Below the pieces are notes generated by a model. The model was not told the DNA's origin and ran no database searches. It was given only the letters and a program-made list of their open reading frames with translations. A program made the translations under genes and the position numbers. This document shows, piece after piece, positions 1 to 64,000 of a stretch of 64,000 bases of DNA (position 1 is its first letter; each line of letters begins with the position of its first letter). This DNA is from Epithemia pelagica (lineage: Eukaryota; Protista; Bacillariophyta). The stretch covers positions 2,170,001 to 2,234,000 of the forward strand of contig OX337236.1 of NCBI GenBank assembly GCA_946965045.2. The letters run 5' to 3'.

Positions 1-717
1 GCACACCACCACGAAGGGTCCGACTAACCAATCGTTCGAATTGTCGCACATCTTTGCGAAACAGTTCAGCCGCCTCGTGATTCAACGGATCGTCAGGATT
101 AGGCTCATAAAACAAGTAAATGAGTCCATAAATGACAGCGTTAATGTCCAACACGGGTTTCCAATCCTCGCGCAAAATATTCAAACAAACTTTGCCTTGT
201 AAATCAATGTTTGGATGGTAAATTTTGGTGCCACATTCCACCTTAGGTGGAGAATGTGGGTAATGAGGAGGAATCACGAAGGAAAAACGATAGGTAGCTC
301 CTTTCCAGTATCCTGAGTCAGGAGATATCGAAACGTTGAATGATGTCAAGTCATTGGGGTTGGGAAACGTGACCTCGGCAACTTTTCCACCGTCCAATTC
401 GGCAATATCTGGCGGGTATTGTAAATCGGTGAGAAACACAACAAACCGAGACAAACAATGAAAGTCAATGCTAACAATGACCAACCTTTTTGAATCCGAA
501 TTTCACCCGGCGTACGTTTCTTGCCCGATGTTTCCCCCTCTTCATTTTTGGTCGTTTTCTTCCCGCCAATACCCAACAAGGATATTTTTTGCTGTTGCGC
601 CGGCTCTTCAGCCGATGAGGAGGGCTTCTCAGCAGTGGAGGTAGATGCCTCTTGCTGTTGTTGCTGTTGCAGTTGTTGTTGCTTTTCCGCTTCTCGTTTC
701 TTTTTCAAGGCCAACAT
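1..717 (-). CDS. UBC12: NEDD8-conjugating E2 enzyme (Ubc12/UBE2M); two exons (717-486, 408-<1); 3' end runs off the window
   Basis: Splicing a 77-nt GT..AG intron (485-409, phase 1) gives KRTPGEIRIQKDIAELDGG...YPHSPPKV...IYHPNIDLQGKVCLNILREDWKPVLDINAVIYGL...EPNPDDPLNHEAA: UBC fold with HPN motif and catalytic Cys, plus the Ubc12-type N-terminal extension. Confidence 0.95.
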
Positions 718-1142
718 GGTGAATGTTACGGACGCGACAGATCAAATTTATGAAATTTGGAAACCCGCAAAAGAAGGAAAAAGAGAGACGACAAAAAAAT
801 CTTCTGATTATTTTCGACAGAAAAGACCCGCGCAAGCGTGGGAACGCGCGCGCGCGAGACCACCTTTTGACGACCCATATGCGATCCGATTTATCTTCAT
901 CAACCATCACATCAACCTCCAACAAAACAGCCACCCAAGACCCAAGATGCTGGCTTCCTTTCTTGATGGCAAAGGTTGACCGCATGCGGACAATGCATTG
1001 CTTTCATGCATTGCAAGGTATCCAGAATCGTTTCGTTGTGATACGGCCACGAGTGAACCATGTAGTTCTACAGGTTTGATGGAGTTCATCGAAGGAACAT
1101 TGGCCGACGACGGCCGTTCGTACACTGACATCGAATCATCTG

Positions 1143-3374
1143 ATGGACACAGCCACGATTCTTGCGCCTGAGTTTCGTCACTTGTCTCCATGCTTTGGAG
1201 CAGCGCTGCTGAATACCAAAAATTTGGCGTGTCTACAAAACTTGATGAACATCGGAGACTTTCTCGAAGACTGCCAACGTGCAGACGTTTCGGGTGATAA
1301 CAAGAGCGACGAAAAGGTTCTATCGAATGAAGCTTCTGTGGATGGCTTGTGGCATCCTTGCCAATTGGCGAACCAAATATTTTTCCAGCCACATGAACAA
1401 GCTACAATTCGAGTCACGAAAAATAGGTCAGTTCCAGCGGCACATATGACACCGGCCATAATGGGTGCGCTTTGGGGATTGTCCATGGCCAATACCGTCC
1501 ATGATCCTGCCCTGAGTGAAAAACGGTTTCGAAAGCTCTTAAAAGATCACTGTGGGATACGATCCAATTACGTTTTCGATGAGTGGACAGGAGTCTCGTT
1601 GGTTCGATGGAAAGAGTTGATGAAACACATGCCGACCTTCAAGCAAAGCAAGAACCAATCAACTCTTTCTCAGTATCTGTGCAGTGCCGTTTGGAATGCT
1701 GCGTTGTGGGAGAAGAGTATGTCGAAGCAATGCCTCATGGATTACCGTCTACACCTGGAAAAGAGCTCCAATATGAAAATATTTGCCCAAAATGAATTGG
1801 CAACAGCTCTCAAACACTGTTCGGTCGCTCGTGAGGAATGGTCGAACGCCCGTTTTTCAGAAGATGAAACCGATTCACAATCGATCCATTCGGCAATGGA
1901 TTTATTAATGGACAATGGCGTATTTGGTGCAACCACCATCCCCACGCAACAAGAGGACTCGACCATCGCTCGTGCATTGGAACTGGTTTGTTGTGCCGCT
2001 TCTCGACGCGAAAGGGCCAAACCCGTTGTTCCGAATGGTTATTATGGATATGATGGAGGCAAGGTGAAACCGGATTGTGTTGAAGTGGCAGTTCGTGAAC
2101 TAATAGATTTATTGCTGTGGAATGAAGAAACAGCATCCTTCGAGGTCAACCGGTTACCGCCTACAGCAAGACCGGAGCTATTGGCCTTGTACCAAATTCC
2201 ATCATCCATCGTCTCTACAAACTACTCTACTGACACAGTTCCAGAGGGTGTAGACTTCGTGGATGAAGCGGAGGATAGAGATGACGCTAGTCTTGTTCGC
2301 GCTGCTGTAGCGGGTGATGGAAAGGACTGGTTTGAGATGCTGTCCAACATGCCTGAATGTGACTATTTATCGACAAGTCCTCACGGCAAGCCGTACGAAT
2401 TAACTCCCACTCTTTCCAACATGACGAAAGTCGTTCAACGATTATTATTTCCACATCATGAACAAGAGAAGTGGACATCGCTCCAGGATTTGCAGCACTT
2501 TTGGACGGCGGATCGATTGAATATTAAGCTGGACACTTTCACGGAACGTGCCAAAATGTCTCAAGAGCTTTTGGTGCATCAAGTCGCAACCATTCATGTG
2601 GAAGGTAGTACCAATGCCATTGAAATGCGCTTACGATGTGATTGGGAACGTAACACGGGCTTTGCGACTGTAACACATATGAAATTGCAGCAAGAGCGAG
2701 AACTGCTGGGACAAGACCAACAGGACAAACTACTGCAGTCTCTCGAGTTGCATTCTCATGAGACGGACCAGAGTTGGTTGGTTCCTTTTTCGCTTTGCTT
2801 TCTTAGTGCTCATGGCATTACGCGATCGAGCAGGAACCATACGTCTGATTCCTTGCCACTTCATTTGATATCTTCGCTCTATGGCGCGGACCGACGAGGG
2901 TTGATGCAAATTTTGGCAACATCAGACTTGGAACGGGAGGACCGAGCATTCCAAAAGGCTCTAAGGGAAAGCCAAGATATGCTCAAGGCGGCCGTAACCG
3001 AGTTGTGTAAAGGATTGAGTAGTGGTGAAAACAGCGAGCAGGCTGTTTGCCATGCGGAGTTGCTGGGTTGGATACTGTGCCAGAAACCGAATGTGACGAT
3101 GACTACCAACAACTCCCTGCCTGATTCAAAGTCGGCTTCGTATGATTCCAATGTGGAGCAATCGTTGTTGTCTTTGCCCCCCGAGATTGTTTTGGACAGC
3201 CCAGCGATTCAACTGGGATTGGCACGGAACCGATGGATGTGTCGAGGAAAGCTGTTGAACAAGTATGCACAATGGAGGAATGGCAAAGCATCTCGATGGG
3301 ATGTTGTCCAGAGTTTGGGAGTAGGAGAGATTTTCTCGTTTTTAGTTTGGGCTCTTGGAAGCGGACGGTCGTGA
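1143..3374 (+). CDS. Hypothetical protein, 743 aa, divergently transcribed from UBC12
   Basis: Long uninterrupted ORF with globular-protein composition; no motif recognised. Confidence 0.75.
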   Translation: MDTATILAPEFRHLSPCFGAALLNTKNLACLQNLMNIGDFLEDCQRADVSGDNKSDEKVLSNEASVDGLWHPCQLANQIFFQPHEQATIRVTKNRSVPAAHMTPAIMGALWGLSMANTVHDPALSEKRFRKLLKDHCGIRSNYVFDEWTGVSLVRWKELMKHMPTFKQSKNQSTLSQYLCSAVWNAALWEKSMSKQCLMDYRLHLEKSSNMKIFAQNELATALKHCSVAREEWSNARFSEDETDSQSIHSAMDLLMDNGVFGATTIPTQQEDSTIARALELVCCAASRRERAKPVVPNGYYGYDGGKVKPDCVEVAVRELIDLLLWNEETASFEVNRLPPTARPELLALYQIPSSIVSTNYSTDTVPEGVDFVDEAEDRDDASLVRAAVAGDGKDWFEMLSNMPECDYLSTSPHGKPYELTPTLSNMTKVVQRLLFPHHEQEKWTSLQDLQHFWTADRLNIKLDTFTERAKMSQELLVHQVATIHVEGSTNAIEMRLRCDWERNTGFATVTHMKLQQERELLGQDQQDKLLQSLELHSHETDQSWLVPFSLCFLSAHGITRSSRNHTSDSLPLHLISSLYGADRRGLMQILATSDLEREDRAFQKALRESQDMLKAAVTELCKGLSSGENSEQAVCHAELLGWILCQKPNVTMTTNNSLPDSKSASYDSNVEQSLLSLPPEIVLDSPAIQLGLARNRWMCRGKLLNKYAQWRNGKASRWDVVQSLGVGEIFSFLVWALGSGRS

Positions 3375-3526
3375 AATGGAAAGTTGAGGCCAATGCATCA
3401 GTAATCAGTACGGGCCTTGGAATATCGTCTATTAGACAACGCAGTTTCAGAGGGTGCAACTGGCTACATAGAATTTCCCACTCAGGCGATGCGTTCACGA
3501 GTAAGAGAGGGACGATAAAAATTCGA

Positions 3527-4053
3527 ATGGAGCATGTACGGAACACCTTTGGTACTACCTCATCTGTTCGTAAGGAACCCAAATCTTCAAATGAACAGAG
3601 CTATATATTTAGTCCCACATTCCCATTTCCAGGCCGTCCTCAACATCGACCAAATTGTTCCAATGGCACATGGCACGACGCTTATTGTAACATGGTGAGT
3701 CGACTGGAGTTCAGATGGGTATACCTTACACCTACCTCGTTGGTGTCGCCTGATTTGTTCCTAAGCATGTCAAGAGGGTTTCTGAGGAGGAAACGACCTT
3801 TGTGTGCAATGCCTTCCTGCATTACCTGTACCACCGCACAAAGGGAACTATTCGATTGGGATTACTGGGAGGTTACGCGACAGAAAGGCCGTTTAGGTAT
3901 GATCATCTTCCAATCACCGAACATGACTCTGCAGACACCTTCCTTCCTCAATACCCGTTTGACACGACAAACGAAGAGGCGGTTTTCGACAAAAGAGTAT
4001 ATGCCGTCTGTAGTTGCTTCCGGATGCGATCGCAGCACACCAACAATGGATAA
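3527..4053 (+). CDS. Possible small three-exon hypothetical protein (about 130 aa; exons 3527-3569, 3633-3694, 3766-4053)
   Basis: Canonical donors GTAAGG (3570) and GTGAGT (3695) with acceptors CCAG (3632) and CTAAG (3765) join in phase into one open frame ending ...RSQHTNNG*. Confidence 0.45.
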
Positions 4054-4099
4054 AAATACACGGCCGCGGGTCGTAACGAGGGTGAAATTTGTAAAGTAC

Positions 4100-5494
4100 T
4101 TAATTCCATGAAGCACAAGTGATGTCGTCGTCCTCAAATTCATCGCCAGTCACAGCGGGAATTTCGATTTCTTTATCGAGCAGCTCGAGAAAACTTGTTC
4201 TGGGAGGATTTCTTTCTGCTGGGTCAAACAGCCTAATGTCGACGGAGGAGTCTGACTCCTCTTCACCCGAGGAAGCAGAGGCTGAACAACCAGGTAGAAG
4301 GTTGCATTCCCCGTATCTATCCTCACTTTTGGGAATATAGAAAGACAAATTCACGCCTGCCTTGATCAATGCTGTGTACGGATCCATGATGTACTTAGCC
4401 CCTTCTGGTTCATTTTTGTATAGAAGTTCAAAATCGATGACGTAAAGTTTGAATTCACGACCTTGGCTGCCCTTAAGTATTGGAACATCAACTTTCCCTT
4501 CTACCAGCAACATCTCCTTCATTGTTCTTAACATCTCCTTCTGGCTCGTACCACCATCGGTCACATCAAGCTTCTCGTAGTGGCTATCCCAGTTGGTAAC
4601 CAGCGAATCCGCCATAGCTTTCATCACTTCCGCCAGAAGGTGTGTCGCATTCTGCACTTGCTGTCCGGATGCTATCTTGATGTGGTCATGTGTAGTATCC
4701 TGGGTCATTTGAAGCTCCCAATAGGTCCTCGCAGAGTCAGCTATGATGAGCATTTTGTACCCAGTACTGTATTGCCACTCTGCCATATCTTTCATCGACG
4801 AGAAGATTGGGATAGCCCAAACCACCCTGTTTGTTAGCGTGTCGTAGATGAGATTGTGTTCACCAGCGAAATATAATTTGGAGGTTCTCATGCTGGCGAG
4901 CTTCTGGATGAGGAGCTTGTCATAATTCCGGTTTGTATCTCCAGTAACAAGTTTGAACATTGGCCACCAGAACTGGTGGCATTGATGGTCGGCGGGAAAC
5001 GTATGTGCTCGCCATTTATCGTTTTTGTAGAGTGATTCACCGAGAATGTTTTTGGCATATGTCTTCTCGTGGTTTTCGTCCGCAGCTCTATTCGATCCAT
5101 GGATTGCTCCAACATCAGGCACTTCAATTGACACTTGAGAGGTAGTGTCCACATCCTTCGTGAATAGACTAGATATGCCGTGACTAGTCTCCAAAATGGC
5201 CTCCAAATCCTGGCCATCGTCGAAAACATGGACTACATCTTCGCGCAAATACAACGAGCATGTGTTTTCTTTGCGAAGTTTCAATGCATCATCATAGCAT
5301 CTCTTGTAATCCTCAGCCTCAAATTCCCACACCTTCTCGATGGTATCCCAGTAATGGCCAGAGTCCTTTTCGTCCCTTTCTCTGAAAACTTCAACCCTTT
5401 CTCTGATAGCTTTATCCTTTTCCCGGTTAGCAGCTGCTAATAGCTCTTTGAGCTACTCGTTTGATTTTGATGGCTTGGAACAATCCGCCCCCAT
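4100..5494 (-). pseudogene. Hypothetical protein with a degenerate HNH_2-like segment, interrupted by an in-frame TAG at codon 14
   Basis: The 410-aa ORF (4100-5332) extends upstream in frame to ATG 5494 (MGADCSKPSKSNE*LKELLAAANREK...) with one TAG at 5455-5453. RAHTFP...SKLYFAGEHNLIYD resembles the HNH_2 AHIxP...NxLxLxxxxHxxFD pattern. Confidence 0.5.
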
Positions 5495-5623
5495 CGTTTC
5501 TCTGTTGTGAGTCACGAAATCAGCGCTTAGCACGTAAGCTGCTAAAGGCTAAATCATCTTTTCAGACCCATTCCTCTCAACATTGATCCAATGTGGGGCA
5601 CATGGCTTGTAACTTGGTTACCC

Positions 5624-7272
5624 TGTAACTTATCACCGGAACATTGACGCGGGTGAAGGTGCGAGTGCGGGGGGTAAGCCCCCGCACTCGCATCAACATT
5701 CCTACTATAAACTTAACAGTTATCCGTAGTTTTGTCATGCGACTGTGCTTCAACGGATAGAATGACAGACGATTGTCGGGTGTATCCACAAGATTCATCT
5801 CACAATCCACACACTCCATAGGTACGACGGCAACGACGACAGTTCATGTTGGATTTGGATACCGTAGCTCTACGAAGAAGAAGACGACCATCCTCGGCCA
5901 TCATGGTATGTTTGGTACAATCGGCTTGAATAGTAGTAGCATGGACCAGCAGCAGGAGGCTATGGCCGGTGATTGTTCTTTTCCTTGTTACAAGAACGAC
6001 AAGACATCACTCCTCGACGACCAACGTGTCTCGTTCCATGAACCTGTCTCGATCTCGCGCGAACCAAAAAGAAGAAGAAGAGAGAAGAAGTGCTACAGTG
6101 GCTGGAGTGAAACCTCACGCGATAGAGGTCTGTGTGGTCGACACAAGAAGAAAGAAGAAGAACTACCATCGGGGGTCTGGCTCCATTGGGTCCTCATTGC
6201 AACAGTGCTATTAACGCAACACACGAGGACGACGTCGTTGGTCCTTTTGTGTGCAGGGTGGCTCGTTTCGGTTCCACAACGACAAACGACTGGAAAACCA
6301 TGATGCGACGACAATACGGTCCATCATCAAATCCGGAGAACCACCACCACCATCGTTTGTTGGTAGTACGCGTAAGGAGGACCACAAGAACCACCACCAC
6401 AAGAACCTGCATCCAAACTCTCCCCCAACTCCAGACATTTCACGCAAATCGGCAACCGTGGTTGCATCCTCTTCTCGTCGTCGTTATTGTTCATTGCATG
6501 GAGTGTTGTATTCCTTGGCCGTCTTGTTTTGGGTGGGAGCGACGGTGCGTCTCGCCCTGATTCATTTCCAAAACGACCATCCCGATGCAATGACCCGCAG
6601 CGTCTTGTTGCTGTCGTCGTCCTCCTCCTCGTCGTCGTCGTCGCGCACAGGGTGGTCACCCATCAGCAGCACGAAAGCAATTCAACGTCCAACCTTGTTA
6701 CTCCACGACGATCCTCGAGGAGAAGAAGTAACTGTCACGAGCGACCAAGTTCAATTGGTATGGAATCAAGCCTTGCGGTATCAAGATCAACTGGAGGTGT
6801 CGTCCAATCATCTTCCATTCAACCATTTCCAGACCACCCGTACCAATTATCATTCGAGTAGCAGCAACAATCAGGACGACGACGACGACTACTTGTCATT
6901 GATTTATTCTTCGGCCTGTCTCATTGTCAAGGATGACAATCATTGGTTGGTTGAATGGATGGCCTATCATGGGATAGTGTTTTCCCTCTATATATCATGG
7001 ACTGCCTTGTGACTCTGTAAAATGCGTTGTGTGTCCATCGCCCATGCATCATAGACTTGTAAGTGCCTTGCGTACATCCATATCCATGGCAAGACATGCC
7101 AATTGCCAATAGCACACAATGCTCCGTGTAGCATTGGTGCCCTCGCAGCCCTTGCATGCCCGCAGAGACTTGCACGCAATTTTTGCGAGTGCCCGCGCTA
7201 AATTTTTAGATTTGGAGTCCCCCCTCGCACTCACACCTGCCCCCGCACAAAAAAGTAGCCTGACAAGTTACG
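5624..7272. mobile_element. Putative old non-autonomous TIR element enclosing a captured gene fragment
   Basis: Imperfect inverted ends of about 50 bp (GTAACTT(A/G)TCA..GCGGG.G.AGGTG(C/T)GAGTGCG.GGGG at 5625 and, reversed, at 7271); no TSD found. Confidence 0.4.
5941..6970 (+). pseudogene. Truncated glycosyltransferase-like (GT92/GT2-type) membrane protein fragment
   Basis: A TM segment followed by SACLIVKDDNHWLVEWMAYH, the start of this domain in diatom proteins; resemblance stops at 6970 and the rest of the domain is not in the window. Frames 5773-6303 and 6251-7012 need a frameshift near 6213 to join. Confidence 0.55.
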
Positions 7273-7317
7273 GTCTTAGTCGAACGTAGTTCAGGTGGGT
7301 ATACCTATCTCGTCGCT

Positions 7318-9890
7318 GGTAGACCCCAGCAAGTGTTATCTTTCCGCATGGACATGGATAGATGAATTTCTCGTAGGAGTAGTTGTTTAAGGTCGGGGTG
7401 GAAGGTGGGAAAATTGCAATTTCGCACAGCAAGGGGCGGCCCAAGTACTATAGAAAATAGAGAGTTGCGGGATTTTCGCAGTGCCACCCTGGAACGCTCG
7501 CCACATTGCATGCGTAACGGTTTTTAAGAAAATAGAATACAATTGCGCAGCCTAAAATTTTCGATGATTAAAAGAGGGGGGGGGGGGGGGCGTTCCAACC
7601 GCGACAAATTCTAGAGGAATATCGGCCAAAAAAGGATTATTTTGGCGTCTTTTTTTCTTGTATGGGTGTCAGTGGGATTACGGGGGGTCTTCTGTAGGAC
7701 ACTCCTAAAAAGTGTACGCTTTTCAAAAATATTTTTAAAACGCGTCGGATTTCGCCGGGAATTCCCTGGATTTTAAAATGAGGGATTAGCCGGATTTTGA
7801 CTGTTGCCGGCGCGTTGGAGACGTTGATTCCGCGGAAATCTCTTAGTTCTTCGTAAGAACGGGAATCTACGACCGCTCGGAAAAGTCGTGTGATCAGGAA
7901 ATATGGGGGAATTCAGGCAAAGTTACGTATGACGACCGATATCGAAAAGTGGGCAGAATTATACTCTGGCGGTAGCCCCTGCTACATCCCCTGTGCTATG
8001 TTGTATTGTATGTAGGCGAACGACGAACAACGGAGAGACCGCCACTACCCCAATTATCGATCACGAAGCGCTTGGGCTTGGGCGTACAAAGTTGTTGGGG
8101 TGTGGTTCTCTTCGGACCTTTGCTCATGATGGTCTCGGTTCCTGGGTGTCCAGGGTTCGAGTCCGCTGTGATTAGGTGGTTGGGAGGGCTAGATGTGGGG
8201 CCCGAAAAGCGGTTCGTCTATGTGGCCCCTTGTCACAAGCGGGCTGTCCCCCTGCTCCATGATTCCGAGAGTAATGGCGCCAGGGCAGTCGGTCGACCGT
8301 ACCCTAGCGGGTCGGCGCGGCAGCTGGAAGAATAGACTATTCCCTTTTTGTTGGGGTGTGGTTCTCGTTCACCCCCTCGTGGGGGTGGCTGAGAGGGTTT
8401 AATTTCGTGTAGCCCCCCCCATCTCTCACCCCCTAGCGGGGGTGTTTTCTGGTCTTGTAATTTCGTTGAAACACCCCCCCATCTCTCTGTGCAAAACAAA
8501 AAAAAAAATATCCGACCATCACGATAACAACACGGACCATGGTGTTGCACTGGTTGTTGTGCACCTATTTTGACACTTGGTACCTGTCGGGCGAGTCATA
8601 GACCTCTAACCAATAGCGTAGGATACATCTGCATGGCCAAAATATGAAGGTCAAGTTTCGCTGTTTTTCCAAAGAAAGTTCCATTCAACGGAGAACGGAG
8701 GTGACTGTTAACCGACAACGAAACAGGAGAGGTAGCGTAGAGGACCAAACCAAACGTGCAACCAGAACGACTCTATCCTTCGTCCGTATCCGGGACTCCA
8801 GCAACAGCAAGGACCACAAACAAAGCGAAAGTAAGCAGCAAAGCAAACCGACAACCGACAATGCCGCACCCGCAATATTCTATTCAAGGCCGTCTCTTGA
8901 CGGAGCATTCGTTTCCCTCGCCCGCCTGTAAGGAAAAAACGTTCCGGAGCCGCTCTACATGTTTGATTGACTTGGGCTCCTCTCTGATTGTCCTCACGGA
9001 AGGCAGCGAGGGCGGTTCTGGCCCGGACCATACGAAAGGACTTTTCCGCCTCGAGGTTGATCGCGACGCTGTCGTTTTTGCCGATGATAAAACCCAGAAG
9101 AAGAGCATGGAAGAGTGCAAGGGTATCTTGGACCAAGCTTTGGCGTCCTACGGGGAGTGTCAGATTCACAAGGTCAGTTTTCCGTTCTTCGGACAGGATG
9201 AATTGACGGTTGTCAAGACCCGTCCTTGCCTCTGTCTTTACAGCACCGACCCGAATGTTCCCTCGATTTACCTTGCGCTGTTCACAGAGGCGCCACGGGC
9301 TACACCAGCCACCGGACCTTGGGAGATGATTCTTGCTGGAGGCGACGAAGGCGAACTTGTTCCTGCGGAATCACCAACGCATCTTCTCGACCTATCAAAA
9401 ATGTGCACATTGCCGGAACTCCACATGCTGGAAGAGAATGAATTTTTGAATGGTAAGCCGACCTACGATTATTGGAAGATTACAAAGCACAAGATCATGA
9501 AAGTCAAAAACCCCTCAGACTTGCGCCGTCAAGTCGTACATCAGCTGCAGGCTGTCCTGTTGCAAAACCCTTTTCTCGACTACAAGGACAATACTCGGGA
9601 ATTAGATGTTGGCACCTGGGTAGTACGCTACGAAGTGCTCCGCGGGGAAGATGTCATGCGCCACATGATCTACAAATAGATTGAACCCTTCAGCATTCCA
9701 GAAGATTGGGGGATGGATGCGAAAAGAAGCTGTATTTTCGTCGCTCCTTTCCCGAAGGGATTTGTCCCTGGTAGCCCCCAGCGGGTCTATCTTTCCGCAT
9801 CAATAGAGACAAGACTATATTTAGATTCAGTATGAATCATCGATCAATAAGCGCTTGGGAGTAAGTTGTTGGGGTGTGGTGGTTCTCGTT
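7318..9890 (+). repeat. Dispersed direct-repeat modules flanking an orphan ORF
   Basis: GGTAG(A/C)CCC at 7318, 7971 and 9770; TATCTTTCCGCAT at 7337 and 9788; TCGATCA..AAGCGCTTGGG at 8057 and 9840; TTGTTGGGGTGTGGT at 8092, 8348 and 9866. Confidence 0.7.
8756..9679 (+). CDS. Hypothetical protein, 307 aa (start may be the later MPHPQY Met); possibly mobile-element cargo
   Basis: Intronless ORF with globular composition lying between repeat modules; no family recognised. Confidence 0.6.
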   Translation: MQPERLYPSSVSGTPATARTTNKAKVSSKANRQPTMPHPQYSIQGRLLTEHSFPSPACKEKTFRSRSTCLIDLGSSLIVLTEGSEGGSGPDHTKGLFRLEVDRDAVVFADDKTQKKSMEECKGILDQALASYGECQIHKVSFPFFGQDELTVVKTRPCLCLYSTDPNVPSIYLALFTEAPRATPATGPWEMILAGGDEGELVPAESPTHLLDLSKMCTLPELHMLEENEFLNGKPTYDYWKITKHKIMKVKNPSDLRRQVVHQLQAVLLQNPFLDYKDNTRELDVGTWVVRYEVLRGEDVMRHMIYK

Positions 9891-10172
9891 TTTCGCCGTT
9901 CTTCCAAAGAAATCCTTTCTTCTATTCAACGGAGACAACGATACAGGAGAGGAGGGTTCTGGTATTGGATTGGTTGGTCCGGACACCTCCTTTTTGTTTT
10001 GAGAACACCCTTCGAAGCGGGACACTTGAACTTTAGTGAACACAAAAAGGGCTTCATCACTATACTCTCTTCATAATTTTGTCAGAAGTATAGCAGAAAA
10101 AGGTGAAAAGCGAACCACGTCCGCATAGATCGTATCCACTCGTCGTCACATCTACACCGAACAAAAATCATC

Positions 10173-11022
10173 ATGTTAGATCTAATGGGCATCGTCTCGA
10201 ACGGAAATGGTCAATCGGGCCACGAGCGTGAATCGACGCCTCTCCTCCCATCGAATGCGAGCGGTGAGCGAGCAGTTGGTGGTCAACAACAATACTACTT
10301 TTTGGGCAAGGCCAGCAACGATTATCAAGGTGGAACAAGTGCCTCGGTTCGGGATTCCGATGGTGGTGAAGTTGTGGAAGAAATACCGGAAGGATCGCAC
10401 ACCGAAGAGTTTGCACCCAAACAACTTCCTCCCATGGTACGATGATCTTCCTGTCATCTTGGAATTCTTGCTTTGGATCAAATTCTAACATGATTTTAAC
10501 TCTTCGTTGTTTTCGACACAGATGGCTTCCCCGTCGACGTCGTCGAAACGAAAAAAGTTTCAGGCTCGTGATGGCAATGGTGGATTCTGGTCCAAGTTGT
10601 TTGGAGGTGGAGCAGGAGGAGGAACACGACGAACCACTCACCAACCGATTGGCGAAGTGGGAACCCTTTTAAAGCAACGCAAAGCACCGATAAAGGTGGA
10701 ACCCAAAGTCTTTTTCGCCAACGAACGTACTTTCTTGGCCTGGATGCATCTCTCGGTGACGCTGGCAGGTGCCTCGATTGCCATTTTGGCATTTGCCGAA
10801 GATCAAAATCCGTACTCGCAACTCTATGGAGTGCTGCTCTTGCCTGTGGCCATTGCCTTTATTATTTACAGCATGTACCAATACTCTCGACGAGCCACCA
10901 TGATTCGACATCGCAATCCTGGACCATATGAGGACACGGTGGGGCCGGCTGTTTTGGGAATCATGCTCATGGTTTCCATTGTTGCCCAGTTTGCCCTCAA
11001 GCTTTACTCACTGGCCGTCTAA
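10173..11022 (+). CDS. VTC1-like DUF202 membrane protein (vacuolar transporter chaperone, polyphosphate synthesis); exons 10173-10436 and 10522-11022
   Basis: KVEPKVFFANERTFLAW signature followed by three hydrophobic helices; 85-nt GT..CAG intron in phase 0. Confidence 0.9.
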
Positions 11023-11406
11023 AGAGTGATCCCGAGTTGTTGATGCCCTCATTCTACATCCGAAACTAAAGTTCCACTTCAGCTCATCCAGCCATCTCGA
11101 CACAAGTAACTAAGAGAACGCGTTTCTCAGCGAGAACGATAACACAAACTATGATAGAGTATTTATTCTGTTACCATGTTTTCTCTCGATGATTTTGCAT
11201 TGGTTATGAGAGAGCATTCGGCATGGATCTAAATTCGCTGCAAGTGTAGTTAAGTGAAAGTGCGCGTGAAGTAGGCGGCAATCGACCATGGCCGTAGATG
11301 GAAGAAACCTGATTTGACACTGTCACATTGTCAAGTCCCCTCAAAAAGTCCAAGATCATAACAACATGTCACTGTTTTTTTTTCAGTCTGCAACGTTTGC
11401 AATACT

Positions 11407-12627
11407 TCAAATCTCGCCTTGAGTATCTTCACTGGAGCTGTCGGTGGTGTTTGACTGATTGATCACTGTGCTTTCTGCGTCAATCACAGCGACAGATTCT
11501 CCCAATTTAGGTGGAGTGTATCGTTCTTGCACCTTTTCCATCCAAGGAATCATGAGAGAATGAACCAAGTCAGGACGATCGTCATGAGGACAGTGACCGG
11601 TTTCTGGCAACACCTCGAGATGAAAGTCGTGATGGTAATCCACCAATTCGATACCTCGTTGATGGGGAACCCATGGATCGTCTTCTCCCCACAAGGCCAA
11701 AATGGGGCATTTGACATCGGGCAAGATGGATTCTGGTGTTGGACCAGGATCACCACCAAAGACTTTGAGGAAGACGTTGGAGGCCCCTTCGTCATCCGAC
11801 GGTCCGAGTAAAATTTCCAACAATTCTTCATCCACATTGTCCTTGTTTTTGTACACACCTTGCTCACTTAAAATACTCTTGACATTTTGGGCCGTTTTGA
11901 AGTTGTTAAAAAACTTGTTTCCCCATTCGCCCTTCAATACATAATTTTGAACAAAGTACAGAATGGGCCGGGCCAACCATGGAACATCCTCATAGCGGAA
12001 GCCCGACATGCCTCCTGCCGTGTTGAGCAATACGACACCCTGCACTTGATGAGGCAAGGCTCGGGCCAATCCCAAACTACAGAGACCACCGACCGAATTT
12101 CCCGCCACGATCCAGGAAATGTCATCGACCGGTACATGCTTGTGATAGCGCTCATTCATGGCATGGACAAAGTCATGAAGCAAGTCCACAAACAAATCAA
12201 TGGAATAATCCACATCGGCCTTTTCCGATGCTCCAAATCCAATCAAATCAATCGCATAAACACGATATCCAGCGCCTTGAAGAACGGGGAAATTTTGTCG
12301 AAAATGATTCACATTGGCACCAAAGCCATGGACCAACAAGAGAGGTTGAGGCACCTCGTCCCGGTCTTGAACAAGTTCAGGTCCTTCCACACGATAATTG
12401 ATTCTGTAAGTTTGATTCTTGTACTCCCATTCGTAGCATCTGTACGATCGTTGAATGCGTGCTAGTTTGGGTTGTTCTTCCTCCAGCACAGTGGTGGACA
12501 ATTCACTCATTCCAAGGGGCAAAGCTGTTCGTCGTTCCACAAAAGGCATTCTCGCAAAAGGAGTAAAGCTCGTCGATGCCGAGAGCATCAGACTCAGCAA
12601 TACGGCTGAGATAGTCCCTGTCATCAT
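11407..12627 (-). CDS. Alpha/beta-hydrolase fold protein (pheophytinase-like family), probably plastid-targeted
   Basis: LLVHGFGA oxyanion motif, GNSVGG nucleophile elbow, WGEDD, and HCPHDDRP catalytic His; N-terminal signal peptide ending SASTS-FTP, resembling a diatom bipartite plastid leader. Confidence 0.9.
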   Translation of the reverse strand: MMTGTISAVLLSLMLSASTSFTPFARMPFVERRTALPLGMSELSTTVLEEEQPKLARIQRSYRCYEWEYKNQTYRINYRVEGPELVQDRDEVPQPLLLVHGFGANVNHFRQNFPVLQGAGYRVYAIDLIGFGASEKADVDYSIDLFVDLLHDFVHAMNERYHKHVPVDDISWIVAGNSVGGLCSLGLARALPHQVQGVVLLNTAGGMSGFRYEDVPWLARPILYFVQNYVLKGEWGNKFFNNFKTAQNVKSILSEQGVYKNKDNVDEELLEILLGPSDDEGASNVFLKVFGGDPGPTPESILPDVKCPILALWGEDDPWVPHQRGIELVDYHHDFHLEVLPETGHCPHDDRPDLVHSLMIPWMEKVQERYTPPKLGESVAVIDAESTVINQSNTTDSSSEDTQGEI

Positions 12628-13203
12628 TGTCCTTCCACTAAATCTGTTTGCTCCTTCTTCCTCGAAGGACCTCTCTCTATTGAAAGGACGGACCTTTCGT
12701 TTATTTTATGGCATTGAAGAAGATGATGAATTATTTGGTCCCAGCTGTTGATTGTTGATAGTTGATATGATGGACACGTCGATATACTCACGAATCGCAC
12801 ACATCCAATCACATGTCTTCTTCCAAAGCGAAGCCACGTCACCTTCACGTTCATGAATCGTGAAAGCTCACGACTGAACTACTGAAAAATGCGCCAGATC
12901 TCGCTCTCTACTCTACTAGAGAGAGGTAGGAGGTAGTAGGAGTACTCCTAGCTCTCTAGAGTGATGTGACAAAACAAGCTACTCCCTCCTGCTCGAAATT
13001 ATTGCAACAAGTTTTTTTAGTCATAGTAGTCGCACAAAAAGCTCTTGTAGGCCCTGGTACATTTCTACAGGAGGATGGCCGGCTCATTCGGAGTCGAATT
13101 TTGGAGATGAACATTCACTGTGACACGTGCTAAAAAATCTATCCAGCCCTTCAATCGTCACTCCCCAACGGTACAAGACCTCACTCATCCAGGGTATTGA
13201 AGT

Positions 13204-13640
13204 TAGAAATACTCTACTCAATTATAACTTTGAACTTTAAGTCGTCTATTTTATACGTCATAACTTAACTCCATCGTAATAGTCAATCATTCAGTACATC
13301 AAATTAATTACCAACTATAAGTCTTTGAATACATATATCTAATTTCACTTAAGACTTAAAGCCAATTATGTAACGATGCTAATTTCACTTTGACTTTTAC
13401 TGACTCAGAGGAAACATCCATGACTTAGCACTACGTGACTTAATCACACGTAATCAGTCCATGACTTCACTTCGCTAGACGAAGTCAAGTCACATACTGT
13501 CATGACTTCACTTCATGATCGAAGTCACTACCAACAGCCCCATGACTTAACTTTTTTCTCCAAAATTTGCTTACGAAATTAACTTAATCATGGAAAAAAG
13601 TTTGACTTTAATCACCTACTTAAATCACTGATTTCAATGA
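13204..13640. repeat. hAT left subterminal array of GACTT/CACTT/AACTT pentamers
   Basis: AT-rich stretch with many (T)GACTT and AAGTC copies, e.g. ATGACTTCACTTC twice; typical of hAT transposase-binding arrays. Confidence 0.75.
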
Positions 13641-13770
13641 GTATCTATCAGTTAACAGTGACAAGCGACGTTCACATTCGCCCTTGACCATCTCATACAG
13701 CGAACGGCGACACACTCCCAACTCCCAAGTCACAACACCCTCAACCCTTCATTGCAAATAGCAGCAAGCC

Positions 13771-15690
13771 ATGTTTCTGTCCATTTCCGTGAAACTCTTA
13801 CCTGATCACTTCATCCACCGTATTCCATTGTCACTAGTGGCTCTTATTGAAAAGACAACTAAGAAACAAGAAGACCAAGCAACAGATGGAAGTGCTTCAG
13901 TGGAAGATGTCGTTCAATCTTGGTTGAATGAAAGTGGCACTTCGATTACTGTCACGAAACAACAAACAGCACCCACCTGTCTATGCTCCCCTCCCAAGAC
14001 GTGTATTCTCTGTCAAAACTACAACAACTCTATCGTCAAAGACGAGAAGAACAACTCCATCATCAAAGACAAGATTCTTAAGCTTCTCTGCACCTCTACT
14101 ACTTGGGAAAATTGCTCTCCTCCTGAAATACATCATGACGACACATTACTTCACGTTATACTTCGATACAAGTTGGGAATTGACATAATAAGGGACTCTA
14201 CCTACCAAGATCTCAAACGGTTCGTGTACATCCATCTCACCGGATGCCCAGATGCAAGACAGCTAGTTTGTTGTTGGTTCCTTCGCAATAATGTGAAACT
14301 GGCACTCGATGTACTGGGCCATGATGGCTGCCAACTTCGACCTGAATCAATTCCCATGAAACCAGTTCTGGATATTCTTTCGGCCGAACTTCAAAAACTT
14401 ACGAGCTCAAGCCCTCCTTTGACACGCCTTGTCTCTACCATCACACCCTCTCAAACCTCCCGAACCAAATCCTGCACTCAATCAACAGACACGCCAACAA
14501 TGAAAACTCCAGAGACCACCGGCATTCCTACTCCTACTTGTACTCCTGACCCTTCCACGGAACCCAAAATGCCCCACACTCCAACAATCACGGAACAACA
14601 ACCTGCCCCAATAGTCACACCTGAGTCGCCTTCTCCCCACAGGAAGTCCATGGACTTTCCAAGCCTTTCGAAACAGCGCGTAACAAAACGCCACGCCTCT
14701 GAACAAAAGCCAACAAAACAGAGTACAAATCGGTCACTTCTCCCTTTTACTAAACGAAACACCCGAACATCTGTGTCCAAAAAAGCCAAACTCTTGCTTG
14801 CAGGATCTTCAGCAAAAACCAAAATCAAGTACAATAATGGAGAACGACACATGCCAGGGGACCCAGTAAAGTACTCTCCAATGACGACGTTGAAAAATTT
14901 ACGTTTTATGACCATTGATGAACCGAAGAAAAACCATTTGCTTGCATCCTTCCAAGACCTGTGTGTATTTCATCAAGGTTTGACAACAACGGCTGGGTTC
15001 TCAATGCCCCGAAATACATGGCAGGAATGGATCGACAAATCATGTCACGACGACGACGGCGACAGCATTGTTTACGACCAGGCATTTATGTGCCTAATGG
15101 TCATTCTGATGAGTTCGAGCACTGCAGACTCACAACTTGCGGTTCTTGTCCCACGATTATTCTCCACTGGTTTGGCATCTGCAACAGACGTCATTGAATT
15201 CGCCAAAAGGTACGGTATGGATGTCTTATGCTCCTTATTGACGTGCACTGGGAGATTTTACCAAAATGCAGAACGCATTGTCAATGCAGCTGACCACTTT
15301 GTTTCCCTCCATGGTGGAATCATCCCCCCAAATATCTCTGTTGAGGAACTTGGTACTTTATTCGGAGTTGGCTACAAAACGGCCAACATTGTCATCACAT
15401 ATGCTTTCGATCGCATGGATGGCATCCCTGCAGATATACACGTAATCCATTGGACAGTCCATCTTGGGTGGGTACCACACAATTGCACTGACGGCTACGA
15501 ATGTTCTAAGGCCATTGAAGAATGGTTGCCTAAGAACTATTGGCACAAGGTAAATCCCGTGTTCGGGTCTTTGGGGCAAATGGTCAATACCAAAAAAATT
15601 CCATTCCGTACCCTTCTTGAATCCAAACAGGTGCAACCTCCGGAGGTTGCTCGACTTTGTTTGTCTATCTTTAAGAAATATGGCCACTAA
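13771..15690 (+). CDS. Endonuclease III (Nth)-like HhH-GPD DNA glycosylase/AP lyase with a long N-terminal extension, encoded inside the hAT element
   Basis: FMCLMVILMSSSTAD (Nth LSSQTxD-like), HhH motif LFGVGYKTANIV with the catalytic Lys, IPADIHV with the catalytic Asp; no C-terminal 4Fe-4S Cys cluster. N-terminus has CLC..CxxC, a P/T-rich linker and a basic stretch. Confidence 0.88.
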   Translation: MFLSISVKLLPDHFIHRIPLSLVALIEKTTKKQEDQATDGSASVEDVVQSWLNESGTSITVTKQQTAPTCLCSPPKTCILCQNYNNSIVKDEKNNSIIKDKILKLLCTSTTWENCSPPEIHHDDTLLHVILRYKLGIDIIRDSTYQDLKRFVYIHLTGCPDARQLVCCWFLRNNVKLALDVLGHDGCQLRPESIPMKPVLDILSAELQKLTSSSPPLTRLVSTITPSQTSRTKSCTQSTDTPTMKTPETTGIPTPTCTPDPSTEPKMPHTPTITEQQPAPIVTPESPSPHRKSMDFPSLSKQRVTKRHASEQKPTKQSTNRSLLPFTKRNTRTSVSKKAKLLLAGSSAKTKIKYNNGERHMPGDPVKYSPMTTLKNLRFMTIDEPKKNHLLASFQDLCVFHQGLTTTAGFSMPRNTWQEWIDKSCHDDDGDSIVYDQAFMCLMVILMSSSTADSQLAVLVPRLFSTGLASATDVIEFAKRYGMDVLCSLLTCTGRFYQNAERIVNAADHFVSLHGGIIPPNISVEELGTLFGVGYKTANIVITYAFDRMDGIPADIHVIHWTVHLGWVPHNCTDGYECSKAIEEWLPKNYWHKVNPVFGSLGQMVNTKKIPFRTLLESKQVQPPEVARLCLSIFKKYGH

Positions 15691-15772
15691 ATACCGTTCA
15701 TTGTTAGTTACTTATCATAATATGTATTTGTTTATCAGTCTTCCCTTTGTTTTTTCCAATTGATATATTTCC

Positions 15773-18700
15773 TTAACTTTTCTTCTGTGCTCCTCGTTGC
15801 TGATTGCCTGATGTAGCGGGTGGAGCTTTTCTTTTCCGACTAGAAGATGTCGTTGTGCTCTTGTTTGTGGTAGTTGATCTTCTACCAGTAACTGACGACA
15901 TGGCCGACATCGAGTCACTTGTTGTATTTACAGTGATCCCAGCAACGTTGGCCGATGTTCCTGTGGCACTACCGTTGTTACTGCTTTGTTCCAGAACAAC
16001 CACAACATCAGTGGGCCCTTGTTTCTCCTTCAAGACAGAAACAAGAAGTTCGTCGTCGTCCACTGTGTCGTCGAGAACCTTTTCACCGAGTCCTCCAGTC
16101 AAATCAACAATCTCCACCGAATCGGCATAGGCAAGATCCTTTTCCCCTACAACTTCTTTGTTGTCAGTAGTATCGTCGAGGAATCCGAAGTTCAACACAT
16201 CCTCTGTCTCCTTCTGCTTCAGGTACGCCTCCAGCTTCTTAATATTATCGAGCATTGCGTCAACTCGGACTCCGTCTGCTGGATGGTGTGCAGGGGAATT
16301 GTCCGTTGCACTCCCAGAGACTACGCCCACACTAGTAGCAGCGGCACCTGTTGCTGTGGTGCTTCTCCCAGTAGGCTCATTGTCGTGAATTTCGATTACA
16401 TCGCGTTCTTTCCAGCTGTCGAGGTGTAATTCCGTGATTACTTGCTGGATTGCCTTGGGACGGTTGATCAATTCTTTCTCTGCTTCTGTGATCTGCGTAC
16501 GCACAGGCCTGGACACACATGTCAGAGACCGCATTTGAAAGTTATGTGGGGACTCCTTCCTCATGAGCCTGTTAGAATCCAACCAAGACGAACAGGAGAA
16601 TACCCTCTCTTGGAAGGCATTCGTAGCTGGCTTACTCAACCATACAATTGCCGTTGGGAAAAGCCGTGGGTAGTTAGTCTTGTTAGCATCCCACCAGGCC
16701 ATGACGTCAAAGTATTTGCCTACAGCAGTGAAGTCTTGCTTTTTGCATCGTACCGCGAACCATTTCTTCTTTGGATCATCCCAGACAGTCAAATCCTCCA
16801 AGTACGCAGAGGTTGGGTACTGGTTGATCAGATCAGTCCATTGAAGACGGACCTTCCTTTCACAAAACCGCTTGTAGTCCGAGTATTCTTCCTTGATAAG
16901 CTTCTCCAGTCTGTTGGCCCGATCAACTTCATTGTTCCCTGTATTACTGTTGTCTCCAGCATCAGCGGTAGTGTCGTCCACAGCAAGATCGATATCATCG
17001 AATATGTCAAAGGACGTCCCAGAAGCATCATCGTCGTCAGCTGTTAACAAGTTGTTCTCTCCATTCCCATTGGTTTCCGAATCATTGCTCGGAGCAGAAT
17101 TGTTGTTGTTTGCCGAAGTCGTCCCTGTTCCTTGATTTGTGGCAGGTTCAGGAGCAGGAGAATAGTATTTTTCAAAGCAATCTTCCATGAAGTTCTTCTC
17201 TATACGTTCAATGTCCGTGTCTTTGAAAAAGCCGATCTTTTTGAACAGGAGAGGACCGGAGGTACAAAGAAGGGGATTCGACAACATTGCTTTTTCAGCG
17301 TCGACGTCCTTGGATTCCATCATGTCATGGCGATACTCTCTCAGGATGCGCAGGATCAAATCTTGGCTTGGAACAAGAAGAAGATCATGAGCACGACGGA
17401 CGCGTTTGCTGTCCAATTTCTTGATTGTCAAACTTGCATCCCAGGTCGATGTTTCCACGTCAAGAATTCGAACTCCTTTCTTCTGCATCTGTTCAATGGC
17501 ATACTTTGACAGGAAAATTTCTACCAGGGAAGCTGAGGCTGCAGATGGGTCGTCTGTTTGAAGTGTCATGGCACAAGACTGGAGGGGCTGAAGGATTCCC
17601 TCGTACTCTGCAAGTTGTTTCCAATCTTCTACGCTTGGGTACTTGGATCTGAATTCATTATCATTTACCAGAGAGGATCGGGCATAATCATCCATAATGA
17701 ACTTATTGCGTAACAAACCGTGAAACATGATCAAACATCCCATCACTCGTGTGCCATTAGGGAGTTGAATCTCGACAATGATGCGACCATTCTGTTTTGC
17801 GAACGATCTCAGGTTTTCAAAACGGGCCCGAGCCTTCTTGCTCATCAACCAAGACGCAAAGAAATGGAATACCTTGTACAGGGCCAGGAATTTTTTGTTC
17901 TCATCAATGACAACACGGCCCCGTTTACGAACGGCCTGTCCGGTGGCATGCTTCAAAATAAGCTCTGCCCGGTGCATGTCGCATTTGCTGCCTTGTTCCA
18001 TCCCTGTAATGTATTTTCCGGCCAATACAGCCGAGTTTGTGTTGTCGTTGATAGACGCACACAAATCGAGTCGGGTGAATCCAACCTGGTTTAGAATTGT
18101 CTCCGTGTGTTCGGCAACCTGTGCAGCAGAGTGGCCTTTGGTCTGTAGTAAGCCAATGGGTATTTTGTAGACGTTGCAATTGCGTGGGTCTGGAAGAATG
18201 AGGGTGACTCCAAGTATGTCCTTCTTGCAGCCCTGCCATACATCGTGGGCAAGGCATGCAAAGCGAATCCTTTTCCCACACCATGACTTGAATGTATCAC
18301 GAATATTGTCGCCAAGGTTGTTCACCACTCGAAGGAAAGAGTTGTAGGAATCAATCCGCATCGATGTCATGGCCCTATTACTGATGGATGCATCAGATGG
18401 GTGTAGAAGATTGGCATTGCTGATTGCAAACAACAAAAGAGACCGGAAGGCGGGCTTTTCCACAGTCCGTGACGGAAAGCCCATGTCGTTGACAAATTCA
18501 TATATTTTCTGTTGAAACTCATTCCTGACTGTAGCACGAGTCACCGTAGTGGACACAAAAGAAGACATTTCTTTTGACCTTGTTTTTCCATGATTGCTTC
18601 TTCACGGGTCTTTTTCTCGACTTCTTCCTTGTGTTTTCGCAAGCGGTGTTGGTTGATGTTGGATGAAGATTCATGATTACCACAGCCAATTACTGCATCA

Positions 18701-19377
18701 GTCAATGGGACATCAGGGTTATCGTAGCAAAGTGGACAGATTGTCATTCGTTTTGCAAGACAAGCGAGAGTCTTGTCCTTTGCATGGATGGGATCATCAC
18801 CTTCCTTCAAAATTTTAAGGCACTTCCGAAGACCAGGTCTGTCAGCAGTGTCGACTGGAGAGTTGTCGTCCCTATATTTCCTGAGTTTGACCCAGTCAAT
18901 ATGGTTCACTAATCCCCAATACGACCCTTTCAGATTCTTGAAAATGGAGGGGGGAGGGGGTCTGAATTGGATGATTTCTTTCTCGGCCTTGAATCGAGCT
19001 CTCGTTGCCTGATTTCGTTCACCATCCGCAGGAGCTTGTTCTTGGTTGTTGTTGGCTCGATTCTCATCCCCATCGTTGTTGTTGGGATTGTTGTTAGAAG
19101 GGTTTGTGTGAGCAGGGTTGGTTGTTTCACTTGATTGATTCGATGAGGTGTTGATGTTGCCTTCAGCTCCATCGGTGGTGTTACCTTCGGCTTGATTTGA
19201 TGGGGTGTTTGCGTTGTCTTCGGTTACATTGGATGCGGTGGTGGTGTTGCCGTCAGTTGGATTCGATGTGGTGTTGGTGTTGCCTTCGGTGGTGGTGTTG
19301 CTGGTTTCTGTCATGGGAGATAAGCTTGCTGTTGTCGATTTCACTTGGAAAATAGCAGGGATCATTCTAATGCTCAA
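15773..19377 (-). CDS. hAT transposase, split into two overlapping ORFs (19377-18541 and 18568-15773) by a one-base frameshift
   Basis: ORF1 has a BED-like CPLC...NINQHRLRKH. ORF2 has LAHDVW (D), INDNTNSA (D), CDMH (C2H), GTRV (TRW-like), and WWDANKTNYPRL...PATNAFQERVFS (E; hATC domain). Confidence 0.92.
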
Positions 19378-19559
19378 CAGTCAACAGCTCAAAATGAATG
19401 AATGAATGAGCACTGATCAAACGTGAAATTGCTCGATAGAATAATGAGGGGTGATATGTACATGCATAATGCATAGTGCACACATGCACCATGTACCCAG
19501 TAACCAGTGAAGGTGCGTTTTTGTCACTATTGGTGCAGATAGTACTGGGTACTGGGTGA

Positions 19560-19950
19560 TTATAAGTCGGTATCGACCATATAATCAAAAAGTTCGACTT
19601 ATAATCAGTAATCATGGATTATTGTAACTTGGTTTCAGTACTTAAAAGTTGGTAATTGATTACGGAGACTTGACTTTTTATGGAAAGTCGATCGGTTCTT
19701 GCCATGATTTAACTTTGATTTCATTGTGATTAATGAGTTACTGTGTGATTTTGGGTAGAAGATTTATAATCAGAAATGCAGGTATGTGATTTGAATGTGG
19801 TCACGATTTTAAGTCTTCAATCATAAAATAAGGGTATTGATTTGAATACATTTAGAGAAGTTGCGAAATGACAGATAGATTTTGATTTGATTTAGATGAA
19901 AAATCAGAAATTAGTAATTTAAGTGGTAAGTTGAAAGTTAAGGGCGCGTG
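19560..19950. repeat. hAT right subterminal array (AAGTC/GACTT/GATTT)
   Basis: AT-rich stretch with repeated GATTT, GACTT and AAGTC pentamers up to the right TIR. Confidence 0.65.
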
Positions 19951-20133
19951 ACTTCAATACCCTGCACTCATCTCCCACCACCAACACTGAAAAATCACGA
20001 ATAGCAGGAACAACGACACAACACACACAATGATCCTACTCCTACTAGGGTGACAATCATTGGCCGTGGCCCCTGGTCGCCTCCTGGTTCAGTGGAGGTC
20101 GACCAGGTATTCATTTGACTAGTCTATTAATGT

Positions 20134-21564
20134 CTAGTCTTGCAGATTGCTGCTTGTAGGGCTGCAGAGGTCGTCTGCAACTGGCAGCACATGGGGAAGC
20201 TCCCCTCTCCTCTCCAGCCCCTGTTTATTCATGTGAGGTATTTTGTAGTCATTCCCTCCTCCTGCTTTAATGATTTCATTGAAGCAAGATTGGAGGGTGA
20301 GCCATGTGTGGTTTAGTCTGTCTCTTGGATAGGAATCAAAAGCATTCTGTACAGATTCAAGCAGCTGTGCCTCACTCGACCCAACAATCAAATTGCAACT
20401 CTGAATAGCCCTGAAAAAGCCCAGATCACATATGTTTGTGTCTGGGCTGTTGGGAGCTTGTGTAAAGAACTCTGCCCTCACTCCCAACTCTTTCATGGAT
20501 CTCAGGAACTCCACAAAGTACATGTCTCCATCCTTGATATGGGACTTGGCCCCGTCCTGTTGGATCCTTATGGTTCTCTTGCTTCGGTCTGCTTGTGGCC
20601 ACTTCTCCAATATTGCTGGCATTAGTTTCTCCACTAGCAAATCCCTGTAGACCTCTCTGTTGACAGTAATGTTCTTCCATACCAGAGTCCCCTTTTCCCT
20701 GTTGACGCTGCTCCTCTTCGCAGGGACCCACTCACCAATGGGCCAGATGCCCAGTTTACCATCCCACCATTGATTCATAGCTGGAATAAAGCGAGGACGA
20801 GCCACAGCACAAAAGAACATTACCTTTGTGATGTGGCTCTTGTGTTTGCATGTCCTCTGTGGATCCTCTTCATCGTCGGCCAAGATAAAGCGCTGTGCAT
20901 CTTTCGTCACAAAAAACCACTTTTCATCGACATGGATCATGTCCATCATGTCTTGGTACTCACCGGGTTTCAAGGGGTTTACAAAGGATTGTGCCATCAG
21001 GTATCTTGCCATCATGTTGGTTTCAGTGAGGAAGGGTTTTAGGGTGTTGGTATGGCATCGTAGAGTGCCTTTCTTCACCAATCGCTGCACTGTGCTTCTT
21101 GACACACCCAGAACGGTAGAGAGCTGTTCCTGGGTTCGTCTCTTCATCAATGGGACATTTTTAACAGCTTCTCTAACGTCTGGTGAAGAACAAATAGGGA
21201 GTCGTCCGCGCGCGCGTGCGTTGGATGAAATTTCAGGAGAGTTAATTACGTTCTCCACGCGCGATTTCTGCGCGCGCTCCCAAAGTCTGCTTATGGTGGA
21301 TCGATGCACACCAAACATTTCAGCGACGCCTGACAAAACACCTCTGGGCAAGGTGCCATTCAGATTGAAGGTTAGAAGGATCGCCATGGCACGTCCGCGG
21401 TCTTGTCTCCGCAATTCCTTGTACTTTACCCCCTTGCGGGCCTCCCTAGAAGGTGGCATGGCTTGGGTATGCCTGTAGGGCCAGAACCGGTTCGCCAAAG
21501 TCTGAGTTTCTTTTTTCACCTCGTTTAGTTCCCTGTAACTCTCCAGGATTGTGAGATGGAACAT
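20134..21564 (-). CDS. Mariner-type DDD transposase, intact, with D-D42-D spacing
   Basis: N-terminal HTH (VAEMFGVHRSTISRLW), HVDEKWF, IQQDGAKSH, QAPNSPDTNICDLGFF, GGGNDYKIPH; 42 residues counted between the 2nd and 3rd Asp. Confidence 0.95.
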   Translation of the reverse strand: MFHLTILESYRELNEVKKETQTLANRFWPYRHTQAMPPSREARKGVKYKELRRQDRGRAMAILLTFNLNGTLPRGVLSGVAEMFGVHRSTISRLWERAQKSRVENVINSPEISSNARARGRLPICSSPDVREAVKNVPLMKRRTQEQLSTVLGVSRSTVQRLVKKGTLRCHTNTLKPFLTETNMMARYLMAQSFVNPLKPGEYQDMMDMIHVDEKWFFVTKDAQRFILADDEEDPQRTCKHKSHITKVMFFCAVARPRFIPAMNQWWDGKLGIWPIGEWVPAKRSSVNREKGTLVWKNITVNREVYRDLLVEKLMPAILEKWPQADRSKRTIRIQQDGAKSHIKDGDMYFVEFLRSMKELGVRAEFFTQAPNSPDTNICDLGFFRAIQSCNLIVGSSEAQLLESVQNAFDSYPRDRLNHTWLTLQSCFNEIIKAGGGNDYKIPHMNKQGLERRGELPHVLPVADDLCSPTSSNLQD

Positions 21565-22909
21565 ATAAATTATACATGGAAATTTGAGTCGTGAAATAAG
21601 CTATCGATCTATATAATTTTTAGCGCCAACGGGCTTGCGCGTGAGAAGTTACGTCATTTTTAGTAACTTGTTGCGATAATTTCGAGCAGGAGGGAGTACC
21701 TAGAGAGACGCCTCGGCCTAAGAAGGATCACCAATACTCCAATCACAAAAGAGCTTTGAGCATCAACTCCACAGGGGTATTTTGTCGCTTTGTTTTCATT
21801 GGCAGTACTACATCTTGTTCATCGTTGTTCTGCTTCATTACATTTTCCTCGTACTCAAACATCTCTATCAGATGAATGACATCAGAGGTATGCAATAACT
21901 CTCTTTCCTTGGATCACGATGGTTGGATTCACACCGGCCCAGTCACTTGTAGATAGATCCCCACACCGGTTCTGCTCGGAAGTACGCGGGCGGACTCGGA
22001 GTCAGTGATTGCAAAGGACAGATCATTCTAGTAGAGGTAGATGCATTGAAACTGAACCACGGAGTCACGTTTTGAAAGCCAAGTCTCATGAGCTGTCATA
22101 ACTGTTCTTGAGCAAACATCACGAACCTTACCCGTCAACTCACGCTCTGCTTCCACAGTGAAACGACTTGATCCAATAGCTTGGTGCCTTTCTTGTTGTT
22201 GTTTCGGTCGCCTCCATCATTTTTTCTGACGGCAAGTTGGTCTTCGTACGGTTCTAGCTTACATTATGAGGTCGCTGATGATCAGGGACCACCTTCCTGA
22301 GCAACCACAGCGATCGAAAGAATGGAACGAGGAGCTTGTCCTTCCTCCAACAAAGTATTTGAAAATATCGATGCAAGTTGGACACAGTGCGACCATATGG
22401 CAAGTTTAAACCGTTGTGAGCAGCAGCGTCTTGGTACAGGTCATAGTGGGAGAACCTGTGTGGCTTCGTGGTCGAGCTTTCTACCAATCAGACTGTTGCT
22501 GTTGAAGCGAAACGTAGTTTCTGAGAGTGGAGATCAAAACTTGGGCGGAATTGAATTTCGATTCGGCGGTCCCAGCAAAGCGCATCCTTTCGATCCGTTG
22601 ATGCATATTCCACGTAGGTTCGACGGCGTCTCGCATTTCCAACAGAGGCTTTTTTCTCGGACAGTCGTGAAGTATTTGCCATCGACAATGTCCTTGGTAG
22701 GGTTCTTGCACCAACCATTCTCCTCCATACCAAGTCCGGGGTTCCTGCTTCATGCCACTTGTGCTGGATGTAGAAAGAAAGACGGTGAAGAGTATAAGAA
22801 AGATTATTGACAAGACGTGTTATTATGAATTATGATCATCTGATGACAGAAAATAAATAATGATGAGACAGTAGACAGACCCTCAACCTCAACGCTTTAA
22901 ATTTTCAAT

Positions 22910-24308
22910 CCCTCGGTATCAGTGTCCACTGCTTAGCTGTTTTTTGTCTGTGCCACCTTCATAGGTTCCCAAGTGGACACAGACAGAAAATTTCCTTTTT
23001 GACGCAAATGGAAATGACTAAATTGCAAATTGGCACGCATACCCAGCTGGAGTTTCGCAGTTCATGAAACTGACGCATGCCCAGCAAGCGGCCCTGCGTG
23101 GATGACGGTTGCAGAATGCGCCATCCAAATTCCAAATCCCCCATAAAATCACACAGAGGCCATCACCCACAATGGCATGGCATGAATTGTCACCTTTCAT
23201 GCAGTTGAGGTAAGTTTGAACGTACAAAAATGTCTCCATGACAACAACAGCTTTTGAACTGTCATTCTTACTTCTCCCTCACACTTGTATTCGTTTTTCT
23301 CTTCTGATATTCAACATTCGACAACTGTCTCTCTCTCTGTCCACTTCATTGAGAGTGAATGTTTGTGCCTATGGAATGTCAATTCTCCATTCGAGCCTTG
23401 GCTTAAAATTGGAGACCACATAGAGCTTCTTTCTTTGTATACTACTCCTAGGAGTTTCTATCAGAAGTTTATTTCCTATCTTATTGATTTTGTTAGATTG
23501 TGCGTGTTATTGCCGTGCTTTCAACCACCATGACACTCTGGTGAAGGTTTGGGGCCATCTTGAAGCAACTGATCGACTCTGTGATCTACGAAGACTAGTT
23601 TGAGTAGGCCTAGTGGCAACAAGCTGCCTTAGTTTGTTGTCATCTCTAGGTCTATGTACTTGAGTATCCGACACACAAAGAAAGGTTCTTGATCTGTGAT
23701 CGACATGGAGATGGACTAAGCGAAGCACAATGATGAGAGTAAAAATCCATGCTACAAAGATAAGAACACAACCAACATTAAAGGAGCACTACGATTAGAG
23801 CAAGGAAAAGTTGTGGCAAACGGCCTACAATGACTTGTCCTCCGTTTGATTGCGACAAAATCAAAGGAGCACCAACCATCAGCATTAACAGGGACAAAGA
23901 TTAATGAGATAACGTGTGAGAAAACTACGCAGGACATGAAAGAAGCTAAGAGACAAACAACAAGCAACAAGAGAGAAAAACCAACCAAAATACTGCTTCA
24001 GGTCGCAAGGCTTCATAAAGAGCTCGCTTCATGGTCAATGTCGAATGTCGATGCTTTTGACACCGCGTGAGATTTTTGTGACGAGACGAGAGTCGTGTGA
24101 AAGGATTCCAAATTTGAATCGTGGTCACGGTCAAGGGAAGATGCTAACCGCCAACTGTCACTTGCACGCCGGCATTTCCACCAGGACGAGGAACTATATT
24201 GGTGAAAAGGACAGACGAAAAGTGAAATTTTCTGTCTGTGTCCACTTGGGAACCTATGAAGGTGGCACAGACAAAAAACAGCTAAGCAGTGGACACTGAT
24301 ACCGAGGG
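22910..24308. mobile_element. Non-autonomous TIR element with 85-bp perfect TIRs
   Basis: CCCTCGGTATCAGTGTCCACT...AGAAAATTTC at 22910-22994 is the exact reverse complement of 24224-24308; interior has no intact ORF; flanks AT/TT, so the TSD is unclear. Confidence 0.9.
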
Positions 24309-24645
24309 TTGCTATTCGTTGCTCTACTCTCTAGTAGTAAAGTCTAAGCCCTTAAGTCTGACTGGTAATACGTGTCATTTAAGTGCAATCTTCCAGTGTT
24401 TACGAAGGTTCAACTTATTTAATTATTAATTATCAAATATTTCGAGCAGCTAGCAGATGCTGCTAACCTGCTAACTGCTAACCTGCTAACTGCTAAAGCC
24501 TCGTACAATACACTCCTAACTCCTACTCGTACTGGGACACCCGGCATTTTGGTTCCCCCAGGATGACTTTACCTAAACTCCTTTTGGGTAGCTAGGGCTG
24601 ATCGCTAATTTTGCGAGGGCTAGCTATTTTATTTTATGCACAATA

Positions 24646-26356
24646 CAAGCTGGCTTCACGAGCGACCTGCCTAGTGTATTACAGTACAAATACTGTAGTG
24701 ACAATTTTAAACATAAACAATTATAGTAATCATCTATGCCCCTTTGCTTATCGACCATGACGACAGCAAATTTGGGGAAACAATAAACGATGCCGTTCAA
24801 ACCAGGAAGACCATGAGTCACCGCGCTTGGCGCTCACGTCGATTGTCGAGTGCGGACCCGACCGATACACAAGCGGCCCCTGTTCCCCAATCTCCACCGA
24901 CGCAGCTGATTCAGCCATTGTTGCGGACACCGATGGCACCCAATCGAATGCATCCCACCACGTCGATTGGAGGCATGATCATGATGGGTCTTGCCCCCAC
25001 CATCAAGTGACACCCGATATCCCCAAGACCATTGACAACTCGGACCTGGAACCACATCGCGACAGTGATGATAATCACACTCTCATGCAGCCAATTCCAA
25101 ATACAAGACAAACGCCAGTGGTGGACAATGATCAAGTGGATGTCACCTTTGGATGTGGAACCAACTTGTTGTCGACCGGATTCATATCGCAAAGCAAGGA
25201 TCCTGTGGTACGAGACTTGTTTCTTCCCTTTCCCCGAACCAGCAATGGTACCAATCACCAAACGATCAGTGGTATTCTTCTTCCCAACCAGCCGAACAAT
25301 CGACGAACGCAGTCTCATCCACAATCCACTACTCCCATCCAAACCATCCACTCCTTGAACGACCATTTCGGGACGAGTCAATACGACACCAGGAAGTACG
25401 ACCAGCACACTGGCGCCGGTCCTGCAGCCCATTTTGTCCTTTGATTCCACCATCAACTTTCGTACCGGCCTGTCTGGACACAGTGGGTTGGCAGTCTCCT
25501 CTTTGAAAAAGAACAAGCCCCATTATTCTCCTCAAGCATCCAATCACCACCATGCAACCAACAGCAACAACCTACCGAGTACTACTCCTAGAGTTTGGGG
25601 TTTTGATTGCGGTAGTTCGTGTTCCTGGTTGGTAGCGGATAATCATTCGTATATATAGTACTGTTCATTTATGATTCCTTCCAAACTGCCAGCGTATCCT
25701 AGGCAGACTGTTTCATCTCCAATCTCCAGGCCAGGCATGTGTGTCTCCAATCTCCAGGCCAGGCATGTGTGCAAATCTCTACCAGGGATGTAAACGTAAG
25801 AGCTGATGTTACTAATCGTTCTAATAGGTATTAGGTGGACTACATTGTGAAGAAGAGATCCTGGTTTGGGAAATTGGTTGTCATACACTCAAGTGCTGCG
25901 TTGAGGACGAGGCTACAGTCTCTCACACAGCTGGGGGGACAAACGAGGCAGCGGACGAGGCGAGAGCTTCTCACACAGCCGGGGAGACAAACGAGGCAGC
26001 GGACGAGGCGACCACAGAACAGTGCACAACGTGAAGCACTGCTATTTCCCGAGATACAGGCACCGCGTACGTGATGTTTTTGGATAATCTGTTTATGTTA
26101 TACCTATGCTATCGATCTGGCGCTTTGCATCACGTACCAGCGGCATGTGACGGCTATGGTGACCGGAAGCGGTTGCATTTGTTTTTGTTTTCGTATATCA
26201 TCACGAAATTATGTGAGGAACAGGAAAACCTCAACGCGTCCGCACCGCTAGATTACTATGAAATGATATGTACCAGAGAAAAGGGAGTAATTACAAAATT
26301 TGTACACAATTTTTGTACTGTAATACAATAGGTATGCGAGGCGCGAAGCCAGCTTG
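24646..26356. mobile_element. Non-autonomous Tc1/mariner-like element (TA TSD)
   Basis: TA|CAAGCTGGCTTC...GAAGCCAGCTTG|TA, plus a conserved inverted GTATTACAGTACAAA further in; interior has tandem duplications of 28 bp (25716-25771) and 48-bp period (25921-26010). Confidence 0.8.
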
Positions 26357-26732
26357 TAGGGTTCGGGTCAAAGACACGTGTGCAAGACCAAACGAATCGT
26401 TAATTAGTCGTTTTTGTGTCACATCTGAGTCTTGTATTATGACGATCGCTAAAGCTTTCTCGTTTTGAGTCGTCATCCATAAATGAGGAAGATCCATCAT
26501 CCACACCTGGTTGTTGCCGGGAAACTGAAGCCAAGAAGCCCTTGACATCCTCAGTTATCAGAGGTAACAAGCGTCAACAAGGGAAAAAGAAAGTGGGCGG
26601 GTGCATCGATTATCGCTGGAGTCGTCGCATTTCGTCTCGGTCGACGGTTGATTTGGTCTTCCGAACGAAATACGCTAGCAAAAACAGAGCAACCAAATTC
26701 ATCAAGACTCACGATTGCCGTCCATGTAGAGA

Positions 26733-29700
26733 ATGACGCCCCCAGAAGTCGATCTCTCACCCGTTGCGTCGTCGTCTTCTTCTTCTTCACAACAACAGCA
26801 ACAACAACAACAAGCCCACAAACAAGAAGAAACGGTTAGAGATTCACATCAAGACGTCGAACAACAAGACATGGTGCAACAAGAAGCGGAACAACAGAAC
26901 GAAGACGTTTGTGGAAACGAAAATGTTGTCAAGTCAGCCTCCCTCAACAAGAACGACAGTGAGGATGTGCCGTCAAATAACGAAGCATCGGATGAAGGTC
27001 AATTGTTGGGTTTGAAACAGGAAGAGGAAACCATCAGAAGCAAAAGAAAGACTCGTCATATCCGCCTTTGGCCTTTGGCGCCCGCAACAGAGAGCACTGT
27101 ACCTGATACTTCCAGAGTATCAGAAACACAACCAGTACAATTGCCATCTCTTGCGCATCGTCGTTTCGCCGCTCCAAATCCCCCTCCCCATTTGAATGGT
27201 GTCACGAAAGGGATTGTGAACAATCACAAGCAAGGAGGCGGTGGTTTGTTTAGTCGAACCACCGAGCTGGAGAAGTTGGTGCAATTGGCTGAAGCCGCAG
27301 GGTGTGGTAGTCGTTCGATAGAATTCACAGGGCCTACGGACAGGGCTTCAACATATCCAGCAGCTTGTTTAGTCCACGGATCTAGTGGAAGTGGCAAAAC
27401 CGCACTTTGCCAAAACCTCCCAAAGGCCCTGCGACTGACGAGTTCAGAAAAAAAGTCTGTTCCAGATACCTCGTCGTCGTCTCCGTCGCAATCATCATCT
27501 TCGCTTCCACCCGGAGCGCAAAATGATCAACAACCCATTTTCATAGAAGGCAAATTTGATCAATATGTCGGTGTATCGAAGAGTTATTCGGTCATCATCG
27601 ATGCTTTCGACAAACTGGGGCTCGAATTGCGAAAACTCATCAAGCAAGAGAAAATAGGAGAGCGCACGCAACGCCATCTCAACAGTCCACATAGTGCGAC
27701 AGCAACAACATCCACTGAATCCTTGCTCTCGCATTCACCTCACCACTCGGGAACTACAACTGTTGGAGGACATGGTAGTCGCCGTCGCCCCACATCTGCA
27801 TCCTTTACCAGTGTACAGGCATGTGTGGAACAAGCACTGTCCTACAAAGGGAACATGTTGGCCCAAATTATCCCGAGTTTACGGTCCTTTGATGACGCCT
27901 CGGAGGTGGCCGCCACGTCTTCAGATGCTCTCATGTTGGCTCACGAACGGTTCGTCGTGGCCATTATTTACTTTTTGCAAATTATATGCACCCATGTTCG
28001 ACCAGTGATTTTGTTCTTGGACGATTGGCAATGGTCCGATGAACCATCACGGCAGCTACTTCTTGCTCTCATGGAGCGTCAGCAAGCCACATCACCAAGA
28101 GGAGGAGAAAATCGCCCACCAATGTCACCGCCACCACGACACATGCGCCGACAGCCAGCAAGAGCAGCAATCGCATTGCACAATTTTTCTTGCTGGGAGC
28201 CTACCGGGACGACGAGCCGCATTACATGGAAGCAATGCAACCATTCTTGGGCAATCATGAATCGTCCATACCACAGACACCATCTGGTTCAACCCTGAAC
28301 ACACCAACATCACACGCTCCCTCAATGGGTAATCAACCATCAACGGATCTAGTGTACCAAATACACGTCCAAGGAATGGATTTGGCATCTCTTCAGCAGT
28401 GGTTGTCGGTTTTTTTGCAACGATCCTCGGCTCCAACGAAACAAATTGACAAGAATGGACGTGATGAAGGTATTGGCAAAAGTGCACCGCCGAATGGAGG
28501 AAATAGCGACCATGAAGATCTTCAGTTGGAATCTTTGGCATGGTTGGTTCATCGGAAAACTAGTGGCAATCCTTACTTCGTATTGCAGCTGATGAATCAA
28601 CTTGAAGAAACCAATGTGCTCTCATACAATTTTCTCAAAGGACATTGGGAATGGGACATGAATCAAGTTGAATCCAGTACCAAATTGGCCGACAACGTTG
28701 TTGACGTTGTAAAACTTCGGATTCATTCGTCTCTCCCACTTTTGTCAAGACATATATTGAAACTCGCTGCTTGTTTGGGATACTTTGTTGATCTTCGAGT
28801 TCTAGAATCTCTTGTTCGGCTTATGGTATTACCAGGGGAGATGAAGGGGGAAGACAGCAGACCGCAATCGGAGGAGGATAACCAAGTCAAAAATGACAAA
28901 ATCAACGGCGTGAAAACGAGCAGTGCCCAGCCGACCCCGTTTGTAACTCGTCAAATGTTTCAGTCGGTCATTGACGAAGCTGTCAATGACGCCTTGATTG
29001 AACACGTAGGAGGTGGAATCATCAAGTTCTCACATGACCGCATCCAGCAATGTCTTTATAAGCTGATTGAAACCAACGACGCAAGGGAACAAATGCATTT
29101 TGACATTGGACAGCATCTCAAACATCGGCACCAAAATTATGCTCCTAGCAGCACGGGCAGCAATATAACTAGTGCGTCGTCGGCTGCCGAAGAAGACACC
29201 GATAGCGATGAAGCACGATATCTATTCCTGTCTGTGGATCAGTTAAATCGCGCACCCAGTCTTGTGGCGATGGAACAAAGTCGAATGCTTGATTTGATAC
29301 AACTAAACTTGGATGCCTCGGAAGTTGCCAAACGACGAGGTGCCATCGAAAGTGCCTCATCGTTTTTGCACAAGGCCATGAAACTCGTACAACCACATTT
29401 CTGGCTTTATCATTATAGCACAATTCTCGAAGTACACAACGCATTGGCTGAAATGGAGTTTTCCCTGGGTCGCATCGAAACCAGTGAAGCCATAGTACAA
29501 CAAATTCATGAACATGCTGTCAGAGATCACGACAAGGTTAGAGCCGATATGGTTACCTTTCAGATTTTGGGTATGCAAGCAAAGTTTGCCGAAGCACTGC
29601 GCATGGGACGTCAGATCTTGGCCAACTTGGGAGAACCTGTGCCCAAGGCCACGATATGGAATATACTGAAAGAATACTTCCAGACGCGGCGTATGACGAA

Positions 29701-31155
29701 GAACCAATCAGACGAGTACTTTATCAAGCTTCCCCCGACCAACTCATTTCGGGTACAAACGATTCTCAAAATCTTCAAAGTTGGTGCGGTCTACGCCTAT
29801 AATCTGAACGTTCCAGATGCCGGTATTTTTTGTTTGAGAGGCATGCAAGTGTCAATGCGGGAAGGTTGGACAGAATGTACACCTAATATGTATTCGGGTT
29901 TTGGCTTCTTGCAGAGCAATTTTGGTCAGGGCAATGATGGTTATCGATTTTGTCAGCTAGCTCTATCCAAAAGCTTTGACAAAAAGATCTACCCCACTGT
30001 TGTGCCGTATTCCTACTGTTTGGTGTTACATCACCAGTTGCCTCTCAATGTGGGTATTGAGCCTCTTCTCTCTGGATATCGGGTAGGATTGGAGACAGGG
30101 GATATGTTTTTTGGAACCATATGCATTGCTTGTTATATTGTCCTCTACTTACAATGTGGGCTTCCTCTAAAGCCATTCATTGCAGATCAACGCAATTTTT
30201 GCTCCCAACTCAAGATCTGTCGACAAGATATCCCCTTCGCCTTTATCTGTCCCTGTCTACAGTTAGCCCTGAACTTGACGGGTCAAAGTGATGATGTGCG
30301 CGACCTTTCACGAGACTCCATCAAACGAAACCAAGAATATTTTAGTGAAAATGTCCTGGCAGTGGAGGAACATCAGCCAGTGTTGTATATGTGGTACTTG
30401 CAAGTCTTTAACAGCTTCCTACTCGAAGACTTGAATACAGTCGAGACTGTGCTGAAGCGTATCCATAAGCGGAAGGAGACTCGTTTGGAGGCGACCCACA
30501 TTCTCAACTACTTTTCGAATTTATGGATGGATTGGCAGGAATGCGATTATGGGAGAGAAGACAGTGTCGTTTCGGTCGGACGGTAGCAAAACGAGCTTTG
30601 AAGACGTTACGGCAGTTTTGCAAGACTCGTCCTATCAACGTGATCTCCCTCGTGACATGCTTAGAAGCGGAGCAAATGGGGATCGAGTATTTGTCGTCCA
30701 TTGCAACACGCAAAAAGTCGCAAATGTCACCCGAACAAGTTTGCGAAACTTACAACTCGGCGATTGCACAATTCCTGCGATTAGGAACAAACCACTATGG
30801 CGCGATTGCGAATGAACTCGCTGGCAAATTCTTCTTAAAGCTCAAGGATGACTATTGGGCAGAGCATTATCTCTCTGAATCATGCCGTTTGTACATGGAG
30901 TGGGACGCTGTGACTAAAGTGGAACAAATGGCTTCAGATTACAGTTCGCACTTGGAAGCAAGCGTTCGGGAAACAATGAACCTCAAAGTCCATAAACAAA
31001 ACAGTTATGTGGTACAAGGTAGGTCTCGGTTCAATGCCAAGACCGATTCTCTTATTCATTCTACTCGACAGTCCTCCTCGACTGAATTCCTGTCTACCAA
31101 CAATGGTGGCCGAAACAGTACGAGCTCAAGTGGTGATGGGGCAAACGTGACTTAA
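26733..31155 (+). CDS. STAND/AAA_16-type P-loop NTPase with helical (TPR-like) C-terminus; three ORFs joined by two single-base frameshifts
   Basis: Walker A GSSGSGKT, FIEGKFDQ, Walker B ILFLDDWQW, LGAYRDDE, TSGNPYF, FSHDRIQQ and C-terminal AIANELAG...WDAVTKV match the bacterial-type predicted-ATPase family expanded in diatoms. Adding one A at GAAAAT (~28109) and one T at TACTTTT (~30512) restores a single frame. Confidence 0.88.
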
Positions 31156-32211
31156 AACATGTCCAACCGCGTGTGAAGATTTAAATCTTCACCCGAATCT
31201 CAAGCTAGCTACGCACTTACCAAACTACGCTTCAACATTTTCATTTTGCCACAGTGCTTTAGGACCGCAGCAGTTTAGAACAGTTGTAGATGGCGGTAGG
31301 CTCTGGCCTTCTTATCAATGGAAAGCTGAGCAGAAGCATATCTTCTAGGAGTAGTGAGTAGTCACTGCCTACTTTACAGCTCGGTCCCTGCCGATCACCC
31401 AAATGGGGCATTCACTTGAAAACTTGAGATTGTGTACAGCGTCCACATCCGCACGTTTTTTCTCAGTGGGGAGGTGTAGTAGGGGGGATCTTCTAGCCCA
31501 CTTCGGCATTCAGGATTTGTTATGGGATAACACCTCACACAACACGTGCACCTCAGTCCGGGTCCACGATCACTAACTTTGCCCGAAAGACAGGACAACA
31601 AGACTGGCTACTAAGGTTAGGAAGAGTTGCTATCATTGTTATTAGTTCTGTTGCTCCATTCTTTGTTATCTACTCATAGAAATATTCTGTCTCGACTGGT
31701 TGTGGTTGTCCATTCTGTCCAAAATCGAACTCTTCCCTCTTCCCTATGATGTTGCCTCATTATTTATGTCTGGTCTCTAGTGTTTCTCGTGTCGCTCTTG
31801 TATCATCTGCTGCACCTATCTGAAACCTGAAGAAGGATGGTTCGTGGTGCTGTTTACTGGTGAAACCTTGCTACTTGCACCTTTGCACCATCTATGTCTA
31901 CCGTCTTATATCTTCATCTACTCTCAACAAAGTTCATAGACACTGCCGTGTCAAGTAGTAAGTTGTTGCCATTTGCCATGATGTCATGGCACCGTATCTC
32001 GGGAAAGATCATTGGCTTAGAGTGCTGCTCACCATTCCTCTTCACACTTCACAACCTCCCGTAGGTACTCCCTGTAACCATGGCACAGTGTCGAGTCGGG
32101 AAATGAAAAAGGGAAGCGAAAACAAAAAAAGAGAATGAAGATATGTACACAATGTGCAACATCATGCAGCAATGCTGTTTATAGATATAGTCTCGATTGC
32201 TATAGCGATTT

Positions 32212-32358
32212 CAAGAAACGACCTCGTTGCTGGATGAAATATCGTCCAAAACAAAGAAGTGTCTACTTTATCTACCAACAACAGAAGCGACTGGCGAGGG
32301 GCTACGGCTCGCCGACAGATAGCTAGATCGCCCAAATTCCGCCCACTACCGCGACCAT
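32212..32358 (+). repeat. 147-bp direct repeat, copy 1 (copy 2 at 49998-50144)
   Basis: CAAGAAACGACCTCGTTGCTGG...CCGCGACCAT reads identically at both sites. Confidence 0.9.
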
Positions 32359-33136
32359 TTCTCGGTCCCCTCGCGATTCTATCGTCCACTGACAAGGTGA
32401 TCGTGCCTCTAGTTCTCCTTCTTAAGCACCAAATAAACCACCTTTGTCATCGCATCGTGATCAAACAACTCACAAAGTACATGGGGAAGTATGTAATGCA
32501 TAGCCAGAGCCAACAATCAAATACATGGGTCGAGTCCAAATGGATCTTGTTCAGGCAATTGCATGAGAACAACCAAACCATGACTCTGACCCTCGTGCTC
32601 TCCCATATCCGATCACAAATTTCATACTCCTGGTAGTGGCACTCAAGCCAATCTCATACTCCTGGTGGTTCCGCTCATTACGTACATCCACCAATCAAAC
32701 TTCATTCTCTTTGGTGGTTCCGTTCCACACGTACATCCACCAACACAACACTGTATCTGACTTTGTGGTTCAACCAATCCAACGGTCTAATCCACAATAT
32801 GCATCTCTCCTGATGGAAAACAACATAGAAAAACCATCTCAATCTCTCTGTGGTTCGGCAAGACCATTTTGCTGCTTACTCCACAGTTCCATACATCACT
32901 CGACCCTATTTTGGAGCCAAATTCATTCAACAGATCCAGAAATAGGGGCTCAAAGAACCATTTTAGCTCTCAGGTTGAATACTGTTGTGTCCATGGAAAC
33001 CAGGGCCATTTTCAGCCTTTAATTCCTTCGAGACACCTTTTAGCTTCATTTTGTCCTGCTGAAATCTCAGAAACGGACCATCATTTTTCAAACATGGCAT
33101 TCTTACGGACGCCAACACGCACAATTTCTCGTCCAC

Positions 33137-33929
33137 TAGTAGAACTCTCACCGAAAATCATCGGTTAGGTTCGGCACCTCATCGGTTAGTCGAGTCCCGT
33201 GGCTTCAAACATCACCTACATCACCTACATTTCAAACATCACCTACATCACCTACATCCACACTTCATACCTAGCTTTGCGCTAGCTCAACATATATTTC
33301 GGTCGCATATACCAAAAAGTGAGAACAGATTGACGAACGTGCTATCAAGAATCAACTTTGGTCTTGATATCCCATCAACGGACGATCATCCGTTGAACAT
33401 CCGAGCCTGACCTGTGCCCTAAGCGTGCGCGCCCAAATTCGTCAAGACGCGCGCAAGAACTATCCGAGCGTTGCGACCATGTATCCGACCCAACGGTATA
33501 AGTACACAAGGCACGAATCACGATCACGCGAGACCATATCATCGTTCCCACTATTTCAAGATTGCAAACAAGGACGCGCCAACAAAACTACATATACCAA
33601 CTTTAGCCAAGAATCGTTGAGGCTGTATATGATATACAAGCACATATACATGTTATATACCTCACATACATCAACTCCAACCATTCCAGTCCTATCACCG
33701 CCAAGAACCTATTTCACACGATCGACAACAAGAATGGAAACCTCACACACCAAACCTAGTAGTAAGCTCACAATCATTAACATTACCATATCATCACGTC
33801 TTCAGTGTCCTGACTATCCCTACGATAGAGCCCTTGGGTTTCCTTTGTTCTCTGACCCGTGGAGAACCTTGGTATCAGTTGGTAATCGATTGTGGCTCTT
33901 CTAGAGCGTGTATTGATGAATCTCTACTA
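33137..33929 (+). repeat. 5' LTR of element 1 (793 bp)
   Basis: Matches 40165-40641 plus 46754-47042 except for 2 substitutions and a 27-bp tandem duplication. Confidence 0.97.
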
Positions 33930-33944
33930 GATTAACAGTCTCAC
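33930..33944 (+). promoter_or_regulatory. Primer-binding site GATTAACAGTCTCAC of element 1, likely complementary to a tRNA-Asn(GUU) anticodon arm
   Basis: Directly abuts the LTR and is identical in element 2 (46025-46039), whose downstream sequence diverges. Reverse complement GTGAGA-CTGTTAA-TC contains a GUU anticodon loop. Confidence 0.75.
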
Positions 33945-34723
33945 CTGTCTCATTTCCCCGAAGTTTTCATGTCCAGTGAACCCAATACTCCTGTCCGTCG
34001 GATCTACAACGCTTTCCAGCAGAGTGTTGACCCAACACAGCAGATTGCCGTCCACCCTGGCGAATTCCTCATCGAGACGCCCTCTAACTCCCCGGAGATG
34101 GCTAGCGCGCCTAATCCGTTCCAGACTCCCGATCAAGTCGTCCCTCCGTATCCGACCCGAATCGCCCGCCGAACACCCTTGCACACCGACCGAGTACACC
34201 TCCTCCATCAGGCTGCCTTCGGGTACGCTTCCTTACTTTCCAGCGTCCGGTCAATTACTTCCATACCATTTGGGTCGTGAACAAGACTAACCAACCTCTT
34301 CCTACCTTGACTACCCGTCTCGACGACGACGTTGGTTTCATCCACGTTATCAAGTTGCACCAGGACTTCCGTGCCACTATCTTCCCTCTACTCACCCAAC
34401 CAGTGAACCACCTAGTTGAGGACCACAACGGCAACGAAGAAGCTACCTCTGTTACTGAGTCTCCGATTCAACTTGATTACCACAACGAGCCCAGAAGTGA
34501 CCACGTTTAAGTAAATTAAAGTAGTTTTCACACCAAACCAGAGACAAGACCGAGTTCCGCACCTCCGGGTTACCTTTCGGACATCACATCACACGTGGAC
34601 ATATGTGGCACATCCGGGTTCGCAAGGCACACCACACATCCGGGTTACAAAACATAACTAAAGTTTTCGACTAAGACATCACAGGACACATATCAACATA
34701 TCTTATCACCAAGTCAAGCAATC

Positions 34724-37700
34724 ATGGAACCAACTACACCGACCACACCAGAGTTCAACCCCAATCAAAGTATATCTGATCAAGAAGTCTTTCATCATAT
34801 TACTCAGGTGTTGTTCAACTTTTCCAAGGAAAGGGTCGATGTACTCGTGAAATGGGTGAAATGGATGCACCATCATGCTTTTGATGATATCCTTAGTATC
34901 ATTGAGCATATGGCGATTGACCCTGAGAAGAACATGGATAGTATGACAAAATACAAGTCAGGAAAACAAATGCACGACCTACATGCCAATACAAGCCAGC
35001 AGATCAAGTTGCTTGCCCATTGGTTCCGACAAACGAGTATCGACATTCAGGGTATACCTTCCAAGGCAACCTGGATGAATCTGACCAAGGCAGAATTTGA
35101 TCTATGGAGGATAAACACTGACTTTTGCTCTGGAAGCCCTATCACTGAACCAGTATCACCTATGAAATCTCCATCCCATTCGACGTCACCCAAATCGTTT
35201 AGTACTACTTCTGCTGCATCACAGTCCCAACTGGACCTAACCGCATTTAAGAAGGGAACCAAGCGTGACGCTATGGCATATGAAACATTCAAGGATGAAC
35301 GATACTACGACACGTTCTGGAGGACTTTCAAGACCACAGCAAAAGCCCAAGGTTTATCTAATGTTCTTGACTTCCGATACAAGCCGCCAACGAATGATAC
35401 GTATGCAACAGAACTTTTCCAAGAGCAACAAATCTTCCTATACTCCGTCCTTGTGCGCATCATCCAGACTGACCAAGGAGGAGCTTATGTTTGCAAACAT
35501 GAGCATGATGAAGATGCACGAGCAGTGTTAGAGAAGCTTCACACATTGCATACGAAGTCAGACTTAGCAAAACGAGAGGTCCTACGATTAACCAATTACA
35601 TCTCCAACCTTCGCCTTGATGATACATGGCGTGGATCATCACGTCAATTCTTGCTTCATTTCCAAGACAAACTACGTTTACTCGATAACCTTGTTGATCT
35701 CTCTGATCGCATACCTGATCACACTAGGATGACGTTTCTTATGCAAGCTGTCGAGAAGGTACCTGACCTTCACAGAGTTAAAATCTTGGACAACGTTGTC
35801 AACACAAAGTCTGGAGCAAAGTCTTTACGTTATCAATCGTACTTCTCCATTTTGATGGACGCAGCATATGACCATGATCAAGTCACGCAATCTTCTGCAA
35901 CTGGTCGTCGTCATAGTGTCAAGCAACACGAGCAACACGAAGCACAACATGATATTGAGGGATCCCTTCAGGAAGACGATACATATCAGATAAACAATAC
36001 CAATGTCCAAGATGACAACACGGCATCTCCAAAAGCCAGTCTTCCTCGTGACCTATGGTTTAAACTTCCTGAGGATGCTTGCAAAATGATTGTTGAGTAT
36101 AACAAGAACGTGCAAGCTTCTACTCCGAGTCCAAGAAAGGTACAGCAACACTCCCTTGACATTGATCCTGAACCTGATCCTGACCCTGGTCAAGATGTTT
36201 TCGATGACCTGGACAACCCCACATATCCGCAGGATGATTCCGATCCAGCCACCCATCTCATCCATCAAGCAATGACGTCAACCGACCTCAATCACCCAGC
36301 TTCTGATTTGTCTAATGTTCTATCCAATGCCGCATCCAAGACGAGTAAGAAAGTTAGTTTCAAACAGAATGAGCACAAGCAGAAGGTCCACATGACTCAA
36401 TATATGTTCTCTCGAAAGTCGACTTATACTGGGAAACAACTCATTGATCGTGGTGCCAATGGTGGTTTAGCCGGAGCTGATATGCGTATCCTTTCCAAGA
36501 CAGGTCGTAACATCACGACTGTGGGAATCGACAACCATGAGCTTACTGGTCTCCCTATTGTCACTTGTGCTGCCAAATTTGAAACTAATGACGGGCTAAT
36601 CGTCGGCATCTTCAACGAATATGCATACTATGGAAAAGGACAGTCTATACATGCGCCTTGTCAATTGGAACATTATGGACTATCTGTGGATGAACGTTCT
36701 GTCAAGGTGGATGGAAAGCAACGTATCACTACCCTTGATGGACGTGCTTTACCTCTATGTATCAAGGATGGACTTGCCTTTATCCACTCATTAGGTATCC
36801 CTTTTGATGATGACATGGACCGATTGCCGCAAGTCATCTTTACTTCGCCATCTACTTGGGACCCCTCTGTTCTTGACCATACTCATTCAGATCCACAGCA
36901 TGATGCTTCTACTACATGGCATCAGGTTGCGACCGATGGCAGTATGGCACGTTATCCATATGACACGTATGGGGAGTACACTGATCGTGTTGTCTGCAAT
37001 CTCAATCTTCTCCTTGACCTTCCTTATGACCACGGACCCGACAACACCACATCTTTCTCTATCTATGCTGATGCTAATGGTGAAGACCCAACCCTTCAAC
37101 ATGCATCTGTCCATCGTCGGAATGTGGAAGAACATGATTGGAAACAATTTCGTCCCTTCTTTGGTTGGCAATCCGAGGAAGTTATTGCCGATACTTTCAA
37201 GCATACTACACGACATGCTAATGTGGTTTTTGACTGTGACACTCTCAAGAAACATTTCAAGGCACGCAACCCTATACTGAATCTACCACGTCGTCATGAA
37301 CCCGTTGCTACCGATTCGATCTTTTCTGATACACCTGCTGTTGATCATGGTGGAAAGGTGGCTCAAATTTTTGTAGGCCGCGATACTCTTGTCACTGATA
37401 TTTACGGTATCAAGTCTACCAAGCAATTTGTGAACACTCTTCAAGACAATATACGCATGCGAGGTGTTATGGAGACACTCATTAGTGATGGGGGTTCATC
37501 TCTCATTTCCCATAAGGTTAAGGATATCCTTCGCACCTTGCTCATCGGGGAGTATCGCTCTGAACCATACCACCAGCATCAGAACAAAGCCGAGAATCGT
37601 TATCAGACCGTTAAACGAATGACGAACGCTATCATGAATGCAACTGGATGCCCGGCCAATGTTTGGTTACTTTGCCTTGAATATGTCTGTGACTTATTGA

Positions 37701-40167
37701 ATCATTCTTCTTCACATGCACACTATGGACGTACTCCTATTGAGGCTCTCACCGGTCACCCTCCCGACATTTCGCACCTCCTGTTCTTTCCCTTCTGGGA
37801 TGAAGTCTACTATCGTGTTGACCCCTCCGAACCGTCGTCTGGTCCCTACCCTTCTTTGACCGATGAGAAACTTGGCCATTGGGTTGGTTTTGTTCACAAC
37901 GTTGGTGATGCTTTTACATGGAAGATTTTGTCTGCTGACAACCATATCCTCTACCGTTCCGCTGTTCGCCGTGTCGCTTCCACTACACCCAACCTTCGTG
38001 TGGATTGACCTTCAGGGGAGACATCTCCGAAAGATGACACAGATAAGCAGGCTGACACTGTCTTCATTCGCAGTAAAAGTGAAGATCCATCCAAACCAAT
38101 GCCTACAATCGATTACGAAGACATGATAGGACGAACTTTCCTATGCGACACTGAAGAAAATGGGGAGCGTCATCGAGCACGCGTTGTCAAACGAGTTGTA
38201 GATCTTAATGAAGAATTACTCAAGCAAGAAGAACGCATCAAGTACATCTACCGCAAGACAAATTCTGACGTTGATGAAATGATCTCTTATAACCAGTTGA
38301 TGGAGTATATTGAGAGGGACAATCAAGCGCAGACCTCGGGAGATAATTTGTTCCGTTTCAGGGATGTTATTGCACATCAAGGCCCACTGTCTTCAACCGA
38401 CCCGGATTATAAGGGGAGTAAGTATAACTTGCTTGTGGATTGGGAAACTGGGGAGACAACCTATGAACCACTCTCCCTTATTGCCAACAACGACCCAATC
38501 ACCGTTGCCATATATGGAAAGAAGCATGGGCTCCTCAACGAACCAGGATGGAAACACCTGAAACGCTACGTCAAGACGAGTAAACGCCTGATACGTACTG
38601 CAAAACAATCAAGGATCAAACAAGTACGTCGATCAGTCAAGTATAAGTTTGGATTCCAAGTCCCTCGAGATTACGCCGAGGCTGTCAATCTTGACAAACA
38701 AAATGGTACCACAAGGTGGCAAGACGCAACTGAATTGGAACTGTCTCAGATACAATCATATGAGACATTCAAGGACCATGGGAAGGCCATCTTCACAAAT
38801 GGCAAGGTATCAAATGCACCTGAGGGATATCAAAAGATTCGAGTGCATCTCGTTTTTGATGTGAAACATGATGGTAGGCACGACTTGTTGCAGATGGACA
38901 CTTGACGAAGGAACCTGTGGAAACGATCTACTCTGGAGTTGTTTCTATTCGCAACCTACGAATTGCTTTATTCCTTGGATCTCTGAACGATCTAGAAGTA
39001 TGGGGAGCAGACATTGGGAATGCGTATCTTGAAGCATTGACTGGGGAGAAGTTATATATTGTGGCAGGACCCGAGTTCAAGGAGCTAGAAGGTCACATCC
39101 TCATCATCTACAAGGCCCTCTATGGTCTCAAATCTTCAGGCGCACGATGGCATGATGTCCTTTTTGACGTCCTCACCAATATGGGTTTCTCACCAAGCAA
39201 GGCAGATCCTGACATTTGGATGAGAAAAGCACCTGGGGAGGATTGCTACGAATACAAGAAGGCTAAAACCCCTCTCATTGCTGGTGATCACCCGGAATTG
39301 GACGACACCGAACTCCTTGATGAAGAAGGTACACAGCACTTCCAGACCTTGATTGGACAGCTTCAGTGGGTGATTACAATTGGTTGCTTTGATGTTTTTA
39401 CTGCTACGATGACCCTTTCCAGGTTCCGCGCAGCTCCAAGACAGGGACATCTCAACAGAGCTAAACGTATCTATGGATACCTTTTCAATCTTTCTGATGG
39501 TGCAATCAGATTCCGAATCGGAGAGCCCAATTTCTCAAGCATTCCAAGTCAAGACTTTGATTGGAGTCGTACGGTCTATTCAGATGCCAAGGAATACATC
39601 CCTCATGATTGCCCAGAACCACTTGGACGATATGTGACGACAACGCACTTTGTTGATGCTAACCTTATGCACGACATGATCACAGGAAAGTCTGTAACAG
39701 CCATCCTGCATCTCTTGAATGGGACACCAATTGATTGGTACAGCAAACGACAGAGCACTGTGGAAACGGCATCATATGGATCAGAATTTGTGGCAGCAAG
39801 GACAGCAGTCGACCAAATCACTGAATTACGGCATTCACTTCGTTACCTTGGAGTACCAATCAGGGATCGCAGTTATCTGTTTGGAGACAATCGATCTGTG
39901 GTTGTTAACGCAACAATGCCTCATTCTATCTTGTCCAAGAGACATCATCTCCTTTCATATCACCGGGTACGAGAAGCGATAGCAGCGCAATACATTGCAT
40001 TCTATTGGAAGGATGGGAAGACCAACCCTGCCGACATCCTCAGCAAGCATTGGGAGTTTGCAACTTTTTGGCCTCTACTCAAGCCCCTATTGTTTTCGAG
40101 AGGAGAAGTTCAAGATCTCTACGAATCCAGCGATGACAAGGCTGAACCAACGAGCTGTGGGGAGTAG
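34724..40167 (+). pseudogene. Copia gag-pol polyprotein with three inactivating lesions
   Basis: Protease LIDRGANGG, integrase SDGG...HQNKAE, RT ADIGNAYL/ALYGLKSSG, RNaseH VDAN/YGSEF/GDN. In-frame TGA at 38006-38008; frameshifting microdeletion at HDGRH (~38880); the YVDD-containing RT segment is deleted at DCYEY|KKAKTP (~39254). Confidence 0.93.
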
Positions 40168-40641
40168 TAGAACTCTCACCGAAAATCATCGGTTAGGTTC
40201 GGCACCTCATCGGTTAGTCGAGTCCCGTGGCTTCAAACATCACCTACATCACCTACATCCACACTTCATACCTAGCTTTGCGCTAGCTCAACATATATTT
40301 CGGTCGCATATACCAAAAAGTGAGAACAGATTGACGAACGTGCTATCAAGAATCAACTTTGGTCTTGATATCCCATCAACGGACGATCATCCGTTGAACA
40401 TCCGAGCCTGACCTGTGCCCTAAGCGTGCGCGCCCAAATTCGTCAAGACGCGCGCAAGAACTATCCGAGCGTTGCGACCATGTATCCGACCCAACGGTCT
40501 AAGTACACAAGGCACGAATCACGATCACGCGAGACCATATCATCGTTCCCACTATTTCAAGATTGCAAACAAGGACGCGCCAACAAAACTACATATACCA
40601 ACTTTAGCCAAGAATCGTTGAGGCTGTATTTGATATACAAG
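40165..40641 (+). repeat. 3' LTR of element 1, left part (continues at 46754-47042)
   Basis: Homology to the 5' LTR stops at GATATACAAG and resumes after the duplicated ACAAG. Confidence 0.95.
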
Positions 40642-43600
40642 TAGTAGAGATTCATCAATACACGCTCTAGAAGAGCCACAATCGATTACCAACTGATATC
40701 AAGGTTCTCCACGGGTCAGAGAACAAAGGAAACCCAAGGGTTCTATCGTAGGGATAGTCAGGACACTGAAGACGTGATGATATGGTAATGTTAATGATTG
40801 TGAGCTTTAGGACTACGGTGTGTGTGTGGGTGTGCAGGTCTGGTCAGGGTGCATGACTGATATATTCATGGCGCTGACAGGACTGGTATGGTTGGAGTAG
40901 ACATGGATATTGTGTATTGGAAGTATATGCACTTGTATATCATATACCAATGCCAACAGCTCTTGCTTTGTCATGATATAGGTAGTTTCCTTGGCGCGTT
41001 GCTGTTTGCATTCTTTGATTTGTGGGAATAGAGATATGGTCTCGCGTGATCGTGATTCGTGCTTCGGTTACTTAGGCCGTTGGGCTAAGTTGTGGAGGTG
41101 CGTACTTGGATATTGATTGCGCGCCCTTGAGAATAATGGGCGCGCACGTGTTGGGCCATAATTAATATCCGATCGGTGGCTCATAACGCGTGCATTGCGA
41201 GCATGCCTTGGCCGAAATTAAAAGGTCTGCGAGCATGCCGTCATTCTTTTCTCACTTTTACGAGAATGTCATCGGATGCCATAAAATACTAGCATCAGTC
41301 GATGAGTTGTAGATTCCACCACAACCTAGTTGTTGGTGAGAATTCTGCCACTCCCCACAATTCGTCGAGTGAGGATTGTTATTTTCCTTTGTCGTTCTTG
41401 TGATTGTTTCCATTCCAGAAGAAGAAGAAGGTCTTGAACATCGTCTAGCATGTGGAGAATTTCCAATGTTTGCCGAGAACATCTTCTGGATTGGTGTATA
41501 AAAACGTCTGAGGCAGTTGATAATAAATCCATCATTCTTGAGTGTAAAGTTGTTGCAGATACCTTCAGAGCTCTTCTCCCCGGGTGCTTTCTTCATCCAA
41601 ACATTGGGAATTGCTTTACTTGGAGACAAATCCATATCAAGAAAGACATCAAATAAACAGTCATGTTGACGTTCTCCTGAAGAATCGAATCCATTTGAGG
41701 TCTTGTAGTAGGTAACCAAGGTGTGACATAATTCCTTGAGTTCTTGTCTTGCGACTATCAAGGTCTTCTCCCCAGCTAAAGCTTTCAGGTTGCATGCATT
41801 TCCAATGTATGCTCTCCATATATCCATATCATTGAGAGGCCCAAGGTAGATGGTAGTATGGAAGTTGCAAAAGGAAATAGCACATGGACAGATTGCCTCA
41901 ACTGGTTCTTTGGTAAAATGTTCACACGTGACGAGAAGTGCCTTGCATCTATCATCATGTTTCACACGATAGACTTGAATCTTGTTGTGATACTCTTCTT
42001 GTGCATCTAACATTTTCCCAAGATGGACTTGAACTTGATCATGATCCTTCAATGTCTTGAGTGATTGAATCTGTGAGGGTCCAAAATCGGTAGTGTCTTG
42101 CCACTTGTTTTTGCCATGTTGCTTGTCTAAAACAATTGCTTCTTTGTGTGTCTGTGGAACGTGTGGGTAACCAAACTTGTACTTGACAAAAAGACTCAGT
42201 TGCTTGATTCTTGACTGCTGTTTAGCAGCTTGAATGAGGCATTCACTGATCTTGACAAAATGCTTGAAATGCTTCCATCCAAGTTCATTCAGTAGGTCAT
42301 GTTTCTTGCCATAGACAATGGTTATGGTGGGTGTTGGAGGCTCAAAGATCATCTCCCTAGTCTCCCAATCAACAAGTACATTCCAGCGACTTCCTTTGTA
42401 GTCAGGGATGTTGTTACTGCTCGAAGGTCCTTGATGTATGACAACATCTCTGAATTGGAAAACAACATCTTCAGTTGCCTGTTCCTGGTTGTCCTGTCCA
42501 TTGTATTCCACAAGTTGACTACATGAGATCACCTTCTTGTCAATATTGGAATTGTGTTTGCAGAAAATGTACTTCTTGATACATGCTTCTTGCTTGAAAG
42601 CGTCTTGTTCTAAATTGACGTGTTGGATTATACATGCTTGTTGTTGCTCCCCATTTCCCTCTGCTGGTTTGTAAGGAAACGCTTGTCCAAAAATTTTGTC
42701 GCAGTTCTTCATCGTAGGCATTTGTGCGGATGGATCTTCACCTTTGCTACAAATGAAAACGGTGTCAGCTTGCTTGTCATTGGGTTTATTTGGAAGTGAC
42801 TCCTCCCCTGAAGAGGCATCCGGACAAAGATAGGGTGCATAAGATTCGGTACAGGAGAAGACCTTGTCGCAGAGAAGGAAGAAAAGGGGTTGGGAAAAAT
42901 TGGGTGGGCGACCATTGAGGATCTGAAGAGGAAGATGACCAGAAACGTTTATGATGACATAAGGCATCTTCTTAACGGTAGGATAACGCTTCTCAGTCCT
43001 CATGTTGTGATCTTGATGGTTCAGTTTGGAACAAGAGTCTCCAATAAGGGGTGAGGAGAAGGAAGGTGTATCAGGTCCATGATCGTAAGGTAAATCCAAA
43101 AGGTGAGTGAGGTTACAGACATCACGATCAGTGTACTCCCCATAATTGTCATTGTCATATGGGTGATGCGTCATACTACCATCAGTGTTGACTTGTTGCC
43201 AGTTAGAAGCACTGTCAGGTGATGAGGCAGGATGCAAATGATCTAAAACACCAGGATCCCAGATGTCAGGTGACGTGAAGATGATTTGGGGTAATGTGTC
43301 CATGTCATCATCACTGGGGATACCAAGGGAGTGGATGTATGATAATCCATTTTTGCTGTGAAGAGGGATAGCACGTCCACCAAGTATAGTGATGCATTGT
43401 TTGCCATCAACTTTAGCAGATCTGTCCATGTCGTCATCAGAAGGAACACCCAAATACTGAATATAGGCAAGACCATCCTTGATACAGAGAGGTAAAGCAC
43501 GTCCATCAAGAGTAGTGATGCGTTGCTTCCCATCCACCGTGACAGAACGTTCATCCACAGATAGTCCATAATGTTCTAATTGGCAAGGCGCATGTATAGA

Positions 43601-46600
43601 CTGTCCTTTTCCATAGTATGCATATTCGTTGAAGATGCCGACGATTGGCCCGTCATTAGTTTCAAATTTGGCAGCACAAGTGACAATAGGAAGACCAGTA
43701 AGCTCATGGTTGTCGATTCCCACAGTCGTGATGTTACGACCTGTCTTGGAAAGGATACGCATATCAGCTCCGGCTAAACCACCATTGGCACCGCAATCGA
43801 TGAGTTGATTCCCAGTATAGGTTGACTTTCGAGAGAACATGTACTGAGCCATGTGGAGCTTCTGCTTGTGCTCTTTCTGTTTGAAACTAACCTTCTTAAA
43901 GGATGCGGCATTGGATAGAACATTAGACAAATCAGAAGCTGGATGATTGAGGTCGGTTGACGTCATTGCTTGATGGATGAGATGGGTGGCTGGATCGGAA
44001 TCATCCTGCGGATATGTGAGGTTGTCCAGGTCGTCGAAAACATCTTGACCAGGGTCAGGATCAGGTTCAGGATCAACGTCAAGGGAGTGTTGCTGTACGT
44101 TTCTTGAACTTGGAGTAGGAGCTTGCACGTTCTTGTTATACTCAACAATCACCTTGCGAGCATCCTCAGGAAGTTTAAACCATAGGTCACGAGGAAGACT
44201 GGCTTTTGGAGATGCCGTGTTATCATCTTGGACATTGGTATTGTTTATCTGATATGCATCGTCTTCCTGAAGGGATCCCTCAATATCATGTTGTGTTTTG
44301 TGTTGCTCGTGTTGCTTGACACTATGACGACGACCAGTTGCAGAAGATTGCGTGACTTGATCATGGTCATATGCTGCGTCCATCAAAATGGAGAAGTACG
44401 ATTGATAACGTAAAGACTTTGCTCCAGACTTTGTGTTGACAACGTTGTCCAAGATTTTAACTCTGTGAAGGTCAGGTACCTTCTCGACAGCTTGCATAAG
44501 AAACGTCATCCTAGTGTGATCAGGTATGCGATCAGAGAGATCAACAAGGTTATCGAGTAAACGTAGTTTGTCTTGGAAATGAAGCAAGAATTGACGTGAT
44601 GATCCACGCCATGTATCATCAAGGCGAAGGTTGGAGATGTAATTGGTTAATCGTAGGACCTCTCGTTTTGCTAAGTCTGACTTCGTATGCAATGTGTGAA
44701 GCTTCTCTAACACTGCTCGTGCATCTTCATCATGCTCATGTTTGCAAACATAAGCTCCTCCTTGGTCAGTCTGGATGATGCGCACAAGGATGGAGTATAG
44801 GAAGATCTGTTGCTCTTGGAAAAGTTCTGTTGCATACGTATCATTTGTCGGCGGCTTGTATCGGAAGTCAAGAACATGAGATAAACCTTGGGCTTTTGCT
44901 GTGGTCTTGAAAGTCCTCCAGAACGTGTCGTAGTATCGTTCATCCTTGAATGTTTCATATGCCATAGCGTCACGCTTGGTTCCCTTCTTGAATGCGGTTA
45001 GGTCCAGTTGGGACTGTGATGCAGCAGAAGTAGTACTAAACGATTTGGGTGACGTCGAATGGGATGGAGGCTTCTGCCTTGGTCAGATTAATCCAGGTTG
45101 CCTTGGAAGGGATACTCTGGATATCGGTGCTCTTTTGTCGGTACCAGTAGGCAAGCAACTTTATCTGATGGCTTGTGTTGATATGTAGGTCATGCATTTG
45201 TTTTCCTGACTTGTACTTGACCATATTATCCATATTCTTCTCTGGGTCATCCGCCATATGTTCGATGATACTGAGTATATCATCAAAAGCATGATGATGC
45301 ATCCATTTCGTGAGTACATCAACCCTTTTCTTGGAAAAGTTGAACAACACCTGAGTAATATGATCAAAGACTTCTTGATCAGATATACTTTGATTGGGGT
45401 GGAACTCTGGTGTGGTCGATGTAGTCGGTTCCATGATTGCTCGACTTGGTGATGAGATATGTTGATATGTGTCCTGCGATGTCTTAGTCTAAAACTTTAG
45501 TAATGTCTTGTGCTTCGTGATGAGAACCCGGATGCGAAAGTCTCAACCCGGATGTGTGGTGTGCCTTCTGAACCCGGATGTGCCACGTGTGTGCCACGTA
45601 TGAAGTACCCGGATGTGTGTTGTGATGTCCAAAAGGTAACCCGGATGTGCGGAACTTGGTTTTGTCTCCGGTTTGGTGTGAAAACTACTTAAAGTTACTT
45701 ATTCTTGGTCACTTCCAGACTCGTTGCGGTGATCGAGTTGAACCGGAGATTCAGTAACAGAAGGCGGCTTCTTCGTCGTACTCGTAGTAGTCCTCAACAA
45801 AAGTGGTTCACTCGGATGAGTATTGGGAAGGTAGTTGTACGGAGTCCAGGTGCAGCTTGAGGTCCTGGAATAGGAGAGGGTCGGTGACCCTAGCCTTAGC
45901 CAGGCTGGCCCTGTTGATGGGTTGAGTAGCTTTGTCCTCTAACTCTTGTTGTTGTGGTAGCTCAATCTGTAACGGGTGTTGATGGGTAAGTAAGGTTTCA
46001 ATTGCAACTGCAGGGAAATAAGCAGTGAGACTGTTAATCTAGTAGAGATTCATCAATACACGCTCTAGAAGAGCCACAATCGATTACCAGCTGATACCAA
46101 GGTTCTCCACGGGTCAGAGAACAAAGGAAACCCAAGGGTTCTATCGTAGGGATAGTCAGGACACTGAAGACGTGATGATATGGTAATGTTAATGATTGTG
46201 AGCTTTAGGACTACGGTGTGTGTGTGGGTGTGCAGGTCTGGTCAGGGTGCATGACTGATATATTCATGGCGCTGACAGGACTGGTATGGTTGGAGTAGAC
46301 ATGGATATTGTGTATTGGAAGTATATGCACTTGTATATCATATACCAATGCCAACAGCTCTTGCTTTGTCATGATGTAGGTAGTTTCCTTGGCGCGTTGC
46401 TGTTTGCATTCTTTGATTTGTGGGAATAGAGATATGGTCTCGCGTGATCGTGATTCGTGCTTCGGTTACTTAGGCCGTTGGGCTAAGTTGTGGAGGTGCG
46501 TACTCGGATATTGATTGCGCGCCCTTGAGAATAATGGGCGCGCACGTGTTGGGCCATAATTAATATCCGATCGGTGGCTCATAACGCGTGCATTGCGAGC

Positions 46601-46748
46601 ATGCCTTGGCCGAAATTAAAAGGTCTGCGAGCATGCTGTCATTCTTTTCTCACTTTTACGAGAATGTCATCGGATGCCATAAAATACTAGCATCAGTCGA
46701 TGAGTTGTAGATTCCACCACAACCTAGTTGTTGGTGAGAATTCTGCCA
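40642..46748 (-). mobile_element. Copia element 2, non-autonomous and chimeric, inserted antisense in the 3' LTR of element 1
   Basis: TSD ACAAG (40637-40641; 46749-46753); 709-bp LTRs at 46040-46748 and 40642-41350 (5 transitions apart); PBS 46025-46039; PPT 41351-41358; termini TGGCAGA...TCTACTA. Confidence 0.96.
41258..45434 (-). pseudogene. Gag-protease plus decayed pol of element 2: N-terminal gag ORF 45434-45036 frameshifted by a ~71-nt deletion, then a 1235-aa open frame (44965-41258)
   Basis: Gag/PR nearly identical to element 1; a post-protease segment is duplicated; most of the integrase is deleted; RT is heavily diverged and truncated with no YVDD or RNase H. Confidence 0.88.
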
Positions 46749-46753
46749 ACAAG

Positions 46754-47042
46754 CACATATACATGTTATATACCTCACATACATCAACTCCAACCATTCC
46801 AGTCCTATCACCGCCAAGAACCTATTTCACACGATCGACAACAAGAATGGAAACCTCACACACCAAACCTAGTAGTAAGCTCACAATCATTAACATTACC
46901 ATATCATCACGTCTTCAGTGTCCTGACTATCCCTACGATAGAGCCCTTGGGTTTCCTTTGTTCTCTGACCCGTGGAGAACCTTGGTATCAGTTGGTAATC
47001 GATTGTGGCTCTTCTAGAGCGTGTATTGATGAATCTCTACTA
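46754..47042 (+). repeat. 3' LTR of element 1, right part
   Basis: Identical to the end of the 5' LTR and followed by the TSD TCCAC. Confidence 0.95.
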
Positions 47043-49997
47043 TCCACAAGTGAAACAATGACCATTTCAGCTGTCAAATCAAGACGAAAGTCAGGAAATT
47101 GGCATTCTTCTCCCAAAATTGGATTCTAGCACTCAGCCTTCTTTCCTTGCGTCACGGGAAAACTCGAGAAAGGGTGTTTTTGTGATCATTGGTGCATTTC
47201 ACAAAAGGCCACTCCGACATTGATGACAAATAAAAATCTCAGAAAGAAAGAAGACAATCCATTAGCAACGAAACATCAGGTCAAAGGCACAAGACCATAA
47301 AAATCAATGTCATTCGTTCACTGTCTTGTTTCATATATTCCATTCAGGCCACTTCTCTCTCTTTTCGACATGACCATGGCAATTCTTACGCACTCAGATC
47401 ATCCTCTGACTGAACTAGGGAGTTTCCAGGTCACCAATTGAACCAGTCTTGGGCCAAGCCACAGCAGCAAAGCCGACACCTCTGGGGCCTCATGGCAAAA
47501 CGTCTTTAGCGGTCATCTTCCACTTAGCTTCAACTCGCCACAACACAATAAAATCTCAAGTTATGACTGGCTCAAGAAGTACAAAGCTGGTCCCAGCAAA
47601 TTTGCATTGATATTAGGGTCACCACCGACCATCACCAGTTTGCTACTCGCCATTTTTAGATTCACACCATAGTCTGCCAACGCAATCGAGCAACGACTGG
47701 CCTTCATCTGAACAAAAATTCCATCGGTCCACACTCATTGATCCTTGTCTTCTCGTCCCCGTCCCCATCATAGAGGACAATACTTAGCCGCCTTATGAAG
47801 GACAATCTTCTTGTGCACAATCTCCGGAGCACTCATCGGAGCATATCATGAGTTGTGGCCTTCTAGCTTCCATCTTATTCCATTCCATTCTTGCCTATCC
47901 AAAGTCCATCGGATTTGCTTTTCAAATAGAAGCCTTGTAAAGTCATAGCATTCTAGTCGTCGCATGACTTGGGCAAAACATCATGCGAGCAATGACCTTG
48001 GACCTTAGCAATGATGACAAGGAACAAAGTCCTCAAAACATTCTTGGCCATGACAAACATTCCATGGCACCGTCATCTGTCGAGCATTCACGACAATGGC
48101 CAGCACTTCAAAGATGCGGACTCAAGCAAAACCATACGCACCAATTGGAACACAAAATCAGTGTTCGTGCGAACAAGTTAAAACCCATAGGGGCGAATCT
48201 GTCAACCATGGACAGAGTTCCACAAGAAAAACTCGAGTGACTTGTGTAATCAAAGGGGAGTCATTTGACTTCGCCAACGCAGTGGAAAACCAATGACTGG
48301 TTACATGTAGCAATGTCGGCATGACAGACATACCAACAACCACACACCACGAGAAGGCAAATGCATAAAACACATCATCAGTCCCCTTTCAAATGTGGGT
48401 CCTCCACGACATCTCGGCCAACAAGACACAGTTCTTCATGCGAGAAGGACTGAATGGCTACCGGATTGAGGCACTGCGTCAATCAACAACCTTGTAACTG
48501 CTAATTTCCTGCCGAATATCCACGTCATGGATTCCAAGGCAATGTCATTGGGTCATGGTCTAGGGGGCTTTAGGACGAGTCCCCTCTCAATGATGGGTGC
48601 TCTGTGCCGCGTCAACGTAGACAGCAACAAGACAGAACGAGGCCCAGTCAACAACAAAATTCTTCATCAAGCATTGTCCACTACAGAGTCCTTTCCTGCT
48701 TTTCCGCAGCACAACAAGGATCGTCACAAATTGTATTCTTTGGCATACAATGGTTGTGGGCAGTAACTCCCACGGTCTCCACCGATCTTATGCCCAAATC
48801 ATTGACAGCCGGACCAACCAATGGACAAAATAAAGGATAATGGCATCCGGACTCAAGTCACCGACACATTATAGCCATCATCTTAATCAAGACAAAAACA
48901 GAGCCAACGAAAGGGTTACACTCTTAGTTCACCCTGCTCCTCAATTAACAACAAGGGTTCAACCAAATAACTTTCATAAAATATGAAAATCACATCACCA
49001 TCGTTTCCTTGATGGTAGTTGTCCTCAGCCACGGACACACAAAAACGGTGAAATCGACACCACAAAAATAACAGATCAACTCATGATCTCATAGTACTCA
49101 TGCCAACTGCCAGACAAGCAGAGGCTTGACTTCAATACTCGTTGCCTGTCCATCTCTTTGGCGGTGTATAATACATATCACCAATCCAAACACAGAGCAA
49201 CCAAATCTCACAGGATTGTCATCATAGGCAACAACAGCCCAGAACACTGCATGATCTCATGATTCAACAATCAATCGTAGTATTTTGAAACTTCATTTCA
49301 AGAACAATGCGCTCTCTGCTTGAAGCGCACAACCAATCATGGAGTAAATCATCCATGCTCAACCCACAAAAGGGGTTCATTTATAAAAGGAGACATAGAG
49401 TCCCCTGTCCCCTGTCTTCGACAGGCATTTTCTTACCGTCCAACTTTGCACCTCATCATTGGTGCCTCCATTGTGCTTCACTGCACTTTCATAGTGTGCG
49501 ACTTCCTTTGTCAGCACCAAGCTTTCTTTGTCACTTCTCATATGGGTGCGTCTTCCTTTGTCAGCACCAAACTTCCTTTTGTGACTTCTTCTCGCTTACG
49601 GAACCAAACCATTGTCTCATTCATCGTGACTTTCCGGTGTTCCATTCATTCAGCGATTGAGCATGCACAGCTGCATTATCGTTCCGCGTCACATAAGTGA
49701 TATTTTATTATCGCTGGTCCGCATGGCAGGCTTCTCCTTTCAACGGCAAGGATCGACGCGTCCGTCATTGCCCAGGGTGTGCGCATAGCAGACCACACCC
49801 CTCCACTAGTCCGGTCTGGCTCCGTTGCAAGTCAGATATTCAACGAGACTAGTGGTACAACATTCTTAGTTGACCATGGGCGGATCATATGGACCTTCTT
49901 AGTCCGATCCAGATATTTTCACTACCTTCCCAGGCCATTGTGCAATCATAGCTCATCTTCCTTTTCGTCTCAGCTCAGAGTCTTGGGTCTGATAAAC

Positions 49998-50144
49998 CAA
50001 GAAACGACCTCGTTGCTGGATGAAATATCGTCCAAAACAAAGAAGTGTCTACTTTATCTACCAACAACAGAAGCGACTGGCGAGGGGCTACGGCTCGCCG
50101 ACAGATAGCTAGATCGCCCAAATTCCGCCCACTACCGCGACCAT
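49998..50144 (+). repeat. 147-bp direct repeat, copy 2
   Basis: Identical to 32212-32358. Confidence 0.9.
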
Positions 50145-50155
50145 ATCTGGGTTTA

Positions 50156-50958
50156 GGCTATCTCCACCCGGGCCCGCTAAAGGCCCCAAAACCGCTATCG
50201 AACTCCACCATCTCCTCTAACCGCTAACCAGCTCCACTATCCGCTATTTTTGCCGCTATTGGGGGCCCCGAATAGCGGGGAAAATAGCGGATAGCGGAGC
50301 AAAATATAACCGTCGGCATAAATAAATTAACGTCTGCTGCCAACAGTGAAACTTTGAATCTCTCGTGTCGAAAACATGGCAATGGCACGTATTGATTGTG
50401 ACGATCGCTTACCATCTCTTTTTCCATTGTTGTGTTCCCTACTTCCTACAATGGGACAAGAACCATGCACATGCACAGCAAGATGATTCGAGGATCACGG
50501 ATCGGAAGGAATGCAACAATCAAACAAATGCATCATTCAAACTATTGATGAGTTCGATTATCAATTATCAGACAATCAATCGGAAATCGGACAGGGAATA
50601 GGACGATTGGACTGCAACCTACAACCTACATCTACATTGGCCATGAACAACAACATGATTCACCATGACAGTCAACAATGAAGAGGGAGAACAACGAGTC
50701 CTCCATCTTTGGTTTATGCTTTGTGCTCTCGTTGATTGTCTTGTTTGAATTCCGCAACTTCCGCGGTCGCACCCCTTTTTAACCCAAACAAGAGAGGGCA
50801 TATGCGCAATGCGTACGCGCAACGCGAGATAGCGGCGTTCTTTTAACGGAGATCGTGGAGTTTATTTCCCTTTGGCTCCGCTAATCCGCTATCCGGATAG
50901 CGAGGCCAATCAGAAAGCCCCAATACGTCAGCATAGCGGCGCTCGGGTGGAGATAGCC
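50156..50958. mobile_element. PIF/Harbinger (Tourist-like) MITE, 803 bp
   Basis: TTA|GGCTATCTCCACCCG...CGGGTGGAGATAGCC|TTA (3-bp TSD, 15-bp perfect TIR extending imperfectly to CCGCTA); many CCGCTA/TAGCGG subterminal hexamers. Confidence 0.9.
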
Positions 50959-51135
50959 TTAGGCGCCCGTAATCGCTGACTGAATGTTTTTCAAAGAGTA
51001 CAATACAAACTGGGAATTCATCATTATTTGTAAAAAGCAATCGTCTATTCTACTTATTGTTTATTTGGAACATTTTGTTGATACAGGCTTCACATTGTAC
51101 AATATCTGCTGGGGAGGATTGAGTGCAATTTGGTG

Positions 51136-51825
51136 TTATTGCTCCTCTTCCCCTGATACCACTCCTGCACTAGCCAAGCACGAGGCAAACACTCGAGACG
51201 GCAGCGAGATTTCTTCACATACAAGAGCAATCGTTTGTGCACGTTGGATAGGTGATAAATATGGGTAAGCAGTGTCCTCTTGGATTTCCATGACAGCATC
51301 TGTAATATCTCGTCTCCGCAGCTTCTTGTCCAATCGGATGCGACGAATGGCCGTCTTTTCCAGACCAGTACGACCAGGAAACTCGTTTGAGAGCAACTGG
51401 TGGAGTCTTTCCATGTCATCGCTGCATGTTGCAGTCGGAGTCTTGCAGCTAGTTTCATATAGGCGTTCCAACACGCGATTGTAGGATTTAGGGTCGTTGA
51501 GGTTTCCACGCTCTCTTCGAATGACCATTTTCAAGGCGTCCATATGACGGTTCTTGAAAGTTTGGTACTCATCTGCTGTGTACCACATATGAGCTGTCTC
51601 GTATCTGTCGTTGTAAGGGCTTTGATAAGACAAATTTGACTTTTCTTGGAAAGATACTCGTCTCCGACATGATTCTTTCTTCTTTTGGAGACACGCCTCG
51701 TGAACATCAACAGTGGATGAAACTGATCTGTCGTCGGACAAGTTTGTTGGCTCAATGATCATCATGACGTTTTGATAGCTTTTGTTTTGCGGTCTGATCT
51801 TTTTTGTGAGACGATTCGGGATCAT
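51136..51825 (-). CDS. Hypothetical protein (229 aa) of a family common in diatoms
   Basis: RRRVSF...MWYTADEY..FK...GLEK pattern typical of a large diatom hypothetical family; intact ORF. Confidence 0.75.
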   Translation of the reverse strand: MIPNRLTKKIRPQNKSYQNVMMIIEPTNLSDDRSVSSTVDVHEACLQKKKESCRRRVSFQEKSNLSYQSPYNDRYETAHMWYTADEYQTFKNRHMDALKMVIRRERGNLNDPKSYNRVLERLYETSCKTPTATCSDDMERLHQLLSNEFPGRTGLEKTAIRRIRLDKKLRRRDITDAVMEIQEDTAYPYLSPIQRAQTIALVCEEISLPSRVFASCLASAGVVSGEEEQ

Positions 51826-52071
51826 TCGTCACTACGAGCCCCTGGTTTCCCAAAATTGGAAGAAAAACTTGTCAAAATCGCCAGCCATCGCAATCAAACC
51901 GCCAGGCGTACTGAAATTACATGGCACGCGTGCAATAGTAGAAAAACTCTTCCAATCTCACTTACATAAGCCATTTTCCGAAAGAACCGTCTCGATTCTT
52001 CTTCCGTTTCTTGAACGGTACTAGCCAGATCGGTTCCCTCTCACCCACAAATCAATCACGATAGTCCTAAA

Positions 52072-53907
52072 ATGCCAATGGACGAAAGCAATGAACAAGA
52101 ATCAATCTCAGAAGACGACAGGAAAGGAGAGGAGAAGAACAGCAACAATCCAACACACAAAGTAGCCGTCATGACGTCTCCCCCGATATACATCCCGGAG
52201 CTCGATGACACGCTTCGTGAAGGAACGTTCGTGCATCTCCGACTTCCAAGCCAGAACAAGAACAAAACAACCATTGGTCGTCTACAACAATCAAACAATG
52301 GAAACATTGTCATTTCAATTTGGCGGCCGCTTTTCCCCAAGAACAGCAAATGTCACCCATCCATTCCCAAACACCAACATTCACCCATTATCCAAGGATT
52401 CGGCTCGGAGAATGAAGAGATTTTCCAAACCAACACCGTTATATCCGACCGCGACGCGATGTACAGCGGCACCAAGATTCTTTTTCCGGCTTTTGTATTC
52501 TCCCTAACGGAGTTGGCGAATCCACAAAACTCCTGGGGACAAGGCCTCAACAACGTTTACATCGCGCGTTACATGCAATCCGAAATCCGTGGACGAGAAC
52601 GACTCATTGAAATACCGGACGACGAACTACTCTGTTTCCCGATGCAGAAAAAGAAGAAGAAGAATCCTAGTGGTCTAATCGTTCCACCTCGATGCTACCA
52701 CCAGAACGTTTGGTGTGGTCTATTCCAACTCCGAAAGGGGATTATGAAGATCCTGAATAAGCGGAGTGGGCAGTCCGAAGACCAGGAAGTTGACAGTGTC
52801 TCTATCGGCAATATCCCACTAGAGACCTTCGACTACCTACATGTTGTGGGGAATTCAGGTACAGAAAGGCTTTCGTGCCGTATGTTTTCCTCCAGTGAAA
52901 CTTACCTTGATCTTGATTCTAACCTTACTCGCCGTAAGATCAGAATGTCTTTTCAGAGCGGCATCCTTCGTTTCGAGACGATGCAGGATTTAGATATTCT
53001 CCGTCACCTGTTGGGTATTGCCTCTGTTTACGGATCGTCGGAACACCGTCTGACATTGGCAGATGGGAAGCATGGCCATCCGTTGAAGCGTGGACATTTC
53101 CTGACCGTAGTGAAAGGGAAGGAAAAGGACGATGTAGAAGATCATACTTTCAAGCGCAGAAGCATGAGCCAACGTGTCGACCTTTGCTTTTCTCCCTACC
53201 AAGTAAAGGTGACCGTTGGCTTCGAACGCTACCGATACGACCACGATCACAAGGGCCGTCTCAAGTCCACCCCGCCTACAAGGCACCCGCAAGCCGTGTT
53301 GGCCTGCAGTGCATATGAACCAGAAGCCGAATCGGGCAGTTGCAGTGTGTCTGACGAATTGTCGGAATTCAACGAATCCGAACATCATAGAAAGGAAAAA
53401 GCCGAAGACGACAAGTCTGTGTCTACCTTTGACCGCATTCTGAACGGGTCGCTGGACTCGTCTGAAGACAGCACCCCAAGCAATAGCAGCAAGAAGAAAA
53501 AGACCGAGGACAATTCGGACGACAAACTGTCTCTCCATTCTCATTCGGACAACGTACGTTTTCGTTTTGGGGATGTGGATATTTACCAAGGAGACCAATT
53601 CCATCTTGATGGGACAGTGTATGAGATTGTAGGTCTCTTCCTTCCATCGGACCAAGTAAGGTTTGTTATCCAAGAGCAATTCTCGACCGAGTTGTATACT
53701 TCATCCAAACCCGCAACTTCGGAGAAAGAGTTGTCGGACAAGAGTCTTGCCCGTGTGGGGACGATTGCTCCTTCGGAACAACCCACCTATGGATGTATTG
53801 TATGTGGAGGGCATCGGTTGAACAAGAAGAAACCCCCGACGGAACAAGAAATCGCCTTATTCCAACATACTGACACCCTTCTTTCCGCCATCAAAGAATA
53901 CAATTGA
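52072..53907 (+). CDS. Accessory protein of the Transib-like element (611 aa), possibly with a BAH-like N-terminal domain
   Basis: Intact ORF inside the TIRs; LREGTFVHL...EEIFQTN...ILFPAFVFSL..L...VYIARY resembles the BAH pattern by eye; acidic/Ser linker and C-terminal CIVC. Confidence 0.65.
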   Translation: MPMDESNEQESISEDDRKGEEKNSNNPTHKVAVMTSPPIYIPELDDTLREGTFVHLRLPSQNKNKTTIGRLQQSNNGNIVISIWRPLFPKNSKCHPSIPKHQHSPIIQGFGSENEEIFQTNTVISDRDAMYSGTKILFPAFVFSLTELANPQNSWGQGLNNVYIARYMQSEIRGRERLIEIPDDELLCFPMQKKKKKNPSGLIVPPRCYHQNVWCGLFQLRKGIMKILNKRSGQSEDQEVDSVSIGNIPLETFDYLHVVGNSGTERLSCRMFSSSETYLDLDSNLTRRKIRMSFQSGILRFETMQDLDILRHLLGIASVYGSSEHRLTLADGKHGHPLKRGHFLTVVKGKEKDDVEDHTFKRRSMSQRVDLCFSPYQVKVTVGFERYRYDHDHKGRLKSTPPTRHPQAVLACSAYEPEAESGSCSVSDELSEFNESEHHRKEKAEDDKSVSTFDRILNGSLDSSEDSTPSNSSKKKKTEDNSDDKLSLHSHSDNVRFRFGDVDIYQGDQFHLDGTVYEIVGLFLPSDQVRFVIQEQFSTELYTSSKPATSEKELSDKSLARVGTIAPSEQPTYGCIVCGGHRLNKKKPPTEQEIALFQHTDTLLSAIKEYN

Positions 53908-53941
53908 AGATATCGACATAATCCTACCTTAAACTATATAT

Positions 53942-56900
53942 TTACACTAACCAATCACCAACAGAATCATCTGTAGAGTCTGATAGGTCATCGGCGTCAG
54001 AGGTTTTCCCATCCAAGGCCTGTGGTCCGATATGCCAGTCAAAAATTCCAAATCCTTCTGAATACGACACATGACTGTCGACGTTGTCATTGTTCTCACC
54101 ATCATTATCGTCGCTATCTTCCATAGCAGCAACATCCAAACTGTCGTCTTGAGAGTTTGTCAACGCACTTGCCAGTCTTTCCAATTGTTCATCTAGGGTT
54201 TCTTTCCGTCCGTCTACCTCTTCAGCTGTAGCCCCGGCCGTTCCTGTTGATGCCTCTCGAACTAAAGATTCAATCTCCTCCTCCACAGTCTCAGTTGCTC
54301 TATTGGTATAATTGGTGTTGTTGCGTCGGTCATTATTGTTAGTTCGATCGTTGTTCTCGTCGTCGTCACTGGTCGTCGTGCTAGAATCTGACGACGAATC
54401 GGGTAAGGGATTCTTGATGAATTGTCCAAACTCGATTTTCCCTTTGTTGTTCCTAACCCAGTTTCGATGTTTCTCCTTGTCCTCCTCTGTCAAGGACGCC
54501 AACTCTTCCTTGATACTCTCCATGGTATGCCCCATAGTGAATATGAGACGCCGTTGCAACCACTTTGCCATCGGCATGAGACGACTCCGTTGACCACGTC
54601 CTTGATTCACCGAGCCCCCACGCTGTGTTCTTGAATAGAAAAATGACTTGAAGAGGCTATTGAATGCCTCCCATCCCTGTTGCGAGTGAGCATACAGGCT
54701 CTTCCAGTGCAGAAGGTATTCGCCAATGTGGGCACTGCCTATCAGGTGCGCATAGTTCGTTATCCCTTCCTCGCCGTAAAGGATAACCCACTCTTTGAAA
54801 AAGGCATCGGCAAGTCGTTGATATTCGTAGATTGTTTCGTCGCTTAGTTCCTCCTTTCGAAGAAGGATCTCCATCGAGGCCTTGTAGTTTGCCATACACA
54901 CTAACCACCTCGTCCTGTCCACCTCCTTGACAATACATAGCTCTATAATCTTCTCGATCTGAGCAACGATTTTCGGAATCTTCGTATTCTCGAATTTGAT
55001 CTCTCCCATGGCGCTCTTGGTTTTGTCAAACGGAAGATTCTCCTGGAAAGGCATGGACGGCGAGCCGAGAATCTCTTGATTCAATACGTCCTCGATGCAG
55101 GAAACAAAGGCAGAACGTTTCTTTTCCATGTTACCGTGAAGGGCCTTGTCTATCCAAGCAAGTTTATTGTACTTGCAGTTGGTAAGGCCCGTCTTCAGAC
55201 ACATCTGGAGGATCTTAATACCCATCCTCATCTCCATATGCAGGAGACAAGGAATGGTATCCATAAGCATCACCAGTGCTGTGGTGACAGAGGCTTCTCC
55301 GTACCGTTTGACGGTTGTACTAGCGTCAACATACGCCCACTCGGCAATCAGCTGCAGTTTCAATCGCCGTTGGCGTGAAACCAGTGATCCACCGAGATCA
55401 AGTCCGCGTAGCTGTAAATCGTGATTCAAGTTCTTACTGTATTCTCTTCGTTGTGCTTGATCGGCCCTGTCGACTCCAAAATGGATTGAGGATAGGTCCT
55501 TTTCTATCTGGTTCCTTGTAGGTGGTGCTCTGGGATCGATTGCAGCGGATATAGCAATCTTGCAATCGCTCCATATCGTGGATATGTCCTCAGCAATCTT
55601 AGGCATCGCGTCCTCGAACGTTTTCACTTGGTCGTTCATTTTCTTCATGTGTTTCGGAGTACACATTGGGGCGTGGTAGCATATAGTGCCCTTGTCATGT
55701 GCCAAATAGTCTTGATGTAGGCACCATTTGCATTGACTAGGCTTGCCCACTTCTGTATGAAGGGCACCGCTCTTTACAGTACATTTCGCACATGGGTACG
55801 TCGCGTTCTTGGCGGCCCCACCTTTCCCCGACAGTTTCCACTCCACGGACATATCGCAATTTGTTATGACTTTCAGAGCCATAATCGCGTACATGGTGGG
55901 GAGCACTTTGTTCGCTGCCTCATTGATTTCCCTTATCATTCGAGAGAATAGTGCACGAACAAGGGCCTTGTTTTCTCTGCCAATGACGCAGACCAACGGA
56001 AAGACCATGTCTCGTGATTGGGCCTTCAATGGACTGTTTTTGTCATTAAACTTGAGGCCACCGAGAACGTGGCTTAAGTGTTTGGATAACGTAGCCCCAT
56101 CCAGACTTTGTGCAAACTGAATCGCTCTTCTCTTGGCTTCCCCATCCAACATGTTGGCAGCTTTCAAGATAGCAACAAATACGTCCGCGGCACGGAAGTA
56201 AAACCCTTCCGAACCATCCTTTGGGTTCTTGATTGGGTGGAAGGGTACGACATAGTCCGCGAATTGCTCAATGTAGGCAGCGCAACGTTGAATTGCCGAA
56301 GTCGACGGAATCATCGTATGCTTCTTTGTCGGTCTGCCTCCGCATTCGACTGTCCGTAGAACCTCAACCCCTGCATAATTCAATTTCCCTCCGGCCATGT
56401 CCATCTCTTTTAGAATGTTAAAAGGCGTAAAGATGGTTTTCCTTAGGTGTCGTTGGACCACTCGTACCAAGCAATCACTGAGTTGGTTGTGATGGATGGG
56501 GTCTTCCACAAGCATCCGAGATATTTGTCCAAAGAACTTTTTCGCCCGGTGACTGTTGCCCTTGTGGTTCCTCACGGATTCTACTATTACTGATTTAATG
56601 TGAGACACAAGCTTTGTCATATTGTCATCCGAGGAACAGGTGGAGGGGATCTTGCCATGCTTCGCTTCTAAGGACTTGATCCGTTTCTGGAGTTTGTTGA
56701 TCTCGCTTAGGTTACTTGCCATTTTCTTTTGTTGCTTCTTGAACTTCTCTCGCATGCTTCTATTCTTCTTGGAAAGGGACTCTATCTCCTTTCGTAGATC
56801 TCGATTAGTTTCCTCACTCTGGAGTAGGGCATTCACAGTTTGGGTATGGACTTCGTTCGTGGTTGAAGTTCCTTGCCATTCTTGGCATACAGTCGCAGTC

Positions 56901-57682
56901 TGAGAGTCATTAGTCGCAGTCCGAGATTCATTAGTACTAGTGTTGTTCACTCGAACTTCTGGACGGTCTGGAGTGACTTCTTGAGCAGTTGTGGGATCTT
57001 TGCTATTCGGAGAATTTTCTGTGCGTACGTTTTCTTCAGTTTCTGCTTCTTTGGATTCGTCGTCCGACGTGTCGAAGCACGAGTAGGTGTCGAGTTCTTC
57101 CTCTGTTGTCCTCATTTTTTTCTTTTTCGAGACACGATCTTCGCTAGTCTCCGTAGGGGGCGCCTTTCTTGTTCTATTGTCTCTCTCCTGTGTTTCTTTC
57201 TTCTTGGATTTTGGTTTCCCTTTGTTGTTCCTTGTGTGGGGTTTCCGTATTTCAATCTTGATTCGGTCTGATGGCTGTATAATGCTTGTGTAGCTTGCCT
57301 GGCATGTATAATGTCCATCTTTTGCCTTGCGGTTCACGGTTATTCCGTCCGATTTTTCAATGTCGTCAGCATCCTTGCAGTTACTGCAAAAGAAGAATCC
57401 ACCTCTGTAGCGCTGGTATCGGTCCGAGCCGAACACGGAGCATGGTTTTGTTGTCTCTTTTTGGAATTCTCTGCATATTCTGGCCACACGTTCTCGTTCC
57501 TCGTACGAAGAAAGGATGGAGTTGCCTTGGATCCGCCGTCGGTGTCGGGTTTGTAGGTTTGGTGACGGAGGGGGGCCGTCCCTGTCGAGGTTTCCTTTCT
57601 CCTTGATTTGCTCTTCCTCCGTCTTGTCGTTGTCTATGTAAACACATTGAATGAACTCGTCTTCCGGATCTCGGCTTCCCAT
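53942..57682 (-). CDS. RAG1/Transib-like DDE transposase, 1246 aa, intact
   Basis: QSLDGAT (cf. RAG1 D600), ITNCDM...YPCAKC (D708 plus CxxC), PCLLHMEM (cf. DALHCD), ITNYAHLIGSAH...SQQGWEAFNSLFK (cf. ITNYFHKTLAH...SEGNESGNKLFR, E962); N-terminal CxxC, basic region and coiled coil. Confidence 0.8.
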   Translation of the reverse strand: MGSRDPEDEFIQCVYIDNDKTEEEQIKEKGNLDRDGPPPSPNLQTRHRRRIQGNSILSSYEERERVARICREFQKETTKPCSVFGSDRYQRYRGGFFFCSNCKDADDIEKSDGITVNRKAKDGHYTCQASYTSIIQPSDRIKIEIRKPHTRNNKGKPKSKKKETQERDNRTRKAPPTETSEDRVSKKKKMRTTEEELDTYSCFDTSDDESKEAETEENVRTENSPNSKDPTTAQEVTPDRPEVRVNNTSTNESRTATNDSQTATVCQEWQGTSTTNEVHTQTVNALLQSEETNRDLRKEIESLSKKNRSMREKFKKQQKKMASNLSEINKLQKRIKSLEAKHGKIPSTCSSDDNMTKLVSHIKSVIVESVRNHKGNSHRAKKFFGQISRMLVEDPIHHNQLSDCLVRVVQRHLRKTIFTPFNILKEMDMAGGKLNYAGVEVLRTVECGGRPTKKHTMIPSTSAIQRCAAYIEQFADYVVPFHPIKNPKDGSEGFYFRAADVFVAILKAANMLDGEAKRRAIQFAQSLDGATLSKHLSHVLGGLKFNDKNSPLKAQSRDMVFPLVCVIGRENKALVRALFSRMIREINEAANKVLPTMYAIMALKVITNCDMSVEWKLSGKGGAAKNATYPCAKCTVKSGALHTEVGKPSQCKWCLHQDYLAHDKGTICYHAPMCTPKHMKKMNDQVKTFEDAMPKIAEDISTIWSDCKIAISAAIDPRAPPTRNQIEKDLSSIHFGVDRADQAQRREYSKNLNHDLQLRGLDLGGSLVSRQRRLKLQLIAEWAYVDASTTVKRYGEASVTTALVMLMDTIPCLLHMEMRMGIKILQMCLKTGLTNCKYNKLAWIDKALHGNMEKKRSAFVSCIEDVLNQEILGSPSMPFQENLPFDKTKSAMGEIKFENTKIPKIVAQIEKIIELCIVKEVDRTRWLVCMANYKASMEILLRKEELSDETIYEYQRLADAFFKEWVILYGEEGITNYAHLIGSAHIGEYLLHWKSLYAHSQQGWEAFNSLFKSFFYSRTQRGGSVNQGRGQRSRLMPMAKWLQRRLIFTMGHTMESIKEELASLTEEDKEKHRNWVRNNKGKIEFGQFIKNPLPDSSSDSSTTTSDDDENNDRTNNNDRRNNTNYTNRATETVEEEIESLVREASTGTAGATAEEVDGRKETLDEQLERLASALTNSQDDSLDVAAMEDSDDNDGENNDNVDSHVSYSEGFGIFDWHIGPQALDGKTSDADDLSDSTDDSVGDWLV

Positions 57683-58004
57683 TGTGATCAGTCAGGGCAG
57701 GGCTATGGTTTGGTTCTTGGGTATCAGCTTTCTCTCTTGACTAAGTGACCACTGGTTTCGTAAGGGGAGAGGGAAGGGTCATCTCTTCGTATGGGTTGGT
57801 CCAATTTGTGAGATAGAAGAGGCCCAATCATCAGTTTAGAATCGACGATTCATTGACGAATAAAAGGCGACTGGGTACTTATGCTCTAAACGGATTTTAA
57901 TATATTTTATGTTCTGGTGCGCGCCAGTCATATTTCTTTTCTCATAAAATTGGTGTTCGGGGCATCTACTTTCCGTTGGCTTTGGAGGGTTATTGCCGGG
58001 GTCG

Positions 58005-58077
58005 GACCCCCCATGTAACGATTATCCAAGCTTCTCTATACATCAAAGAAGCTTGGATAAAACTTACATGGGTGGTC
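58005..58077. other. Long hairpin inside the right arm of the Transib-like element
   Basis: TTATCCAAGCTTCT (58022-58035) pairs with AGAAGCTTGGATAA (58047-58060); outer CCCATGTAA/TTACATGGG and GACC/GGTC extend the stem. Confidence 0.8.
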
Positions 58078-58795
58078 GGATGGTGTTGATCCGTTGGATT
58101 TGGCTGTCAAAGTCAGAATGGGAGTTTTCGTGATTCTCAACGCTATGTCACGTCTTATACTTAACTAAAAACGCTTCTGTTGATTAACTCTATAGTGAAT
58201 TTTTAGGGTTCCGATTTTGCGAGCATGGTATTTTGGCCATGCTTGCGTTCGGGTTGGGATATGAGGGGCTCGTAGTGTCTCATTTTTTTGCCCGTTCGAA
58301 AACCGGGAGTCGCGAAACCAGCTCAGACTCTAATAGGTAGGCGACGCAGAGACCGGAGCCGGAGGACGGAGGAAGTGTAGGATTTGGGATTGAATGGGGG
58401 ATCGGGGAATCAACCAATAATCTCCTTATATCGTTATATTCTCCTAGTGCTACCAGCTACCAGCTAAGGTACCAGCAAAAGGAATGGGCTCCGAGAGAGT
58501 TTCCTTAAACTGCGATGCGATGCGATGCGAAAAATCCTGAAGATAAGACCAACCCTCAACTCTCGCCTTAGGGTTAGTCTTTCTTTGGAACGGATTCTAT
58601 CAAGTGCTCACAACTTCCGTCGTTTACAGCTTCCAACAGCTCAGACCACAGACAAGCAACCCTTTGCCTTTGTCTGATTGCTCTTGATAAGAAAGCTATG
58701 CCGCTGTTACCGCTTTCTTTCTGAATTATGATGACCTCCTGATGCTACAAGTAGTGGCACGAGGACCAAGAGAGGGCTTCTAGCTTCCATCCCTC

Positions 58796-60145
58796 GTGAT
58801 GGCTTCTCCAAGAAATAGTCATCGGAAGACGACTTGCTTACTCCACCGTCGTCATTGCTGCCTACTATGGAGCACTTTAGGACTTTTCCTTTGCTCTCCT
58901 CCCCTATCCTATGGCTGGACGATCAACAACTTGATTTCCTCATCCCCACCGGGATCAATCTCGCGAATGGACTTTCTCGAGATGCTCCTCATGTCGGGGC
59001 CTTCCTCCCTTCTGTTGCTAACTCTAGAATCGAAGACCGCATCTTCATCGTCTTCGACAAGCATCCTCAGTCCATTGAAGAACCGGTTCTCCATCAGCAA
59101 TGAAAACAAGTCTCTACGATTTCCACTACGTTTCCTTCCTGTGAGCGGATGCTATGCCTTGTCGACGACCCTCACGCGACGACTAGAGGACGAAGAAGAA
59201 GAATCCTCCATTTCGTATTTGGCAATTGTGGATACGGGATCTCCCTTTTTGACAGCTCCTTCCCGGGCCATGGGCGTTACGGAACGAACAGACTATGACG
59301 CCTCCAACGAACAGTATGGAGAAACCTTGGGTGGGATGGAATGGAAGTCTGCCAATCTCGCGACGTGGATTACCACCGATGGTCTTGTTGTGGACGTAGC
59401 CAATGTCACGCTCGGCATTGCTTCTCCTCAAGTCATTCAAGAGACGGGAGGGATCTTTGTAGGATTGATTGCCCAAGATGACAACCGTCCAACCTGGCTG
59501 CAACAAATAATTGGGAACAAATTCTCCTTTCAAATCGATTTTGTCCATCACACCCTGCTTTTGACGCATCGTCGGTTGTTGACAGCCGCCCCGACGAAGA
59601 AGAGTACGACAACACAATCCGACGGCTTGTTGCCTCTCTACGATTTATCTCCCTATGGTTCCGACTTGTATCATTACGCGGTCGAATGCCAAACCTTGGA
59701 ATTGCAATGGCGAACAAGAGAGAACGACGATCCTCCAACTACTACTTTGGTTCCATCCTCGTCGTTGCGCCGACCCCTCGTGGTGGTTTTGGACACTGGA
59801 TTAACAGGATGTATCGTATCGAAAACCCTCCAAGATGAACTCAAAGAGGATCTCCCTGTGGGAGCCATTACCACCGAAGCGCTAGCCGGACTACGTGTGG
59901 GAGTATCCACCACCACTACAACAGCAGAACACGACGACAAGTTACTTCACCTGTCGACGTCTTCCCAGTATTGGCAAGTCGCTTGTTTCAAACTTCCTTG
60001 GTTCGACGAAAAAACGCATGGAGAGACTTATCCCCATGTGATTGCCTTGGGCGCTACCGTTTGGGCCAGTGGTCAAGTCGCTTCTTTGTCGGTCGATACC
60101 ATGTCCCGCTTGGCCCGAATTGTTAAGGTCACCGAGCATTCATGA
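58796..60145 (+). CDS. Divergent pepsin-like aspartic protease with a signal peptide
   Basis: Two catalytic motifs, IVDTGS and VLDTGL, plus QYG flap-like and ALG motifs and a hydrophobic N-terminal leader. Confidence 0.72.
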   Translation: MMASPRNSHRKTTCLLHRRHCCLLWSTLGLFLCSPPLSYGWTINNLISSSPPGSISRMDFLEMLLMSGPSSLLLLTLESKTASSSSSTSILSPLKNRFSISNENKSLRFPLRFLPVSGCYALSTTLTRRLEDEEEESSISYLAIVDTGSPFLTAPSRAMGVTERTDYDASNEQYGETLGGMEWKSANLATWITTDGLVVDVANVTLGIASPQVIQETGGIFVGLIAQDDNRPTWLQQIIGNKFSFQIDFVHHTLLLTHRRLLTAAPTKKSTTTQSDGLLPLYDLSPYGSDLYHYAVECQTLELQWRTRENDDPPTTTLVPSSSLRRPLVVVLDTGLTGCIVSKTLQDELKEDLPVGAITTEALAGLRVGVSTTTTTAEHDDKLLHLSTSSQYWQVACFKLPWFDEKTHGETYPHVIALGATVWASGQVASLSVDTMSRLARIVKVTEHS

Positions 60146-60406
60146 TGATAGGATGATACCTCACTAGCACGAATCATCCATCTTCAGGTAATGTCATCAT
60201 AGTCTCATCAATGACGACTGACCCCAGTAGATGTACCATCCGTGAAAGGAAATTCCTTCTCTATCTCCACTCGAAACTAGAACCATTCTTCTGCAGTATG
60301 TACATACTTTAGCATTGCAAATAGATTCTACAAACGAAATAAGACAGGCTAAGTAGCACAACTTGTCGATAGTCTAATGGTACAAATACATGGACATGAC
60401 CTGATG

Positions 60407-62264
60407 TCACGCTCGCCTCTTGTCTTCCAAATCCATTTCGACGAATGTCTTCTTAAGCTCCGATATAATCTGGTGCCGTGAATGGGGAAGGAATCCCACA
60501 AACATATGTCACGATAATCCATAAATATAAATGACACAGCATGATGTCGCAAGTTTGAACGGATGAGTATAAGGAAACTAAGCAAGAACAGCAACATTTC
60601 TATCTACTCACCGGTTCCCATGTTTCCACTAATTCATGCAAATCGTTCACAATTTGTTCTTCTTGTTGTTGCGTCATAGTAGCCGAACTTGCGTATCCTC
60701 CCATGGATCGCAGGAGTTCCTCACGACTTGGTGTACTGGTCCGTAGAGCCAAGCTATATATTTGTTGCATTTTCCAACCATGATGCTTTTGCATCGTTTG
60801 AGCATATGCCATGAGGGATGCTTGTGTCGCATCCAGTGGAGGACTTGAGCCAACATTTGGAGAAGTGGATGTTCCTGGTTGTTGTCTCCTGGAAGAAGTA
60901 TAAGCGGCATACTTCACAGCAGTGTCATCATAACCATCATTTTCATTGTCGAATCTGAGTTCACGAGTCTTGAAACGCCTTCTCCTGAGGGATTCGCCTC
61001 TCCCTTTCACCAACATTATCATGGTACCAGTGGGAGAAGGAAAACGTGAGACAGGCGAGGTGGTTGCAATACTACCAGGAGAGGTTGGTATTGTCAAGAC
61101 GAGGGCAAAGAGTTGTTGTTGAAATTCCAAAGCTCGTCGAAGCCACAAGAGTCCCATGGCGGCGGACGGATCCTGTAACCGTCCTTCAGACTCATGACAA
61201 TGTAAAACTCGAGTTTCGTAGGTCAACAAGGCCGAGACCGTGTTTACTCTGGCCGAAGCCGGTGCCTGTTGGCACACCCGTTCCACCTTTTGAATGTTAT
61301 TGAGCAATTCTTGGGCATTTGCTCGTTGTCCCACTTGCCGTTGCACCAACGCCAAGTCTTTGAACGCCTGCAGCAGCCGGCCTGTATGAATCTCATAGTG
61401 TTGTTTGCCATTCTCCTTTTTGGTTGGAAACAAAACATCCTGTTGAAATTTTTCAGTTAACATACGAGCCAGTGTTTTTCCTTTGATTTTGGTGCTTACT
61501 GAAACCTGCTGTGTTTTAGAAGTCATCAATGGCTTGCGTTGAGAGGGCCTTTCGTCCAGTTCTCGAAATGGACGGGAAAGTATCTCTTCGTTCTCTCGTT
61601 CATTACTTTTCCTTGATTTGGTCACGGATGCTTGTTCTGATGTCTGTGTCTCCTTCAAAGGAACTAAACGTCTTCTTCTCATATGTTTTGGTCTGCATTG
61701 ATCAAAGTAGGTCCTTGGTCGATGTTTCCAATACACACCTCGTCCTGCATACCAAGAACCTGCTGGTAAAGCTGGGGATGAAGAAGACGTTGTAGCTTTT
61801 GTCACGGGAAGTAATCGGAACGAAAGCAAAAGGAATGTTGAAAGAAGGAGAGCTTTCGTTGTGATTCTTCTCGTCTTGGTCTTTGACATGGGTCGAACTT
61901 GCGAGGGCAACACAAAGTACCACAAAGAACTGGCAATGACAAAGAAGCGCTTGAACTCGAGATTCCCTCCAACAAAAAATGGTGCTTGGTTTTGCGCTTG
62001 TCGATTCCGGAAGAACGGTCGCATTGTAGTACCACGCTCAAAAGCACAAAAGGATGAGCTGTATAAGGACAACATCCATGTATTACAAGTGCCAAGGACC
62101 AATGATGATCTCGTTCTCACGAAAGGAATGCCCCTCGGGCGGCAATGCTTTTGATGCTTTCGTACAAAACCTGGACCCTTCGATAACACATTGTCCTCCA
62201 GGTCATTGCTCCTGGTGCGATTCATGGCATCTATCGTCTTCTCTTTTACTGTGTCAAGGAACAT
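60407..62264 (-). CDS. Glycolipid transfer protein (GLTP)-domain protein; final exon 60469-60407; start uncertain (ATG 62264 or the later MSKTK at 61889)
   Basis: SAAMGLLWLRRAL and AYAQTMQKHHGW...PSREELL are GLTP motifs; a 142-nt GTGAGT..CAG intron (60611-60470) adds IISELKKTFVEMDLEDKRRA*. Confidence 0.8.
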
Positions 62265-63148
62265 GAGTTGCCATGGTCATGGATGACATTGGCGCAAAAT
62301 GAGGGCGAGTCGACACCATGATGTCATTTCAAAGAACAAATTTTAAAGTTTTTTGAAATATCCCCCCATTTGCCAACTGGATAAAATCCTTAGCGAGACC
62401 CGCAATTTGTGAAAATTGATTCGATGTCGCTTTCGCTTGGGGTTTTTGTCATAATTCATAATAGAGAGGCAAGCCCCGTCAATTTGTTGATGATGCGGGG
62501 GGTATCTTGCATTTTATTTTTTGTTCTCGCAAGTTGTTTCTCGTATTGTAGTAGTATTAGGACGGGGTGAAACCATAGAAAGTCAAAATTTTGATTGCCC
62601 CCAAACAAGCGTTTTACTGTGGTGTAACCAGACCCCCCGGGAATTTGCGGCAGGGGGGAGAACGCTTACCACATTGCCAGCGTAACGACATTGAAGAGAT
62701 TAAAATACAATTCTGGAGTGTAAGGTTGAAGGAAAAAAAATAAATAACGGCGCCGTTGGCCCTTAAAAATATAGAAGGGGAATACGGGGTCCGGGGGACG
62801 AAAAATTCCACCACGATAGATAATAATACGCTGTCACGGTGGAATTTTTCGTCCCCCGGAGCCCATATAGGGAAAAAACGTGGCTGGGTGAAGGTAGTAT
62901 GGTTGTCAGTTGTCACCGACTGGTAAGCTGTACAACTATAGAGAAAAGAGATGAATTTTTCAAAAATGGTGTCGCAATTATCCGGGTTTCCACTGAAATC
63001 CTGTAAAACAAGGATTACCCGGTATTTTTGATTATCTAGCGGGAACTACGGACTACGGAGAGACTTCCTCCACCCCCAATGTCTCATTGACACACCTCTT
63101 AGGTCTTATGGGTTATGGGATGATTGTGTGATCAAGAAACGCACAACG

Positions 63149-64000
63149 ATGACAACCGAAGCAGAATTGAAGAGTCGCTCGATTCAAAGCAACGCGTTGG
63201 ACGATCCGACCGACGTGGCGCCACTGTGGGATGAAGACGATCCTTTGCAAGACGTACAGAGGATACAATTTCCGTTTTGTGAAGTACGAGTTGGATCCGA
63301 TTTGTTCCTTCCATTGCCTTTTAGAGCATCACATCGATTGAAGAAAACCAATGAACAGGCTATACGTTTTGGTGGATCCAATGATATGATCACCTTATTG
63401 GAAGGCTCAAGCGATGAACAAGCGGATTACTTGTTTGGGTTAGTGGCTGGAAGTGTCCTCGTCGCTATCTTTTTTGCCCTCTGGACTGTGCTCATTCTCG
63501 TCTTCAAGTTCAATGGATACCGTCGGTGTGGATTTCTCTGTGGACGGTTCATTCGACCAAACAAGAAAGACTATAAGAAACAGCTGTTGCCAGCAGCTTT
63601 GGAAGCTTCCAATGAGTCAAAATCACCAGAGCAACCAAGGGATCAAAGTGGTACATCTCCAGTTAGCACTCGGAGAATGGGTTCAGGAAACTTGATTGAC
63701 GATGGCAGCGACGCAGTGGTGGTTAAAGGGATGGACGGAACCACAGACAACCTTGAGCAAGAAGGTGGATCTGACCGACCGAACGTTACGGCTACAATTG
63801 AACAAGAATCAGAAGCTCGAGAACATGCCCCTGGTGTACAGAGCGAAAAACCGGAAAGTCCAGAAGGAGAAACATTTACAAATGTCAACGACAATCGCTT
63901 TGAAGCTGATAAAGTAGATGATGCAGAAACAAACGCAAAGACGCAAGATACCGAAAATGAAGAGAGTGGAAGTAGAGGAATAGAGGATGGAGGAGATGGA
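63149..64000 (+). CDS. N-terminal part of a membrane protein; runs off the window (absent from the ORF track because no stop is reached)
   Basis: ATG 63149 opens 284 stop-free codons to the end, including the TM segment DYLFGLVAGSVLVAIFFALWTVLILVFK followed by GFLCG and an acidic linker. Confidence 0.75.
   Translation, partial: MTTEAELKSRSIQSNALDDPTDVAPLWDEDDPLQDVQRIQFPFCEVRVGSDLFLPLPFRASHRLKKTNEQAIRFGGSNDMITLLEGSSDEQADYLFGLVAGSVLVAIFFALWTVLILVFKFNGYRRCGFLCGRFIRPNKKDYKKQLLPAALEASNESKSPEQPRDQSGTSPVSTRRMGSGNLIDDGSDAVVVKGMDGTTDNLEQEGGSDRPNVTATIEQESEAREHAPGVQSEKPESPEGETFTNVNDNRFEADKVDDAETNAKTQDTENEESGSRGIEDGGDG

Follow-up and report, generated by a model that had tools for sequence, protein, structure and literature searches.

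RAG1-RAG2, in which a transposase and its accessory subunit became an immune recombinase, is the textbook example, and studies of RAG origins still have to explain why an enzyme of the RAG1 type should acquire a partner that reads chromatin. The described elements compared with the present locus are Transib, the RAG-like (RAGL) elements such as amphioxus ProtoRAG, and the CMC superfamily (CACTA/EnSpm with Pfam Transposase_21, Mirage, Chapaev and Plavaka). Transibs have been published from bacteria, fungi and plants, as has Aureococcus AanRAGL, a RAGL element of a stramenopile whose partner is a genuine RAG2L (PMC9435367); the premise of the first-pass annotation of this DNA that Transibs are known mainly from animals was therefore outdated.

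The window, that is, the whole 64,000-nt stretch of diatom DNA that was analysed, contains what is quite probably a cut-and-paste DNA transposon, intact and autonomous and from a lineage not described before, with a RAG1-fold transposase, a BAH-fold accessory subunit and a 1-bp stagger.

Anatomy, ends and mobility of the element

The element spanned positions 51830–58277 (6,448 bp) and comprised two intact, convergent ORFs within one pair of terminal inverted repeats (TIRs). The partner gene (52072–53907, + strand, 611 aa) and the transposase gene (53942–57682, - strand, 1246 aa) were separated by a stop-to-stop gap of 34 nt (53908–53941), all as originally described. The partner-side TIR (51830–51853, + strand) consisted of the tip CACTACGAGCCCCT, a short spacer and a TCCCA box, and paired with an inverted-repeat arm on the transposase side (58254–58277, - strand); the arms were 24 nt each, 88% complementary, and started with CAC as had been noted. 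These first 14 nt were exact at both element ends and absent from the rest of the window, where the chance expectation with two or fewer mismatches was 0.09 matches. The tip and the TCCCA box were equally spaced at both ends of the window copy, and there was no 12/23-like asymmetry.

Alignments to three other copies (L001, L002 and L003) showed likeness ending at the tips, so the TIR pair bounds other copies also. Element ends lying outside CAC were considered and rejected, because similarity between copies began exactly at the CAC of the partner-side end. Across lineages the consensus of the tip was CA-N-TA-S-S-AGC. CAC tips were found in the window copy, L001, L002, L003 and L029, CAA tips in L084, L085, L089 and L091, and a CAT/CG tip in L087; the window copy started with CACTA and other lineages with CACTT/CACAA, CAATA (CAATAG) or CATTA (CATTAC), and the CAC tip was thus not common to the whole family. 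Tips co-varied with the protein clades. Among metagenome loci, where contigs were mostly truncated, a TIR pair was present in L029 only; TIRs were sought at L086, L090, L051 and L076 and none were found.

Non-coding DNA inside the TIRs was conserved between lineages on the partner side (51854–52071, + strand; alignment A5, three lineages) and strongly so on the transposase side (57683–58253, - strand, ~570 bp), where alignment A6 had a mean column identity of 71% among three lineages with saturated synonymous sites. The latter region included a palindrome with 34-nt arms (58002–58080). An Rfam search of the non-coding ends produced one sub-threshold hairpin match only.

A target site duplication (TSD) of 5 bp had been expected and was seen in none of 10 copies. 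Instead, the same single base occurred at both flanks in nine of the ten, the exception being L029, while positions further out agreed in 1–4 of ten; in the window this base was T, at 51829 (left copy of the putative 1-bp TSD) and 58278 (right copy). Identical flanking 2-mers were found in one copy of ten and identical k-mers of 3–6 nt in none, the two youngest copies included; 2-, 3- and 5-bp TSDs were sought by eye and by script, without result. The 1-bp duplication is a statistical call from the flanks (binomial P ~6e-5), because no empty site was recovered: a search via the flanking gene found the filled locus alone, and no empty allele was seen in the contigs. A single flanking base is thus putatively duplicated on insertion. 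The ends and the putative one-base mark left on insertion match none of the RAG, Transib or CACTA elements described.

The element is intact and recently mobile, in line with the suggestion that it might be active. Copy L003 lay at another locus and was 98.7% identical over 5.85 kb, with likeness stopping at the TIR tips; in genomic contigs, depth inside the element was ~2x the depth in the flank, and a loose contig end at 51830 matched the flank of L003. Both genes were under purifying selection (dN 0.21–0.23 with saturated synonymous sites; dN 0.23 for the transposase against L001), and most lineages were single-copy in the assembly, as might be seen in a pair of host genes that descend from an old transposon and, once domesticated, no longer move. 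That explanation is highly improbable, given TIRs that are kept and co-vary with protein clades, conserved subterminal non-coding DNA, a nearly identical second copy elsewhere whose likeness ends at the tips, and at least 10 diverged lineages in one genome. A family member was also on record from the diatom Attheya sp. CCMP212. RNA runs were searched and none was found to hold the element; transcript fragments of a relative were present in MMETSP/EukProt.

Fold and placement of the transposase

Homologues of the transposase were numerous (4080 cluster representatives at E<=1e-3), and yet the family was invisible to Pfam. The protein had no Pfam or PDB sequence match; single-sequence and profile searches gave only coiled-coil noise. 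A profile of 38 sequences found nothing among PDB sequences at E<=10, RAG1 and Transib included; RAG1 Pfam families were absent from the matches of 82 members (38+44, E<=0.1–1), and no match to Transposase_21, Plavaka or other CMC Pfam families occurred in the same two sets.

Structure was more informative. The catalytic core (54488–56500, - strand, aa 395–1065) was modelled by AF2 with a pLDDT of 88 and a pTM of 0.82, and the predicted core matched solved structures of one kind. VIA-align gave Z scores of 21.6 for HzTransib, 21.0 for RAG1 and 19.3 for BbRAGL, covering RAG1 residues 459–1004, followed by the P element (Z 11.9) and Hermes (Z ~7); Foldseek gave E 1.7e-10 to the RAG1/Transib-like fold and, against the PDB, ranked 49 chains of RAG1, HzTransib and BbRAGL before the first other fold. 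A RAG1/Transib-like fold for the core is supported by these model comparisons. The first-pass identification of a RAG1/Transib-like transposon held for the fold by both methods; as a statement of family it lacked any sequence link, and membership in Transib/RAG proper is not shown because Transposase_21 models equal RAG1 in shape similarity. Predicted Transposase_21 models aligned to the core over 481–487 residues at TM 0.56–0.58, against 0.59 for RAG1. Language-model features favour RAG1 over the CACTA-type Transposase_21: RAG1 clusters scored 0.91–0.94 with 173–198 features in common, while Transposase_21 (0.86) and Plavaka (0.83), ranked in a search with the RAG1 families and DUF1280 left out, had 123–132 in common. 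Clusters carrying DUF1280/DUF1258 were also seen among the structure and feature neighbours of the transposase.

The order of motifs first read as that of RAG1 was present, and conserved in alignment A4 (44 sequences), with corrections to the choice of aspartates (below) and to the two final histidines, which have five residues between them, not four. Invariant positions in A4 were D528, D610, C631, C634, H815, N976, Y977, H979 and H985, while E1005 was invariant in alignment A2 and nearly invariant in A4; all features of the gene listed here lie on the - strand. D528 (56099–56101), also invariant in A2, fell on model strand 128–137, the first RNase H strand, and D610 (55853–55855) followed model strand 210–215, 21 aa before the CxxC motif; these two, whose codons were checked in the DNA, are most likely the catalytic aspartates. 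D428, which was only nearly invariant, precedes the RNase H strands. The candidate catalytic glutamate, E1005 (54668–54670), was placed in model helix 610–625, 20 aa after H985. Candidate zinc ligands are C631-x2-C634 (55781–55792), counterparts by spacing of RAG1 C727/C730, and H979 and H985 in TNYxH-x5-H (54728–54748), counterparts by spacing of H937/H942. Overall, the spacing of these residues resembled RAG1, and we infer a likely active site of D528, D610 and E1005 and a zinc site of C631/C634 with H979/H985; the catalytic residues were assigned from their spacing, their conservation and the secondary structure of the model, not from a residue-level superposition on RAG1.

Outside the core, an N-terminal Cys/His-rich region (57272–57445, aa ~80–137) of the form CxxC...C...H, in which F98, C99, C102, C127, H131 and P137 were nearly invariant in alignment A1, is a possible zinc-finger DNA-binding domain, judged from its residues. 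A coiled-coil segment (56609–56839, aa ~282–358) had only weak coiled-coil matches in Pfam and the PDB.

Two placements within described groups were weighed against this evidence. A true member of Transib/RAGL would be a deeply diverging sister lineage to RAG1L and Transib in which RAG2L was replaced or never present and the integration stagger had changed. HzTransib, RAG1 and BbRAGL were indeed the best matches among solved structures, RAG1 families came first by language-model features, the D...D-CxxC...HxxxxxH...E spacing was very near that of RAG1, the window copy had CAC tips, and a RAGL element is known from another stramenopile (PMC9435367). This placement is nevertheless unlikely, for there was no HMM-level similarity to RAG1/Transib at E<=10 and no RAG1 Pfam match, the 5-bp TSD was absent in 10/10 copies, sister lineages had CAA or CAT tips, the partner was predicted to be a BAH rather than a Kelch protein, and shape similarity to Transposase_21 was equal. 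Also unlikely is a position as a divergent branch within the CMC (CACTA/Mirage/Chapaev) superfamily, for which CMC Pfam matches should not have been lacking in all 38+44 members, nor a 2–4 bp duplication (k=2 in 1/10 copies, k=3 in 0/10); sister lineages, moreover, started with CAATAG or CATTAC, and the feature score was 0.86 as against 0.94 for RAG1. What speaks for it is that tips resembling CACTA and short duplications also occur in CMC elements, CACTA having two genes as well; that the window tip reads CACTA and the duplication is short; that Transposase_21 models aligned at TM 0.58; that Transposase_21 and Plavaka were next-best by features once RAG1 families and DUF1280 were left out; and that DUF1280/DUF1258-carrying clusters were among the neighbours.

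The partner gene

The AF2 model of the partner (pLDDT 72), a protein with 18 homologues, was resolved into an N-terminal BAH-fold domain (aa ~33–195), a conserved middle domain (aa ~205–415) for which no meaningful match was found by shape or features, a linker that is disordered and acidic, and, at the C-terminus, a small beta-barrel (aa ~490–611). Foldseek matched the model to BAH domains (E 1e-4, probability 1.0), and the top 18 VIA-align matches were all BAH (Z 5.4–8.9, model residues 33–195); the assignment is at the level of the fold, with a TM by target of ~0.4 and no Pfam match at E<=1, BAH included. RAG2 or Kelch chains were not among the Foldseek or VIA-align matches. The partner is therefore predicted to carry an N-terminal BAH fold unrelated to RAG2; RAG2 was ruled out as its identity by this fold, found in place of a Kelch propeller, in agreement with the earlier view that the partner had been recruited independently.

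The convergent two-gene layout, which had been likened to that of ProtoRAG, was kept across the family. In 11 of 11 copies fetched from the genome assembly, the partner was convergent beside the transposase, and both ORFs were intact in nine, L002 and L003 being degenerate; the partner also adjoined the transposase in 21 metagenome loci. It was likewise present in a distant clade with transposase identity of only ~25%, where it was homologous to the window partner (hhalign probability 83%, E 9e-6), and the pairwise identities of the two genes were correlated across copies (Spearman 0.68). By these comparisons of sequence, the partner is obligatory and co-diverges with the transposase.

Proposed mechanism and comparison with known systems

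Taking the element as an autonomous transposon of an undescribed lineage, the transposase would be an RNase-H-fold DDE enzyme (active site D528, D610, E1005) whose core is apparently built in the order of RAG1/Transib: a dimerisation and DNA-binding region, pre-RNase H, RNase H, a zinc-binding insertion and a C-terminal domain. It would recognise the ends by binding the 14-bp tip and the conserved subterminal DNA, and, if it acts as other enzymes with this fold do, excision probably proceeds by a nick and then a hairpin on flanking DNA. Reinsertion would occur with the apparent 1-bp stagger, and the partner may tether or license the transposase on nucleosomes, as a functional analogue, not a homologue, of RAG2 and its PHD finger.

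More tentatively, and somewhat short of an even chance, the family may form a separate, superfamily-level branch between Transib/RAG and CMC, in which a two-subunit recombinase evolved independently, pairing a RAG1-fold nuclease with a BAH subunit that reads chromatin and licenses cleavage or integration where nucleosomes are in particular states, convergent with RAG1-RAG2, with a unique 1-bp stagger and still active in diatoms. The results suggest placing Transib/RAG and CACTA-type enzymes in a single structural group. On the models presented here, the diatom family would be a second and independent case in which a RAG1-fold nuclease is paired with a protein of the reader type, the pairing being conserved down to ~25% transposase identity, and the question of the partner is therefore testable outside animals. 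Intact, recently mobile diatom copies could also be developed as a transposon tool.

Compared with CMC elements, the core has the same overall shape as predicted Transposase_21 models, the tip of the window copy is CACTA-like and its duplication short, and multiple genes also occur in CACTA. Differences are the lack of any Pfam or HMM match, a feature similarity lower than that to RAG1, a TnpA-type partner in place of the BAH protein, and TSDs of 2–4 bp (Repbase classifications) as against 1 bp. Compared with Transib (HzTransib, PDB 6pqx), the whole-core fold is the same (414/480 residues aligned), the DDE enzyme, Cys/His zinc site and TIR-bounded cut-and-paste of Transib are predicted for the diatom element too, and the CAC tip is shared by the window copy. 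However, sequence similarity to Transib is undetectable, its TSD is 5 bp rather than 1 bp, its tips are CACNNTG rather than CA-N-TA, and it has one gene rather than two. The insertion between CxxC and HxxxxxH, by motif spacing, is much larger in the diatom transposase, ~345 aa as against ~207 in RAG1.

RAGL elements (ProtoRAG, BbRAGL, PDB 6b40) share the RAG1-like transposase fold and a second, obligatory gene inside the TIRs, convergent in ProtoRAG as here, and Aureococcus AanRAGL shares a stramenopile host. Their partner is a six-bladed Kelch propeller with or without a PHD finger, whereas the diatom partner is predicted to have a BAH fold; their 5-bp TSD and asymmetric 12/23-like TIRs have no equivalent in the diatom element, and RAG1 Pfam models do not recognise its transposase. 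The RAG2 PHD finger, a reader of H3K4me3, belongs to a non-catalytic subunit coupling a RAG1-fold nuclease to chromatin; the diatom accessory protein likewise has a predicted fold of the chromatin-reader type, but the two are unrelated (BAH as against Kelch plus PHD), and the resemblance would be one of functional analogy only.

Structure and mobility of the element

ORF coordinates and an inverted-repeat search agreed with the first-pass annotation in placing two intact, convergent genes between TIRs. The transposase ORF (53942..57682, minus strand, 1246 aa) and the partner ORF (52072..53907, plus strand, 611 aa) had stop codons 34 nt apart, and the TIR arms (51830–51853 and 58254–58277) were 24 nt long and 88% complementary. 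The first 14 nt of the tip, CACTACGAGCCCCT, were the same at both ends and absent elsewhere within the window, where 0.09 matches were expected by chance. Just 4 nt separated the left TIR tip from the ATG of a 229-aa ORF (51136–51825, minus strand), so that the element lies directly upstream of the start of this ORF.

The window locus corresponded to ctg1261l of assembly ERZ21939226, which also held a second copy, L003 (ctg1353l:6371–12751), that was 98.7% identical over 5.85 kb (75 mismatches). The similarity ended exactly at the partner-side tip and at most 8 nt from the other, and the flanks were unrelated. L003 was defective because of a 496-bp deletion (window 56992–57487) and an insertion of ~490 bp near window 54311, both gene calls being truncated; the window copy was intact. 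Among contigs from three genomic runs of this organism, depth inside the element was ~2x that of the flank, L003-type joints were seen, and a loose end at 51830 matched the L003 flank. Together with the existence of L003, these observations supported recent transposition of the element.

More diverged lineages had their own TIR pairs at equivalent positions (L001, L002, L084, L085, L087, L089, L091 and the metagenomic locus L029); these, and the limits of similarity to L003, bore out the proposal that the TIR pair bounds other copies. The tips tracked protein clades (CACTACGAGC, CAATAGCAGC, CAATAGGAGC, CATTACGAGC), and only CA-N-TA-S-S-AGC was common to all. The non-coding DNA on the transposase side (~570 bp) was 71% conserved across lineages with saturated synonymous sites, which points to putative cis-acting sites within it. 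This end also contained a palindrome (window 58002–58080; 34-nt arms, 85% complementary, 11-nt loop), which L001 retained in full and L002 in part; the only Rfam match here was sub-threshold and miRNA-precursor-like. The L002 copy had two genes immediately upstream of it, one of PIF/Harbinger type (DDE_Tnp_4) and the other DUF6818 (L002:2308–4749). Short records in EukProt and MMETSP, from the diatom Attheya sp. CCMP212, shared a single 90% cluster with a 973-aa family member; these records supported a diatom host range for the family and suggested that a relative of the element is transcribed.

A 5-bp TSD had been expected, and was absent: flanking 3- to 6-mers were identical in 0/10 copies, and a 2-mer was shared in only one of the ten. 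The single base abutting each tip, by comparison, matched in 9/10 copies (binomial P about 6e-5), while bases further out agreed in 1–4 of 10. In element-fixed orientation, this base differed between the window copy and the near-identical L003, and so derives from the target. This constituted statistical evidence for duplication of 1 bp of target sequence. No empty site was recovered by flanking-gene lookup or from the genomic-run contigs; if one T is the duplication, the L003 empty site reconstructs to a 10-bp palindrome, ATGATATCAT.

Fold and affinities of the transposase

The transposase family was large, with 42 close relatives and 4080 cluster representatives at E<=1e-3; neither the transposase nor profiles from 38 or 44 relatives matched an informative Pfam family or a PDB sequence. 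An AlphaFold2 model of residues 395–1065, with the family alignment A2 as input, was confident (pLDDT 88, pTM 0.82). When the PDB was searched with Foldseek, RAG1, HzTransib and BbRAGL filled the first 49 chains (best E 1.7e-10), the first different fold being the P element (E 0.04). VIA-align scored the core highest against HzTransib (Z 21.6), RAG1 (Z 21.0; residues 459–1004, from the DNA-binding/dimerisation domain to the C-terminal domain) and BbRAGL (Z 19.3), followed by the P element (Z 11.9), ISCth4 (8.9) and Hermes (about 7). The likeness to RAG1 and Transib suggested initially extended, in the predicted model, to the fold of the whole core.

The RAG1-like motif order was also found. 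Invariant in the wider alignment A4 (44 sequences) were D528, D610, C631, C634, C651, C654, C668, H815, N976, Y977, H979 and H985, while E1005 was nearly so. In the RNase H sheet of the model, D528 was carried by strand one and D610 came directly past strand four; E1005 was on a helix, 20 residues past H985. The spacings D-x20-CxxC and HxxxxxH-x19-E appear to mirror RAG1 residues D708/C727/C730 and H937/H942/E962 (as commonly numbered, and in the abstract of bioRxiv 10.1101/698332), a correspondence of residues drawn from spacing. Towards the N-terminus, a conserved Cys/His motif, FFFCxxC...C...H (window 57272–57445, aa ~80–137), was followed by a coiled coil; its sequence hints at a possible zinc finger for DNA binding.

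We know of no solved CMC structure, and so predicted-structure libraries were used for comparison with that superfamily. In shape, the transposase was as close to CACTA-type Transposase_21 clusters (TM by query 0.56–0.58) as to RAG1 clusters (0.59), with unnamed rotifer and Mucoromycota clusters scoring slightly above both; AlphaFold DB clusters gave matches only to uncharacterised proteins (E 1e-13 to 1e-8). By protein-language-model features, RAG1 families ranked top (0.91–0.94, 173–198 shared features). A second feature search without RAG1 families and DUF1280 was led by a cnidarian cluster in which SAP made up a minor share (0.91), then Transposase_21 (0.86, 123–132 shared features) and Plavaka (0.83). 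The tie in shape and the ranking of features therefore place the modelled transposase in a structural group holding both Transib/RAG and CMC, leaning modestly to the RAG1 side; membership of either was not established, and the element as a whole failed the tests for belonging to Transib, RAGL or CMC. Hence, the observation in the first-pass annotation was confirmed and its interpretation partly supported: a RAG1/Transib-like lineage stood as regards predicted fold (Z 19.3–21.6), but not as regards membership of Transib/RAG, Transposase_21 being equal in shape.

The partner gene

The partner had 18 homologues and no Pfam match. In its predicted model (pLDDT 72), the N-terminal domain (residues ~33–195) resembled BAH domains; Foldseek matched it to SHL, EBS, BAHCC1, PBRM1, ORC1, Sir3 and DNMT1 (E 1e-4), and the best 18 VIA-align matches of the partner were all BAH (Z 5.4–8.9). 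A small C-terminal beta-barrel (residues ~490–611) gave weak KOW/Tudor/SH3-like matches in VIA-align (Z 4–5), and the middle domain had no match in shape or feature searches. Neither RAG2 nor Kelch was matched by Foldseek or VIA-align; the partner, with a predicted N-terminal BAH fold, is thus not RAG2, in keeping with the independent recruitment first proposed.

Most of the 11 genomic copies fetched had a convergent partner whose distance to the stop of the transposase was 30–75 nt; the partner was degenerate in L002 and L003. By tblastn, it was also detected at 21 metagenome loci. In a distant clade of freshwater metagenome contigs (L035–L083, e.g., L051:1814–5851; transposase identity about 25%), where TIRs were looked for and not found, the transposase was accompanied by a shorter convergent ORF of 400–412 aa, homologous to the partner's middle section (profile-profile probability 83%, E 9e-6, 221 columns). 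Pairwise identities of transposase and partner were correlated (Spearman 0.68), both genes gave the same sister pairs, and in both dN was about 0.2 with saturated synonymous sites. Therefore, the two genes have long travelled and diverged together.

Proposed mechanism and comparison with known elements

The element is a TIR-bounded two-gene unit that has recently moved, with a co-diverging BAH-fold partner and one-base flank duplication; its transposase is predicted to have a DDE core of RAG1/Transib fold, in which acidic and zinc-ligand residues are conserved. The transposase would bind the 14-bp tips and subterminal sites; by analogy with other enzymes of this fold, excision would probably proceed by a nick and then a flank hairpin, and integration would occur with a 1-bp stagger. 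The RAG2 PHD finger couples RAG1 to chromatin, and the partner could, by analogy, do likewise for the transposase.

The earlier premise that Transibs are mainly animal is outdated, since Tao et al. 2022 (PMC9435367) reported them in bacteria, fungi, plants and ctenophores, and a RAGL transposon in the stramenopile Aureococcus, which Martin et al. 2023 (PMC10629977) regard as a divergent RAGL. Full-text literature searches turned up neither a diatom Transib-like element nor a BAH partner described for any RAG1-fold transposase. Within reach of these searches, the element is an undescribed variant of DDE cut-and-paste transposon, distinguished by a RAG1/Transib-fold enzyme, an obligatory partner of predicted BAH fold, CA-N-TA tips and a 1-bp duplication. 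The Aureococcus element, in contrast, was reported by Tao et al. to carry a true RAG2L and 5-bp TSDs, where the present element has a partner of predicted BAH fold and an apparent duplication of a single base.
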